Translations under genes and position numbers: made by a program
Part shown: positions 1 to 64,000 of the stretch, in pieces
Numbering within the stretch: the first letter of the stretch is position 1
How the letters are laid out: every line of letters begins with the position of its first letter
From: Podospora anserina
Lineage: Eukaryota
Assembly (NCBI GenBank): GCA_017654855.1
Contig: CM030333.1
Span: 3,720,001 to 3,784,000 of the forward strand
Reading direction: 5' to 3'
Length of the DNA stretch: 64,000 bases
The notes under the pieces: model-generated
Told to the model about the DNA's origin: nothing
Seen by the model: only the letters and a program-made list of their open reading frames with translations
Databases searched by the model: none

Positions 1-733
1 GTTTGCGGTTGCGGTTGCTTACGAACGGGGACCCGCTCTTGACCATTTGCTGAACGTGCGCAAACGAGTGATGTGGCTCCTGGGCCGGAGGCATCTGACT
101 TCGGGTCGCATAGGGATGAAGGTTACTATACAGTATGGTTAGCACTAGGGCTTCTTCTTGACCCAACAGCTGGCAAAATGTGACCCACTTGCGGCTCTGG
201 CTCTCCTGATATTTCAGCAAAACCGTCGCCTTTCTCTTGGCCTCTGCCTTCAGCTCGTGAAGGCGAGGACCTCCAAGATCAGCAAGCCCTTTGACCGCGG
301 CAGCGTCATCATCCTCGAAGACGCCGGACGCAATGGCATCTGGCGAAATGTCAGCATCTACCATTCTATCAACTTTGGATGAGAGATCATACCCTGCCAA
401 ACATTCGACATCTTCGCGCCCCTCGCTACGAGCGCATCATTCTGGATTTGGGGCCGACGAATATACTCTTGTCTGGGCTCGCGGTCGCCCCGGTCACCCC
501 GACCATGTCGGCCATTCTTTCCGCCTCCCTTCTTTTTATTCATGGCCGCCAACTCGCCGTCATCGACGGGAAGTTCGTCCAGGCGGCCGATTCCCAAATC
601 CGCCTGCAGATAACTAGTTAGCAGTATGTCGCATGACAATAGGAGCAGAGAACTTCACCATCATGGCCTGCTGGATAGCGGCCTCCTCCGCCAGCTCCTC
701 TGAGGTCTTCTTGTTCTCTTTGTCGATCGACAT
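1..733 (-). CDS. Hypothetical protein, 5' part; continues off the left edge of the window
   Basis: ATG at 733 (MSIDKENKKTSEELAEEAAIQQAMM). Three short introns (donors GTGAAG, GTATGA, GTGGGT; GCTAAC/GCTGAC branch points) join frames into one ORF (...ADLGIGRLDELPVDDG...DAIASGVFEDDDAAAVKGL...) that stays open to position 1. Confidence 0.75.
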
Positions 734-1913
734 GATGACTAGATGCCCGTATGATCCTTGAAGGAGTCGTGATATTTGAGCGAACGAGTGACCTAAGCTG
801 GGTCTGTAACGGGTGATGGAGTCGATCCAATCGAAAAGTCGTGCCCTGTCAAGTAGGACAAAACGTTGCTCACGACAACTGATCGATAATAGCGATCTGA
901 AAGATGGTTACAAAGGCAATTGATATGACAAGATCCCGACGGATCGTTTGACTAGACGCTTTGGGTTGAACAGAGGCAGGAGGTTGGCGAAGAGTGGTAG
1001 AGATCGAAGAACGAGAGAATGTTGTGGAGAGGTAAGCAGGCAAAGTGGGGAGTGCAAGCTTCTTAGAGGCGGCCACTCGCGAGCTCGGTCAGGCTAGGCA
1101 ACGAGAGGGTTGGTATGAAGGAAGGTACGCGCGTGCGGTGGGAACAAGGCGAGCAGGGATGGCAGGAGCACTGCTCGTTGAGGGGGGAGGAAGGAAGAGA
1201 GCACGGAGAGTAGAGGTTGGTCGGGCACACCTCGAAGGCGGTTTACTTACCGAATGAGCTGCCCACCTCAGAGTGATGGAACAGAGACAACGAATGTATC
1301 AAACTCGTTTTCTGCGTGTAGCAGAGTCGTCGGTATTGGTTTCTTGGAGCAAAGCGGAAAAATACCGGGGAGCTGTCGAGTCGATCTGTTAGACGTCTGC
1401 AATTATTTTCGACTCTGTCATGTACATACCTTGATGATGGCGACGATGATGGAAACACCACTCGAGGTCGCGATAGATCGTCAATCATGCCTGAGTTCCC
1501 TTGGGTGGTGAGGGAGATTGTCGGCCGACGGGGACCTTTGGGTGGTCGTGTTGTCAAGACCACGGAGGCAAGGAAGCCAGGAAGATATCTCCAGCCTGTT
1601 GAGGTAACAAGATAAGTTGTCAAGGTACTCGAAGGGGATAAATCGAAAGATGAAGGGTAAGGTGAGCCAGTGGGAAAGCTAAGTAGTGGTGGCGGGAGGC
1701 TGTTGAGTTCGCAGTTAGATGTCTTTGTTGTGTTGTGTTTGGTTCAGGAAAAGAAAGCAACGACTGAGGGAGAAGGAAGAGACTTTATACCCTTTGTGGG
1801 ACCCACGATGCGGTCTGTGGGTGCTCTCAATATGAGCCGCACCATCATGCCGCCGCCGGGTTTTGATTGCGGCCGAGGCTAGGGCTTGGAGGTTGTCGTC
1901 GTCGAGATATCTC

Positions 1914-1972
1914 GGGGGTCGTCGGGGGTCATCGGTGGGGGTCGTCGGCGGGGGTCGACGCGGGGGTTAGAC
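1914..1972. repeat. Degenerate tandem repeat of GGGGGTC(G/A)(T/A)C-like units with five G5 tracts
   Basis: Units start at 1914, 1924, 1937, 1950 and 1962; read directly from the sequence. Confidence 0.8.
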
Positions 1973-3391
1973 GGCGGGTGTGACAGAGGAGATTACGCAG
2001 AGCCGTGGAGGTCATCAATACTTGCTTTCAACTTCAAGTTCTGAGTTGCATACACAGTCACAAGCCACTTTACCTCACCTACCTTGCATTACATTGCCTA
2101 CGAACAAGCGTTTCCATTAAGCACCAGATTTCGTACCATGGCCGCCATTAACTGGACCTCGGGGTCGGTTTGTAGGGCTTATCTTCATCTTCCAAGAATC
2201 TCCCATGTCTTTAAGACTTTGCCATGTAGCTCAGAAGGCTTGGTCACACATGGTCTATGATCAACGAAGTTAGGTGCCCAGTCGGGCAGCTTTGAGTAAT
2301 TGCCACTGAATCTGGGTTCTTGCGTTATAAAGGTTGTTATCTCCACAGGAGAATCATGGAAGGATATTGCCACCATGTGTTTTTTTGTAAGGAACATATA
2401 TATATTTTGAACAAATAGCTACATTTTACAAAGGACGCGATCAATTCGTCCATTTTACAGTGTGCTTGTTGACTTGCCCCTATTCTTGGACCTTGATATG
2501 GTCCGTGCGGAGGATACCCCTGAATTTGGACTTGCAGCAATTTGGGCCAAGGTATTCCACTTCATTGGGTCACCGCTTGCTTGTCTACTTTTCCCAATCC
2601 GTGCCCTCGCGTCACACTCACTCACTGTCTGTCAACCCATTGCACGCTCATATACCACCCAGGGACCCGGGGTGCAATGAGCGTGACTGTTCGGCTGAGG
2701 GGCTTTCTTGATCATGAAAACGGGCAACAAGCCATACGTATACCGACTCACCTCCCTCTTCAATCACAACTCTTAGAACAACGGTAACGGAGACAACTAT
2801 TCCGATGGCTGTGATAATGTAAACACTGTCTACATCTAGGACTACGCCGGCCAGTATCCGATGAGAGCAACAAGGCTTCTAGTTATATGAAATTGGGCGA
2901 CGGAGAGCTGTCTAGGAGGAAGACAATCTTACCTGTCTTGTGATGACAGTTCCAATTCAAGATGATGTGGCAAATAAGTCAAGACCACCCGTGGGAGACG
3001 TGCAGATTCTAGACAGTGGTGTCTCCTCCACTGGGCTACTTACTCGCGCCAGGTTTACACCGTTTGAAGGTTTATGTGTGTTCTTTCAACACCTGATTTG
3101 GACTTCAACAGCGTAACCGGAGAAGCGAGCAAGGGAAGTAAGTGTACGGGCATGCTGCATGTGGAATATGGAAGTTGAATCCAATATCTTCAAATGGAGG
3201 ATACAGCGGTGACGTTTCGGCAGGTAGCAACAACAACATCAATTCAACACATCATAATATTCTGTCAAAGTCTAGTAGTGTAAGTTCAAATTATTTTATA
3301 TTCAGCGGCGACAGCCATCATGCCCACCACCATGCCCTCATAACCATTATGCAGTAAATATCGCTAAAATCAAATCCCATCATTCTCTCAT

Positions 3392-3667
3392 TTACTTTGA
3401 CCGAGCATCCTTGGGAGGCTCACTCAGACCATCCTTGCCCTGACGACCAATTCCGCTCATATCAATATCCTCCGAAGCCTTGGTCGCAGGCTCCCTCAGT
3501 CCAGCTGTGGAACCGAGACCGGTTGAAACATCGCTCGAAAAACGACCACTGCCGACGTTGGTCTTGCTAGCGTCGGCGGACTGCCAGTCGGAGGCCTTGG
3601 GGGGCATTTGCGGGAGGGGGAGGTTCTGGCGGACCTCTTCGATCTTGTCGGCCTTGGATTGAGTCAT
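3392..3667 (-). CDS. Small hydrophilic hypothetical protein (91 aa), possibly stress-associated
   Basis: ORF MTQSKADKIEEVRQNLPLPQMPPKASDWQSAD... with good start context (CCAACATG). A clean 53-nt 5'UTR intron lies at 3692-3744 (GTAAGC...GCTGAC...CAG). Confidence 0.8.
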   Translation of the reverse strand: MTQSKADKIEEVRQNLPLPQMPPKASDWQSADASKTNVGSGRFSSDVSTGLGSTAGLREPATKASEDIDMSGIGRQGKDGLSEPPKDARSK

Positions 3668-4900
3668 GTTGGTTGTGTTTGTGTGTGGTTTCTGATAGGG
3701 GTCAGCACATCTGCTTCAAACTCTTGAGAGTTCAAGGAGCTTACTTGATGTGGTGATTGTTGTCGTGAGACAAAGTCTTTTGAGTTGGTGCTTATTTTGA
3801 ATTGCTTGATTGATTGATTGGTCTGGTGAACTGATTGGGAAGAACAGAATTGAAAACAGGAGACCTCTAAATATCTCGACTGGAGTGTGCTTTGGCGGAA
3901 TATGAAGCTGGAGGACATCACAAATGACGTCAATTACATCACAGACCCCAGAGAGCCCAGCGAGGCTCCTGTCACCAGCCCCTGCAGCCCCGCCCTAGGG
4001 TAGCGGGTGGGGTCTCAAGTGCCGATCTGCCCCAGCCGACTGGCTGGTGGCGCCAATGTCTTGGCTCTATGTTCAACGACATCTTTCGATTGTTGGAGCT
4101 TTGGGAGCGGATGGAAGTTTCCACAGATGATCCTGCGGGTTCTGTCTGCGTGGGTGGCTGCTCATCACTTGGCAATGGTCCGACTTCTTCGTCACTTGCC
4201 CACATGTCACTTTAAAGCCAAGTTAAGAGCCGTTGGAAAGTGTGATTTGATCGATTTGATCGAGATTTGAGATGCCGATGGCTTGTTGAAAGCCTCAAGA
4301 CTGACTTCAGGCACGCTGAATACATACATACGACGACGACACAATCGGCCAAAAGAAAAAAAAGAAAAAAAAAATCATCGCACAACAAGACAGAAGTAAC
4401 CTGTGTATATTTCATCCTCCAGACCCCATCGCCTATCAAACCACGCTACTAACATTGTGTATGTTGGTTGGCGGCAGAAATAAGAAGCGTAGACCCTTTC
4501 CGATGGAGCCTATCCTAGGCTATAGGCCACTCATGAAGCCGAGACTTGATGAAACCCGATTGATGATTGAGGAACCGCGTAAACCCATCCGTCGAAACCA
4601 GAGAAAGAAAAACGATGAACAATTGACTCGATTTCCGTACCGCAGATGACCACCCCCCAAAACGCCGTGTCCTTGTCATGCGCATCCGGCGCGTGTCGCA
4701 AAAATTATAAGAATGGGAAAATCAAAAAGAAAACAATCGAAGAGCGTAACTGCATAACTTGCATAACCGTAACTCGTGTCGTTTGATGTCGTGTGTAGCG
4801 TCTTTTGGGTGAGTTCCGTATGCCTCTCTATGTTGGATAGAGAGTGGAAATTGCTGCTGACCTAATTGGCAGGAGTGGAGGCGTTGAGGAGAGACGAGTG

Positions 4901-5932
4901 CTAAAAGATGGGAGAAGGCAACTCAAAGTCGGAGATGGAGTCTGTGTCCTCGACTACAGCAGCGACAGCCTTCATCTTCCACTTCTTAGCAGCAGAGGAG
5001 GTGATGGGCTCGCAGTCCTCGTCGACAAAGATCTCAAAGTCCAGTTTCTGTTCCTGCTCACCAAGGTCAAAGCCCAACTTCGTCTTGGTCTCGCTCTTGA
5101 AAAGAGGGCTGGAGCTGATGCGGCCAGACTTCTTGACGAGTCGGCGACCACGAGGAGTGCCTCTCATGGACATGAGCTTGCGAGACTCGGCATTCCATTC
5201 CTCGCACTCTTGAATTTCCTTGCGGTACTCGAGAACCCACTGGCGAGCCATCTCGGCGTGATCGGGCGATCCGTCGTTGTTGACGAAAGATGGGACGTGA
5301 ATATAATGAGTCGAAGGTCCAGCACGATGAGCCAAAGGCCCAGAGCGGCGGCGGGGAGGCATCGAGAGAGGTTGGGCGTTCTCGTTCTGCTCAGGAAGCT
5401 CAACCTTCAAATTGAAACTCGAAGCAGCGTTATTGCGGTGGTTGCGAGGAATGTCGGTGGCAGCCTGGGTTTTTCCAGAGGGCTCAGGCTCTGGGCCTTG
5501 CTCTGCAACTTTGTGGGCCTGCTTGGGAGCAAAGTCGTGGGAAGTGGGACGGGCAATTTCGGGCAGGCCAAAAGTCTTGGAGTTGGCCGGAATGGTGAGA
5601 AGGTGAGTAATGTCGCCCAGAGGAACACGGGCAGAGTCCTTGTCATCGTCATCGTCGAATTTGTCGTCATCGAGCTTCTTCTCATTGATCTCGTCGTCGT
5701 CGGTCCCGGAGGTTTGGGCAGCAGTGCTATTTTCAGCCTCGTCGGTCAGAGAAGCGGGGCCAGCAGTGGTCGTAGCCGGGGCGTCCTCGTCGATAGACGG
5801 GGCACCCTCGTCAATCTGCGACTCGGGGTCCAAAACCAGGGGTCGGAGCGGAGACGAGACGTGAGGCTCAAAATAGCCACGACCCAACCGGGAGGTTTGG
5901 GCGATCTTAGTGGCCTGCTTTGTCATCGACAT
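4901..5932 (-). CDS. Hypothetical low-complexity/disordered protein (343 aa) with D-box-like and ABBA-like motifs
   Basis: Single long ORF with coding-like codon usage; motifs RVPLGDITH and DFEIFVDED. Confidence 0.75.
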   Translation of the reverse strand: MSMTKQATKIAQTSRLGRGYFEPHVSSPLRPLVLDPESQIDEGAPSIDEDAPATTTAGPASLTDEAENSTAAQTSGTDDDEINEKKLDDDKFDDDDDKDSARVPLGDITHLLTIPANSKTFGLPEIARPTSHDFAPKQAHKVAEQGPEPEPSGKTQAATDIPRNHRNNAASSFNLKVELPEQNENAQPLSMPPRRRSGPLAHRAGPSTHYIHVPSFVNNDGSPDHAEMARQWVLEYRKEIQECEEWNAESRKLMSMRGTPRGRRLVKKSGRISSSPLFKSETKTKLGFDLGEQEQKLDFEIFVDEDCEPITSSAAKKWKMKAVAAVVEDTDSISDFELPSPIF

Positions 5933-7818
5933 CTTTCCTGACGGGTCGGAGGTTGATGGTGAAGTTGGTGAGGTCGGGAGTGTGATGGTGAGTTGTGAGA
6001 GGGTTCAAAGACAGCACAAGGAAATTTGATGGCTCAAATATGAAATAAATTGCGGAGATTCCGTCTATCAAGGCTGACAGTGCTCCTGAGCGTTCTGATG
6101 AACTGCGCGGGTCTCAATTGCTCGTGAGGCTCCGCGTGAAGCTCGGCGGTGTGGTATTGTGTGAGGGGAGAATGAGAACAATGACGGGGAGGTCCGCGAT
6201 ATTCTCTTGGAGCTGTAGAGCAGGGGTATGGCGACTTGAACACGCACAACGATGCGAGCATAAACATCTCCTAGAACCCCTGTCTGGGCGCCTGAGGAAG
6301 CAAAACGAACCCCAAAGACAACCAGGAAAGAGCTGCTTTGTGCCAATTCCTGCAAGTATTGATTATCCTTAAGGTACCTAGAGAGCGATGGCCGATGACT
6401 ACACAACGTAGACCTTCCTACCACGCGCTATTATATGTAGCAATGGACAGGTATAAGGCACGCAAGGCCTTGTTAGGCATCTTCCTCTTGACGACTCCCT
6501 GTCCGTATTCACTTCAGGGCACGGATTCTTCGTATTGTTCATGTCTATTGGGTACCTGTAGGGGCCTTTCGCTCCTTCCATATGTGTCTCCATGGCCAGA
6601 TATCACCGAAATCGGAATCATCTGAAGTTCAATAATGGGCTGTAAAACTCTTCAACTAGGCAGACGCCTTCACGTCGCTTCCCAGAGGATATTCCTTTTC
6701 TTCAACTGCCAGCTTAATGACAACCACGTGCAGAGGACAATAATTACACCGCTAAACGCCCTTAGAGACAAGGAGATGTGGTTTGTCTATGGCATGGGCT
6801 GATATAGGGCTTGGGGTTTTGAGATACAAATTGTGAATAAGATAACAGAGACTGATATCTCACAAATAGATCTGAATGATAGTCAATTCTAATAATCTCT
6901 TTCTATCACCCGAAATACCTGGAATGGGAAACTGTTCTTCTACAATAGCCCCACAAGATATTCGCTACTTGCTCATAACTTCAACCCCGACTTAATGCAG
7001 AAGATCTGATGAATATTGGCCCCACATACCTGGGAGCATTACACTTTTGTTACCTCGTGGAGGTTCTGCCGGGACATATTGTTAGAATAGGGGCAGCATC
7101 CAGCAATTTACACAATGGTTCACAGCTTTAAAACAGCCAGTCCCACAATCTATAGGGAATCTGGTAAACTGGCAGAGAAAGAAGACTGTCCGGGCTCTTG
7201 CTTTCACAAGGTTTTGGTGGACATATTTCCAAGAGTTTTGCAGTCTCAGAGAGTCTTTGTGCACGCTCTTTGAAGATGGTGTGTGTTGTCGTGGAGCCAA
7301 AAAGGGAAGCATTCACTTACACGCATGGGACAGGGGTGCCTGATTGGCCAGCTTTGGGCATCTCTACCCAGCAGCATCTTTACTCTCGGACTCTGCCACC
7401 TTGACTTAAGATGTCTGTTCGCGCGTTCATCTGAACCCAGTTTGGAGATAAAGCTCTGCTTGCATCAGCTGTGTAGATAGCCTCACTTTTATGCCTTCTG
7501 AAATTCTCAAAATTTGACAGTATTTATTGTTCTATTCACATCATGATGTCCCGCTTCAACCCTAACCCAGATCACCCATGAAGATCCAGGCTGTCCCGGC
7601 CGGCACCGGTCACCCGATCCAATTAATGCTGGACATGGCAGGTGCCCGTGCCTCGGCGCGGCCACTTTTAAAAAGTGAAAGAGGCGATGCCCTCAACAAT
7701 TTCTCTGTGCATTGCGCCAATTCCGATGCCGCCTCCCCAGACGTCCGCCCTTTCCTAGATTTTGCTCTTTTCTCTCTAATGCCTTAATACGATTCTTTTA
7801 ATATACGAAAACGACGAA

Positions 7819-9748
7819 ATGTTATCCTCGAGAGCCTCTCTCGCCGCCACGAGGCGTCTAGTCCCCACTACGAGTTTCGCTCAACAAGCCGGTTGGACAT
7901 GTGCCCAGTGTCGCAACTCGATTCCAACACTTCGAAAAGGGGTTCCGAGCCTACTTCGCGCGAATGGCCCGACAACGAGACGATATGGCAGTAAGACTGG
8001 TGAAAACGGAGGGCGCCAGGACCATAACTATGGTGGCAGATCGAGAGCCAGGAGGTCAGCTGTGCTGGCCGCAACAGGAGGTGGTGTCGCCGCCGCCGCC
8101 GCTACGGTTGGTGGAAGTTTACTTGCCTTCGGGGACGATATCAAGAACTCATATGAAGCGATGGAGAGAACGGGCAGGGTGGCTGCCGCACTGGTACTCT
8201 GCATCAACGACTACTACACCACCCTCAGCCGGCGGGATAAGGTGGAGAAGCCAGAAGAGAAGGAAACTCTGCTCAAGGCCTGCCACCAGAGATGTGCCGA
8301 CAGGACACTAAAGGTTCTAGAGCAGAGTGGTGGCATCTTCATCAAGTTGGGACAGCATCTGGTTTGTGGCACCCCCTTTCGTTCGTCGTTCACTGACCAT
8401 TCAGGGGCTAACATGACTTTTTCAACAGAGCGCAATGAACTATCTCCTCCCACCCGAATGGACCACGACGTTCATCCCCCTCCAAGATAGATGCCCCGTT
8501 TCCTCGTTCGAATCGATCCAAGCCATGTTCAAAGCCGATACTGGACAAGACCTTTTGGATTACTTTTCCGAGTTCTCCCCCGAGCCGATAGGTGCCGCCT
8601 CTCTTGCGCAGGTCCATATGGCTACGATCAGGGAAACTGGTCAAAGGGTCGCCGTCAAAGTACAGCACCCATCCCTTAAGAAATGGGCCAAACTCGACAT
8701 GAACCTCACCTCGTTTACCTTTTCCACATTGAAGCGCTTCTTTCCTGAATATGACCTCGAGTGGCTATCCTCCGAAGTAGAGGTTTCGTTACCGCAAGAA
8801 CTCAATTTCGAATGCGAAGCTGAGAACTCGAAACGGACAAAGGAGTACTTTGGGAGTCTGTCACAGCCTCTGCCGCTCGTGATCCCGGATGTGCTCTGGG
8901 CAAAGAAGCGCATTTTGGTTATGGCATGCGAAACGGGCAAGAGACTGGATGATTTGGACTACATGGACTCGCAAGGGATCGACAGAGACGAGGTATCTGC
9001 CACCTTGGCGAGGATATTCAACGAGATGATTTTTGGTGAGGGGGCCCCGCTGCACTGCGATCCTCACGGAGGTAACATCGCCATTCGAAAGAACCACACT
9101 AGAAGAAGAGGACCGAACTTTGATATTGTGCTCTATGACCACGGGCTGTATAGAGATATCCCCCAGGATTTGAGGAGGAGCTACGCCAAGATGTGGCTGG
9201 CAGTGATTGATGGGGATATGGAAGGGATGAAGAAGTATGTCAACGAGGTGGCGGGCATTGGGGAGGACAAGTTCCCTCTGTTTGCCTCGGCCATCACTGG
9301 GAGGGACTTTATGATTGTGAGCGACACCAATGAGGGTGGTGTGATGAAGCCGAAGGAGGCGAGCGAGCAAAAGACCATGAGCACTGCGTTGCAAGAGGGT
9401 TTGCTGGCGGACTTGGTGCAGATGTTGGGACAAGTGCCGAGAATTATCCTGTTGATTCTGAAGACGAACGACTTGACGAGGAGTCTGGATGAGAGTTTGC
9501 ATACAAAGCAGGGGCCGGTCAGACAGTTCCTGATTCTGGCCAGGTATTGCATGCGGACGGTGTTTTACGAGCAGCTGGAAGAGATCAAGAAGAGAGGGAG
9601 TCTGTACTGGCCACCAAATGCCATCAGGGTGTTTGCCGCCTGGCTGGGATTCTTGAGGGTAGAGTTGAAGCTTGAGGCGTTTGAACTCTGGTTGAGCGCG
9701 AAGCGGTTGCTGGGATACAAGAACTTGGGGTTAGAGGCGGCTGCATGA
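7819..9748 (+). CDS. ABC1/UbiB-family atypical kinase (ADCK1/Mcp2-like), probably mitochondrial
   Basis: Motifs GGIFIKLGQHL, PIGAASLAQVH, VAVKVQHP, HCDPHGGN and LYDHGLY; Arg-rich N-terminal presequence; intron 8362-8428 joins the two ORFs. Confidence 0.92.
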
Positions 9749-10245
9749 TGCCATAGACGCGCGTGTATATGAGATGCCGCGTTTAGGCAGACTCTCAAGT
9801 ATTCAGGCAGCCATGTTTGAGCGAGTGAGTGAGTATGTGTGTCTGTCCTTTTCTCATACGATGCTGATCTGGGCTGTGACAAACAGTGACGAGACGAATT
9901 GTCTTCAGGACTTTGAATTCATGGCAGATCACCTCGGATTGGACCTCGTAAAAGTCCTGAACCGGGACACCATACCATCCTGAGAACAGGGGTCCGACCA
10001 GCCCTATGAGGCGCGTCGCCTCTGCCAAGAGCCCAGGCAGCTACCTCGTGGTTTCAAAGTACCACCACGCCTCGTTGTAACAACACATCATCACCGTAGA
10101 CATAGTTTTGTACAGGCCTCTTCACCCTCTCCGCTCCCTTTTTCATCATTCAACAGGACATATTTATCCTGCACAGCAACCACCATCGTTCGCCACCACC
10201 TACAGACATCTCACCCAACAGTCCCCTCACCGCCAGTCCGTCACC

Positions 10246-11336
10246 ATGCTCTCCTCCATCAAATGGCCCTTCCTCTCCTCCTCCTCCTCCGAGGAAAAGA
10301 AACCCACACCCCACCCTCACATCCAACCCCACAAGCCCATCCAAACCAAATACGTCTCCCTCCCCGTCGACATCCCCCCCTCTTTCCTCTCCCTCACCCC
10401 CGACCCGGCCCTCGTCCCAGACGCAAAACCAATCACCTTCCACCCCCTAGACTGGACCTCAACCGCCATCCCCGAAAACAAGGGGAAGCTAGCCTTCATC
10501 CTCGAAAACGTCCTCTCCCCTTCGGAATGTGGCCAACTGATCGAGTACGCAGAGGAATCAGTACCGCTGGATAGCCCGACCGCCGCCTCTGGCGCAAACA
10601 ACGGACCCTGGAGCCCGGCGCTGGTGAATATGGGCCCAGGATTCGAACTTTATGAGCCGAGCTACAGGCGGAGCGACAGGATCATTTGGGATACAAAAGA
10701 AGTCGCGGACAGGATTTGGGAGCGGTGTTTGAGTGTGGAGGGGTTGAGGAGGGAGATTGAGGTTATACAGGGGCATGAGAGGATCAAGAAGGTGACGGGG
10801 CGGGGGGAGTGGCACGGGGATGGGGGGAGGGGGAGGTGGGTGATGAGGAGGATGAATGAGCGGCTTAGGTTTCTGAGGTATGAGAAGGGGGGGTTTTTCC
10901 AGCGTGAGTGACACTGATGAAGGTGGAAGGGGAACACGAATGGGTGCTAATGAGGATGACTATAGCGCATTGTGACAGTGCGTATTATGCTTCGATGGAT
11001 AAGGAGCAGGTTGTCAAGACGTTGCTTACGGTGCATATTTACTTGAACGATTGCAAGGCTACGGCCGAGGACCCGGACAGTACTGAGTTGGTGGGCGGGG
11101 CGACGACGCTGTTTAGCTCGGATGAGAAGAGGAGGTACGATGTCGAGTGCAAGGCGGGGAGGGTGTTGGTTTTTCAGCACAGCGCCGTGCTGCACTCGGG
11201 GGATGAGGTGAAGCAGGGGGTCAAGTTTAGTGTGAGGAGTGATGTTTTGTATGAGCAGGTTTTGGCGAAGGAGGAGGAGCAGGAGGAGGCAGAGGAGGAG
11301 GCAGAGGAGGAGGAGGAGGGTGAGGGTTCAAAGTAA
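10246..11336 (+). CDS. 2OG-Fe(II) oxygenase, prolyl-4-hydroxylase-like
   Basis: MNERLRFLRYEKGGFFQP|HCD (HxD formed after removing intron 10904-10965), TVHIYLND, GGAT, distal His in LHSG, KFSVRSD. Confidence 0.88.
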
Positions 11337-11629
11337 GGGATGTATGTTTACGGCGTCCCAAATCAGTATTTTGCAATGGAAAGGTACCTAAGGGGGTGTT
11401 TATAACAAGCATGTTGGTGTTGACCCCTAAAGCCCCCTGAAAACGCCAAGGTTTAGGTGGGGTGAGTTTAACTTCAGTTGCTGACCGCTCCCCGCATTTC
11501 AACCATCTCACTCACCCTCACCCTCATCCTCACCCTCACCTTACACCACCAAGCTCTCGCATCTCACTTCACCTATCTCTCATCATCCTTCTCTCCTCCC
11601 CATCTCAACACCCCCCCAACTCACCCACA

Positions 11630-12295
11630 ATGCCACCCCCAGATTTCACCTCTCCCCTCACCTTCAAAACCTTCAACACCATCCCCTCCACCGCCGCATC
11701 CCCACCACCCCCCTCAGAAACATACTACCTCCTCGCCGAGATAAAAGAAAACCTCTCCCTCACCCGCCCAACCCTAATCTGCTCGGACCTCTCCTCCACC
11801 TCCTTCGCCCTGACTTGGTCCGACCTCCACGCCTCTCCCCACGCCTCCGACGTTGACTTCAAGGCCCTAGGTCTCAAAAAGGGGAATTGTGTCCTCTTGC
11901 CAAATGCCAAAAGAACTGACTCCTCAGATGAGGTGAAGCAAGGCAAGATTGTGATCCCCGGGGGCAAGGATGAGTGGCAAGGAAAGTCCGGGCTGAGGGT
12001 GATACCAGGCAAGCTGGAAAAGGTGGTGGAGGTGGGGCAGGATTGGGAGTTTGTGATTGAGGAGGGGGAGGGGAAGTGTGGGAGTTGCGGCAAGGAAGGG
12101 AGGGAGGAGGAGCTGGCCAAGTGTACGGGGTGTAGGGGGGTGGGGTATTGTTCCAAGGTATGCCTCTCACTGTTGAATATAAGAAATGATGATGCTAATG
12201 GGGGAGAACAGGAGTGTCAGGTTAAAGGCTGGGCAGAAGGTGGCCACAAGAGTACATGCAAGATTATCAAGACCTTCAAGGAGATATGGCCTTGA
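11630..12295 (+). CDS. MYND zinc-finger protein
   Basis: C-terminal CGSC...CTGC...YCSK|ECQ...W...HKSTC; 54-nt intron 12158-12211 (GTATGC...GCTAAT...CAG). Confidence 0.85.
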   Translation: MPPPDFTSPLTFKTFNTIPSTAASPPPPSETYYLLAEIKENLSLTRPTLICSDLSSTSFALTWSDLHASPHASDVDFKALGLKKGNCVLLPNAKRTDSSDEVKQGKIVIPGGKDEWQGKSGLRVIPGKLEKVVEVGQDWEFVIEEGEGKCGSCGKEGREEELAKCTGCRGVGYCSKVCLSLLNIRNDDANGGEQECQVKGWAEGGHKSTCKIIKTFKEIWP

Positions 12296-12495
12296 TTTAG
12301 ATACACAACAATCTCAACTATGACATCGCACTCTCAAACGAAATGACACTGCAATAAAGTTACACCAAAAGCGAGACGGTCCCACGCTAAATACATACAT
12401 ACGAACCAAAAACCCCCGAATGAATTCCCCCCCGGTCCCTATTTTGTCATTTCCCCGTCACAAAAACAACAGCCTTCCAAGATCTAACCCCCCTC

Positions 12496-14050
12496 TCAAA
12501 CACCAGTGCTCATCCACCCAAACGTCCCCACCACACTAACCAATATCAACACCGTCAATATCCCCGCGCCCGCCTTGTCCCCCGTCGTCGGCGGCAGGTA
12601 CTTGTCCTTGAAGTTATCACTCTGGCTCCCCGCGTTCGGATCCCCCTTGCTCGTGCCTCCCGTCGAGTTTGTCACAGGAGGCCTGCTCTGCCCGATCAAC
12701 AACGACGACACGGCCCCCAAGACATTCATCGTCTGCCCCGCCCCCTGGCTCCCGTCAAAGGTGCCCGTGGACCACTTAAACCCACAGGCTCTCTGTCCGT
12801 TCTTCTCGCCTACACAGCTGGCAATAGCCGCCTTGGCCGAGTTCTGCAGAACGGGCAACACCTTCGGGGCGAGAAAAGGCGCGACCTGGGTGGCGGTGGC
12901 CATCCAGCGGGCGACGTAGCCCTTGAAGCTGAGCATGTCCGTCGTGCAAGACATGTGCTCCTCGCAGGCGACCTCGTAAGCAATGTTGTCGGGGAAGAAA
13001 ACGCGGATGGTGGCGTCGGTGAGACCGTCGAGGCGTTCGCGCCAAACGTCACTGCCATTTGTCTAGGGCGTGTTAGCCAACCTTTGACTTCAGCAACCAC
13101 AATGAGGGGCAAGAGAAAAACATGCATAATTATACATGTACGCCGCCCCAAGCAAAAACACCCCGTTGTTGTACGAAAACTGCGCCCGGTTGATGTCGGT
13201 GCAGTTGTGCTCGACGTGCCCGCCGTCGTAGATGTTGTACTTTTCGTCCATGAACCCGACTCCTCTCATCCAGTCCCATGTCTTTTCCGCCCAGTCAGCG
13301 TACGTGGTGTTGCCCGTGTACCGGGCCAGTCTCGCGCCCAGGTTGAAGAAGCATCCGTTTGCGATACCTGTCTCGTGTTAGCCCCTTTTTCCCTCTGGAC
13401 GAGCCGCCGGCTGTCATGAGACGAACTATTCTTGTAATTATACCCATTATTCGACCAAGGAATCTGCCACCTCAACCCCCCGTTGCACGTCTCGTCGTGC
13501 CTGTCCGGGCTCGCCTGGGTGTTGAACACGGCCTGCGCCAACGCCAACCACTGCGGTTCATCCTCTGGTGGATCAGGAAAGTTGTTTTCCGCGGCCAGCA
13601 TCGCCGACATGCCCCAGAACCCTTGATCGTCGTTCCCCAGGGAGGCGGTGACGTTGGGGGGCATGTAGTCCTTGTCTGGGCCTACCTGCCACAGCATGGC
13701 TTGGGTGATGAGATCGTTGTAGCTGTCGTCGCCGGTGAATTTCCAGTAGTCGATCAGGGTCCCCCACATGGCGCCGCCTTCCCACCAGTAGTAATCGCCT
13801 GCTGGGGGAGGACCAGGGAGGATGCCGGGGGTTTGGCCGGTGAGGTTGCCTTTGTAGTATTGGAGAAGGTCCCAGGCGAGGAGGGAGGAGGTTTGTTTGA
13901 TGTCGGCTGGGGAATTGTTAGTATCGTCAAGGTCAGGGCAGCTGAAGAAAGGGGAAGCGCACCAGCGGACGCGATGCTATAAGTGGCGGCGTTGGCGACG
14001 GCGGCGCCACTGAGCAGAACGGCTGCCGTGTGTCGTATTGGTGAAATCAT
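12496..14050 (-). CDS. GH76 alpha-1,6-mannanase/transglycosidase, DCW1/DFG5 family, GPI-anchored
   Basis: Signal peptide, [11 protein letters not shown], catalytic [24 protein letters not shown] and a hydrophobic C-terminal GPI signal. Three introns, the third GC-AG (13063-13125). DCW1 vs DFG5 not resolved. Confidence 0.92.
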
Positions 14051-15620
14051 CTTTGGTATCAATGTTGTGGTGGTTTGTTTCTTGGTGACGAAATAGAGAA
14101 AGCGACCGGAAAGGGGGGGTGAAGAATGTGAAAAACGAATGTGGTGGTAGTGGTGTAGCTAAGTCGAAACCATCAGAGCCGCGATGATGATGTTGGTTTT
14201 TTTTTGTTGTTTTTTTTTCTTCTATTCTTCTCCTGCTGTTGCTGTTTTTTCGTAATAGAGTTGTTTGCGAAAAGCGAGTGTATGCCGGAGACTGAACGAG
14301 TGTTGTTGTGTCACGCGTATTTTCGGCTTTGACGGATGGCGATCAAGGAAAAAATACGGGGCAAGGAGAGAGAGGAGAGAGAGAGAGGGAAAACTTGGAA
14401 TGGGGGGCAAGAGGTGTCGCTAATCTGCGTCTTGATGCGCGCGTGTGGGAGCGGCACACAGCACTAATGAAATCTGGGTGGTCTTGCAGATGCTTGGGAG
14501 GACGGTCGAATCGATACTGCCGGGCATGGGATGACACGAAACGGCTCACGGAAAGCCGAGGGGTTGTCTAACAGCGCAGCAAGGATGTTATTGTATCGCA
14601 TACAGCCATCACTTCTGGAAAGAGGCACACGGTCGGGATAGTGGCTTGTGGACAGGGAGGGATGGGCTGATAAGGGAACACGAGGGGGGCTGCCTCCCGC
14701 TGATTCATATCACTGGGAGAGCTACATTCCAGCTGGGGCTCTCTTTTGGAGCTCTCCCTGAGCGAGGCATGACGTCTGTTGTTTCTCTCAACTCAATCCT
14801 CTCCTTCAAGACTTGGCATCTTGAATGATGGGGAACTCGTCGAATTCGCCGCTCTTGGCGATTCAACCAAGCATTTGCCAAGCGACGCTCCCGCAATCTT
14901 GGACAGCAGGGGGCAGCACGGGCCACCACTTCGGCCCAGGCACCGTTTCTGTCATGTCTGGTGCCAGCACTGCCATCTCCTGTCAGACAGGCTGATGACA
15001 TTGATTATTGATTGGCAAACCAAAGCCATCATTAGGTTACTCCTGGCGCTTCTTTTCATCTCTTTGAATTTGAGAGATATGAATCGAATCACCGCTTAAC
15101 CTGGTTCACTGATGCCAAGTGATAACCATCCGCTGCTTGGCAATGAGCTCACTCCGCTAACCCCAGCTATTAGCGTTCATTAAGCTCAGCCCTATTGAAT
15201 TTGACATGATTCATCACGCACTTCGTAATGATATCCTCTGCAGAAACTCATGTCAAATTCGATTTCTTGTTTTGATAGTGACACAAGGAGAACCCTGAGC
15301 AAGGCGATCGTCTCGGCACCGGCCCAAGCTGCATGGAACTGGAGGACGGGAAAGAACCACTCGTCTTGATGATCGCTCCTGGCATCATCGCTTGGCACTT
15401 GGGCACTGACACATCTTTTTCGGAGCTGCTTGCCTCTCGGACTCTCCATCAGAACAGCCCGACATCATTCTTCTGGGCCGGCCCTCCGTTTCATGTACGA
15501 CCTTTTCACTTCCTGATCTGTTGCGTGATGTGGTAGCTGTCACAGACCTAATTCTATCGCAGATACCTCTACAACTCGATACCACTCGCTCGAGCCAGCT
15601 TGGCCTTGGCCACAGACACA

Positions 15621-18435
15621 ATGGTACATATATCTCAGTCCTTCCAGTATCATGATACAATTGGTCAGCCATCAAGTGCTGATAAATTCCCCAAGAACAC
15701 CATCACCCAGACGCAACTAGACCTGCTCATCCACACCATCCGAACGACACCCATCGTCGACCATCATGCCCATCCTCTTCTGAACTGGGACAACCAGACA
15801 GGAAAATACCCCCTGCTCCACATCACCTCTGAAGCATCAGGCGACGCCATCGAAAGCGCCACCACCTCTCTTGCCCACCTGCGCGCCGTTAGACAGCTAT
15901 CTACAGAACTCAAATGTGCACCCAACTGGGAGAGCGTCGTTGCCAAGCTTGAGGCCGTCCGCCTGGATCCTGATGAACCCGATATCTGGGGTGACTGGAT
16001 AAGCCGCTGTCTGGAGGGTGTGCACACCATCCTCTTGGACGATGGGCTGGACAACAAGGAAGCTGTGGAAGACCTCGATTGGCATACTTCGTATGTCCAG
16101 AGCCCATGCAAGAGAATCTTTAGAATCGAGGCCATTGCCTCGGACCTGATCAAGCATCTTAGCGCGGGCGAGTTCCATGACGTGAAGAAAGCAGAGGCAA
16201 TCATCAAGGACCCCGCTGCCCTGAAGGAGTTTTGGGAGAACTGGGCAGGGTCGTTTGACAATGCTATCAAAAACGCAATCGACGACCCTCTTGTGGTTGG
16301 GTTCAAGAGTGTGGTTGCTTACAGGACTGGGCTGGACGTTGCCGGCAAGGAACCGAGTGGGGATGCTGTCCAGCCCGCGTTGAAGGAAGTCGTCAAAAAG
16401 TTCTTGAAGGTGCGCACCGCGAGGCTGGAGGACTCGAGCTTGAACGACTATGTCATCCACAGGACGGCAACCCTGATTCGAGACTACATGGGGAAGAATC
16501 ACGAAGAGGATATCATCAGAAAGCCCAGGAAACCGATTCAGTTCCATACCGGCCTGGGAGATAGTGACTTGACTCTGGCCAAGGCCTCGCCGAGTCACTT
16601 GCAGGAGTTCATCAGGTCGTACCCGGACGTGCCCATGGTGCTGCTGCATGCTGGCTATCCCTTCACGAAAGAGATTGCGTACATGGCTACGGTGTATAAG
16701 AATGTGTATGCCGACATTGGGGAAGTCTTTCCCTGCATCAGTAAGGACGGACAGGAGAGGGTGCTCATGGAGATTCTGGAACTGTGTCCCTGGTCCAAGA
16801 TCTTGTGGAGTACAGATGGACATTGGTTTCCCGAGACGTATCTGCTGGCGATCATGCAGATGAGGGAGGCTTTTGAAAACGTAAGTGCCAAAGAACTACT
16901 AGAGTCAGCAGGTTGGCTAACGTGCGCAGGTTCTTTGCAGTTACGTCTTGAAGGGGCAAATCGGCTGGAGAGCCGCTATCGTACTTGTCCAGGATCTGCT
17001 CTTCAAGAATGCCAACAAGCTGTATCATCTGGGGCTGGACTTTCCAAAGCCAGAGGAAGTTGCGAGCAGGTCTCTCGCGAGATATCCCAACCCATCCCGC
17101 AACCTTACGCTGCTCCGCGAGCTCCTTAACAACACCATTGAGCCGACGTTTGTTCAGATCTGCTGGAACGATTATACCGCCCTGCAGCGTATGCGTCTGG
17201 TTCCGTTCCGCAAGTTTATGACCCTATTGGAGGCAGGCAGATCGCTGGACATTGGTATCACCAAGGCTGTTTTTGGTATGATCCAGAACGACCATCTCAT
17301 TCCGAGCTCCTCAGCAACAGGAGAATATCGTCTACATCCCGATTTCTCCTCTCTCAAGCATGGCCCTGTTGCAGGACACATCAGCATGCACGGCGAGTTT
17401 CGCGAGCAGGACGGGTTTCCCGTGGCGCTTTGTCCACGATCGCTGCTCCTTCGGTCAGTCGAGATTGGCTCCCAGAAGGGACTCGGGTTTCTGCTTGGGT
17501 TCGAGATTGAGTTTCTGTTGTTGGAGCGTGTCGAAGACGATTCGGTTCTGGACCGCTACACAGCTCTCAAGACCGACGGCCACGCGTGGTCTGTCTCCAA
17601 GTACTACGCCAACCCCAAGATCAACGCTTTGCTCAAAAACATGGTGGAGACCCTCGACCAGATGGATATTTACGTGGAGCAGATTCACGCCGAGTCTGCC
17701 ACTGGCCAGTTCGAACTCATCCTTCCGCCCTACCCGCCCGTTCAGGCAGTTGATACCCTGCTGCACACCCGAGATGTCATGGCCAACCTGGCCACAGAAG
17801 CGGGCTTCAAGATGACACTCCACCCCAAGCCATTTGCCAAAGCATGTGGCACTGCCGCTCATATGCACATGAGCATCCTGCCCGAAGCCGACGCTTTTGA
17901 TGCGGAGAAGGTGACGCGGCACTTTTACGCTGGTGTACTCAAGCACCTGCGCGCCATCACGGCTTTTAGCTATTCCAACGCGGCAAGCTACGACAGGGCG
18001 CAAGACGGCGTTTGGGCTGGCGGGCGGTGGGTAGCTTGGGGCACGCAGAACAGGGAGACGGCGCTCAGGAAGATTGAGGGGTCGCACTGGGAGGTGAAGA
18101 TTATTGATGGGCTGGCAAACCCATACTTCGTCGCTTCAGCAGTCTTACTAGCGGGGATCAGGGGAGTGGAAACAGAGGAGAAGATGGTTTGGGACGATTG
18201 CGAGATGGACCCGGCCAAGTTGAGTGATATGGATCGGAAGGAGCTGGGAATTTCGCAGATGCTTCCGGCTAGTGTTGAGGAGGCGTTGAGGGCGCTGCAG
18301 GAGGATACGGAGATGGTGGAGATGTTGGGGCATGAGTTGGTGGAGAGGTATGTGGCTATCAAAGAGTTTGAGGACGAGTTTTTGGGGAAGATGGGGGCTG
18401 AGGTGAGGAGGTTGTGGTTGATGGAGCGGTATTAG
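15621..18435 (+). CDS. fluG: FluG-like protein: N-terminal amidohydrolase fused to a glutamine-synthetase-I-like domain
   Basis: Amidohydrolase motifs IVDHHAHPL, GFKSVVAYRTGL, QFHTGLGD, LLHAGYPF and STDGHWFPETY; GS-like motifs GFEIEF, HAESATGQFE, HMHMS, WGTQNRE and DGLANPY. Intron 16881-16929 and probable intron 15624-15695. Confidence 0.92.
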
Positions 18436-19166
18436 TTTGATGCTGTAAAGATGGGTTGAGGAGTATGCTTAGATAGGCCGCAGAAGATTGGTGAATAACG
18501 GGAACATGATATACTTGTGTGTCTTTTTCTTCTTTTTCTTCTTTTTTCTTCATGTCTTCAGCCTTGCCTTCCAGGTTGATACTTGCCCCACGCATGCACC
18601 CGCCCCCGCAATCAGGGGTCGCTGACAGGGGTCAGCCAACCGTTAGCGTGGAGCTGGAACTGGCGGCGCATGGCTTGGCGCTGGAATCTGCCGCAGAAAG
18701 GTCAAGCTGTCCTCAAGATTCAATTGGCGATGGTTGCAACGGTTTGCGGCTGATTGACTTTTGATTTTTTTTTTCGTTTACGTGATACTCCTTTTTCGAC
18801 GAGAGGCAGCTGACGACTGACAATTGCTTTGTCTTTGTCAAAGAAAGCCCGACGGTGTTACCGGCACGCCGATGCGGTAACCCCAACTTTTTTTCCCCCG
18901 ACAACTGGAATTCGAGGCTGGTGGAGGGGCCCACGGAGGGACATGATCAGCGGCCATCCTGAGGCTTGAGCTGAGAGTAACCTACGACGACACCGACGGC
19001 AGACGAAACCGACGATACTTGATATTGATATCGAAGACGGGCAAAGAACATACGACGCGCGTCTTCAAAGTACACAGCCAGCTGAGAGCTAGGCCATATC
19101 GACGCTCCCGTCGCACACGAGACGTACAAGGTCCACACACAGCAGAAACCACAACCACCAACAACC

Positions 19167-20490
19167 ATGATGAACGGCTACGATGAAAAACGGGGCCACC
19201 GCACCGACGATGACGACCCCTTCGCCGCCAAAGGCAACATCGTCAGCGCCTTTGATGCCTTTCGTATGTTTCCCACCCTCCACCCTCCAACCCACCACCC
19301 CATCACCGTCTGCTAACATGTGTCCCCCCCACACAGCAAAAGCCAAACCCCAATACGTAACTCACACCTCCTCCGGCGGCAAGTGGACAGTTGCCATGAT
19401 GATCCTCTCCCTCTGCCTCGTCTGGTCCGAGCTCGCCCGCTGGTGGCGCGGCACCGAAACCCACACCTTTGCCGTCGAAAAGGGCGTCTCCCACGGCATG
19501 AACCTCAACCTCGACGCCGTCATCAAGATGAAGTGCGCCGACATACACGTCAACGTGCAGGATGCCTCGGGGGATAGGATTCTAGCTGCCGAGGCGCTGT
19601 ACCGTGACCCGACGAACTGGGGGCAGTGGGTGGATCAGAGGGGGATTCACAAGTTGGGGAGAGACACTCATGGCCGTCTACTGACCGGCGAGGGTTTCGT
19701 CGACGGGACGCAAGAGGAGGGTTTCGGGGAGGAGCACGTGCATGACATTGTTGCGTTGGGGAGCAAGAAGGGGAGGTGGGGGAAGACGCCGAGGTTGTGG
19801 GGGAGGGAGGTGGACAGTTGCCGGATTTATGGGACGTTGGAGTTGAACAAGGTGCAGGGTGACTTTCACATCACGGCGAGGGGGCATGGGTACGCGCAGT
19901 TTGGGGAGCATTTGTCCCATGACGGTTTGTCTTTCCCCCCCCCCCCCCTCATTTTTCCCACTTTAAATATCTGCTAACACTTTGGTCTAGCATTCAACTT
20001 CTCCCACATCATCAACGAGCTATCCTTCGGCCCTTACCTCCCCTCTCTGATCAACCCGCTCGATCAGACCGTCAACTCGGCCCCAGAACACTCGCACTTT
20101 CACCGCTTTCAGTATTTCCTCTCCATCGTCCCGACAGTCTACAGCCTCGGCCACCCAGACTCATATTCGTCCCGCTCCATCTTTACAAATCAATACGCCG
20201 TCACGGAGCAGTCCGCTCCTATTCCAGAGAACATGGAGATGCAGATGATTCCCGGGATTTTTGTCAAGTACGACATCGAGCCGATCCTACTGAATATTGT
20301 CGAGGACAGGGATAGCTTCTTTGTCTTTTTGATCAAGGTGGTGAATATCCTGAGCGGCGCCATGGTGGCGGGGCATTGGGGTTTCAGGCTCAGCGACTGG
20401 GTGAATGAGGTGAGGGGACGGAGGAGGAGGAACGCGGGACATAGCCAGGGGATGCTGGGGACCAAGGGGGGTGGGGAGTATGAGGAGTGA
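19167..20490 (+). CDS. ERV41: ER-Golgi COPII vesicle protein Erv41 (ERGIC family)
   Basis: SAFDAFPK, CRIYGTLELNKVQGDFHITARGHGY, FNFSHII, FQYFLSIVPT and PGIFVKYDIEP; lacks the Cys-rich Erv46 insert. Introns 19264-19336 and 19925-19990. Confidence 0.88.
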
Positions 20491-21130
20491 TTTGTGTTTT
20501 CTTTTTTTTTTTTGTTTTTTTTGTTTTTTTTTGTTAGCACTTTGAAGGTAGGGGGGTTTTCTGGGTTGTATACAAAATGGATTCTTGTTTTTTTTTTTTG
20601 ACTGAGCTCCTGATACAAACGGGTGGGTTGATGAAAAGTGTTGTTTATATATACCATGCGAGACGGACTATTGGCGTTTTGATGTTATTTTCGAGTAAAT
20701 ATGAGAGAGAATATGTTCGTCCTTTGCCATCATGAACGACTGTGTCTAATATTCAGAATCAAACTTTTTGCTCCTGGTGTATCAAAACCCGTCTTCTCAC
20801 TCCAACCACTACCTGCTGCTGTCTCTGCCCCAGCAACCCAAATAAACAGTCTTGGCACCACTCACCAGCGCCAAGACAATTACCCCTATTTCCTTCGAGT
20901 CTGTCCACTTTCTCGGCCACACTCTTCCAGACAAAAAAATGACTGGGCACCAGCAAGTCTGTAAAACGTGTACCACACCTCATCACATTGACAGCAACCC
21001 AATTAAGAAACCACAAATGCCATCAATTCGCTACTTTCGCTACAGAAGCCCCACCGTTCACCGCTGCATATTCATCCTAGTACCATTGCAGTTCATAGTT
21101 CCTCTTCACCCTCAGTCCAATCCGTCAATC

Positions 21131-23842
21131 TCACTTGCTGTACTTCACCGTCCTCTTTCTCACCCGCTTTTTATCCTTCCTCCCGACAGAAACAGTCGTC
21201 CAGGGGGGATACCTCTTCGCCTCTTCTTCCCTCCTCTTTTTCTCCTCTGCTTGTTCTTTCCATCTCTCCTGGTACATCGCCCGCTTCCTCGCCCTCTCCT
21301 TCCCCTCCTCCCTCGCCTTCTCCTCCGCCGCTTCTTTTTCCAATCTCTCCCTCCGCGCTCTTGCCCCCTTCGGCGGTTCCTGCTTCTCCTGCCACCGCAT
21401 CTGATGCTTTCTCTTCCTCGCCAGAAACTTTGCGCGCTGCGTGTCCCTCTCATCAATCACACGAGGCGGTGCAATGTCGCGCAGCCATTTGAGTCCCCAC
21501 CTCATGTAGTGCCTGTGCCCCGTTCTCTCGTCATACCTGACGGCAAAAGCCCGCTCAGCTGCGTAATCTGTCCCGTTGAGGAGACAGTGGTTGTTTCGCA
21601 CAACAACCGTGGTCTCGAGAACGTCATTGTCAATGTCCGTCCAAGTTTCCACGTTCCGCAGCATCGAAGAGCCCCTGGGCATCAGCCCGTTTGCCAATTT
21701 CCACCGATCCCAGTTCATGGTCCCGAATCTGGCAGCGGCCGAGTCAAAAAAGCGAGCTCTGGTTTCCACAAAATGATTGACCATCTCGGCTTCTTCTTCA
21801 TCGGTCCGTGGGCTACGGCTTTTTTCTGCCCCCTCTGCTCGCGGCGGCGTGCCAATGACTTCGTGGTCGGGCCAGCTGCGGTCGCCTACAATCTTGTCGT
21901 CCGGGCGGCTCGGGGTTTGCCACCTCGCTTTCAGCAGCCAAAAACCACACAGTCTTCTGTATTCTTGCTCAAATCGGCGCTTCCTCTTCTCATAACATGC
22001 TTTGGTCTCGGGCCCAAACACCGGGCGCTCAGGCTGAACCCGAACTTCGCCCTGTCTTTCCCATTCGTCATTCCACGCGCTGCAGATGGCGGCCGCCCTC
22101 TTACGGCCGCGCAGAGCCCTCTGCCTCTGAAGAGACATGCGACGCACACCCCACCAAGAGGCACAATTTAGCTTGAACTGAGTATTGGGGTTAGAGGCTT
22201 CCCCAAGTATCAGACGCTTGCTGAGTATTGGCGGGTCCACTGCTGAAAGTAGATGGTGCTTTTGAGGTGGTTTGGTCTGCTTGGGCTTTTGAGGCCATTT
22301 GAATTTCCTGTCTTCGGGTACAGCCGCGGCCACCGTTGGCACCTCGTCCAGATGTGACGGGTCCAGCAGCTGAAAAACCAAATGATTGCCATGGCACGGC
22401 GGCCCCGTGGAGACGGTAATCTTCAGCTCTTCCAAATGGTAGGTAACAAGGCATGCCGTATGGTTGCCTTGAGGTCTCGACCATGGCTTATCAAGCTCGC
22501 CCGAAACCTCCGAGAGTTCCTTGAACATGTCTGCCTTGGTGTGCTGGCAAACCGACATTTCGCCAATGTGATCGGAAAAGATATTCAGGATGCTCTCTTG
22601 ATTGATGGGATGGTCCCCAAATTCGATAAGCTGTCGGAGTCGGTTGAAACGAGCAGGAGAGTCCCATGCACGGAATACAAAGTTGACAAACCGCTTTGTC
22701 AGCAACTGCACGAGGTACCGCCTCACTATCTGCGCCATGCTCTGCAAGTTCTTTTTCGAGTGCTTCGCGACCTCCAATAGACCAGCAGGCAACGACACAC
22801 GTTTTACAAGCTCCTCGAGCTGAAATGGGGCGAGTTGCGGCGCGATCAGGTGATTCGTGTGCACCAAGCAATAGGAGAGGTTGGCGTCAGGGAGGACTCT
22901 ACGACCCCTCAGGGACCCGGCTTCCGGCGTGTGCGGCAGCAACTCAAGGATACTCGCAGATGTGGTGTCGTCGTTTAGTGATCGAAGGCCACGGCAGGCG
23001 TGCAGAAGGCTGTGGGTTGAGCCAGTTCGATATCTCTGCAGGACATTCGTGGTACAGGCCAAGGATACGCAGGACGTGAGCATTTTCCGTGCAAGCAGTG
23101 TCATTGGCAAATCAGACGGGGCCAGGTCGCGATCCCGCGTCGAAAAGACCGAGTCCACGACTACCGAATATCCGTGCTGGTTCATGCCGCTCTTCATGAG
23201 TACGCCGGGCTTAGTGACGATGAAATGAGGCACGGCGGCCGGGCCATCTTGCCGACACGGGGTGACCTTGAGCAAGATGACAGCATGGTCTTTTGGCACG
23301 ACCACGTCTCTGTCCCGCTTCTCGGGCTCCTCGACAGTTCGGGTTGACGGCATGTTCCAGGACTGTGCGACAACGGGATGGTTGTTGGTCACTGCGTCCG
23401 AAAAGTACGCGCTGGTACTCGTATCAGCATACTCTGACAAGATATTGCAGTCTTCGGTCGGCTTTGGATCCTCGCTAAGGATGAAGAAATCCTCCATAGG
23501 TCGCAAGCAGCCCGGCCTTCCCACCTCGTCATTCCGCATTACCCGCTCCCAAGCAGCCAGCTCGTGGCGTGCGTTCAACATGACAACCTGCTCAAGTGTC
23601 ACCTCTGCGCCGTCCGCAATTCCACGCAGTTCCCACAAGAGCGGAAGCCATTCAACGTTGGAGGACAACTGCCGAATGACATCTTTGCACCATGTCTCCC
23701 ACATCGCTCTTGGTGCATTGTCAGCAGGTAACTTTGGACAGCGCTTGGAAGACCTATTGAACAACGTACGTGGGTGGAAGCCCGCCATGATAAGTATGAT
23801 GCTCAATATTCTCAACAATGTCCTTCTTGAACGTCTTCCCAT
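21131..23842 (-). CDS. Divergent peptidase C45 / isopenicillin-N acyltransferase-like Ntn-hydrolase with a long basic/charged C-terminal extension (903 aa ORF; true start uncertain)
   Basis: C45 hallmarks ELRGIADGA...VVMLNARHEL, GMNQHG, LVHTNHL and DSPARFNRL; the nucleophile region reads DTSTSAY. Confidence 0.75.
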   Translation of the reverse strand: MGRRSRRTLLRILSIILIMAGFHPRTLFNRSSKRCPKLPADNAPRAMWETWCKDVIRQLSSNVEWLPLLWELRGIADGAEVTLEQVVMLNARHELAAWERVMRNDEVGRPGCLRPMEDFFILSEDPKPTEDCNILSEYADTSTSAYFSDAVTNNHPVVAQSWNMPSTRTVEEPEKRDRDVVVPKDHAVILLKVTPCRQDGPAAVPHFIVTKPGVLMKSGMNQHGYSVVVDSVFSTRDRDLAPSDLPMTLLARKMLTSCVSLACTTNVLQRYRTGSTHSLLHACRGLRSLNDDTTSASILELLPHTPEAGSLRGRRVLPDANLSYCLVHTNHLIAPQLAPFQLEELVKRVSLPAGLLEVAKHSKKNLQSMAQIVRRYLVQLLTKRFVNFVFRAWDSPARFNRLRQLIEFGDHPINQESILNIFSDHIGEMSVCQHTKADMFKELSEVSGELDKPWSRPQGNHTACLVTYHLEELKITVSTGPPCHGNHLVFQLLDPSHLDEVPTVAAAVPEDRKFKWPQKPKQTKPPQKHHLLSAVDPPILSKRLILGEASNPNTQFKLNCASWWGVRRMSLQRQRALRGRKRAAAICSAWNDEWERQGEVRVQPERPVFGPETKACYEKRKRRFEQEYRRLCGFWLLKARWQTPSRPDDKIVGDRSWPDHEVIGTPPRAEGAEKSRSPRTDEEEAEMVNHFVETRARFFDSAAARFGTMNWDRWKLANGLMPRGSSMLRNVETWTDIDNDVLETTVVVRNNHCLLNGTDYAAERAFAVRYDERTGHRHYMRWGLKWLRDIAPPRVIDERDTQRAKFLARKRKHQMRWQEKQEPPKGARARRERLEKEAAEEKAREEGKERARKRAMYQERWKEQAEEKKRREEEAKRYPPWTTVSVGRKDKKRVRKRTVKYSK

Positions 23843-25832
23843 GCTTCAAGCCCCTTTTACTTGGTGATTCGTCAGAACTGAAGCTCAAGCCCCTTATGAA
23901 ACCGGGAAATCGCGGGTCTGTCAGGTCGGGGGCGACGTCGTCAACCGTAATCGGGCAGTCCTAGTCACCTCTCAGCGGCTTCGGTTGAGAGGCCATCTTC
24001 TCTTGGGATGAGGCGCCGGAGGACGGGCTTGGAATCGATATGGTTGTATGGATACGTGGTGTAAGTGGTGGTGATGGTAATTGGTTGCAGCATCAGTGGA
24101 AGAGCCCAGGTGAGAGAAGAGGAGCTAGAGGAGGCAGGGCATGATGACGACCAGGCCTCGGGTGCCCGTTCGCAACTTCCCAAGCCCCTGAAAGCACAAC
24201 ACAAAGTCGCTTCCCTTCCCACTGCCTACGTGAAAGAAGGAAGGCATCCATCCGTGACACTCTCACAGCTTGCACTGGCACTACGTCAGATGCCAGAATC
24301 AGCACGTGAAAGAAGGAACAGACCACAATGTGGGTATCTACGATATGCCATATGACTCCAACCGTTCTAGAGACAACTGTTTGCTGGAGAATACAACTAG
24401 CCGAGGTACTGCACAAGAGGTTGTACCGTGCATGACATGACGTGCAGGTCAGTTCCGGCTATGACCTGCCTCGTACATGTGAGTCAAGGGCCATCTTTAC
24501 CGAAGACCATCGTGCCCGCCGCACCTCCGTTTTCGAGGTCGTCGTTGCTGTGCTCAAGTGTGTTGGTTTCGGTTATCTCGGAAGGGCCGGTAGAGATCTT
24601 ATCTGCCGAAAGGATCCGACATGCTGCACAGTCAACCCCAACCCTCACCTTCTCAAGGCTTTGCAACTCCCGGACGCCGTTCCTTTCTTCCTTCTTGGCT
24701 AAATTCCCCAGACATGACACAGGCACGTGGTGGAGAGGAGACAAGGAGCAATGCCTGCTGATGCCGTTGCTTGTCTCCAACCTCCAGGAGTTTCCCCAGA
24801 CACGTTGTGGAGAGGCCATCCTGGCCGAATGAAATCTCCCTGACGGGCTCATGTGACGCTCAAAGAAAAAAAAAAAAGGAGACGAGATCGCAATCCCACA
24901 CAAACCCCGAACGGTGCTCAGGTGAATGAAGGGTACAATCCAGCTTAACGCCGTGGAGCGATGGACCAGGAACGGAATCGGGCAATGCAGCCCCGACATT
25001 TTTATTTTTGTTGACAAACAGCAGCTAAGCCCCAAGGGGAAAGGAAGCGTCAGGTTAGAGTTGACCGCCTCCATGCAGGCGGGACAGCGCACAGGTCTCT
25101 GGGCAGCCCAAGCTCCCTCAACAAAAGGTGGATTGGATGGCTGTGCCGCTGTCGCGTTCGAGCCAGCCCGTCGACATTTGGGCATTTGGGACATTTGGAA
25201 TGATTGAACCCCTGCGAAGTCGGGTCCGTTGGGATTGGGGTGGGGACCTCTTCACAACTTTTTTGTTGCTGAAACTTGACGAGGAAGCGAAATCGGGCCC
25301 TGGGGACTCGGGGAGGGAAACAGTTACAGAGTTTGAAGACGCTCCGATTCAATCGACGCATGCTCGGCTCACTCGTGCACCCAGAATGCTCGAAACCGGG
25401 AACTACCGACTGTATTTCGTACTCCTGCTCCGTATCCCCCAGCGTCGTTCGATGCTTGCTTTGGTTGCGCCTGCGCGCATGGCCAGCTGCCCGTGACGGT
25501 GGGCCGAAACTGTTAACACCGTAAAGTGGAAAGAAAGAAAGAAAGGGCACGGGAAGCGGGGAGAGGGGAGCTGGGGAGGAGGAGAAAAGGCGGAGGGAGG
25601 GGGGTGGGTTGCCCGGGACTTGCTGGTTGGGCGATAGCTCCCCTCCACACATTCCAATGCGGAGGTCCGGGATCTGGCAATACTGACTTATACCCAGCCT
25701 GCCCCTGGTCTTTGACTCAGCTTCCCCTTTATCAATACATTGCTCGCCGGTTTTTGTGCTGCTCTTGTTCATCCTCATCCTCATCATCATCCTCATCATC
25801 ATCTATCTGTCTTGTTTCCTTCGTCCATTGCT

Positions 25833-25870
25833 CTGCCTGCCTGCCTGCCTGCCTGCCTGCTTGCCTGCTT
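25833..25870. repeat. (GCCT)n microsatellite in the leader/upstream region of the 25996 gene
   Basis: tgcctgcctgcctgcctgcctgcctgcttgcctgctt read directly; preceded by CAT/CCT trinucleotide repeats at ~25770-25803. Confidence 0.9.
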
Positions 25871-25995
25871 GCATTGCCATTGACTACTGCTATCTACTCC
25901 AAGCTCCCTCGAAGCTTCACCATCATCGTCATCTACAAGCCATTGCCATCTCACCAGCTTGAATTTCAGCAACCAAATCACACACAACCACCACA

Positions 25996-26716
25996 ATGTC
26001 GTCAAGAATCGCTCCCACCTTTTCCAAATTCACCCGCTCCCTCAGCACATCCTCCCCCGTCGCCCGCCCAAGTCACCTCCTCTCCGCCACCAGTGCTGCC
26101 ACCAAGTCAGTAAGGAAACCGTCCCCTTCCGTCCTGGAGGAAGACGCAGAGGTATGTTTTCTTTCCCATCGCATCCCCTTATCTACTCAACCAATTCTAA
26201 TATGGTTCCCAGTCAACCCGCGCCCACTCAACCTCCACCTCCCCGTCCCGCCCCACCCTCACCACCCTCCAAACCAGCCAACCTCACCCCTTCCGCTTCA
26301 TGCAAACCTTCCACCACTCGGCCCCCCGCCCCGCCACGGCGCACCACACTGTCGACTCGCTCGTCCTCCCAGACCTCTTCGCCATGGACCCCAACTTTGA
26401 CCCCTACAGCAACATCCGCGTCCCGCTCCTCCCGGATAACATCTCTGGCCCCCCTTCCGGTCTGTTCGCCCCTGAGGTGTCGGATTTTGTGCCTGAACAA
26501 GCCGCAAAGGAGGTCAAGATTGTGGCTGCCAACCCCGACAGTGTCGCGCTGCCAGAGGGCGGGTTTGTGGACGGTGTGGAGCTGAGGTTTGTGTATCAAA
26601 TGCAGCCCGAGCAGAGCGGGCAGCAGGAGTATGATGAGATGGGGAGTGGGATGATTAAGGATTTGTGGAGGGGGTTGGTGGACGATGTTATGGGTTCTAA
26701 AAAATCCACTGCTTAA
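25996..26716 (+). CDS. Hypothetical protein with a mitochondrial-presequence-like N-terminus
   Basis: Good start context (CCACAATG), S/R/T-rich N-terminus; intron 26152-26212 joins in frame to the 138-aa ORF (RVPLLPDN...LWRGLVDDVMG). Confidence 0.8.
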
Positions 26717-27634
26717 GGGTTGCGGCAAAGTATGAGGTGGTTTGGTTTTTTTTTGTTTTGTTTTGATGATGTGAAGCGTTATATGTTTTTTTAATCTGCT
26801 TTTGTATCTTTTCTTTTGTTATCACGGCATAGCTTTGATATCTCTTTTGGAGATTTTTTATTTTTATGGAACAAGCCTGTCAGCGAATTGACAGCGGGAT
26901 AGGGGGGGTCCGCATGGAAAATAAGACAACGAGGCCGAGATTTGGCCATGACCGACAACAGTTACAGTCACTTCTGTGTTTTTTCTTGGAGTAGAGACCT
27001 TGATGGGGATATATACCTGCCAGCGTTGCCTGGTTTTGGTTTGAAGGGATATGAATGAAGTCACACGTTCCATTCCTTCACTTATTCACTCATTTACGTT
27101 GTTTCGGTTACAAAAGTGACTTGCTTATCGTCACCACACCGATGGCGACGGCATCCTTTTGGATGCCGAGCGGTCCGGCCGAATAATAGTTACACAACCC
27201 GGAGGTCCGCTGACACCGAGAGAAATATCTAGAACCGGGCTACCACCTGATCGTGGACGGGTATGAAATTTCCAATTTGTGGATTGCATCTCGAATAAAC
27301 GTGCTTGAACTCAGCCACCAAACGGGAATGTGTTAACATCCCATCAACCAAAACGGTCACCTTGCCCACACGAAAACAGTCGCTTTGATTTTGATAGTTG
27401 ATTCGATGCTATTTACACACTCCACATCACACCGCCCATCTGCCCACCCACCGCCCCCATAAATTAATAAATCCCAGACCCAAGACCGCTACTCCCAGTT
27501 CAGTTTCTTCGTTGTCCCAATTAGCTGTATACGTACCTAGTTTCAGCAGCATCTTCCACCCTATTACCACAAAAACCCAGACCAAATCTCGCCCCGATCC
27601 CTTTCCTCCCCAGTCCTGGCAGCCAAGGACGACT

Positions 27635-28549
27635 CTACCTCTTCTTAACGCTGGGTCTGGGCTTGCATTCGTCCGGCTGCACCGGGTGCAGCATGACCTT
27701 GTTAGGGTACCCAGCTGTGTTGCCCTGGTAGCCCTTGGCCCAATCGTAGCTGATAGCGTACGCAAATATGCTGCCGGTCTTGTTGAACGTCGTGGCAGCA
27801 ATGCTACCACCGACATTGGGGTACCCTTTCAGCCTATGCTTGGCGTCCTTATCCCAGAAGTGGAATGTGCCATCGCTGCCCGCGGTGCTGAAAGTGCCGT
27901 GGACGGGATGGAAAGAGATATCGTTGACAGCATACACGTTGGTGACGTTGCCCTGTGGGGGATCACGGTGGCACTTGAACGAGAAGTTGAGGCTGGGCGG
28001 CACGTGTTAGCTTCCTGGACCTTCACTTTGCGGCGAGAGTCGAGATCCCAAACTCACCTAGCATCCTTGTCTTCGACGTATTGAATGGCGCAGCGACCTT
28101 CAATACTACCAATGGCGAAGCCCATCGAGTCGGTAAAGCAGCTCACCACCCTCGTTTGCCACTTAAGCGGACTTGTGATCGTCTTGTAGAACTTGGTTGG
28201 ATCCTTCAGGTTGATGACGTTGATGTATCTCTCGGCTGTCCCTATCACCAGGAGGTCGTTTCGTACGTCCATGGTGTACACACGTTCCTGGCACGTTACG
28301 GTCCCGACTGGTGTCTGTTGCCGGAAGTCCCAGTACTTGATGGTCTTGTCCCAGGAGCCTGTTACGGCCATGGGGGTGCCGCTGTTTTCGAAGTAGCGAA
28401 CGGCGCGAACGGGCTGGTCATGTTGCGCAAACTGCATGGTTTGACTGGTTGCAAGGTCCACCACCTTGCCCTGTTTGTCGGCGCCTCCAGAGATTACTTT
28501 TGTGCCATCCTTTGAGTGAAATCAGCAACTGTGAAAATGTGCCAAGCAG

Positions 28550-28580
<31 letters not shown>

Positions 28581-28861
28581 ACTCGCCATACCTTGAAAAA
28601 GTCCACCGAGAACACCGGCCCATCGTGGTCGTACGCGACTCTTCCCTCTCCCTGACCATTGCTCATGATCTCGTAGATCCGGACCTTCTTGTCCCAACTG
28701 GCTACCGCCAACAGATCTTTGGTATCGGCCGGGTTGGGGTTGAAAGCGATGTCGGAGATGCTATCTTCTGGGCCATTGGCGAGCGCGACGTCGTTCTTCA
28801 AGTCTCCGAGGGTGTTACTCGCCGACGCAGACGACGTGCCAGATGAGAAAAGGCCTGCCAT
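27635..28861 (-). CDS. GLE2: mRNA export factor Gle2/Rae1 (WD40 nucleoporin)
   Basis: VTGSWDKTIKYWD, SPLKWQTR, GSIEGRCAIQY, FSFKCHR, FWDKDAKHRLK and SYDWAKG; introns 28510-28591 and 27993-28057. Confidence 0.95.
28550..28579. repeat. (ACCAGA)5 hexanucleotide repeat inside GLE2 intron 1
   Basis: Read directly; it explains the spurious GSGSGSGS in the ORF track. Confidence 0.9.
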
Positions 28862-29322
28862 TTTTGGTCGTGGGCGTGGCTACGCCGGAAAAAAAAACAC
28901 TTCGCTGTTTGTGTCGAGACTATTGCGCGGTCGATCAAGGGCTTCGCCGGGTATCAAAGATAGAATAGGAAGGGAAATTGTTCAGGTGGTTGTAAAGTTG
29001 TTCGAGAGATGGGAACAAGTCGCAAAAGTTGACAAAGATTCCGTCGTCAGGTTCGCGAAGGCAGCTGCAGCACAATCCGACCAGAGAGCAAAGCAACGCG
29101 CCAGTGCCTCTCGCCAAGACAAGTACCCGAATGCGTTCACTTGCACCAGCCTCACGAAAGAGCTTGGGCCACCACCAGATTCACTTGCTCTTTGTAGCTC
29201 GAATCCCACATGCCCAGCCACAACACACACACCCCACTGAGAGCACGAAGCCCCACTAAAAAGTTATCTACTTTAAAAAAAAATTCCACCATTCCCACTC
29301 TTTTTCGCTTTCCTCCTTTCGC

Positions 29323-29877
29323 AAGCACCCTCTCGCCCGACAAATCGCTATTCGAAGCTCACAAACGGAAAGATTTCCCTTCGGGGCATCTCTTTCACAA
29401 TCACCACACAGCTTTGGGAGAAAGTCCCCGGACATTGCCGAGCGTGACTTGTCACGATCGGTGTTGCGGAAACGCGCCGCCACAGAAGCACAGCGGCTGA
29501 TCTCTATTTTTTGCCCGCCTTGTTCCTTGTCTTTTTTTCTGTTTTCATTGCCCGGCCTCATCACACCCAAGTCGACTTTGATTTCGCTTTTCCCCATGAG
29601 CTGGGTTACTTGTCTGTTTTGCGAGGCTGGAGACCACATGGACGAAGATATGAGTCCGCGCTCTGTGCTGTTCGGGATGGGCTCGTCTTGGTTCCTCTGA
29701 GGTTGGTGGATCGGGTCGATGGTGGGGCTGCCGTGGTGGCAGACGTCGTGGCTGGGAACGTCATGGCGCGGCTGGAGAATTTTCGTCACGATACCACAGA
29801 TATGCGATTGCCCATCTCTCTCGAAAGAGGGGATGGAGTTACTCGACGGGGCTTATTCTCGGTGCGAGGGGGTGCTT
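29323..29877 (+). ncRNA. NME1: RNase MRP RNA (NME1/RMRP homologue), about 555 nt
   Basis: CR-I GAAAGTCCCCGGAC (29420-29433) and CR-V ACGGGGCTTATTCTC (29846-29860) form the P4 pseudoknot. P1: AAGCACCCTCTCGCCCGA (29323-29340) pairs with TCGGTGCGAGGGGGTGCTT (29859-29877). P2: AATCGC/GCGATT. P3: AAGCT (29355)/AGCTT (29410). P19-like hairpin at 29812-29836. Confidence 0.9.
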
Positions 29878-30046
29878 CAACACAAACCTTGGTTACGTTT
29901 TGCCTCTGTCGACCTTGAAGGCTAGCCAGCATGGACGAGCCGAACACTCTGGGCTTCACTGGAGGTCACCTTTTTTTTCGTTCCCTGTTGGTTGGTCTGC
30001 TTGGTTGCTGGCATCTGGGGGCTTTTGAGGTCTGGGGGCTTTGCAG

Positions 30047-30135
30047 TCTACATGATGAGAACCACTAAAAGTCAAGCTCTGAGGTGCCAAAAGGTCCCGT
30101 TGATGACTTAAAATGCGTTATGGTATCTGACTGAC
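30047..30135 (+). ncRNA. snR66: Box C/D snoRNA, snR66-like (LSU rRNA Um2417-equivalent guide)
   Basis: Box C ATGATGA 30052-30058, D' CTGA 30079-30082, C' TTGATGA 30100-30106, D CTGA 30127-30130, terminal stem CAGTC/GACTG. The D' guide AGTCAAGCT(C) is complementary to LSU GAGCUUGACU, and its fifth nucleotide pairs with the second U. Confidence 0.85.
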
Positions 30136-30327
30136 TGTCAAAGATTTTGTTCTATTTGTTCTTGATATTATTAGATAGAAGTGCGCTGTGCTCTAAATAT
30201 GCAGTGTCTATGCCTTGTGTGTACGAGCATTGTGAGGCCTGTTGAAGTCTCGCCGTCGCCAGTTTTCCCAATGCTGTCGTTTCCAATTCCCATGTACGGT
30301 TGAAGTCTCAGGAAAGCAAGAACCACA

Positions 30328-31749
30328 TCACTTCTGAAGCTTTTCCTCCTTCTTGCGCTGTTCCTCTTCGAGAAGCTCTCTCTCCTTATGAGCGGCCTCG
30401 ATGTCGGCCTTCATGCCCTTGGCCCTTTGACGAGCTTCGTAGAGGTCTCTGCTCTTCATGATTCTTTGGACAATGGTACCGGCGTTGACTTCCTCGAATT
30501 CGTGGTGGCCAATCTCTCTGTAGATGCCCATCTCCTTGGGAGCCGCGTACACATCCTTTGTGGATGGCATAAATGATGTTGGGCCGTGGTAAACGGCATC
30601 GGGGGTGCTCCATGGGAACTTGGCCAAGTACTCCTTGGTAGGCTCGAAGGGGGCGCCGAAGATGACGGCATTGACGTACTAGATGATCATGTCAGTCAGT
30701 CGATCTGGAGGAGGAATGAGATGATGAGATGTTACCCTGCATTGCAGAACGCAGAGGCCGCGCTCGTAAATGTTCATGATGGGGTAGTTAACGCCCTTCC
30801 ACTTGTTGATGACATCGTCGTCGTGGACGCCAGCCGCCACAAACACCGGGCCGTAGTCCTCTCCCTTGCCCTTGCGCTCGTTGACGTTCTGCTCCGAGTA
30901 CCAACCGTCCCCTCTGGCGAGCTCCTCCTCAGCTTCAACCACCATCTTGAGGAACTCGATGTGGCCGCTGGAGAAGAGGTCGAAACCACCATCGACGTAC
31001 ACGACCCGTTGGCCAATCTTTGGCCCGATACCCCCAAACAACTTGTCGAACCCATTCTCCCCTGACCAGAACCAAACCTCCACACCGGGCTGCTTGGCCG
31101 TCTCATCCGCAGCATACAGCCTAATCCTCTCCTTCATCGCCTCGCCTTCCTTCTTCCTCTCCTCCGCTGTTCCCGGACCCTCCTCACCCTCGAGCGTCTT
31201 TTGCAGCGACTTGATGAAATGCCCCCTCGTGCAAAGCAGCATCCTCCCAACCAAATCGGTAGTGGAGATACTCGGCGTCCGCTTCACAACCTTGAACCGA
31301 TCGGCCGCCTTGACAAAGCGGTAGCAGTCCTCACCGCTGCCGTCAGAGGTGATGTCGTCGCCGTGGACAACGTACTTGCAGCCGTAGTGGGTGATCCAGT
31401 CCAGCTGGGTGACGTAGGGAGCGTAGGGGATGGACTTGGTGACCCAGCGGCAGGCGTCGGTGGCCATGAGGCGCTCCTTGAGGTTCATGACGGTGGGGCC
31501 CTTGTTTTCGAGGATGGCCTCGTCCGAGTGGACGCCGACGTAGAGCTCGTCGCCGAGTTGGCGGGCCTGGACTACGGCGCCTGCGTGGCCTATTATTGCA
31601 TCATCAGAGGTGAACGGTAGAGGATGGTATGGGTGTGGGGGAGACTGACCGTGGTGGAAGAAATCAAAACAGCCATCTACCCAGAGACGGCCCTCGAGGA
31701 GCTCAGGGGCTGGCTCACCAGGGGGGTTGACGGGATCGGTGGCGCTCAT
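30328..31749 (-). CDS. ECT1: Ethanolamine-phosphate cytidylyltransferase
   Basis: Two cytidylyltransferase domains (WVDGCFDFFHHGHAG; YVDGGFDLFSSGHIE), KGPTVM, RTPSISTTDLVGRMLL, YPIMNIYERGL; introns 31590-31649 and 30679-30735. Confidence 0.93.
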
Positions 31750-32806
31750 GGCTGGTGACACAAAAGGAGTATGTTGTTGGGGAGTGTTTGCGTTGCTGGG
31801 TGGTGGCCAGGAGTGGTGCTTGTGACTTCAAAAATATAACCGACGGAGTCAAATAGCAGCTACAATGGAACCCAAAAATTCAACTGTAACTAACAAGAGA
31901 AGATGTTGTGGAATGAAAAGCACAACATTGGCAATCAGACCCTAAAGATGTGTTTAATTGCCCAGGAAGCCAATTTGGGCATTGAGTGTCTGCCCCTCCA
32001 CCCCTCCTCCTCGGCTGGCCCCTCCCCCACCTTCGGTGCAGCGATCTAATGCAGGGACTCAAACTGCCCGCGCTCATCTCAGATCAGGTTGGCCTCTCCG
32101 AGTCCCATCTTCGATCACGGGAGGACGGGAAACAGGAGGCAACAGAGATATCTATAAGGTATGGGAAGAGTCGGGAATCCTGGACATGGACCAACCTTGC
32201 ATCACCATCCATGTTTCAGAAGGGTCGACCGCTGGACAACCCCAACTGGTTCCCCGGATTTTCAACTGCCCTCAACCCAGGGAAAAGACGCGGCCGCTTG
32301 AGCTAGCGGCTGATGTGCTGCGACGATTCAACGTCAATGCCCTGGCGGCGGCGAGTTCGCGGTTCTGGATTTGACAGACGACGGTCGAGATGGTGTTCAG
32401 GCGGGTGCCCGTTCGTCGTCACCTGCATCAGACGGCATGGGGAACCCCCTGGACACATGCGGCCGCCTTACTCTCCCGGCCATGTGCTTTTTTTGCTACG
32501 ATGGAGAGAGCTTTGGTAATGGTTTAAGAAGCACGGCTGTCCCTTCTTCGTCTCTTTTCTTTTGTCTCTGTGTATCGTCAACACCATGGACATCACCATA
32601 TCTTGATATCCAACCCCTGTCACACCACGCCTACGAACCCTGTCAGCGGAACATAGGGGACTGCTAAAGCATCCAACAGCTCCTGCCGGATCCAGGGCGC
32701 TAAGGTATCCCCAGCAAATGGCGGCGCGTTGTTGCCCTTGTGCCTTGCCCAAAGAGGTCATTTTCGCACACATCCCAGGAAAGAGGAAGCAGTGAGACTG
32801 TGAGAC

Positions 32807-34411
32807 ATGCAGCGCTCGGGAGCCACACCGACGCAGACGGCCGCGCCCTTTTTCGCGTCCCTGTTTGGCGGCGGTCATCACTCGTCCAACTCCAACTCCA
32901 ACTCCAACTCCAATTCGCACTCGCACTCGCACTCGCACGACGACCCCTCGTCGCTGTCTCCCACCACCAGGAAATCTCCGGGAAAATCCATCAGGTCGCT
33001 CTCCCGTCCCACCAGCTCGGGCGTCGACGCCGCCGGTGACACAGGGGCTAGTCCAGCCCGGCAACACAACGTTCTCCACAAGAGCCGCGATCGCAGGCCC
33101 TCATTTGGTCGCAAGCCCTCCTTCTCCTTTGCCTCGTCCAGCTCCCCGAAGCGCCGCGCAAACTCGTCGTCGTCGGCCAATGGCGCCGCAAGACCTCCGG
33201 CCATCCAGCTCTTCCCCGACACCGACAATCCCGTGCCTCCGCTCCCCAACTACGCCCTCGCCCAGGCCGTGAACAAGTTGTCGAGAGAGACCGACGCCGT
33301 GCTGTCATCCCCCACCTCGACCCCTGAGGGTTTCTCCAAGATGCTCAGTCGCACGACACCCGCGAACGGCCAGCTGGCTCCCCCTCCTGTTCTCCAGGGC
33401 GGAAGCAGCAGTGGCCAACCGAGCGAGCTGAGCGTGGTGCACCAGCATATTCAAGAGACGGCGAATAAGAGGATATCGACGTTGGACTATCTGCGCAAGG
33501 CGTAAGCCCCCGCTCCACTATCTGCCATCTCCAAACCACATCACTGACACTTGTCCCGTTTGTTTTCCAGCCACGAAGGCCGCATCTACTGGTTCAACAC
33601 CCTCCTCTTTGACAAACCCGACCTCCAACGCATGCCTTATTTCGATCCACGCAAACTCGCCCGCCGAGCCACAAACTACCTGCTGCTTGGAATCTCCCTA
33701 CCAGCAGTGATAGACCTCAACAGCAGCAACGCTGTTGAATTCCTCAAATCCTTCAACACCCTCCTCACAGAATTCGACTCGTTTCAGCAACTCCACTCCG
33801 AATCAGGCGCTTCGTCCTCTTCGTTGTCACGAGCGAGAATACCACAGATGTTCCGCCGCGCTGCCGGCCCTGCCAAGACAAGACGATCCTCCAGCGCGAC
33901 CACGGCGGCGGCAGCGGCGGCGACGGCATCGCTGGCCGGCACAGCAGGGGAGTCCTCCCTCGGAGAGCAGCAACTCGCTCAGCTGGAGAGTCTGGCGCTC
34001 ACACCATCAATCACCAACACCTCCACCACTTACCCGGGTGTAGGATCAGGAACGGTCAACGTCACGCATCCAGCGTCGATTATGAACTTTGCGGGGTCCG
34101 AGATTGATTTACTTCCCGGGGAGGAGTACACCCACCTGCTCACGCCAAGTCTGCCGTTTGACCCGGACTTTTTCGAGACGTTTGCCACTTTGTGTGATGT
34201 CTTGATTGATACGTACACGAGATTGCTGGGGCTGCTGCCGAGTCCGAATCATTGTGGGGGGAGCGTGGCCGAGTTGTTTAGCAAGGCGGATGGGAAGGTG
34301 AGGAAGTTGTTGGTTCAGGGGGTTGTGAGGGAGTTTGAGGAGGGGACGAGAGCCGGGGTGAAGAGTGAGGTTGCGAATGTGGGGAAGGTGGTGTTGAGCG
34401 GGTTGATGTGA
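32807..34411 (+). CDS. Hypothetical fungal protein with a disordered N-terminus and folded-looking C-terminal blocks
   Basis: Intron 33502-33570 joins RISTLDYLRKA|HEGRIYWFNT; later block LPFDPDFFETFATLCDVLID. Confidence 0.88.
32888..32937 (+). repeat. Coding hexamer repeats (AACTCC)n then (CACTCG)n, encoding NSNSNSNSHSHSHSH
   Basis: Read directly from the sequence. Confidence 0.9.
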
Positions 34412-34887
34412 GGGATAGGAATAGGCTGGTTGGAAAGTTGGGGAGCATCTATCTACAATATGGGTGGGAGGAAGGGTGCATGGCGTTCATGGAAGCAATG
34501 TTTGTGGTTTTTTTTGGGGGGGGTTTTTGAAGGGACTGGAATTTTAGCAGAGATATCCTGTTGGCATTTTACAAAGGTATACCAAGCAATATTAGCGTTG
34601 AACTCGATGCACGCTGATAAAGTTTTGATCTATATACTCCTGTCCGGTACCTGTGGAATATTGACATCTCATGTGTCATGAAGTCGTTTGATGCTGTCAT
34701 GTGAGATGGGATATGCCATGTGATGCTGCTTATACAAAGGAAATGACAAAAGGAGGGATGAAAACACACGCTCGCTCGCTGTCCGTAAATGCCACATCAC
34801 AAAAATCACAACCCCAACACCGACCCCAGCCCCCTTTTACCCCTGAACCACCTCTCCACTTGCCACTTATCACCTCATAATCCCCTT

Positions 34888-37102
34888 TTATACAACAACA
34901 CCCTCCTTCTTAACCTGGAAATACCCCCTCTCCCGATTCCGACTCCTCTCCCTCCTCCCCCTCGACAGTTGCAAGCTATTATTCGGGCTCGTCGACCTCT
35001 GAATCTCGCTCCCGACCGCCGTGGCAACACTAGCCATGGCGCTCTGTCCCACCACATTTCCACTCCCGGTGGTTGCCGGCTCGGGGAGCTTGAAAGTCAG
35101 GAGATCAGCAGTCGACCTCGTCTGGCTCAGCCGTCTTCTGTTGTCGGGCTTTTCGCTACCCGGACTCGGGGTCCGGAGCTGGGCGGGGAAGTTGGGGGAC
35201 TTGAGAGTCTGGTGACTGGCGAGGTGGACCGAGATGATCGCGTTGGTGGCGGGCTTCTCGTTGAGGAGGGACTGCTGGAGGCGCTCGGCGGTGCGGCGGG
35301 CGCGGAGGGCGGCGGCTTCTTTTTCTGAGGAGAGGAGTTGGGAGTGGAGGTGGGAGAAGGAGGCGGTGTTAGGCTTGAACTGAGCGGGGCTGGTTGAGCT
35401 GATGGGAGGAGGGGAAGGGGGTTGTGGGAGGGGGGACGCATCGACCTCGGTGACGTCCGGGTTCGGGTCAGGCGTTGGGTGGTGGTTCTCGGTTGGTGAT
35501 TCCGCGGGCACCTCCTCGACAGATACTTTCGCTGCTTTTGGCAACTCCACAACAGTCTTGTCGCCATCTTCCTCCTCTTCGGTGGGTTCCGTCAAGTCGA
35601 TCACCTCCGTGATCACCACCTCCTCCACACACCTCGCCCCGGCCTCAGATCCATCATCACTGTCACTCGAGCTATCATCCTCCTCCTCCTCTTCCTCCTC
35701 CTCCACCACCACCACCACCTCTTCTTCCACCCCCCCGTTATCACTCTCCTCGCTCTCCTCCACCAACTTCCCCAACCCCTTCCCCTCCCCCTTCTCACCC
35801 ACCCCCTCACTCTCCTTTCCCATCATCACCTCCCCCAAACTCCCCACCTCTTTTTCCAGTCCACCAACAACAGGACTGCTAGGCTCATTCCTATACCTCT
35901 CCGCCTCCTCCTGCGCCCTCGCCTCGGCCTCGGCCCTCCACTGCGCCTCCTCCTCCTCCGTCCTCATCCAGTACCGCCCCATAGCCTTTTGATTCTCCTG
36001 GTGCCGTCGCAACTTCGTCGCGCTCTTCAGCACCGTCTTGGGAGCCGTCTTTTGCGGCCCCGGGTCATGCGGAGAAACATAGGTGATTGTCGACTTTGAC
36101 TTTCGTTTCACTGGCAGGAACCTCCGCCCGGGGCCGACCTCCACGCGGTGGACTGTCGCTTTGGCGAAGCGGACGGTGGAGGGGGACATTGTTCTTGCTG
36201 GGGTGAGGAGGGGGGATGCCGGGGGGGAGTCGAGGAGGGGGGTTAACGGGGTGAGAGGGGGGGAGAGGGAGGGAGGTTTCTCAGAAAGAGGCGGGGTTTG
36301 CTGTTGTTCTGAAGAACTAGAGGGGGAGGGGAGAGGGGAGAGAAGGGCTGCGTTGAGGGTTGGGCTGTGGGGTTGCTCCCCCGGCCCCGGGGGGTCGAGG
36401 AAACGGGGGGTGCGGCGGGCGTTGCCGTCTGGGCTGGAGACGCGGAGGATGGATTTGGGGACCATGGTGGAGGTTGGTGGTGGAGGGGATCTGATGGACA
36501 CGTGTTAGTCTTGGAACCTGTCCGCGGCTGAGAGATGGCAACACTCACTTTGACCTCACCACACTTCCCACCAGAGTGGAAGCCTGACTGAGCCGTTTGG
36601 CAGCCTCGGGAGCTGTCTTGTTGACCTTCTCCAAAGACCCATTCTTGCTTCCAGACTTTGTCGACTCTTCCGACCGCTTCGGATCAAGATTCGAAAAGTT
36701 TGGCTTTGCGTGCCTTGCCTTAGCACTAACTGGATCCTCCAACCCCATGAAGCCAGAAAATGAAAGCTTCCGTGACATTGATGCCGGACGTGCCTTCTTC
36801 TTGGTGGTGTTGTCCCTGTTGCTGTTATCCCAGCCTGTGCCAAAACTATGGCTATGTCTCCGTTGTGGCTTTGAAAGGCCTTGGCTAGGGGTAGCTGTGT
36901 GTTGTGTGGCAGTCGACGATGTGCTGTTTGACGATGACGAAGACAACGGCGACGAGTTTGATATGATCGATTTGGGGCCAATCTTGGTCTGTAACCCAGT
37001 CCATGAAAGAACAGCCGAGTGGACTGATGAAAATGAATCCTTCCTCTGAGGCCGGCGCGCACCCTCCAACCTATGCTTTGTCTCTTTGGTATCGTTCGAC
37101 AT
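34888..37102 (-). CDS. Hypothetical disordered, Pro/Glu-rich protein
   Basis: ATG at 37102 (MSNDTKETK); intron 36491-36548 (GTGAGT...ACTAAC...CAG) joins in frame to the 537-aa ORF. Confidence 0.8.
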
Positions 37103-38595
37103 GTTGATGGCGATGTAGCACGGGGATAAGGGGCAATAAACACAGAAAAAGTGGGTTGACGAAGCACACCACCATAAAGAATTGTTTGCAAACGGGGTCA
37201 AATATAATTGTATTGTCTACGGAAGACAATTGATCCCCTAAACAAAAACAACCAAGCCGGACATGTGCCGATTTGGAGTCGAGGTAGTTCAGGCATGGAG
37301 TTGGGCCACAAGGGCACCACATCGCGAGCTGCGCGGGACCCAATCACGACGGCAGGACGCACATCATGCAGTAATCTGCTTCCGTGCTGCCATCTGGCAG
37401 CACTAGACGGGACAGGGTCATTTACCCGTGGCTGGGGAAACAGGTAAGAGCTGTCTGAAACTGGTCTTGATGGGGCTTCCTAGCGTACACATCGTATTCC
37501 TGTAGACCAGAGATCGAGATTCTGACCACTGGGGACGACATACAGACAGCCCAAGATTTCGCCCCAAGAGGTCATCGCCAACAGCACAGAAAACTCACTG
37601 CCACTGTTTCGGTACTCGGCCCCAAGGTGTGTGGACTACCGGGCCTGAGGCATGGCAGATGCCAATCGGCGCTAAACAAGGGAGAAGGTGAGTTGGCAAC
37701 AGCTGGCGTCGACAGCGTGTCAATGTCGTGCGGGCGGTTGTTCCTGCTGGATGGAGTCTGTCTCAGGATGAACCCAGAGCGCTGACATTGGTAGACAGGA
37801 GATGAGATGACGCACGGCGCCGGGTCAGATCCGAGAGGCTACTGGTTCAGGACGAGGTGAGGAAGCCAATGCTCAAGTACGCAGAGACGCATGGTGTTGT
37901 TCAAGTTGGGACTTTTGAACGTCATGGCGATAGATGTCAATCTCCGACGGAGACAGCTCGTGATCATCCAGCTGATATGACATCCGAGTATCCCGGAAAT
38001 TGATGCCAAAAGAGATCCGATCCGATCATGATCGGGTCACACGGACGGAACCGAGAGATATGCCGGCCTACCAAATCAACGGAAGGGCGCCTGGTCAGGG
38101 CCAACAGGAGAAGGCTGACGGCAGAAGCGTGGGAGACTGTGAAGGTCAGCACTTTTACCCCGCGGTGTAACAGATCACCCCGCATCCCCACCACAAGGGA
38201 AGTTGGGGCCATGGGACCTTTGCGACAGGGCTTTGATTGGTTGGATAAGGGAATCTTATCGATACCCCAGGTACGGATAGCAACGGCTGCCCTCGGTCCA
38301 ATTGGTTCTGAAGCTCAGGTTCCGCCAAAAATGTCAAAAAAATTCCATGGCTTCCGTTGCGACACCATCATAACCACCGCTTGCCAACGCGTTGTATCGG
38401 TCTTCTCTCCCCTGCCATTGACGCAATCTATGCATCAATTCATTCCAAGGGCGTGACGTCCTTCAAATGGGTCCGATGTAGCAATCCGAGATTCGTGCGG
38501 CTTTGCTCTGCGAAGTCGGCCAACCACCGCGAGTCCCACCGCTTTGCGACTCATTCGTTCGTCCCTTTCGGTGCTCCGTGGTCCACCTCCTCCAA

Positions 38596-38890
38596 TGAGT
38601 CAGGAAGCCGTTTCTTACCCAGCGCCGACTTTTGCCCCTGCGCCGCTGCCCGGTGAGCTCCGGTGCTCGGAAGGGACGGGGTGTTTACCCAGATTATCGG
38701 TGTGACGTGCGTCTGCAGGCTGTCGTTTAAGGGGTCCAGTGCGCCGGAAGCTGGATCCGACCCTGAAAATGTCGAGAGAGAGTCAAAGTATTTATCATGG
38801 ATGAGACGAAGTCTCACGGCCAGTCCCGGCTGCCGACGGCGAAGGGCTTCCGCACTAGATCCCCGACTTGATAGCCAAGCCGGCGCTCGG
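38596..38890. promoter_or_regulatory. Putative CPC-1/Gcn4 site (TGAGTCA) and two CCG-N5-CGG Zn2Cys6 (Leu3/LeuB-type) sites upstream of the aminotransferase
   Basis: TGAGTCA at 38596-38602; CCGGTGCTCGG at 38660-38670; CCGGCGCTCGG at 38880-38890. Confidence 0.45.
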
Positions 38891-39253
38891 AGCCCACGCT
38901 CAACTTTTCCTGTTTGCTGTTCCACGCCTTCCGCTTGACCATGTGGATATCCTCCCGCCAGGGTGAGGCTCCATTGGACAATTGGTGACACGGGACCATG
39001 ATAAGAAGAATACCCTGGACGACCCGCCACTAGCTCAAACAAATCCAACCTTGAAGGATTTAAAGATACCTCTGTCCACCCTCCTCTGTCCCCTGGCTAC
39101 CGTTAACTGGCTTCTTTCACCTTTCATTGTCACTGTATTCCTCCTGGCTCACATATTGAAGCAAAGACAGCAACGCTCTTTGTTCTCCGAGACCGAGTCA
39201 CCCCGCCAACTTCCTTCTCTTCCGAATAGACACACATAAACAAATCCTCCAAC

Positions 39254-40587
39254 ATGACCGTCCCTCAGAAGCGCCCCGCGGAGGACCTCACCGTCACCGC
39301 CCTCGACAACAGGATAGCCGAGGAGCCCGCTCTCAACGGCCACAGCAACGGCGCCAACGGCCATGCTGTTTCCTCTCTCCCTACCCTCGACGCCTCCAAG
39401 ATCACCATCACCCGCGCCGACCCTAATGCCCGCACCGTTCCCACCGAGGCCGAGGCCAACTCTGGCAACGAGACCATCTGCACCGACCACATGATCACCG
39501 TCTCCTGGACCGCCGCCAAGGGCTGGGCCAACCCCGAGCTCAAGCCCTACGGCCCTCTCTCCCTCATGCCCACCGCCTCCGTCCTCCACTACGCCACTGA
39601 GTGCTTCGAGGGCCTCAAGGCCTTCCGCGGCTACGACGGCAAGCTCCGCCTCTTCCGCCCCGACTGCAACGCCGAGCGCATGCTCATGTCCACCCTCCGT
39701 ATCTCCCTGCCAGGTTTCGACCCCAAGGAGCTTGAGAAGCTCATCGAGATTCTCATGTCCGTCGACGGGCCAAAGTGGCTTCCCAAGGAGAGAGCCGGCT
39801 CCTTCTTGTATATCCGCCCCGCCGTGATTGGCACACAGCCCCAGCTCGGTGTCCAGGCTCCCAAGGAAGCGCTTCTTTTCATCACCGCCAGCTTCATGCC
39901 GCGCATGGATCTGCCTGAGGGTGGTATGAAGCTGCACACCAACCCCGAGGACATGATCCGCGCGTGGGTTGGCGGCTTCGGTTATGCCAAGGTTGGTGCC
40001 AACTACGGACCCAGTCTGTTGGCCACTGCCGAGGCGAGGAGTAGAGGTTTCGGCCAGATCTTGTGGCTGTACGGACCTGAGGGATACTGCACCGAGGCTG
40101 GCGCGAGCAACTTTTTCATGCTCTGGAGGACAAAGGAGGGCCAGCTCCAGCTTGTCACGGCGCCGCTGGATGATAAGCTGATTTTGGACGGTGTGACGAG
40201 ACGCAGTGTGGTTCAGCTTGCGCGGGAGAGGCTGGCGGGTGAGCTGGAGGTTGTGGAGAGGAAGTACACTATCGATGAGGTGCTTGAGGCGGATAAGGAA
40301 GGAAGGATTGTGGAGGCTTTTGCGGCTGGTACTGCGGTATGTTCTTTTCCTTATCCTCAAAAACAAGTTCTAGAAGTTACGGGTTACTGACGTGATTTTT
40401 TTTTTGACAACAGTTCTTCATCTGCCCCGTCTCCGAGATCCACCACCGCGGCATCGACGTTAAGATCCCCATGGGCAAGGAGGGCAAAATTGGCCACTAC
40501 ACTGCCAAGCTCAAGGGCTTCGTCGGGGACATCATGTACGGCAACGAGCAGCATCCTTGGGGTGTTGTCATTCAGGAGCAGGAGTAG
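39254..40587 (+). CDS. Branched-chain amino acid aminotransferase (PLP fold IV), no obvious mitochondrial presequence
   Basis: TDHM, LHYATECFEGLKA, RLFRPD, LYIRP, YAKVGANYGP (PLP Lys), TEAGASN, ILDGVTRRS and AGTA; intron 40337-40413. Confidence 0.95.
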
Positions 40588-41404
40588 AGCGGTTTGTGTT
40601 TGAGGAGCATTTTGCATCTGCATCAGCATTTTGGAATTTCAAAAAGAGAGAGCAGGGATACCATAGAGGTGTCGATATGGGATGTTGAAAGTGAACAGAG
40701 CAAAAGCGGGCGTTTGGGACAAGGGAAAAAGAGCAGGGTTCTTGTTTGGCATTAGCATCGTAGCTGTTGGACTGGTTGGGACAGGAGGTTAAACTTCCTG
40801 TCTATTTTGAAATGGATAAAAACATTGAAAATTCTCAGTGCCTTTTTTAAATGCAGCTGTGGTGTGGATGTTGTTGCTGAGTGAGGGAGGTGGTATTTGT
40901 TGTCGCCTTGGCTTGGACACTCAGATCCTACGTAAATGCACACCTAGCAGTGGCAAAGCAGTGGTCATGATAAATAAAAAGACGATTGTTGATTCAACTC
41001 ATCAAATTCACCACTATCAATGCTGGCTTTCATTTCTCAACTCCAGGTCATCCAGACCTAACAACCAAACAAAGAGGGTATCATATCTCAGGGGGTATCC
41101 GGTTTCTATCCCCATTCGTATCCCGTCATCCCGATCAACCCAGGTCAAGTCATTCATTCGTTCTGATGCCACTGAAAACAACCGCGATGTCCCTCAACTC
41201 AAAAACTTCAAAAAAAATCAACGCCTTTTTTTTCTGCCAAAATATGCCATGTCATTACCATCGTGAGATTAACCCGTATACCTCTCCCAACATCCGCTTC
41301 AACACCCCATGCCATTCCAAAAAGGAAGGAAAAAAAAAAACGAACGCAATGCCTACTTGCAAAAATCAAACGCAATGCAATTATCCCCTTCCCACTCAAG
41401 AATA

Positions 41405-44400
41405 TCAATCCTTCAATATCGTCAAATCCAACCCAGGAATATTCCTCTCCCAAGGCGGTATTGACCTTGCCGAACTCCCCGTTCTCGACCTTACAGGAGG
41501 TGGTTTCTCCAGCCCTCCCCCTCCTCCAGCAGACATCACCGTCCCCTCACTAGAACTCATCCCCTCCGTCTCCTCCCCCTGTTCCTTCTCTTTATCTCTG
41601 TCTCCCTCATCATCACTCCCCCTTCGCCCACTCTCCTCACAATACTCCACCTCCGCCCCCCCCCTCCTCAACCCCTTGAACCTCCCCAGTATCCCCGCCC
41701 CCTTCTCCCCTCCCTCATCACCCCCCTTGGCTTTATCCCCACCATCCTCCCACCGAACAACAAAATCCACCATCTCCCTCCCATCCCTCACAGCCCCGAG
41801 CAGTACCGGATACGCCAAACACCCCCCCAACAAACACAGCACCGGTATCCCCACAGCCAACTCCACACTCAACCCGCCCCTCTCCCTGATAGCATAACTC
41901 ACAAACGGCCAAAACATCGGGCCCGACGCCCCCATGGTCAACCACGCAGCCGCCCTCTTCGTCCTCTCCCCCTGCCCCCTCAGCCCAAGACTAAAAATCA
42001 AAGGCCAGATGGGACCCTCGCAAAAGAAAAACAACATGAGCGGTATAGCCACCAAGTTAGGGTTGCCAGTGTGCGGAAACACCAAGATGACCAACGCAAA
42101 GACCGCAGAGAGAAACACGCACAATGTCAAAACCGTGCGGGGTTTGGGGACGAGTCGGATGTGAGGTTTCGAAACGTTGAGGTAGACCACCCCCGCCGCA
42201 AGAAAGCGGGAAAGGGCAAAGGCTGTGTGGGCGATGAGGAGGTAGTTGAGGATGGAGAACTTCAGCCCCTGGGGGCGGTAGTCCGCCGCTCTTTTGGCTG
42301 TTGCGGGGAGGGAGTAAGACGCAAAGGAGCTGAAGAGCTGGTGGAAGTAGACCGACATGTTTTCTTGGGTGGCGACGTAGCACCATTGGGCGAGGACGGC
42401 GAAGAAGATGGTCCAGTTTCGGAGCTTGAAACCGCCCAAGGAGCGCTTTTTTGGTTCGAGGGGGAGCTTGGAGGCTAGCTCGGCGAGTTCGCTGTCTGAT
42501 ACCTCGGGGAGGGGCATGTAATAGAAATAAAGTGCGAGGAGGACCGAGAGTAAAGTGACGCCGAGGTATGTCCATTGGACGTCGATGAGGGTTTGGGACA
42601 TCTCGCCGTCTTCTAGTTCGCCGTGGCTTTCTTTTTCGAGGTTGCGGAAGAAGACCTTGTTGGCGAGAAGGCCGGAGAGGACGCTGCCGACTGCCTGGAC
42701 GCCCTGCGCGAGGAGGAGCCTCAGATCTCCATACGCCGGGGGACCGCACAAGATCAAAAAGGGGTTGGCGGCTGTCTCGAGGACTGCTAACCCGAACCCG
42801 ACGGCAAAGGAGCTGACCATGAATCCCCCATAAGCAGTCAGGACTGCCCCGGGCCAAAACATGATAGTGCCCGTGCCATAAATGAGTAATCCCACAATAA
42901 ACGTCGTCTTGAACCCCCCTATCGCCTCAACACCCGGGCGTTCCTTTCTTCCAGAGCGGCGGTGCTCGTCATGCCGTAGCAACCACTCCCCAACAAGAAG
43001 CGGCCCAGCAAAGTAACCAGCCCCAAAGTACATCGACGTCAAGCCCAAAGTCTGAGCAAACGACATCCCCGCCACATCGGCGATGACATTGTTAAGCGTG
43101 TTGAGCAGGCCGTACGAGAACCCCCAAATGAAGAAGAGAATGCAGACGATGGTGCAATACTTGAACGATTCGGTGGCGTTGGTCCGGATCATGCTCTTTG
43201 GCTTCTTCATATTAACAAAGCCAAAGTAGACGGCTGTCGCGGTAGCAGCCGAGTCTCGGTGGGGAGGCGGGACGTAGTTCATGCTATGGGCCATCGACAC
43301 TCTCCTAGACGAAGGTCCACCAGAACCCGCGGCACCGGCCAAGAAATCTCTGATGGAAATCTCTTCCGACGACCGCTCATCTGGCGGGGTGATGACAAAA
43401 GCTGGGGGATCAGCTTGCGTAAATGGCGAAGGGTCCGCGATGTCGACTGGAGCTCCCTCGGCGTTTGCCAGCCCATCAGCACCAGCCCTATTGTTATCGT
43501 TGTTGTTCTTGAAAGGCGACGGCTCATCCCCCGTGAGCGTGGTGCTCCGCCTCGTAGCGTTGGGATCATACAGCATAGCCGGCAGAATCCTAACAATCAG
43601 CGGCTTGAGCGTAGGAATACACGCACACGTAATCCCCACGTTGACCTCGACGGCCGACCACATCAACGAGAGCGACGCATTCCATGAAAACGAGGGACTC
43701 TGTCCGTAGAGCGCCTCCCTGTTCGAGGAAGGATTCATAGACGTGATGTCAATCGCTTTCTGTAAGTAATAGATACGCACCACATCCACAATCGTCACAA
43801 AGATGCCGAGAGAGAACGTCAGGATCAAAATGATCTTTTGCCTCGGCGGCAGTCTCATGCTGGTCAACACCGGGATTGGCAGCGCCAGGATCGCCAGGTC
43901 GGTCGTGACGTTGATAGGAGCCGAGCAGATGAATTCGGTGAGCAGGGGAATGCACCTGATCATTCGGGTGTTGATGTCCCACGCTGCCGCGATGGGGTGG
44001 CACTGAAAGATGTTCATAAATGTCAGAATCACCCCCGCCAGGTTCACCACGCCCAACACGCCCCAGGAAGCCATCCTAAGAATCTTTTGCGTGTTCTTCG
44101 CCAGCCGCAGATAGAAAATTAGGACCGAGGATTTCGTCGCCATGAGAGCCGGGTTCTGCCATAACGTCAGCCACCATCTTGTTCGCCCTTGGGCCAGTGT
44201 TGCTCACATAGAGAATGCTGAAAACATATTCACACATCTTCAGCCCAGGCATCTTCCAAGCGTCTACATGGTCCCCATGCCTTCCTAAACCCCTCATGGT
44301 TCCAAAAATGATACTCAGACTCAAAAAGACGGTGATCAGCCACGCCAGCACGATGATGTAGTCATCAGCCCCGAACCTCCTGACTATCCCGATCCGCGAC

Positions 44401-44567
44401 ACCATCCTCGCCGCAACAAACACCGACGCCAGCGTCAGCGTCGCTGCCGTCACCGCCAAGACCGCAGGTCCCCGGTCGGCGTGCTCATCTTCCCCTTCTG
44501 CCTGTGGTACGCTGATATTGTTGTGGTCGGCCTGTCTGTAATGGTGGTAATGATAGAGTGTTGACAT
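41405..44567 (-). CDS. Fusion protein (about 1036 aa): fungal rhodopsin/PTH11-like multi-TM domain plus L-fucose-permease-type (FHS) MFS domain
   Basis: N-half: ADDYIIVLAW, GLGRH, K-S-L-FY-RL, FQCHPIAAAWD, TDLAILALPIP, WSAVEVNVGITCACIPTLKPL. C-half: LFFIWGFSYGLL, GFKTTFIVGL, LETAANPF, RLLLAQGVQ. Single intron 44156-44207; no stop codon between the domains. Confidence 0.9.
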
Positions 44568-47500
44568 GTTGGGCGACGGGTGGCGACCCTAAGTCAGGGG
44601 TCCAAGGGGTGCCAACTGAATAATGTCAAAAAAGCCACGCCGTGTCGTTGAGTACAAGGCTGGCTGGCGTCGCTGGCGTCTCTCTGCGCGCGTGCAGATC
44701 CACGCACGTCGATAAATAAATAAAAAGCCGTTTACTGTATCGTCGATATCGTCGTTGCTGTTAATGATATTGTCGACAGTAATATCCTCTCCATCTCTCT
44801 CAACAACCTATACAAAAGTTGGAGCTTGGGAAAGGTCTGTCACCCCAAAAAAGAACAACCCCAGCGGCCGTAACAATAGCAGCACTAGACTACCGTTTCC
44901 GTCTCGGCAGCGTCGACAGCAGCACTATGTTCTCGTTGAAGGATGATGGTTGTGGTCGTCGTTGGTGTAGTAGCTGTACAACCCTAACCGCCATCTCGAA
45001 TCTCTGGCAGCGGTTCCTGTCAAGTCTGTGCGTTCTTTGACACAAAGCTGACACCATGCCACACAATCACCGGTAGAACGGAAAGAAACTCGTGTGCGTC
45101 CTTCTCAATCAAGCGGAATTCGGATGGCAATCAAGTTCCTGTGCCTGTCCTGTGTCTGAGTGTGTGGTGTTGCGACTCGGCAAACGTGTGAACCCAGGGT
45201 AACCGTTGTTTCGTGCAAAGTGCCGAGGCGAAAGAAATCGTTGCCAAAACAGTATAAAATATGCTTGATGTGCTTGATGTGTGAAACAGGCGTACTTTCT
45301 CTCCCACTTCTCGCCGTTCTGTCCGTCTGATCTAATGATATTTGGCTCTCGGTATTCGGATTTGGATTTCCCTTCCTTTTTCTCACCCCCTCCAGGAACT
45401 AATTCGGGTAGTGGTAAGGTATCTTTCAAAACAGGTGTCCCCCTGGCAGGGTGAAACCAGTTCACCGTGTAGTGTTTTGCAGGGCCATGAGTCGTGATAG
45501 CAAATATATCGCGGGGTGTGGCGGGATAGACAAGACCCCTGCTGCAAGTGTATGAGGGTAGGGTTCAATATTAAGGTTTTTACAACCACCAGTACCGATG
45601 TGCCTCCTTGGCCAATGACATCAAAGCCTGGGACAAATTGTCAGAATCGAGCTTCGGTGAAAAGAGGAACGAATCGATATCGTCAAAAAAGAAAAAGGCC
45701 TCGACGCCACAAAATTCTGTGATTTGTGACCTGTGCGTGTGTATGTGTGCCAAAAGACTCGAGCAGAAGCAGTAAGAAAAAGCCAAGGTGTGTGGAGTGG
45801 CGATGGTATGGGGAGGTCGGGAAGTAATAACTTACAGCAAAAAAGATGGGACGAAAGCGAGAAAAAAACCTGCTTATATCTTACAACAATTGCTATGATT
45901 ATCGATATCCCTTTTTCAAAGATTTTCCCCTTGTGCATGGATGGGTCTCCCTCCTCATAAAGTGTAATAAGTATCCAGCAGCGAGTGTGTGCCCGGATTT
46001 GCAACTTTTCCATTACCACTCCACTACTCACCGCTTGCTCTCTCTCTCTCTCGGCTCCTCCCCCTCACTCTCCATCTCTACAACTCATACGAGAAATGCC
46101 GTTATGCGAAGCACTGCCCACTTTGCCCCAGCTTTTTTCTCATCTTCAATGGCCCCCAGCCTTTTTGCTAAACCTTAAATCCTTCGCTTAACCCACCACT
46201 CTTGTGTGAATGATGTGATAAACTCTTTGCCTGCCCTTTTCCCGAGCGAGACAAAATTCCACCCCTCCTTCGGAGGAACAACTCCCCTTCCCCCCCAAGC
46301 CACCAAACTTGATAAAACCCGCATGATGCAAACTCTCATCCTATTAACTACCCCTTCAATTCCTCACAAGGAGGTCAGTGGCTTTCTCACCACCCCCCAT
46401 CCGCCTACCTTTTCCCTAATCATCCTCCCGCCGCTCCTTGTTGGTCATCTGCCTTCGTTGTCGTCAGGTTGTCAAAAGTCTGGGCAATGACATAGCCCAC
46501 CCCAAACCGCCCCAACCCCAGCAAGCACGTGGACCAATCACCGCCCCCTTCGGCTGGCAAAGTCCCCGACCGCCCGGCTCCAAAGCAGTGTCTTGGCAGA
46601 GCCCTGTGACACATTGACCATTCAACCGCACATCGCGCGCCGCCGCGTTGCCGAGACATTCTCAACCTCACAGAACAACAACCGCATCGTTAATTGCTGT
46701 ATGTAGCGGCGGCGATCCCCCCCCTCTCCTCCTCAAATGGAGGGGCAACCAAAGCAGCAGCCCAGGTACGCCCATGATAAGGGTTTTTTCCAGTAAAACA
46801 AGAACTACTTGAAAAATCCCGCCATGCCACAAGCTTTGGCGAGCGGAATACAAAACCTAGATCTCGCTTCCCTCCTCACGTTAATTGGCTCTGCTATCGG
46901 TGCCTGAAAGCTCCTCGCCCCAGCGAGTCGGAATCTGCCTGCCGGCCTAATAACAAGAAGTGCATGTTTGCCTTATGTATGAAGAAAGCCTGGATATTTT
47001 ACCTCGTTTGAGAGATGTGCAATTCTTGGCTGAGGAATAACGATAAGCAAAACAAACCAAAAAAAAAACTAAAAAAAAAAAAAAACTCCTCACAGCCCAT
47101 CATCATCATCGTCGGTGAGAAACCAAAAGAAACAAAGTGAAGGTTTCAAAAGTAGCTCCTCTCTGGTCCCGCCAGCGATGACGGCTCCTGCGGAACCCAT
47201 CGTTGTGTCATCCAGGGACCAGGCAAGTTGCTCCGCTGATGGCTGCTGTCGTGCTTGTGAAATGCTATCGATGTTGTTTCACTTTCTTTGCTGACCAGAC
47301 TCCCGTGCCTGGCCACTGAAAAAATAGATTCTGTACGGACAGGATGACAGACATATGACTTCCTGTCCGCCCCCTTTTCCAGAAAAGTCCACCCTTCCAA
47401 ACACCACAACAAAGAATTCCAACCGTGGCTATGACCTCACGGATAAACATCAAGTGGACGCACCATCACCAGCCTTGCCGTCTCTGTTTGCTCAATTCCA

Positions 47501-47628
47501 GAAAACCACCTATTCACCGCCCAGACTTTCTTTGTACAGATATGGGTATCTTTCCCGATAATTACAGCAACGCCCGGCATGACCAGACAAGCAAGCATCT
47601 CATCCAAATGGCGTCAACTCCGATAGTT

Positions 47629-50593
<2,965 letters not shown>

Positions 50594-53500
50594 TCCTGTC
50601 AGTCTGTGGAGCTGGAGATCGACTGGTTTCCTATATGCCGACTCCAGGTGCCCCTTCTCGGCATGTTCTCTCCTTCACCGATGTATATATATGGGGGCTG
50701 AGCCGACAAGAAATATCATGTAAGTGGTGGCGAGAGTATTCGCTAGGTGGGGGTTGTCGTTAGCACAGTGAGTTTTCCTGGTTGATGGCGAGCCTCAGGC
50801 GTCGTCTTGGGAAGTTTGACAGGACGCGAAGAAGGGAAGCTTGACAAGTAGGTGGTCGCCTTATGGCTGGAATGGTTGGCGAGATAGTAAGTCGATTTTC
50901 TGGGGTGCATCAAAGTGAGCCGCCCCCGCAGACAGCGTAGCACAGCACAATAAACTGGGGATCGGGGAGTTTGGTAGAGAGGGAGGGTCAAGTATGGGAC
51001 GAGTAATTGGTCAGGGGCCGGCTTGTCAGACAGGATGATGGGGCGACTACCCCGGATGGAAGGTTTGATTCTGGGGAGTCCCCCGGGTGGAAGACAGGGG
51101 AGGCTACAGTGTAAGTACCTAGGCAGGTAGGCTTAGAGCCGATGACGGGAGGTGTGTGGCTATGAGATGGATTGTTGGATCGCCAGTGAGTGAACGGATA
51201 ACTCACATTCACCCTCCCCATCTAGAGCTTGATCCTCGGCCCTTTTTGCTGAAGGAAAACACAATGTCCATATGATGATTGGGCGGCTGTCTCCGAGCAT
51301 CTGAAACTAAGAGCTAGAGCCGGCAGTGGCCGTTTAAAGACGAGATGTCATAAAGATAAATGTGACCGAGGATGATGTCGAGGCCTGAGAGGCAAGGAAA
51401 CCATGATGTTCAATTCCCACAAGAGAAGGTAGCAGCCCAACCCAGCGGGGAGGGGTCAGTGGAAAGATGTTGGCCAACACTGGAACTTGAGAAGGCACGA
51501 TGTGTGTGGTGCGGGGAGGGGACGATGCCGGTGAGTTGAAGGATGAGTGGGGTTGGAGAAGTGGGAAAGAGCTCCGGGGAGTTGGTGGAGACGATACACC
51601 TTACGGAAAGCTGTGTTTTTCGGGAATTCCAGTTTGTCCCTAGGCGCTGCCAAAAGCAGAATGGGTTCCCAGTTACAGCTTGTCCTTGCCCCCTTCATCC
51701 CATATTCCCTCCCGTCCTGTCCAGCAGTTTGGTGGTTCAATGGAGTTTAACAGATTGAAAAGGGATGAAATTTCATCCTTGATCCCTGTATGTAACGGCG
51801 GCCCCACAGTACCACCTCCGCAACCGACGGCTTCAGGGCCCGCCATCCACAAGCCGTTGCTCTCCACCCCAGGGTCACTGTGACCACTTCAGGACGTCGA
51901 CGACCTTCTTACTCTTGATTTGTATTCTTTAAACGCGCACCTTTTACCACTTCAAACATCGCCAGAAAATCAATGTTCTTCTCTCAACTTATTTACCGCC
52001 TCCAAAACAGCGGTGCCCAAGAGCTGTCAAGGGTCCTTCCTTGTCTTTCTTTGGTACCGCGAAGTCAAGATCCAACTGTGATTCAGGAACGATGTCCATT
52101 GACGGGAACCCGATATATGAGGGGAGTATTCAATGCTTCCTCGCCTCTATCCCGTCTCGACTTAAGCTCTCTTCCACGGCAATTGCTTCTGGGGGGCAGG
52201 TCACAAGCACAATGTGACGCAGCGTGACCGCTCGCTGGGCCTCTGGAGCCGCCTTCTGTTTATATACTGACGCTTTATTTCATATTCTGGTCGAGCTCTT
52301 TGGGCTGAAGCTGTGCGTCACAGTGAGGGTGCAGCGACAACTTAGGGGTCGCAATATCTTGATGTTTGCCGCGCCAATTACAGCTCACTGTTCTACAGTA
52401 ACTGTTGATCTTGCCCGGCTGGGCTTTCTATACCAACCATATCAGCCAGGTATATCCTAGCTGTCGTCAATATCGAGACTGTGTCCCGGGTCGCTGCACC
52501 ATGGGAGCGAGACACCCGAGGTCGAATACTTTCAAGTCCTCTTTCCGCATTACATACAAGGACGGGGACCATGATACGGCCGAGCCTGCTGTTCTCAGGA
52601 ACTGAAGAGCGTTGAAGGTGCCGTTCGCTTAAGCAGCAAAACCCGGAACCCCCTGCAACCCGCGACCTTCACCAAATCTAGCCCCTTGCAAGATCGGGCT
52701 CTGGTCCCTAACGGTCGGCGATCCTTGGCAGTCTACGGACGATCGTCTCCCGAAATTCAACCCAGCTTCCTCGCCTCTTCCCTCACCTCGACCATGAAAT
52801 CACCTCTTCACCGCATCACCACTTGCTTTCAGAACACCGCGAGCTTCATACTCTGGCGTAGCACTCTTTATGGAGCTCTCAAGCATCTTTGCTCCAGTGA
52901 CCGCTTCAGGTTGTCGTCAGACAGTTACACTTGGTCACATTACACCTCCCCATTGCTGTTGCATGGCTGGGGATAGCATCAAGAATCATCATCATATTGT
53001 CAACTACCGGAAGTTCGGAACCGAGACTATTAAGCAAAGACCGGCATACCAACCATGACATGCCTCGATTCGGGGCCGTTTAAGCTCTGTATCAGTGCAG
53101 ATGTCCCCAGCAATTACGGTAAGGTAACCCGTCGAGCATGATGAAGATCAAGCCTCTTCTTGTTCTTGTTCTTGTTGTCGATCTTTTGCTTATACCCAGG
53201 AACCAAGCTCTTGTGCCTTGCTGTTGCTTGCCAGCCTAGACCAAGCAGCTCCGGTAGTTCACTGACCGCAGCCTGCCTTCCATATACCGGGTGTATCCTG
53301 CAGGCGGAGATGCTGGTGCCGAGCGCTAAGGTCAAGTAAGTGGGCACACTTCCTGCTTGATCTTCCAGGTTTGTGCCGTACATATTCTCGTTCCTCGTCC
53401 CGCGACACCTATCGGTCCGAAAATCTCTCCGTCGTCTGCTTGTGCTCAGGTCAGGAGCCCTACAAGCCCGGATTGTCGGGAGGCTCTCCGGCTTCGACTT

Positions 53501-55531
53501 CTCGATAACGCACGATATCCAGGCTGGTCTTTACTTTCTGACTTCACTATACAGTGTTTCAAAGCTTATTTGCTCATATCAACCTTTAGCAGCACTTAAT
53601 CTACCTGAACATGTAGATACAAGCCCCTCGAGTATTGCAAGAAAGATCAGGTTGCTGTTTCGAACGGGGTTTGAAACACGGTTCGGTTCAATGGGCTAAG
53701 ATCCATTGACTTCGGTGAGCTTCGGACGAAAGCATATCACTACCTAGCCTCTACATATTGTTCCCAAAGTCGGATTCCTGTCTCGTCTCCAAAGTATTCA
53801 TTGTCTATCAAGGACTCGTTGAATCTGTAGCATCACTAGTCCACACCCCAACCCCGATCTCCGCCTTGGGTTTGCATGTGAGCTACTGCACCTCCCCGCA
53901 AGACGATACGACTGTTTGGTTCATGCGGTGGACCCGGACAGCGGAAGAGGCAACGCCATCAGGTTAGGAGAATTGGGATCAGGGGTCCGCTGCCGATACG
54001 CCAAGGTAGGAGATTTGAGAATCCGATTCGGTGTGGTTGGGCTACCCGAAACTTGTTTGTCGTCTTGCCCTCCAGACTTGTACAAAGTAATTGTTGCGCC
54101 CCTCTCTACATCTTACTCGGAATTCAAGATGGAAGAAAATAGTCGTGACGAGTATTCTGTCAAACAAGTGTGCGGTACACGCCTGGAGGCAAAGTAGAGA
54201 CCTCGCACTGAAGACGATAGCACGCGGTGTACCTACCGTGGTACGTTCTCTATGATCTGCTGAGTTTTAGACGGCCGAGGGAGTTGAATCCATCAGTCTC
54301 GGTGTCAGATCATGATCGTTTCGACGACTCTGCCCTACCTACCTATTTGATATATTGCTCGGCTACCACTCGGAGTGCCTACCGAAACCTTAGACGACTG
54401 ACAACAACATTCCTAGAAGCATCTGACGGAATAGTCACGGTAGGCCCAACAGCAAGCCTTTCAAAAGCACTCTAGGCACTATGCTGAACGGTCTCTTTCT
54501 CGGCCCAACCCGAGCCTGCCTAGATTGAAAACTCAGAGTAGGGACCGTTGTTTTGTTGTTCAAGTCGTTGCTGACAGCATCTTGAACCGTGTCCAACTGT
54601 TACGTCTATATTACTTGCAATATCAGAATCCTGCTCGAGAAGCTCTCAACCTGGGCACCAACGCCTTAAAAATTTATCACTAGTCACATCTCTGGTAGCT
54701 TCCAACTGTCTTGTTTTGTGAAGAAGTCCTGGCTGAGATTGCCTCCGGTGGGGTGCTGTTGTCGACAGTACGTCCTAGCGGTCTATGCTCACAAGGACCA
54801 GCAACTCGGTTCTGGGCAGTTTGTAACCCGGATAGATAGACGGTAGATGTAAATGTATCTTCGAATTTCGTTTCCTAATTAATTCTCATAATCCCCTTCC
54901 CCCAGAACCTGCCTGCCGCAAAGTAGGATCATCCGGGACTCGCATCCGATAGACCGCTCGCTCATTGACCACCACATGCACCTCACGTTCCACTCGCCAC
55001 AATGAACCATCTGTGCATCAACTCTGTCATGAGTCCCCGATTCCAACCGCTACACCATAAGCCACACATGCAGACACTGATCATGGGAGAACCTCCCCAG
55101 ACCATATGCCCGATATCCACCTCTCCGCACGCAAATGCAACACCTTTACACCATACTCTAGATGCCCATCCATCCAGTCCTTGTTGAGCAAGGCTTGGCT
55201 CATGTCTCCTCTTTTCTTAACGAGGTCGATGGACCGAGCCGGTTGGCGATGATCGTGACAATCTTGTGTTACGCTGCCCTGGCTCCTCATCCTATCTCTT
55301 GGTGTACAGCATGTCCCAAGAGGTCAGCTCGATTCATGTATCGATGCTCGTAATCGGGTAGCCAGGTAGCATCGCTCGAGAACCTAGACCGTACCTGTGA
55401 AAGTACTTCTCTTGTCAGTGAAACTCCTGTATAGCGGGGTATGTTACCAGATATCCTACCATTTCTCAAATAATACCCGAGCCAATATGCCATTTCATCT
55501 CCTTTGATGTTCAACTGGTCCGAGTCCCCTT

Positions 55532-57838
55532 TCAAAAGAACTGCCTCCCGCTCGCCAACCTCACAAAGCTGTACGGTACGTTCTGCCCAACCAGCAACCT
55601 CAGCGTCTCAACTGTCGTAAAAGCCGTTACATCCGCCGCCCCATAAGCCGCGAACCCACATTGCTCAGCAATCAAACCCGGGTCCCCCTTCCGTGGGCCA
55701 TGCCCCGAGCCGTCTGCCAGGTCCAAAAACACCCTTCTCGAGTTTTCCCTTCCCGCACCTGCCGCCCCTCGAGGCGGCGACCCGAACAGACGAACGAGCA
55801 TCCCGACTAGATTACTCTTTTCCGGACCCAGAGCACTCACCACCACAAACGGCGAGCCGGCCCCCGCTCGTATAGACTCGGTGCCGTTGGCATTTACCGT
55901 ACGGGCTCTCTGTATGCTCTCGAGGCTGTTGAATGGCTCGATAAGAAGGTCTTTGGCAAAGGCGGGAGGTGTTTTGAAGCCGACGGTGTAGACCTTACCG
56001 ACCTTCAGGGCTTTGAGAGCGAATAAAGCACTGGCTGCGTCGTCGGCCGATGAGGCAAGTACCACAGCCGCGCAGCCAAAGTAGGCAGATGGAGCAAGAT
56101 CACGGGTAAGGGTACTAAGGATACCTTTCCACGAGGCGTTGTCAAACACGAGAGAAGTGTTCGGTGGCAAGCCCGACTGCGTCGAGCCGACAGCACCCAC
56201 GGAATCTCCGTTTTGCTGCCGAGGCGGGCTTGATGGTGTGGATGCTGAACTAGATGATGTGGCCGGCCGGACGACGATGGTATCAACCATCCCGATGAGT
56301 CGAGCGGCTTCGCTGAGAACCGGCCCGTTGCCATTGTTGAGTGATGCAAAGAAGCCTTTGCTCGTCGCCAGATTGGTGAGTGACATGGCTGGATTTAGGT
56401 AAGCACCGCCAAAGTTTCTTTGATTACACCACGTCTCGATGGAGGCAAGCCCTTTGGGTTGTCGCTCCACGACGGCAAAGTGATGTGGTAACCCAAGTTC
56501 GTTGAAGCATTTCTCATAGAAGGGTGCCTGTGGAATGGCACTCCGCATGCTCGGGCTAGTAATGCCATAGATGTTCTTCTTTGGCAGCTGTCCAACCAAC
56601 GCCAGGGCCTGGTTGATCTCAGCTGCGCTCATCTGCCCCGGAGCTGCGATGATGGGCAGCAGAGGGTGGGTGATAGGAGTGAAGACCTTGTTTAGCGTCC
56701 GAGAGAACTGACCCGTTTCCCCCATGTTGACAGCAGACAGCGGTGGTGAATCGGGATATTCAGCCTTGATTTTTGACCGGAAGTATTCCAACTCAAAGTT
56801 TTCATTGTGGTCATTGATGATGGCAATCATTTTCACAATGTCGGCGTACCGTCGAGACTGGAGGAATATTGACTCGGCTCTCTGTGAGGGCCACTTGAAA
56901 GTGCCTGAGAAATCATGGAAGGCAGACATGATGCGACTGCTCCCGCGCTGCTCGTACAGTCTTCGTCGAATGGTTTCTGGGAGCCAGAGCTCGACGTCGA
57001 TGTACTCAACGCCCCACTGAATCGCCCGGTAAAGATATTCATAAAACAAGTCTGGATTGTCCATCGGAAATCGGCCATTCTCTTTCGTACACCTTGTCGT
57101 GAATATGATTGGCAGTTCGGTCCTCTGGCGAAGAAGCATGAGCTGTTCGCCAACATAGCTCAAGCTTGGGATTTCCGAGAACCGTCCATTGCCCAGAGGC
57201 TCTTTCAAGAGATCAACTCGAATCTCGACAGCGTCTGAGCCGACAGTGAGGATGTCGATGTTTGGGAGCGCAGCATGGACATCCGGAAACGTTGTCGAAA
57301 TGAAGTACGTCCTCGGTTTTGCCATTAGTGTTTCGTGGTGGCTAAGCTGTCCCAGGGTATGTGATACAAATCGTGTTAGATCTCTTCGGAAGAAGGAAGC
57401 TTCGGTATAAAGCCACTCGTAATCTGTCTGCGCTGACAGGTAGACGTCGGGAGGCATGCCCAGTGTTGTACAATGAGCGTTGATGGTCACGACCAGTCCC
57501 CTGTTCCGTGAGGCTATCTCAGCCTTTGCACTTTCCGCCGAGACCCCAATAACCCAATCCTGATCATCCCTGGTGACGTCCCGAATCCCTCCTTTCAGTC
57601 GGTAAGGCTTCCCGAGAACCTCAGCAAAGACGGCCACTATCTGCTCTTGGCCAGGACCATACATTATCACCACTATTCTTGCATCTCCTTGTTGCAAACC
57701 ACCTCGAATCGTCATCTCATGTGATGCACGTGGTGCTCGAGTTTCAATGTCGATATCCATAGCTATGTGATTTCGTCCAAAACTTTGTCGTCGTCCTGGC
57801 GCGGGCAGCGACTCCAGTGGTTGAACAGCCGCCATCAT
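55532..57838 (-). CDS. AROM-derived protein: type I 3-dehydroquinase domain plus degenerate shikimate-dehydrogenase domain (QutR/qa-1S-like architecture)
   Basis: [46 protein letters not shown] and AAPGQMS, followed by SDH-like remnants ([23 protein letters not shown]). First ATG at 57838. Confidence 0.85.
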
Positions 57839-60578
57839 GGCTGTGTCTGTTTTTCGACTCGTCGTGTAGCCGTAATTATAAGGGATCCGATGATCAGGGG
57901 CTCGTGTCGGTGCCCTCGCCTCTCGTCCCAGATTCCAACTGACTGCTCTATGCCGGCGATTCCAGTTCGAGCCCCAACTACGAAACGGCAGGATCCTTCT
58001 GAAGAGGCCTATTGCGCATGGCCTAGACTCCCGGGTTGAGGAAGCTGGCTTCTGATCTGGGTAAGTCCCGTTTGATTCGGTGAGCTGTGGGCGCTGAATA
58101 AGTAATCTATTGGGAATTGGGCGAATTCTTTTGCTTTTCAGTCGACGTATGAAGGTGGCCTCAGAAATGCCTCGGAAAGACAACAGACGTCGTGTTGGCC
58201 TGTCGGGAGTGTTCCAGCAAGTTTGGAGAAGACGTAATGTTCCAGTTCGAGCCAAGTCGTAGGTGGTTCGGTGCCAGAGCCTCACAATACAGCCGGTGAT
58301 GACGGCGGGTAAAGATGAGACACGAGACGGAGCGGGCCAGAGCACTCAATGGAAAGATCCGGCGACATGTACGGGTATATCAGCACCTGGGTATCTGCCG
58401 CGTCATTTGCCTGGGAGATGGGACCTGGGAATCAACAAGAGACCGAGGGGGTTTGCAAGACATCTGACATTGGGGTTTCTGGAAGGTAGATAGCGTATAT
58501 TGGGTCTTGGGACCGCCAAGCCAGTCGAAATATTTCGCCGACGTTTGTTTTACCGTCATCAGACGGATGGAGCACTGACGGCAGACCTGAACCAGACGAG
58601 CGAGCAAGCTGGGTCAACTCCCACGCTGGCCTGTCTACAATCGCATGTATTGGTGCTGCTAGCTGCCGGCCAGGGGGACGGGAACAGCGTGGGACTGGAT
58701 TAAAATAGTGGAGTCTAGGTAACTGTCATCATAACTGGCTATTAACATTGGTAGTTCTTGTCTACGACACCCGATTGTGTTGGAAGACATACACACCCAA
58801 TCCAGACGTGCCTGGATCTATCGTGGCGTCAGACTTGCCGTGACAAATGCCGTCTGCGATCGATACAAATTATCCATGGCCAGGTCCAATACCGCCTGGA
58901 ACGAACGTGCCACGGGGCAGCAGCTGGACTATCGATGATTCCCACTGAAGGACCGGGAGGGACGATGGTAGGCGGGGAATCAACCGAACAGGTTCCTAGG
59001 AAATTACGCGAAGACGGTCCGTCAAGGCCAATTCATCCGGCGTTACGTTGTGGTCGGCACAAGCCGAACGGTTGAATACTGTAACGACCTTGTCCATTCA
59101 CCTGGGAGCTGGAAAATGAGTGAGTGGTGATTTGCGAGAGGCGTTCAAGACAGGGAGCGAGTGCGAAGAACCCCACAGTTTCTCCAGCACCTGGAGAATC
59201 TCTCTTTAAAAGTCCGCCAATGAGAGTGCTCGGATTTGAGCCCATGCTCTGTTCGTGCAGATCTGATGGGGGGCCGATGCGCTAAAAGCTGGGGCAAGGA
59301 CCGCTAAAAGGGCCCTTTCCCAGGGATTCCTACACCCACTGAAGATCTTCGTCCACTCCTCCAACTTTGATTCAATCAGCACCCTTCTCCGACACCCAAC
59401 AACCCAACAACCTGGGTTCATGCGGGCAACACCATGAACCATATCTGATACATTGGGTGGGCAGTGTCTAATTTTCCGTAAATCATCTGCCTCTATCTCG
59501 CTATCTCGTTCCGGAATGCTTACTTCCATCCACTCCCTCAGCCCTAAGCGCAGCTGACTGTCGACCATAAGTTGAGGTCGTCACCGTTATGGAAGATTGA
59601 TTCCCCTTCCTGAAACGGGCAACTCACAACATGGCCCTGCTCCCGTTTCACCCAAGGATCGCCTTTCCCGACTTCAGGCTGAATAGACCCAAACTTCCGT
59701 CAAAGGCAAATTCCGTGTGGGATGGTACTATAGTGATTGCTTCAACCTTACCAGCTGTGGGGAGCCAAGCTGGGTAGAAGTTCGCATCGTTTCAATGGGA
59801 AGACAGGCCGTCGAGATCTACCCGGTTTCTTTCCCACAGATTACCTTGCATCGAGACGGTCCGCGAATTGTACATGACGAATAATACTCCGAGGCATCAA
59901 ACGCCCAGCATGCTAGCGTGACATGATGATAGCTTCACCTGTGTTATCTTGTGGATAAGTAATCCATCTTCCTGGTCTGCAGGGCATGAATTTAGATTCC
60001 TCGTGGCAAATGTTGCTTTGTTGGCTTCCAAGCATTCCGACTGCTGGAAAATCTCGGCGTTGTTCGCTACCAGTTTGTCAATTTTCATGGGGGTCAACGT
60101 CTCGGCCCGAGATATCGCGACGTTATGCGACGCAGGTCTGGACTGGGCCATGCAGAAAGAGGCCGAACAGCTTATTCGACAATTTGTCATGCCACGTCTA
60201 GTTGTCATCATATCACGTTCACTTGAGGACATGTGATGATAAGGCCCGAGGTATTCAGCTCAAAATAGAGTGACAATGAAAGACATTGTATCAGAGTCTT
60301 GTTACGTCGTGAAGCTGTCCTCAAAATGAGAGCCTCATGTAGCAGGTCTTACGATGAAGAAGGTAGAGCTCAGCTTTACATACCTTATTAGACTGGGTCA
60401 CACATTAAGGTTTTACAGTGTGACCTTGATAAAATTGTATTTCTGTTTCATAGAAACACAACAAGTTGGCCCACCGGTCAAAAGAATTTCAGATACATCA
60501 CTCCTCTCAAAACCATTCCTCTTCGCGCTATCCGAAAGCCTTCCAGTTCCCTCCCACCTCCATTCTTCCTAAACAAAA

Positions 60579-61598
60579 TCACCACCCCCCCTTCAATCCC
60601 TTCTCAATCTCCTCAAAAACCTCAACTCCTTTCACCCCTAAAGCAGTACCCACCCCAACAACCCCCGCCCCAGCAGCCCTCATCCTCTTGTACCCCTTCT
60701 CATCCTCCACACCTCCAATCCCAATTACAGTGATATGCTTCAAACTCGGTCTCTCATCCAACATCCTCCGAATAGTAGCCACATTCCCCAGGGCCAGCGG
60801 GTGCAGCGCCGCCCCGGCCATCCCCCCAATCCCGTTACCTGGCAGAACAGGGTCGCCCTCGGGTGAGAGAACGAGACATGACCCTAGGGTGTTGGTGCAT
60901 GTTATGAAGGAGACTTGATCACCTTCCTCTTCGAGGGCAGAGATGAGTTCGTTGTATTCGGAGGCGTGGGTGTAGGGTGGTGTTTTGATGCCGAAGGGCA
61001 GGCGTGGTAAGTCTGGTCTGAGTTTATCACGCATCGCGAACCGCAGGCGGCGAAAGTACTCGACCAGTGCGTCTTTAGAGTACGCGGGAGGAGGTTTGTT
61101 GGGTATGTTGGGGCAGGAGAGATTGATTTCCATGTAGATGTGACCGGCGGTTATATACTCGGACAGGTAATCGGCGATGCATGTATAGCATTCACTGACC
61201 TCGGTCGGGGTGCCCGTGACTGAGATGATGAAGGGTTTGATGGGCTGAGTACCAGAGCAAGTAGTATAGATCTTGCATATCCATTGCATATATTGAAGTA
61301 GAGCGTAAGGGCTGTAGCCTAGTGTGTTCAAGCTTGCTTTTTGAGCAGGAGCTTTGCTGGCTTCTTGGGGGGTTGGGTTGGTGGATTTTGAGGTTTCGGG
61401 ATTAGAGGGATCGAAGAAGGTGTATCGATGAATAGCGTCATCGTGCTTGAAGCCGTCCAAAGTAGCGGTTCGAGTTGTAACTGCGCCTGTGGAAGGGCAA
61501 AGATACAGCCGCTCTAAGTCCACATCGCCGGATGCCCATGGGTTAGCCGAGTTGATCAATGGCGGGTTGATTTTGATGGGCGGTGGTAGTTCCGACAT
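60579..61598 (-). CDS. Class 1A dihydroorotate-dehydrogenase-like FMN enzyme (Ura1-like; possibly dihydrouracil oxidase)
   Basis: PLINSANPWAS, GAVTTRT, EINLSCPNI (catalytic Cys), GIKTPPY, CTNTLG, GGMAG...ALGNV, IGIGGV and VGTA; intronless, with no membrane anchor or presequence. Confidence 0.85.
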   Translation of the reverse strand: MSELPPPIKINPPLINSANPWASGDVDLERLYLCPSTGAVTTRTATLDGFKHDDAIHRYTFFDPSNPETSKSTNPTPQEASKAPAQKASLNTLGYSPYALLQYMQWICKIYTTCSGTQPIKPFIISVTGTPTEVSECYTCIADYLSEYITAGHIYMEINLSCPNIPNKPPPAYSKDALVEYFRRLRFAMRDKLRPDLPRLPFGIKTPPYTHASEYNELISALEEEGDQVSFITCTNTLGSCLVLSPEGDPVLPGNGIGGMAGAALHPLALGNVATIRRMLDERPSLKHITVIGIGGVEDEKGYKRMRAAGAGVVGVGTALGVKGVEVFEEIEKGLKGGW

Positions 61599-61831
61599 GG
61601 TTGATCGCTGAATATATGTTGGAGTTCTGTCTGCTGGGTGTAGTTGAAAGTTGTTGTCTTGAATTCGGCGGGGTTAGATGGATAACTTGAAGATAAGAGC
61701 TGCACCCCGCATCAAGTGTGTGGGGTCATCACAGCAGTATGAAGACATCAAACGAGCTTCAAGTCAACCACGGCGAGAAGTTGGTGGTCAAAAGTAATTT
61801 TATATATTTTTTTTCTCATTCATATCATCGA

Positions 61832-62652
61832 CTAGAGCATATCATCAATGCCCTTGTCAGCATCTTTCTTGATCAACTCGACCATGCCCTGTCAACAGTC
61901 AGCATGTTATCCAATGAACCTTCAGAAGTCCACTCACCTCAGGCATAATGGGTTTTCCATCCTCAGTCTTAACGTAACGGAATGGCATCTCTGTGCTCTC
62001 ATACTCGTTGAACTTGAGTTCGGGAAAGTCGACGTAGGGAATGTCTTTCAACGGTGCTGTGGAAACGTTAGTAAAGGTCATTGTGTAGAAGAGAGGGTTT
62101 CATACTCTTGCCCTCAACCACCAGACGAGTTACACGGACTGCAGTGTCTGTGGTCATCTGGACGGGCCCGAGACGACGGCCCTCAAAGCCCTTGGCCCGC
62201 AACTCGGATGTTCTGTCTGTAACCGAGTTAGACAAGGCATTATCGATCCTTTAGCAACTGTGGCAAATACCTCTAGGGGGGTCATCACCTATTATTTTAT
62301 TAGCAAGTATTTTGATGTCAAGCTTGGCTCATAACATACCAAGAATTCCTCCAAACAGGAAAACATCAAAGTTGTCCGCATCTTCAGGGGCAAGATCACT
62401 CTTCCCCTGAGGGTCAAGAAGGCATACTCTAGACTTCTTGTCCGCATACAACTCCTCCACACCCCGCCTCTCAGCTGTGAACGAGGGGATGGCAGCCAAG
62501 GCGTCTGGGACCTTGAACTGTGGGTGGAGAGACGAAAGGAAGAACTTGGACCCAGTCTCTTGCGACTCGCGCGCGATGGTGATATACTCGAGTTCTGACC
62601 AGGGTCCAAGCTCCTCGTCCAGGTGCTCAACGATGTACGTTTTTCCGGCCAT
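61832..62652 (-). CDS. SFM1: SPOUT-family protein arginine methyltransferase Sfm1
   Basis: YIVEHL...WSELEY, VCLLDP, FLFGGIL|GDDPPRD|RTSELR, GRRLGP-QMTTDTAVR, EMPFRYV; multi-exon, including an 18-nt exon at 62271-62288. Confidence 0.9.
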
Positions 62653-63579
62653 AGCGCTGAAACTTGAATCAAACCCTCACAAGATGCTCAGTTAGGAGAT
62701 AAAATGGTGGAAAGTACACAAGTGAAGGTCGGAAATGTGCAATTAAACGGCATCGATAATTTTTAGCTCGTGGGCGCCCGATGCCAAGAACGGAGCCGGC
62801 AGATCGGCGCGCCCCACAGAAGGTCTTCCGAAGCCACCGGCGCTCCCCTGCAGCCCCGCGCCGCTATGTCCTCCCCTCCCCTCAAGACACTGTTCCAGAC
62901 TGCGCAACAACGACGCTTCTTCAGTGCCCTAGCCACCGGATAGAGCCACATACCTACACCGGATACCGTTGCGCAAAGCCTCGACGAAGAGTAGCACAGG
63001 CGCCCGGGGATATTAGAGTTGCGGGCACATTATTCAGACCCGAATCCGGGAACGTGGCACAGGGAGAGCTTTGTTGGTCTTGCGCCTGGGGCCCTGCCTG
63101 TTGGACCCGGCGCGGTGAAACACGTACCTTGACTGGGCTGCCTGCCTACTATCTCGGGCAACTTTTTTACCTTATCCACGCATTGGTTCTGTCTACTCTT
63201 GCGAAATAGCTACAACCTGTCTTCTATTACCAATTATTTCAATCCCGTGGTATTCGTGTGGGACTATTACCTCCACGTTTCTTCTTACATTCCCTTGTTT
63301 GGCCTAGGTACCAGTGATAATCAGCAACGCCAAGCTCAGCTTGCAGTCGTCAGCCCGCCCCAGCCCACTGCAACCCGCCCCTGTCTTAGGACAGATCTGT
63401 CCATCCATTGGAAAAGTATCTCGACAAACCTCCATCGTCGGTTTCGCAGAGAACCTCACGTTATTTGACTGCCTTTTTTGGTCCCCGATGACCGCCGCTG
63501 CCGTCACCAGGTAGCCAGATATACAGGCTCTCTTCAACATTCGTTGCGCCGGTCTGAGGACCCTCGCGACTGGGGAATC

Positions 63580-64000
63580 ATGGCTGTTGGACGGTCCTTG
63601 GCGGGCTGGAGGCGTCTACCATCCATCGTTACCGCCGCCGCCGTCGCCCTCTCATGGACGGCGACACTAGCTGTCGCCGATGTCAAGGCGGCCGGTGACT
63701 ACTTTGTCCATTCACTTCCAGGGGCGCCGCCAGGTCCCCTGGTGAAGATGCATGCTGGGTAAGGAGTCTTGTCTCCAGTCCAAACCAGGGATGTCCTCAA
63801 CTAACATATGTGTCTGCTTGCGCGCGTTAGGCATATCGAGATAACACCCGATGTCAATGGCAACATGTTCTTCTGGCACTTCCAAAATAAACACATTGCG
63901 AACAAGCAACGAACAGTGATATGGTTGAACGGCGGCCCCGGCTGCAGCTCCGAGGACGGTGCCCTGATGGAGATTGGCCCGTATAGGTTAAAAGATAAGG
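63580..64000 (+). CDS. KEX1: Pheromone-processing serine carboxypeptidase Kex1 (S10), 5' part; runs off the right edge
   Basis: Signal peptide, [11 protein letters not shown]...[48 protein letters not shown]; intron 63759-63830. Confidence 0.9.

Follow-up and report, generated by a model that had tools for sequence, protein, structure and literature searches.

The gap between two protein genes in a 64-kb stretch of Podospora anserina DNA (the window, 64,000 nt, to which all positions refer) is confirmed to hold an RNase MRP RNA gene followed, on the same strand, by a box C/D methylation-guide snoRNA. Both RNAs are of already known kinds; it is their linkage, rather than either RNA in itself, that constitutes the point of interest. 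The account put forward here as a whole, namely two known and linked non-coding RNA genes that together make up one polymerase II unit, could as well be wrong as right, its parts being of very different strength.

The gap is delimited upstream by the exons of a gene for a Rae1/Gle2-type mRNA export factor with WD40 repeats (27635..28861, - strand), recognised from stop-to-stop frames and PDB matches. Its 155-aa exon at 28054-28521 matches the PDB 'mRNA export factor' chains 4owr and 3mmy with E about 3e-35, whereas the next WD40 proteins reach E 5e-19 or weaker. The start codon (28861-28859) lies 461 nt from the 5' helix of the MRP gene and transcription proceeds away from the latter, so that the two genes are divergent; the head-to-head arrangement with GLE2 that had been proposed from the letters alone is thereby recovered, and the two genes may, as was also suggested, share a bidirectional promoter. 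Downstream, the exons of an ethanolamine-phosphate cytidylyltransferase gene (30328..31827, - strand; frames, and PDB 3elb with E 5e-54) run convergently with the snoRNA, and some 187 nt separate the stop codon from the end of the snoRNA. Among named proteins, those of Cercophora samala (89%), Podospora fimiseda (82%) and Cladorrhinum, which are Sordariales without exception, come closest to this cytidylyltransferase. Between the two protein genes, none of the four long open frames comes near any Pfam cut-off (best E-values 0.075 and 0.084), and a protein-coding reading of the gap was therefore ruled out. The two RNAs are separated by 173 nt if the Rfam limits are used and by 163 nt if the helix limits are used, in agreement with the same-strand distance of about 170 nt initially estimated.

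RNase MRP is a ribozyme which cuts the pre-rRNA in ITS1. Its RNA gene in P. anserina occupies 29323..29877 (+ strand), i.e. 555 nt as delimited by an extended P1 helix, and includes an Rfam core at 29330-29869. Over this core, the match to RF00030 (+ strand) scores 86.4 bits against a cut-off of 50, with E 1.5e-22, and covers model positions 1-266 of 266 without truncation; the check with the Rfam RNase_MRP covariance model, suggested along with the original prediction, is thus significant. RF00030 is the sole match above the Rfam gathering threshold in the whole 64 kb, an E-value scan of the window having returned the same match, and is the top-scoring family of the RNase P/MRP clan for 29330-29869.

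The helices of the MRP core can be followed one by one. P1 joins 29323-29340 to 29859-29877 through 18 pairs, as counted by a script (17 Watson-Crick and one G-U, with one bulged base), and was also recovered independently as an inverted repeat (I3). The limits originally assigned to the gene, 29323 and 29877, coincide with the ends of the longest P1 helix possible. P2 pairs 29343-29348 with 29804-29809 (six Watson-Crick pairs in the Rfam alignment), and the P3 hairpin domain, corresponding to model positions 22-66, aligns to 29351-29416, where posterior probabilities are high and non-canonical pairs are few. In the Rfam alignment, both the CR-I motif GAAAGUCCCCGGAC (29420-29433) and the CR-V motif GGGGCUUAUUCU (29848-29859, in a CR-V region spanning 29841-29859) are identical to the consensus. 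A P4 helix of 7 bp, with U29425 bulged, can form between 29422-29429 and 29848-29854; it was drawn by reading the sequence with the P4 architecture of general knowledge in mind. The middle domain is large and variable. The full core originally announced, from P1 to P4 with CR-I and CR-V, is hence accounted for by a full-length Rfam match, by P1 to P3 as found, by exact CR motifs and by a drawable P4, and the identity of 29323-29877 as RNase MRP RNA is as good as certain.

The second gene (30041..30141, + strand) was delimited by its boxes, stem, guide and Rfam match, and encodes a box C/D snoRNA that is the counterpart of yeast snR66 and of Nc CD2 of Neurospora crassa. The boxes are C (AUGAUGA, 30052-30058), D' (CUGA, 30079-30082), C' (UGAUGA, 30101-30106) and D (CUGA, 30127-30130), and the ends are closed by a terminal stem of 8 bp between 30041-30048 and 30133-30141; the fold comprising this stem has an energy of -24.4 kcal/mol and a z-score of -1.86. 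The C...D'...C' pattern, taken without the D box, occurs twice in the window against 0.07 expected occurrences. Out of 4227 Rfam families, snosnR66 (RF00477) ranks top in 29870-30300, its match at 30043-30138 (+) spanning the complete model (1-104). The score of 24.3 bits falls short of the cut-off of 65, with E 0.15, a value that covers all 4227 families and corresponds, by arithmetic, to about 4e-5 for a single family named beforehand. Being below the Rfam threshold, the snoRNA is filed here as the counterpart of snR66 in function and in position, and not as a member by cut-off. The snR66-like identity first proposed thus stands as regards boxes, stem, guide and top-ranking family, and fails as regards the Rfam cut-off; orthology of 30041-30141 to snR66 is considered highly likely.

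The guide, AGUCAAGCU at 30070-30078, makes nine contiguous base pairs with the large-subunit rRNA upstream of D'. It fits the rRNA site AGCUUGACU, where A30074, the fifth base upstream of D', is opposite a U. Judging from this pairing, the snoRNA would direct a 2'-O-methyl group to one U of the large-subunit rRNA; in yeast, the target of snR66 is Um2417. Next to D', the guide agrees with the Rfam snR66 consensus at every position of AGUCAAGCUCUGAG, and the 13-mer formed by guide and D' is found, exact, once in the window, against 0.09 occurrences expected with up to one mismatch allowed. Pairing was scored on the printed N. crassa 26S target, the window being devoid of rDNA. A guide directed to the large-subunit rRNA had been foreseen, and it holds over 9 bp upstream of D'; the tenth base then counted is in fact the first base of D'. 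The sequence upstream of box D, possibly a second guide, differs from that of Nc CD2. An intron-borne snoRNA, which is the usual condition in Pezizomycotina, was also considered and is ruled out by the lack of any GT[AG][ACT]GT between the MRP RNA and the snoRNA.

The conservation of the linkage was assessed from published coordinate tables only. In the available portions of these, the MRP gene precedes snR66 on the same strand in the CTG-clade yeasts C. parapsilosis (gap of 156 nt), C. orthopsilosis (164 nt), L. elongisporus (245 nt) and C. albicans (146 nt), as well as in Trichophyton rubrum, where Trnc_1008 (RNase_MRP, 419 nt) is followed after 161 nt by Trnc_1010 (snosnR66, 87 nt); the two T. 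rubrum RNAs were cloned as separate mature cDNAs (41 and 80 clones, respectively). In Saccharomyces cerevisiae, NME1 and SNR66 (YNCN0013W and YNCN0014W) are listed as adjacent and on the same strand of chromosome XIV. For N. crassa, the accessible part of the record locates Nc CD2 as 'chr V, intergenic' only and contains no statement on an MRP RNA upstream. The linkage is therefore present in six of the seven other species with positional data, the seventh, N. crassa, being without exact position.

The same order in yeasts and T. rubrum supports a conserved linkage, and the idea that the pair is shared by Saccharomycotina and Pezizomycotina is upheld by its recurrence in published tables for both groups; very probably, the linkage has been inherited since early Ascomycota. 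The flanking protein genes differ, the S. cerevisiae pair lying between KSH1 and SSN8 and the P. anserina pair between the Rae1/Gle2 and the cytidylyltransferase genes, so that linkage with GLE2 is absent from the yeast pair; the RNA pair thus moved as a unit. No remark on the conservation of this linkage was found in the accessible portions of the literature on these species, and the main text of 'The fungal snoRNAome' (PMC5824354) makes no mention of snR66, MRP or NME1.

As to the sequences around and between the two RNAs, a motif scan pointed to an A-rich, TATA-like tract (TTT followed by nine A; 29272..29283, + strand), situated in a GC trough (0.275 at 29260-29299) upstream of the MRP RNA. 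This tract is 40-51 nt upstream of the MRP 5' end and is the sole such element in 29200-30330, an interval where TATAWA is absent and TTTAAA occurs once, at 29272; it is a candidate promoter core. Past the snoRNA, a scan of GC content delimited an AT-rich tract (30140..30185, + strand; one UCUUG at 30160), which has a GC content of 0.20 at 30140-30179, the lowest in 29100-30400, and is a candidate termination zone for the unit. AT-rich troughs are found only on either side of the pair, the spacer ranging between 0.45 and 0.63. In the spacer itself (29878..30040, + strand; 163 nt, GC about 0.54), a T8 run occupies 29971-29978, at a distance of 94 nt from the MRP 3' helix, and a 12-nt sequence is present as two exact direct repeats (30014-30025 and 30031-30042); these abut the snoRNA and have one other near-match only in the 64 kb. 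The motif scan found in the spacer neither a canonical 5' splice site nor a TATA motif. Its predicted fold is not more stable than that of shuffled sequence (z -0.21; 81 of 200 shuffles at least as stable), and the search for an RNase III-type processing hairpin gave an AGNN-capped stem of 3 bp at the longest; spacer structure was consequently dropped as evidence either way. Within the variable domain of the MRP gene (29507..29538, + strand), the motif scan also located a T6 run (29507-29512) and a T7 run (29532-29538).

What is shown for the pair comprises the identities of the RNAs, their boxes, helices and spacing, and their order across species. Its transcription and processing are put forward as a model, from the choice of polymerase and of a single promoter to a precursor spanning both RNAs and the route of its processing. 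In this model, polymerase II would initiate just downstream of the A-rich element at 29272-29283 and make the MRP RNA, with at least some polymerases running on through the spacer and the snoRNA as far as the AT-rich tract at 30140-30185. Cleavage in the spacer, together with exonuclease trimming, would then free both mature RNAs, and trimming would halt at protein-bound ends, which the MRP RNA would have in its long P1 helix and the snoRNA in its terminal stem and C/D kink-turn. Whether the MRP RNA and the snoRNA do belong to a single transcription unit is evenly balanced. Hints in favour come from the bracketing of the pair by AT-rich troughs and from the sole TATA-like element being upstream of the MRP RNA. 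By analogy, the conserved polycistronic snoRNA clusters may be taken as the working model for the locus: in the sources as available, other snoRNA tandems conserved across fungi are polycistronic, and the N. crassa CD16-CD37 tandem was shown to be co-transcribed although each gene has a putative promoter. Conversely, the absence of a processing signal in the spacer weakens the dicistronic model, as judged by yeast-type RNase III rules which may not be those of Sordariales. The original prediction had further stated that yeast NME1 and snR66 were described as co-transcribed; this could not be substantiated, the available portions of the literature on the pair containing no such description and those on NME1/MRP with snR66 no description of an MRP-snR66 precursor.

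The main alternative, which has somewhat less than an even chance, is that of two separate polymerase II genes, the MRP transcript ending in the spacer and the snoRNA promoter lying within its 163 nt; adjacency would then have been kept since a short spacer packed with essential signals rarely tolerates breakpoints. The snoRNA might have a promoter element of its own in the two 12-nt repeats (30014-30042), which, nearly unmatched elsewhere in the 64 kb, fit a factor-binding site, but the spacer has neither a TATA-like element nor an AT-rich trough. Published accounts, in the parts available, favour separate genes: the background of the N. crassa paper puts the polycistronic snoRNA clusters of S. 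cerevisiae at the standard number of five without naming MRP-snR66, which is not among the five clusters that the Candida paper reports for CTG-clade yeasts either; the former paper presents its snR66 homologue, Nc CD2, as intergenic and apparently independently transcribed, and attributes putative upstream promoters to the intergenic C/D genes, among them Nc CD2; and a yeast Mediator preprint hyphenates snR190-snR128 yet lists NME1 and snR66 apart, preprint data on yeast treating the two as distinct, each with its own TSS-based window. Yeast snR66 is also cited, in the available text, as a substrate of RNase III (Rnt1p) and of other nucleases; a 5'-extended precursor belonging to snR66 by itself would account for this just as well. 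Weighing against separate genes, the six other species with data all retain order, strand and a gap of 146-245 nt despite changes in the flanking genes, and, as far as the accessible literature goes, all other fungal snoRNA tandems this widely conserved are co-transcribed. A more demanding form of the single-unit reading is doubtful: it holds that the pair is an obligate two-gene polymerase II unit older than the split between Saccharomycotina and Pezizomycotina, in which the MRP RNA has no terminator of its own and acquires its 3' end by cleavage and trimming of a transcript ending after the snoRNA.

In animals and plants, MRP RNA is transcribed by polymerase III, an enzyme which terminates at T runs. 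Were the P. anserina MRP RNA likewise made by polymerase III, its transcript would end at the T8 run 94 nt past the 3' helix, and the snoRNA would be an unrelated polymerase II gene downstream. The animal precedent and the position of this run notwithstanding, such an origin is very improbable, since polymerase III would be halted by the T6 and T7 runs within the gene, and the 3' half of the ribozyme would not be made; these runs argue for polymerase II, whose occupancy at both NME1 and snR66 is reported in the available part of a yeast preprint. Even harder to credit is that the snoRNA-like element should be a relic that is decaying or has lost its function, or should match by chance, leaving the MRP RNA as the only working gene. 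The score far under the Rfam cut-off, the contiguous guide of just 9 bp and the modest fold z-score would be in keeping with it, but the four boxes, their spacing and the 8-bp terminal stem are all intact, the 13-mer of guide and D' is exact and unique in the window, the family predicted beforehand ranks first of 4227, and, according to the available tables, expressed homologues occupy the corresponding position in T. rubrum (80 clones) and in yeasts.

For the annotation of the locus, two RNA genes of essential pathways are placed in a gap without protein-coding signal. On a wider scale, the arrangement is shared by budding yeasts, CTG-clade yeasts, a dermatophyte and this Sordariales fungus: the two genes follow each other in the same order and on the same strand, about 150-250 nt apart, amid protein genes that vary. 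If the pair is one unit, a ribozyme-plus-snoRNA unit would be added to the short list of anciently conserved fungal polycistronic RNA genes, and would bear on how MRP RNA 3' ends arise. If that unit were obligate, the output of an rRNA-cutting ribozyme would be mechanically coupled to that of one rRNA methylation guide, in a ribozyme-snoRNA 'operon' of a kind that is not among the fungal polycistronic clusters in the available N. crassa and Candida literature. With independent genes, the locus would be no more than an ordinary pair that has been identified correctly.

Among known systems, NME1-SNR66 of S. cerevisiae consists of the same two kinds of RNA, adjacent and on the same strand as in P. 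anserina. The yeast MRP RNA is 339 nt long, against 540-555 nt in P. anserina, whose middle domain is far larger, and the P. anserina snoRNA scores just the above 24.3 bits on the yeast-derived snR66 model. Closer to it is Nc CD2, which the available part of the N. crassa paper describes as a cloned C/D snoRNA of 99 nt that guides 26S-Um2379 and is listed as the snR66 homologue, pairing with 12 nt of the 26S rRNA (5'-AGCUUGACUCUA-3'). Both fungi are Sordariales and the two snoRNAs are of similar length (about 96-101 nt); by eye, they share the C box with GAGAA.CAC, the guide with D' and GUG, UUGAUGACU at C', and AUCUGA at D. They differ in the number of rRNA pairs (12 in Nc CD2 versus nine contiguous ones in P. 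anserina, the guide core on the D' side being the same) and in the internal region between D' and C', which is shorter in P. anserina.

The T. rubrum pair also belongs to Pezizomycotina, but to Eurotiomycetes, and its gap of 161 nt compares with 163-173 nt in P. anserina. Its annotation, in the accessible tables, labels both RNAs as '3'UTR' of a nearby gene, and the program used in that study predicted no target for the snR66 homologue. The CTG-clade yeasts have the same order and orientation as P. anserina, with MRP RNAs of 907-2226 nt; in the available part of the Candida paper, the MRP and snR66 genes are tagged only as 'Syntenic' and 'Non-genic exon'.

The fungal polycistronic snoRNA clusters, such as snR190-U14, which equals N. 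crassa CD16-CD37, are likewise short same-strand tandems of ribosome-biogenesis RNAs; as reported in the sources available, they are conserved in yeasts and filamentous fungi alike, and their RNAs are freed from a single polymerase II transcript. These clusters, however, comprise snoRNAs only and are mostly intronic in filamentous fungi, whereas the upstream partner in P. anserina is a ribozyme RNA and the snoRNA, unlike those of intronic clusters, has no flanking splice sites, its co-transcription with the MRP RNA being putative.

The only Rfam match at the gathering threshold in the 64-kb window is RNase MRP RNA (RF00030), at 29330-29869 on the forward strand. It scores 86.4 bits (curated cut-off 50; E-value 1.5e-22), spans model positions 1-266 of 266, untruncated, and was returned again by a more permissive Rfam scan of the whole window. 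The alignment contains the P1 and P2 helices, the P3 hairpin and both conserved blocks, CR-I (GAAAGUCCCCGGAC, 29420-29433, forward strand) and CR-V (GGGGCUUAUUCU, 29848-29859, forward strand) each being an exact consensus match. P1 is longer than the Rfam limits, 29323-29340 pairing with 29859-29877 through 18 pairs (17 Watson-Crick, 1 G-U) and one bulged base; its outer ends, 29323 and 29877, are exactly the limits given to the MRP RNA in the original prediction, and its outer 14 nt were independently recovered by the repeat finder as an inverted repeat (I3). Read against the general MRP architecture, 29422-29429 and 29848-29854 could form the P4 pseudoknot, as a helix of 7 bp that leaves one U bulged. 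All sequence-level tests for an MRP RNA are passed, and the predicted gene is confirmed. At 540-555 nt, with a large middle domain that aligns poorly to RF00030, the RNA agrees with what is published for fungi: the MRP RNA of S. cerevisiae measures 339 nt, those of the C. parapsilosis group 907-991 nt and that of C. albicans 2226 nt (PMC5033589), and Pezizomycotina are reported to carry large additional domain 2 helices (PMC3879985). MRP RNAs have been described for N. crassa, Podospora, Gibberella and Coccidioides (PMC1636426).

Upstream lie reverse-strand exons of a Rae1/Gle2-type mRNA export factor, recognised by PDB matches (for a 155-aa exon, 4owr and 3mmy at E about 3e-35, other WD40 proteins at 5e-19 or weaker); the ATG (28861) and the 5' helix of the MRP RNA are 461 nt apart, which bears out the proposed head-to-head placement with GLE2. 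Downstream, also on the reverse strand, comes an ethanolamine-phosphate cytidylyltransferase gene (PDB 3elb, E 5e-54) whose stop codon (30328) is separated by about 187 nt from the snoRNA described below; the best named relatives of the encoded protein are from Cercophora samala (89%), Podospora fimiseda (82%), Cladorrhinum and Podospora australis, which places the window in a fungus of the Sordariales. None of the four long open frames in the gap came near any Pfam cut-off. An exact 11-nt direct repeat, GTTGAAGTCTC (30241-30251 and 30299-30309, forward strand, 58 nt apart), between snoRNA and stop codon probably sits in the cytidylyltransferase 3' UTR. Short tandem repeats around 28540-28600, giving SGSGSG and PEPEPE runs in frame translations, probably belong to a Rae1/Gle2 intron, and others occur around 32830-32930 (NSNSNS-HSHSHS and VGVGVG runs).

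On the same strand as the MRP RNA, 173 nt past its Rfam end and 163 nt past the end of P1, lies a box C/D snoRNA (30041-30141). A motif scan of the forward strand gave C (AUGAUGA, 30052-30058), D' (CUGA, 30079-30082), C' (UGAUGA, 30101-30106) and D (CUGA, 30127-30130) boxes and a second CUGA directly after the D box (30131-30134); a terminal stem pairs 30041-30048 with 30133-30141 (8 pairs, one bulge). The fold reaches -24.4 kcal/mol (z -1.86; 6 of 200 shuffles as stable). When 29870-30300 was scanned by E-value against all 4227 Rfam families, snosnR66 (RF00477) came top, matching 30043-30138 over the full model (1-104), at an E-value of 0.15 that is corrected for all families and corresponds, by my own arithmetic, to about 4e-5 for a single pre-named family. 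The guide and D' box (AGUCAAGCUCUGAG) equal the RF00477 consensus without differences, and the window has a single copy of this 13-mer, the expected number being 0.09 when up to one mismatch is permitted. The proposal of an snR66-like snoRNA thus stands as to best family and guide; as to the Rfam cut-off it fails, with 24.3 bits against 65, and the guide is shortened. The C...D'...C' pattern occurs twice in the window against 0.07 expected; the other match (10841-10920, forward strand), very G-rich, with no D box or terminal stem evident by eye and no Rfam hit, is probably due to chance, as is, most likely, a match to the retroviral frameshift-site model eiav_FSE at 51057-51083 on the reverse strand (24.3 bits, below the cut-off of 40; E 0.19).

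According to published coordinate tables, the MRP-snR66 pairing is inherited. In four yeasts MRP and snR66 share chromosome and orientation, snR66 coming second (S1 Table, PMC5033589), with gaps of 156 nt in C. parapsilosis (MRP 609869-610859, snR66 611016-611099), 164 nt in C. orthopsilosis, 245 nt in L. elongisporus (reverse strand) and 146 nt in C. albicans. In T. rubrum, the RNase_MRP cDNA contig Trnc_1008 (419 nt, 41 clones, supercont2.10 748640-749058) and snosnR66 Trnc_1010 (87 nt, 80 clones, 749220-749306; Additional file 1, PMC3890542) are 161 nt apart, and on the same strand, since both are entered with start below end. In S. cerevisiae, NME1 (YNCN0013W) adjoins SNR66 (YNCN0014W) between SSN8 and KSH1 (PMC9731477). 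The tandem is therefore documented in six of the seven other species with positional data, the seventh being N. crassa, for which the source gives no MRP position, and the predicted conservation between Saccharomycotina and Pezizomycotina is upheld by these tables. The flanking protein genes differ between S. cerevisiae (SSN8/KSH1) and the window (Rae1/Gle2 and cytidylyltransferase), so the RNA pair has moved as one unit.

It is an even call whether the two RNAs form a single transcription unit, in which RNA polymerase II would make both. Polymerase III characteristically terminates at T runs. A polymerase III transcript of the MRP gene would thus be cut short at its internal T6 (29507-29512, forward strand) and T7 (29532-29538, forward strand) runs; in yeast, polymerase II occupancy is robust at both NME1 and snR66 (preprint 10.1101/352906). 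A TATA-like TTT(A)9 tract (29272-29283, forward strand), 40-51 nt before the MRP RNA, is the only one in 29200-30330, and the only strong AT-rich troughs bracket the pair, one immediately 5' of the MRP RNA (GC 0.275) and the other immediately 3' of the snoRNA (GC 0.20), the spacer (29878-30040) having a GC of 0.45-0.63. Other widely conserved fungal snoRNA tandems come from common transcripts; co-transcription was shown for N. crassa CD16-CD37, despite a putative promoter for each of the two genes (PMC2780460). These three lines favour polymerase II and a single unit.

That the MRP RNA and the snoRNA are two independent polymerase II genes is a serious possibility, at a little under even chances. 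No processing signal was detected in the spacer: its fold has z -0.21, no AGNN-capped stem above 3 bp was found in it, and a motif scan of it found no splice sites; snR66 and its N. crassa homologue Nc CD2 are handled as independent genes in the literature consulted (PMC2780460; 10.1101/352906). Directly 5' of the snoRNA, two exact copies of the 12-nt direct repeat TCTGGGGGCTTT (30014-30025 and 30031-30042, forward strand, 17 nt start to start), the second ending at the start of the terminal stem, could be its own promoter element; possibly they are a factor-binding or processing element, and elsewhere in the 64 kb only one copy occurs, with one mismatch (11429-11440, reverse strand). In yeast, RNase III and other nucleases are cited as acting on snR66 (PMC4334505), which shows that 5'-extended precursors exist and does not give their start point. 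Co-transcription of yeast NME1-SNR66, which the original prediction gave as already described, is not reported in the literature searched, the most relevant older papers lying outside it. The remaining readings, taken together, are improbable. The spacer also carries a T8 run at mid-length (29971-29978, forward strand), and its T8 tract (29970-29982) pairs in one repeat family (D4) with the MRP internal T7 tract (29531-29543; 85% alike).

Both RNAs are of known kinds, and their tandem arrangement can already be read from the annotation of yeast and from at least two supplementary tables in the literature. No comment on the linkage was found in the parts of the published snoRNA and MRP accounts available: the Candida paper marks the two genes only as 'Syntenic' while naming five other polycistronic clusters (PMC5033589), and the main text of 'The fungal snoRNAome' mentions neither snR66, MRP nor NME1. 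Large Ascomycota snoRNA alignments including snR66 exist (PMC3116282). How far back the linkage goes, and what keeps the two genes together, may be under-reported.

Nc CD2, a cloned 99-nt C/D RNA from chromosome V, is the homologue of snR66 in both yeasts, and its D' guide directs 26S-Um2379, the duplex being printed in the supplement with the rRNA strand 5'-AGCUUGACUCUA-3' (PMC2780460). Judged on the N. crassa 26S sequence, as the window contains no rDNA, the window guide (30070-30078) pairs with the first nine bases of AGCUUGACUCUA, and A30074, at the fifth position, faces the target U. The tenth base, an A facing C, forms no pair and limits the duplex to 9 bp; of the ten pairs originally counted, nine are contiguous and the tenth is the first D' base. 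The duplex is thus 9 bp in the window snoRNA versus 12 in Nc CD2. Compared by eye, the two RNAs share the bases flanking each box, and both fungi belong to the Sordariales. In position and predicted function, the window snoRNA is the counterpart of snR66 and Nc CD2.

Follow-up and report, generated by a model that had tools for sequence, protein, structure and literature searches.

A Pth11-like seven-helix domain joined to an FHS-family carrier in Podospora anserina and other ascomycetes

Pth11-like proteins are the largest group of fungal GPCR-like proteins. In one account this group, fungal GPCR class XIV, is described by the Pfam domains CFEM (PF05730) and fungal rhodopsin (PF20684), its members are called GPCRs largely by topology, and they are said to matter for infection of plants, insects and nematodes and for cellulose sensing, with ligands and mechanism given as unknown (PMC13308352). 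Pth11 itself has an N-terminal CFEM domain; across class XIV, CFEM is reported in only a subset (PMC5526305). The characterised fungal members of the FHS family of MFS carriers, A. niger RhtA (PMC5161314) and N. crassa SUT-28 (PMC7084071), are reported to be L-rhamnose transporters, which shows deoxy-hexose transport by fungal FHS proteins. Asp46 of E. coli FucP is described as a putative H+ site (PMC4882079). In the FucP D46N variant, H+ translocation is reported as inactivated with fucose-specific charge displacement retained, and values of 90% for counterflow and <1% for uptake are given for XylE D27N (PMC8784342). The difference between XylE Asp27 and GLUT1 Asn29 has been described as key to symport versus uniport (PMC5491310). 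Transporter and receptor folds occur in one chain in LYCHOS/GPR155, the human lysosomal cholesterol sensor, for which a hybrid make-up of PIN-like transporter and GPCR has been described (PMC11525196), and nutrient transceptors have been reviewed (PMC3824880).

The window analysed here, a stretch of 64,000 nucleotides of P. anserina DNA, contains a gene for a single membrane protein with 19 helices, which belongs to a family conserved in Pezizomycotina and consists of a 7TM domain, a linker, a 12-helix MFS domain and a tail. The function of this fused family has apparently never been studied.

Gene model, transcript and domain architecture

The features of the locus are as follows.

44208..44567, minus strand: exon 1, 120 codons with the ATG at 44567 (ORF and PF20684 profile positions 1-66)
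44156..44207, minus strand: intron, 52 nt, GTGAGC...CAG (GT..AG), spliced in 4/4 runs examined
41405..44155, minus strand: exon 2, 916 codons plus the stop codon at 41405-41407 (ORF, Pfam and NCBIfam matches)
43571..44471, intron included, minus strand: Pth11-like 7TM domain (PF20684), aa 33-315, seven helices (Pfam, AF2)
43235..43564, minus strand: linker, aa 318-427, ~110 aa, Ala/Pro/Ser-rich, predicted to be disordered
41768..43177, minus strand: FHS/FucP-like MFS domain, aa 447-916, 12 helices (PF07690, TIGR00885, FucP 3o7q, AF2)
41408..41767, minus strand: C-terminal tail, aa 917-1036, ~120 aa, Gly-rich and charged, predicted to be disordered, poorly conserved
44568..47628, no strand: upstream region, 3.06 kb, no recognisable coding gene, partly under RNA-derived contigs

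The ORFs at 44076..44567 and 41405..44143, both on the minus strand, were connected through the 52-nt intron into a product of 1036 aa that is translated without an internal stop. Exon 1 codes for the N-terminus and for helices 1 and 2 of the 7TM domain. The database protein annotated in Podospora pseudocomata differs from the P. anserina product at 8 of 1036 sites. The RNA evidence consisted of assembled contigs from runs X1, X2, X3 and X10 (4 of 24 listed); for runs X1-X14 the RNA label is a guess, and the contigs are strandless and given without transcript ends. Because the contigs carry the spliced junction, they derive from RNA. The intron was absent from one contig per run, and both domains lay together on one contig, in each of the four runs examined, which come from four studies. 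The locus is thus one expressed gene with one RNA, as the original prediction had it. All four runs were without contig cover at ~41630-41805, in the part coding for the tail, and continuity of the transcript was seen short of the tail. Contig ends varied among the runs, and no joint bridged the gap. We took this gap as an assembly or filter hole because the stretch is a purine-rich GGA/GGG run. An intron at 41630-41805 was also considered and dropped.

A trivial explanation would be an artefact, either neighbouring Pth11-like and MFS genes read as one or a misassembly. The lack of conservation of the linker would fit such an error, but the linker is crossed without a stop, and single spliced contigs bridged it in 4/4 runs examined. 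Cleavage of the protein within the linker may occur.

The intron divides the match to PF20684 (Fung_rhodopsin) exactly, with profile positions 1-66 in exon 1 (E 6.8e-8) and 69-236 in exon 2 (E 7.5e-46). CFEM (PF05730) gave no match at E<=0.01 in either exon product. Modelled alone with AF2, the 7TM domain formed seven helices (pLDDT 83.5, pTM 0.81). Yeast Ste2 was the best match of this model in the VIA fold search (Z 17.4, rmsd 4.2, 255 aligned), followed mostly by GPCRs and microbial rhodopsins, a result to be read with the knowledge that GPCR fold matches are generic for 7-helix bundles and that unrelated helical bundles can score Z ~13-14. Nearly all Foldseek matches were GPCRs as well, the best at E 2.7e-3 and none at E<=1e-3. 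The N-terminal domain is accordingly assigned, from profile and model, to the Pth11 class as a predicted GPCR-like 7TM bundle, which agrees with the PTH11-like domain first proposed. Over 68 diverse fused proteins this domain of 290 aa kept 19 invariant residues, among them R54, D69, Y120-N121, K128, D206, R247, W286 and E290, which suggests that it is more than passive ballast.

The segment after the 7TM domain had been described as a ~120-aa Ser/Pro-rich linker. A linker is indeed present, at ~110 aa, and its composition (15% A, 13% P and 11% S over aa 318-427) makes it Ala/Pro/Ser-rich rather than strictly Ser/Pro-rich. Its pLDDT was below 50 over 321-428, a short helix excepted, and in 20-residue blocks over 120 orthologues its identity was 0.09-0.36 at an occupancy of 0.58-0.76. 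The long charged tail that had been noted was also found (aa 916-1036; 21% acidic, 16% basic and also 21% G). Linker and tail were the least conserved parts of the protein. AF2 of the whole protein gave pTM 0.78 despite pLDDT <50 at 234 of 1036 residues; because the MFS part makes up only ~45% of the chain, this value points to confident placement of the two domains relative to each other, and in the model the 7TM and MFS domains may be docked on each other. Prediction of the two domains as a complex of separate chains, made without use of our alignment, scored 0.02 and is neutral on docking.

Upstream, 3.06 kb separates the ATG at 44567 from the stop (47629) of the next gene, which encodes a Fungal_trans transcription factor. 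The tested ORFs of this region had no Pfam match, and Rfam and tRNA scans of 40400-47700 found none. The region is transcribed at least in part, as X1 and X2 contigs that are continuous with the gene extend past 45400. A gene-free upstream region of ~3 kb had been taken to suggest complex regulation; the absence of a recognisable coding gene holds, and the gap is in itself no evidence for the regulation.

Distribution and origin of the fusion

Database searching at E<=1e-3 returned 823 homologues, of which the best 120, from Sordariomycetes, were all fused. The fusion had been presented as a chimera; these homologues show that it is no singular case but belongs to a large old family. A fused query from Penicillium gave 1389 matches, and among the best 120 of them 108 were fused, 11 were partial and 1 was without the 7TM domain. 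When the MFS part alone was used as query in an exhaustive search, fused proteins made up the majority of the long representatives, and the representatives belonged to Ascomycota (assigned at the level of phylum).

The tree of MFS domains, from which RhtA and SUT-28 were left out, placed 58/58 fused rows in one clade (SH-aLRT 99), with three stand-alone Asp lineages outside it. Trees built from the 7TM halves and from the MFS halves had 36 of 65 splits in common, compared with a mean of 0.21 and a maximum of 2 after label shuffles, and so one old fusion is indicated. Judged from these homologues and trees, the fusion is an old event, and its products are widespread among filamentous ascomycetes.

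Thirteen representatives with a whole MFS domain appeared to be stand-alone, 10 of them inside the fused clade, and these could be read in favour of the artefact. Those inside the clade were separated by short branches from neighbouring fused sisters, and truncation of their gene models is the more likely explanation. Against an artefact stand the best 120 homologues, all fused in many independently assembled genomes, and the congruence of the trees of the two halves; together with the transcript evidence they largely refute it, and we consider it extremely unlikely.

No description of a PF20684-MFS fusion or of the fused family was found in the open-access full-text literature. Papers cataloguing Pth11 proteins and GPCRs were searched for MFS or transporter fusion partners, and none was mentioned, so the fused family seems to have been overlooked.

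Coupling residues of the carrier domain

The MFS domain matched PF07690 MFS_1 (E 4.8e-10) and the NCBIfam model fucP, TIGR00885 (E 3.7e-31), and also the NCBIfam models gluP and NagP. Its best solved relative was E. coli FucP 3o7q (E 3.5e-22), and 3o7q and 3o7p were the only PDB matches. The scores lay far below the FucP equivalog cut-offs, at 108.7 bits versus 280.4 for TIGR00885 and 80.9 versus 427 for PRK10133. By its profile and structure matches the MFS half belongs to the FHS family (TC 2.A.1.7) in the broad sense, and the family first assigned to it is kept. Two codons correspond to the FucP residues of interest.

43100..43102, minus strand: Asn472 codon AAC, in the column of FucP Asp46
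42776..42778, minus strand: Glu580 codon, in the column of FucP Glu135, motif LETAANPF intact

In the by-eye alignment of TM1 behind the original prediction, this Asn stood opposite Asp46. MAFFT gave the same pairing when 78 fungal MFS domains were aligned with E. coli FucP, Asp46 falling ungapped in the Asn472 column, and this column was accepted because intermediates of the form WGFAYGLLD-LN--FQ match FucP W38...D46ILLPQFQ. The HMMER pairwise alignment, which opened a 4-residue gap and put Asp46 on Asn476, was set aside in favour of the ungapped multiple alignment. Asp480, one helical turn past Asn476, was considered as a shifted carboxylate and rejected, as the position varies (D, Q, N, A, E, S, T). 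In the fungal MFS alignment the Asn clade had no acidic residue of its own that could compensate. The Glu135 column was E in 75 of 78 fungal rows, and the motif LETAANPF around Glu580 was intact, as had been stated.

Residues in the Asp46 column differed among groups. A survey of architecture and Asn conservation in fused versus stand-alone homologues, suggested earlier as a check, found N in 116/120 of the best orthologues (of 823), with D in the other four, and D in 116/120 stand-alone fungal FHS carriers. Among the best 120 Eurotiales homologues of the fused Penicillium query (of 1389), 113 had D. The carboxylate was absent in 33/39 diverse fused representatives, and the tree required at least 11 switches between carboxylate and none. 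Asp, Asn, Gly and Ser all occurred in the column within the family, with the rest of the carrier conserved. The idea that Asn is linked to the fusion fails on the Asp of the fused Eurotiales and on the return of Asp in 4/120 close orthologues; on these alignments Asn472 is a clade trait, independent of fusion.

Transport-core residues were as conserved in the fused proteins as in stand-alone carriers. The carrier half is under constraint, as seen from the Glu135 column and from R599, R770 and K853, positions at which every row of the N, D and G groups had a basic residue. Glu718 and Glu833, predicted membrane-embedded carboxylates, were conserved in the same three groups and absent from E. coli FucP. 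The carrier had been described as lacking the proton-coupling Asp; the absence of Asp46 holds, for P. anserina as for most diverse fused proteins, but the conservation of Glu718 and Glu833 means that loss of proton coupling is not proven. From the alignment, these two residues could be alternative proton carriers, and the lability of the Asp46 column, with the return of Asp in four of the 120 orthologues, could mean that the position matters little in this family.

These residues bear directly on the reading of the protein as an ordinary proton-coupled symporter, which would work through Glu580, Glu718 and Glu833 and in which the 7TM domain would serve structure, sorting or stability and would not signal. 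The two additional conserved carboxylates agree with it, as do a labile Asp46 column in a carrier otherwise kept and the fungal FHS relative A. niger RhtA, reported as a working L-rhamnose transporter (PMC5161314). We nevertheless regard it as unlikely, given that the residue lost is the putative H+ site of FucP (PMC4882079), that 116/120 stand-alone fungal carriers retain it, and that the 7TM domain holds its 19 invariant residues.

The same column bears on a reading of the protein as a sugar sensor that does not transport, the strict form of the transceptor first proposed. The MFS domain would then only bind ligand, and the 7TM domain and tails would signal, for example through G proteins and cAMP, in a manner like Snf3/Rgt2. 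The missing carboxylate, in P. anserina and in 33 of the 39 diverse fused representatives, is consistent with such a role, since FucP D46N is reported to bind fucose without H+ translocation (PMC8784342). So are the receptor-like 7TM domain, the long disordered cytosolic segments that are predicted, and the precedent of LYCHOS/GPR155, a sensor described as a hybrid of GPCR and transporter (PMC11525196). Asp is present in 113/120 of the Eurotiales fused proteins, however, and therefore the fused architecture needs no uncoupled carrier; signalling motifs would be expected in the linker and tail, yet these two segments are conserved least, and the transport core is conserved on a par with stand-alone carriers. 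On balance we hold a purely sensing protein to be doubtful, if a serious candidate.

Proposed mechanism and comparison with known systems

The reading that we prefer, and to which we give about an even chance, takes the protein to be a sugar carrier that lacks proton coupling of the FucP type and is linked to a 7TM module with a role in regulation or signalling, the whole going back to one old fusion and a later change of Asp to Asn. A 7TM domain with its N-terminus outside would end in the cytosol, where the MFS domain would start, so that the two domains could lie side by side in the same membrane. The MFS half would still bind and carry sugar; going by its relatives, the substrate is probably a deoxy-hexose or a hexose. 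With the TM1 carboxylate gone in this clade, it would act as a facilitator or exchanger and not as a FucP-type proton symporter, the Asn and Asp states being likened to GLUT1 Asn and XylE Asp. The 7TM module would work in cis on the carrier to which it is joined, by controlling the activity or trafficking of that carrier or by passing its occupancy on to a signalling pathway. The fusion would have arisen once, before the split of Sordariomycetes and Eurotiomycetes, and the change of Asp to Asn would have followed in the lineage of the P. anserina gene. A sensor or transceptor role is possible, the words 'transceptor' and 'signals' of the original prediction standing for inferences.

More speculatively, the fusion could be a 'Rosetta stone': Pth11-type 7TM domains would generally partner MFS nutrient carriers in the membrane, the two would here be welded so that the 7TM domain either reads the sugar occupancy of the carrier or gates it, and the repeated loss of Asp would mark a shift from uptake to sensing. 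We think this quite improbable. A conserved and expressed fusion of a 7TM domain with a sugar carrier nonetheless offers a concrete, testable hypothesis on the function of Pth11-type domains, and the family is tractable because Podospora and Neurospora each have an orthologue. With Asp, Asn, Gly or Ser at the position of FucP Asp46, it further provides a natural experiment in which proton coupling of MFS carriers can be studied.

The P. anserina protein shares with E. coli FucP (3O7Q) the 12-helix MFS fold, an identical LETAANPF motif with Glu135, and the W38 and R154 columns; it differs in having Asn for Asp46 and in possessing a 7TM domain, a linker, a tail, Glu718 and Glu833. The stand-alone fungal FHS carriers (annotated 'L-fucose permease', ~470-490 aa) belong to the same MFS subfamily and in the tree lie closest to the fused clade among the lineages outside it, but 0/120 have a 7TM domain and 116/120 have Asp. 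Pth11 and class XIV proteins are like it in PF20684, the seven helices and the predicted GPCR-like fold, and unlike it in that the P. anserina protein is without CFEM and has 19 helices rather than 7.

The yeast glucose sensors Snf3 and Rgt2 use a transporter fold as a receptor and carry long cytosolic extensions. With these and with the transceptors the P. anserina protein has in common a transporter fold used or proposed for sensing and long cytosolic extensions, whereas they are members of different families, MFS or APC, and have no fused 7TM domain. LYCHOS/GPR155 likewise combines a transporter fold and a GPCR-like 7TM domain in one chain, although its transporter is PIN-like and not MFS, its 7TM domain is of another class, and it is an animal lysosomal protein. 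In LYCHOS the transporter comes first, the reverse of the order in the P. anserina fusion. In the P. anserina protein Pfam found only MFS_1 and PF20684, with parts homologous to those of LYCHOS absent, and the likeness between the two is one of design, not of homology.

A single spliced gene

Two open frames on the minus strand were joined in frame by a short intron, giving a product of 1036 amino acids with no internal stops.

Gene model of the window protein (window positions)
44076..44567, minus strand: open frame 1
41405..44143, minus strand: open frame 2
44207..44156, minus strand: intron of 52 nt, GTGAGC...CAG, read in the DNA
Exon 1, minus strand: 120 codons (DNA read and ORF)
Exon 2, minus strand: 916 codons plus stop (DNA read and ORF)

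The Pfam profile PF20684 breaks exactly at the intron (1-66 in exon 1, 69-236 in exon 2), which independently supports the splice. A Podospora pseudocomata hypothetical protein differs from the window protein at 8 of 1036 sites.

The locus is covered by 20 public runs from 9 studies, none recorded as RNA and 14 presumed to be; four runs from four studies (X1, X2, X3 and X10) were examined. All four contained a contig with an exact skip of 44156..44207 (CT..AC on the plus strand), so the source was spliced RNA and the intron is confirmed. The linker-coding part (43235-43564) was likewise bridged by a single contig in every run, which thus carries both domains.

Contigs bridging the linker-coding part (assembly contigs, strandless and silent on transcript ends)
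41806-45400+: X1
42015-45400+: X2
41884-44599: X3
41863-43562: X10

These contigs, together with the continuous frame, bear out the original prediction that one gene joins the two domains, and we consider an artefact very improbable. No contig in the four runs covered ~41630-41805, a purine-rich GGA/GGG low-complexity run encoding the Gly/Glu-rich start of the tail. Because contig ends vary between runs and there is no joint, this stretch is read as an assembly hole.

In X1 and X2 the RNA-derived contigs (3771 and 4147 nt) run from the coding region past 45400, and their lengths imply a reach to ~45630 and ~46210, respectively, placing their far ends 1.0-1.6 kb upstream of the ATG. Over 44568 to ~46200 the RNA, seen in strandless contigs, represents either a very long 5' leader or a separate transcript that overlaps the gene; the ORFs tested within this interval gave no Pfam match. 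Compared with the window, the X1, X2 and X3 contigs have one extra G behind 45196, in non-coding sequence, attributable to strain difference or homopolymer error. The next gene upstream (47629-50674, minus strand) is a fungal transcription factor by appearance, and the downstream neighbour encodes what looks like a branched-chain aminotransferase.

Neighbouring features
47629..49449, minus strand: 606-aa ORF, Fungal_trans PF04082, E 3.8e-11
50330..50674, farther upstream: ORF with a CKSCRKRK stretch reminiscent of a Zn2Cys6 finger, no Pfam match
39254-40390, plus strand: class IV aminotransferase, PF01063, E 7.4e-21

Domains and age of the fusion

Pfam assigned Fung_rhodopsin PF20684 to the N-terminal domain (exon 1 part, E 6.8e-8; exon 2 part, E 7.5e-46), followed by MFS_1 (E 4.8e-10). 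The top NCBIfam model was fucP TIGR00885 (E 3.7e-31), at 108.7 bits against an equivalog cut-off of 280.4, and the only solved relatives by sequence were E. coli FucP 3o7q and 3o7p (E ~1e-22). Modelled on its own in AF2 from a 26-row alignment, the N-terminal domain had seven helices (pLDDT 83.5, pTM 0.81). Foldseek against the PDB returned no match to it at E<=1e-3, and the weak list was nearly all GPCRs. A VIA fold search of 48,161 chains put Ste2, the pheromone receptor of yeast, at the top (Z 17.4, rmsd 4.2 over 255 aligned residues), followed by AdipoR2 (Z 15.1), a microbial rhodopsin and TAS2R14 (both 14.6) and then many GPCRs. As unrelated helical bundles can score Z ~13-14, the modelled domain is taken as a GPCR/rhodopsin-like seven-helix bundle and no more.

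The whole-protein AF2 model (68-row alignment; pLDDT 78, pTM 0.78) had 7 + 12 transmembrane helices, with pLDDT <50 at residues 1-26, 321-428 and 932-1036. This pTM, reached despite 23% of the chain being disordered and the MFS domain making up only ~45% of it, suggests a confident AF2 placement of the two domains relative to each other. With its N-terminus outside, a GPCR-type seven-helix domain finishes on the cytosolic side, which is also where an MFS domain begins; the fusion therefore appears topologically self-consistent. Across 120 orthologues both membrane domains were well conserved, and the linker and tail poorly so (per-block identity 0.09-0.36 and 0.06-0.30), with a short conserved island, YFGFVNMKKPKSM, just before the first MFS helix. 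The linker, predicted to be Ser/Pro-rich, is enriched in both residues but is Ala/Pro/Ser-rich by composition; the tail is charged as predicted (21% acidic, 16% basic) and 21% Gly.

Among the candidates scored, 823 homologues of the window protein were found at E<=1e-3. The best 120, from Sordariales, Coniochaetales, Diaporthales, Xylariales, Hypocreales and unnamed assemblies, all carried both domains by local HMMs. When the MFS part alone was used for an exhaustive search, 1561 representatives were found at E<=1e-3, 137 of them at E<=1e-30; those with a whole MFS domain comprised 39 fused, 7 with a partial 7TM domain and 13 seemingly stand-alone. P0162, a fused representative from Penicillium, had 1389 homologues; of the best 120 (Penicillium, Aspergillus, Talaromyces and relatives), 108 were fused, 11 were partial and 1 lacked the domain. 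P0190, a basal stand-alone homologue from Mycena, led to 460-490-aa "L-fucose permeases" of Basidiomycota and Ascomycota, with 0 of 120 fused. Thirteen of 150 listed representatives begin at position 95 of the local 7TM profile, equivalent to the Met that lies immediately within exon 2; their public gene models thus probably lack exon 1 together with the first two helices.

A maximum-likelihood tree was built for 78 fungal MFS domains, with FucP as the root (quick search, SH-aLRT without bootstrap; RhtA and SUT-28 outside its rows). Three stand-alone lineages branched first in it, and all 58 fused rows then fell in one clade (SH-aLRT 99). That clade also held 10 "alone" rows, mostly beside fused sisters, which may be truncated gene models. 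Trees of the 7TM and MFS halves of 68 fused proteins had 36 of 65 splits in common, deep ones included, compared with a mean of 0.21 and a maximum of 2 under label shuffling. Such congruence, to which common species history also contributes, points to an old fusion, at least of the age of the Sordariomycetes/Eurotiomycetes split, whose halves have evolved as a unit.

The residue at the FucP proton site

Pairwise HMMER opened a four-residue gap in TM1, setting FucP NNLND on NTLNN and Asp46 on Asn476. This assignment was dropped, as the ungapped multiple alignment gives Asn472: distant fungal homologues read WGFAYGLLD(T/V)LN..FQ, matching FucP W38-...-D46-ILLPQFQ without a gap.

43102-43100, minus strand: Asn472 codon AAC, in the MAFFT column of FucP Asp46 (78 fungal MFS domains plus E. 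coli FucP)

The Asn first placed here by eye thus holds, coordinates included, as does the intact Glu135 motif, since Glu580 lies in an identical LETAANPF. According to the literature, the putative H+-binding residue of FucP is Asp46 (PMC4882079; PMC3824880 citing Dang et al. 2010); D46N inactivates H+ translocation and leaves fucose-specific charge displacement, and D27N in XylE keeps 90% of counterflow with <1% of uptake (PMC8784342). Asp27 of XylE versus Asn29 of GLUT1 is regarded as key to symport versus uniport (PMC5491310).

Motif-based readings of the Asp46 position (three sets, 120 proteins each)
Orthologues of the window protein: N 116, D 4
Stand-alone family: D 116, N 1, unread 3
Eurotiales fused set: D 113, five other residues 1 each, unread 2

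The orthologues of the window protein are nearly all Asn and the stand-alone family nearly all Asp, and the fused Eurotiales proteins mostly keep Asp too, so the fusion does not require loss of the carboxylate. Asn is instead a clade trait: in the MFS tree the window protein sits in a 43-row clade dominated by Asn (SH-aLRT 99), and a separate 10-row clade is mostly Gly. The column read N 17, G 10, D 6, S 2, T 2, A 1 and F 1 in the 39 fused representatives. On this tree parsimony required 11 or more switches between having and lacking a carboxylate, so the residue was given up repeatedly within the fused family. The Glu135 column was E in 75 of 78 rows.

Repeated loss fits an altered coupling mode. 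It also fits a position of lowered importance, because two membrane-embedded residues, Glu718 (MFS TM7) and Glu833 (MFS TM10), show conservation across the N, D and G groups of the fungal FHS alignment (rows sorted by their Asp46-column residue; per group, 82-100% and 67-100% of rows are acidic) and are absent from E. coli FucP, which has Thr and Met there. Both are candidates for an alternative protonation or substrate site, and a symporter that is still proton-coupled, with a passive 7TM module, is quite unlikely in our judgement. No acidic residue specific to the Asn clade was found in the fungal MFS alignment.

Interpretation and known systems

Every structural detail of the original prediction was confirmed. 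Its interpretation stands in part: the window protein is a genuine single-gene receptor-like/carrier hybrid without the FucP proton-site Asp, and it belongs to an old family that sometimes keeps this Asp. The best reading, held with middling confidence, is a sugar facilitator on which the 7TM module would act in cis as a regulatory or signalling part; a pure sensor seems rather unlikely.

The MFS half belongs to the FHS family in the broad sense but falls outside the FucP equivalogs. Only two fungal FHS proteins with functional validation were found, both of them L-rhamnose transporters: A. niger RhtA (PMC5161314) and N. crassa SUT-28 (PMC7084071). The 7TM half fits the Pfam definition of GPCR class XIV, Pth11-like (PMC13308352, Table 1), and CFEM is absent. 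No MFS or transporter fusion partner was found in the Pth11 and GPCR catalogues searched (PMC5526305, PMC4683645, bioRxiv 10.1101/2024.11.25.625238), and no paper on a PF20684-MFS fusion among the open-access full texts searched; automatic database annotation already gives these proteins both domains. Transporter-receptor hybrids and transceptors are a kind already known. The closest design analogue is human LYCHOS/GPR155, a PIN-like transporter-GPCR hybrid (PMC11525196) whose parts are, however, unrelated to the 7TM and MFS parts of the window protein.
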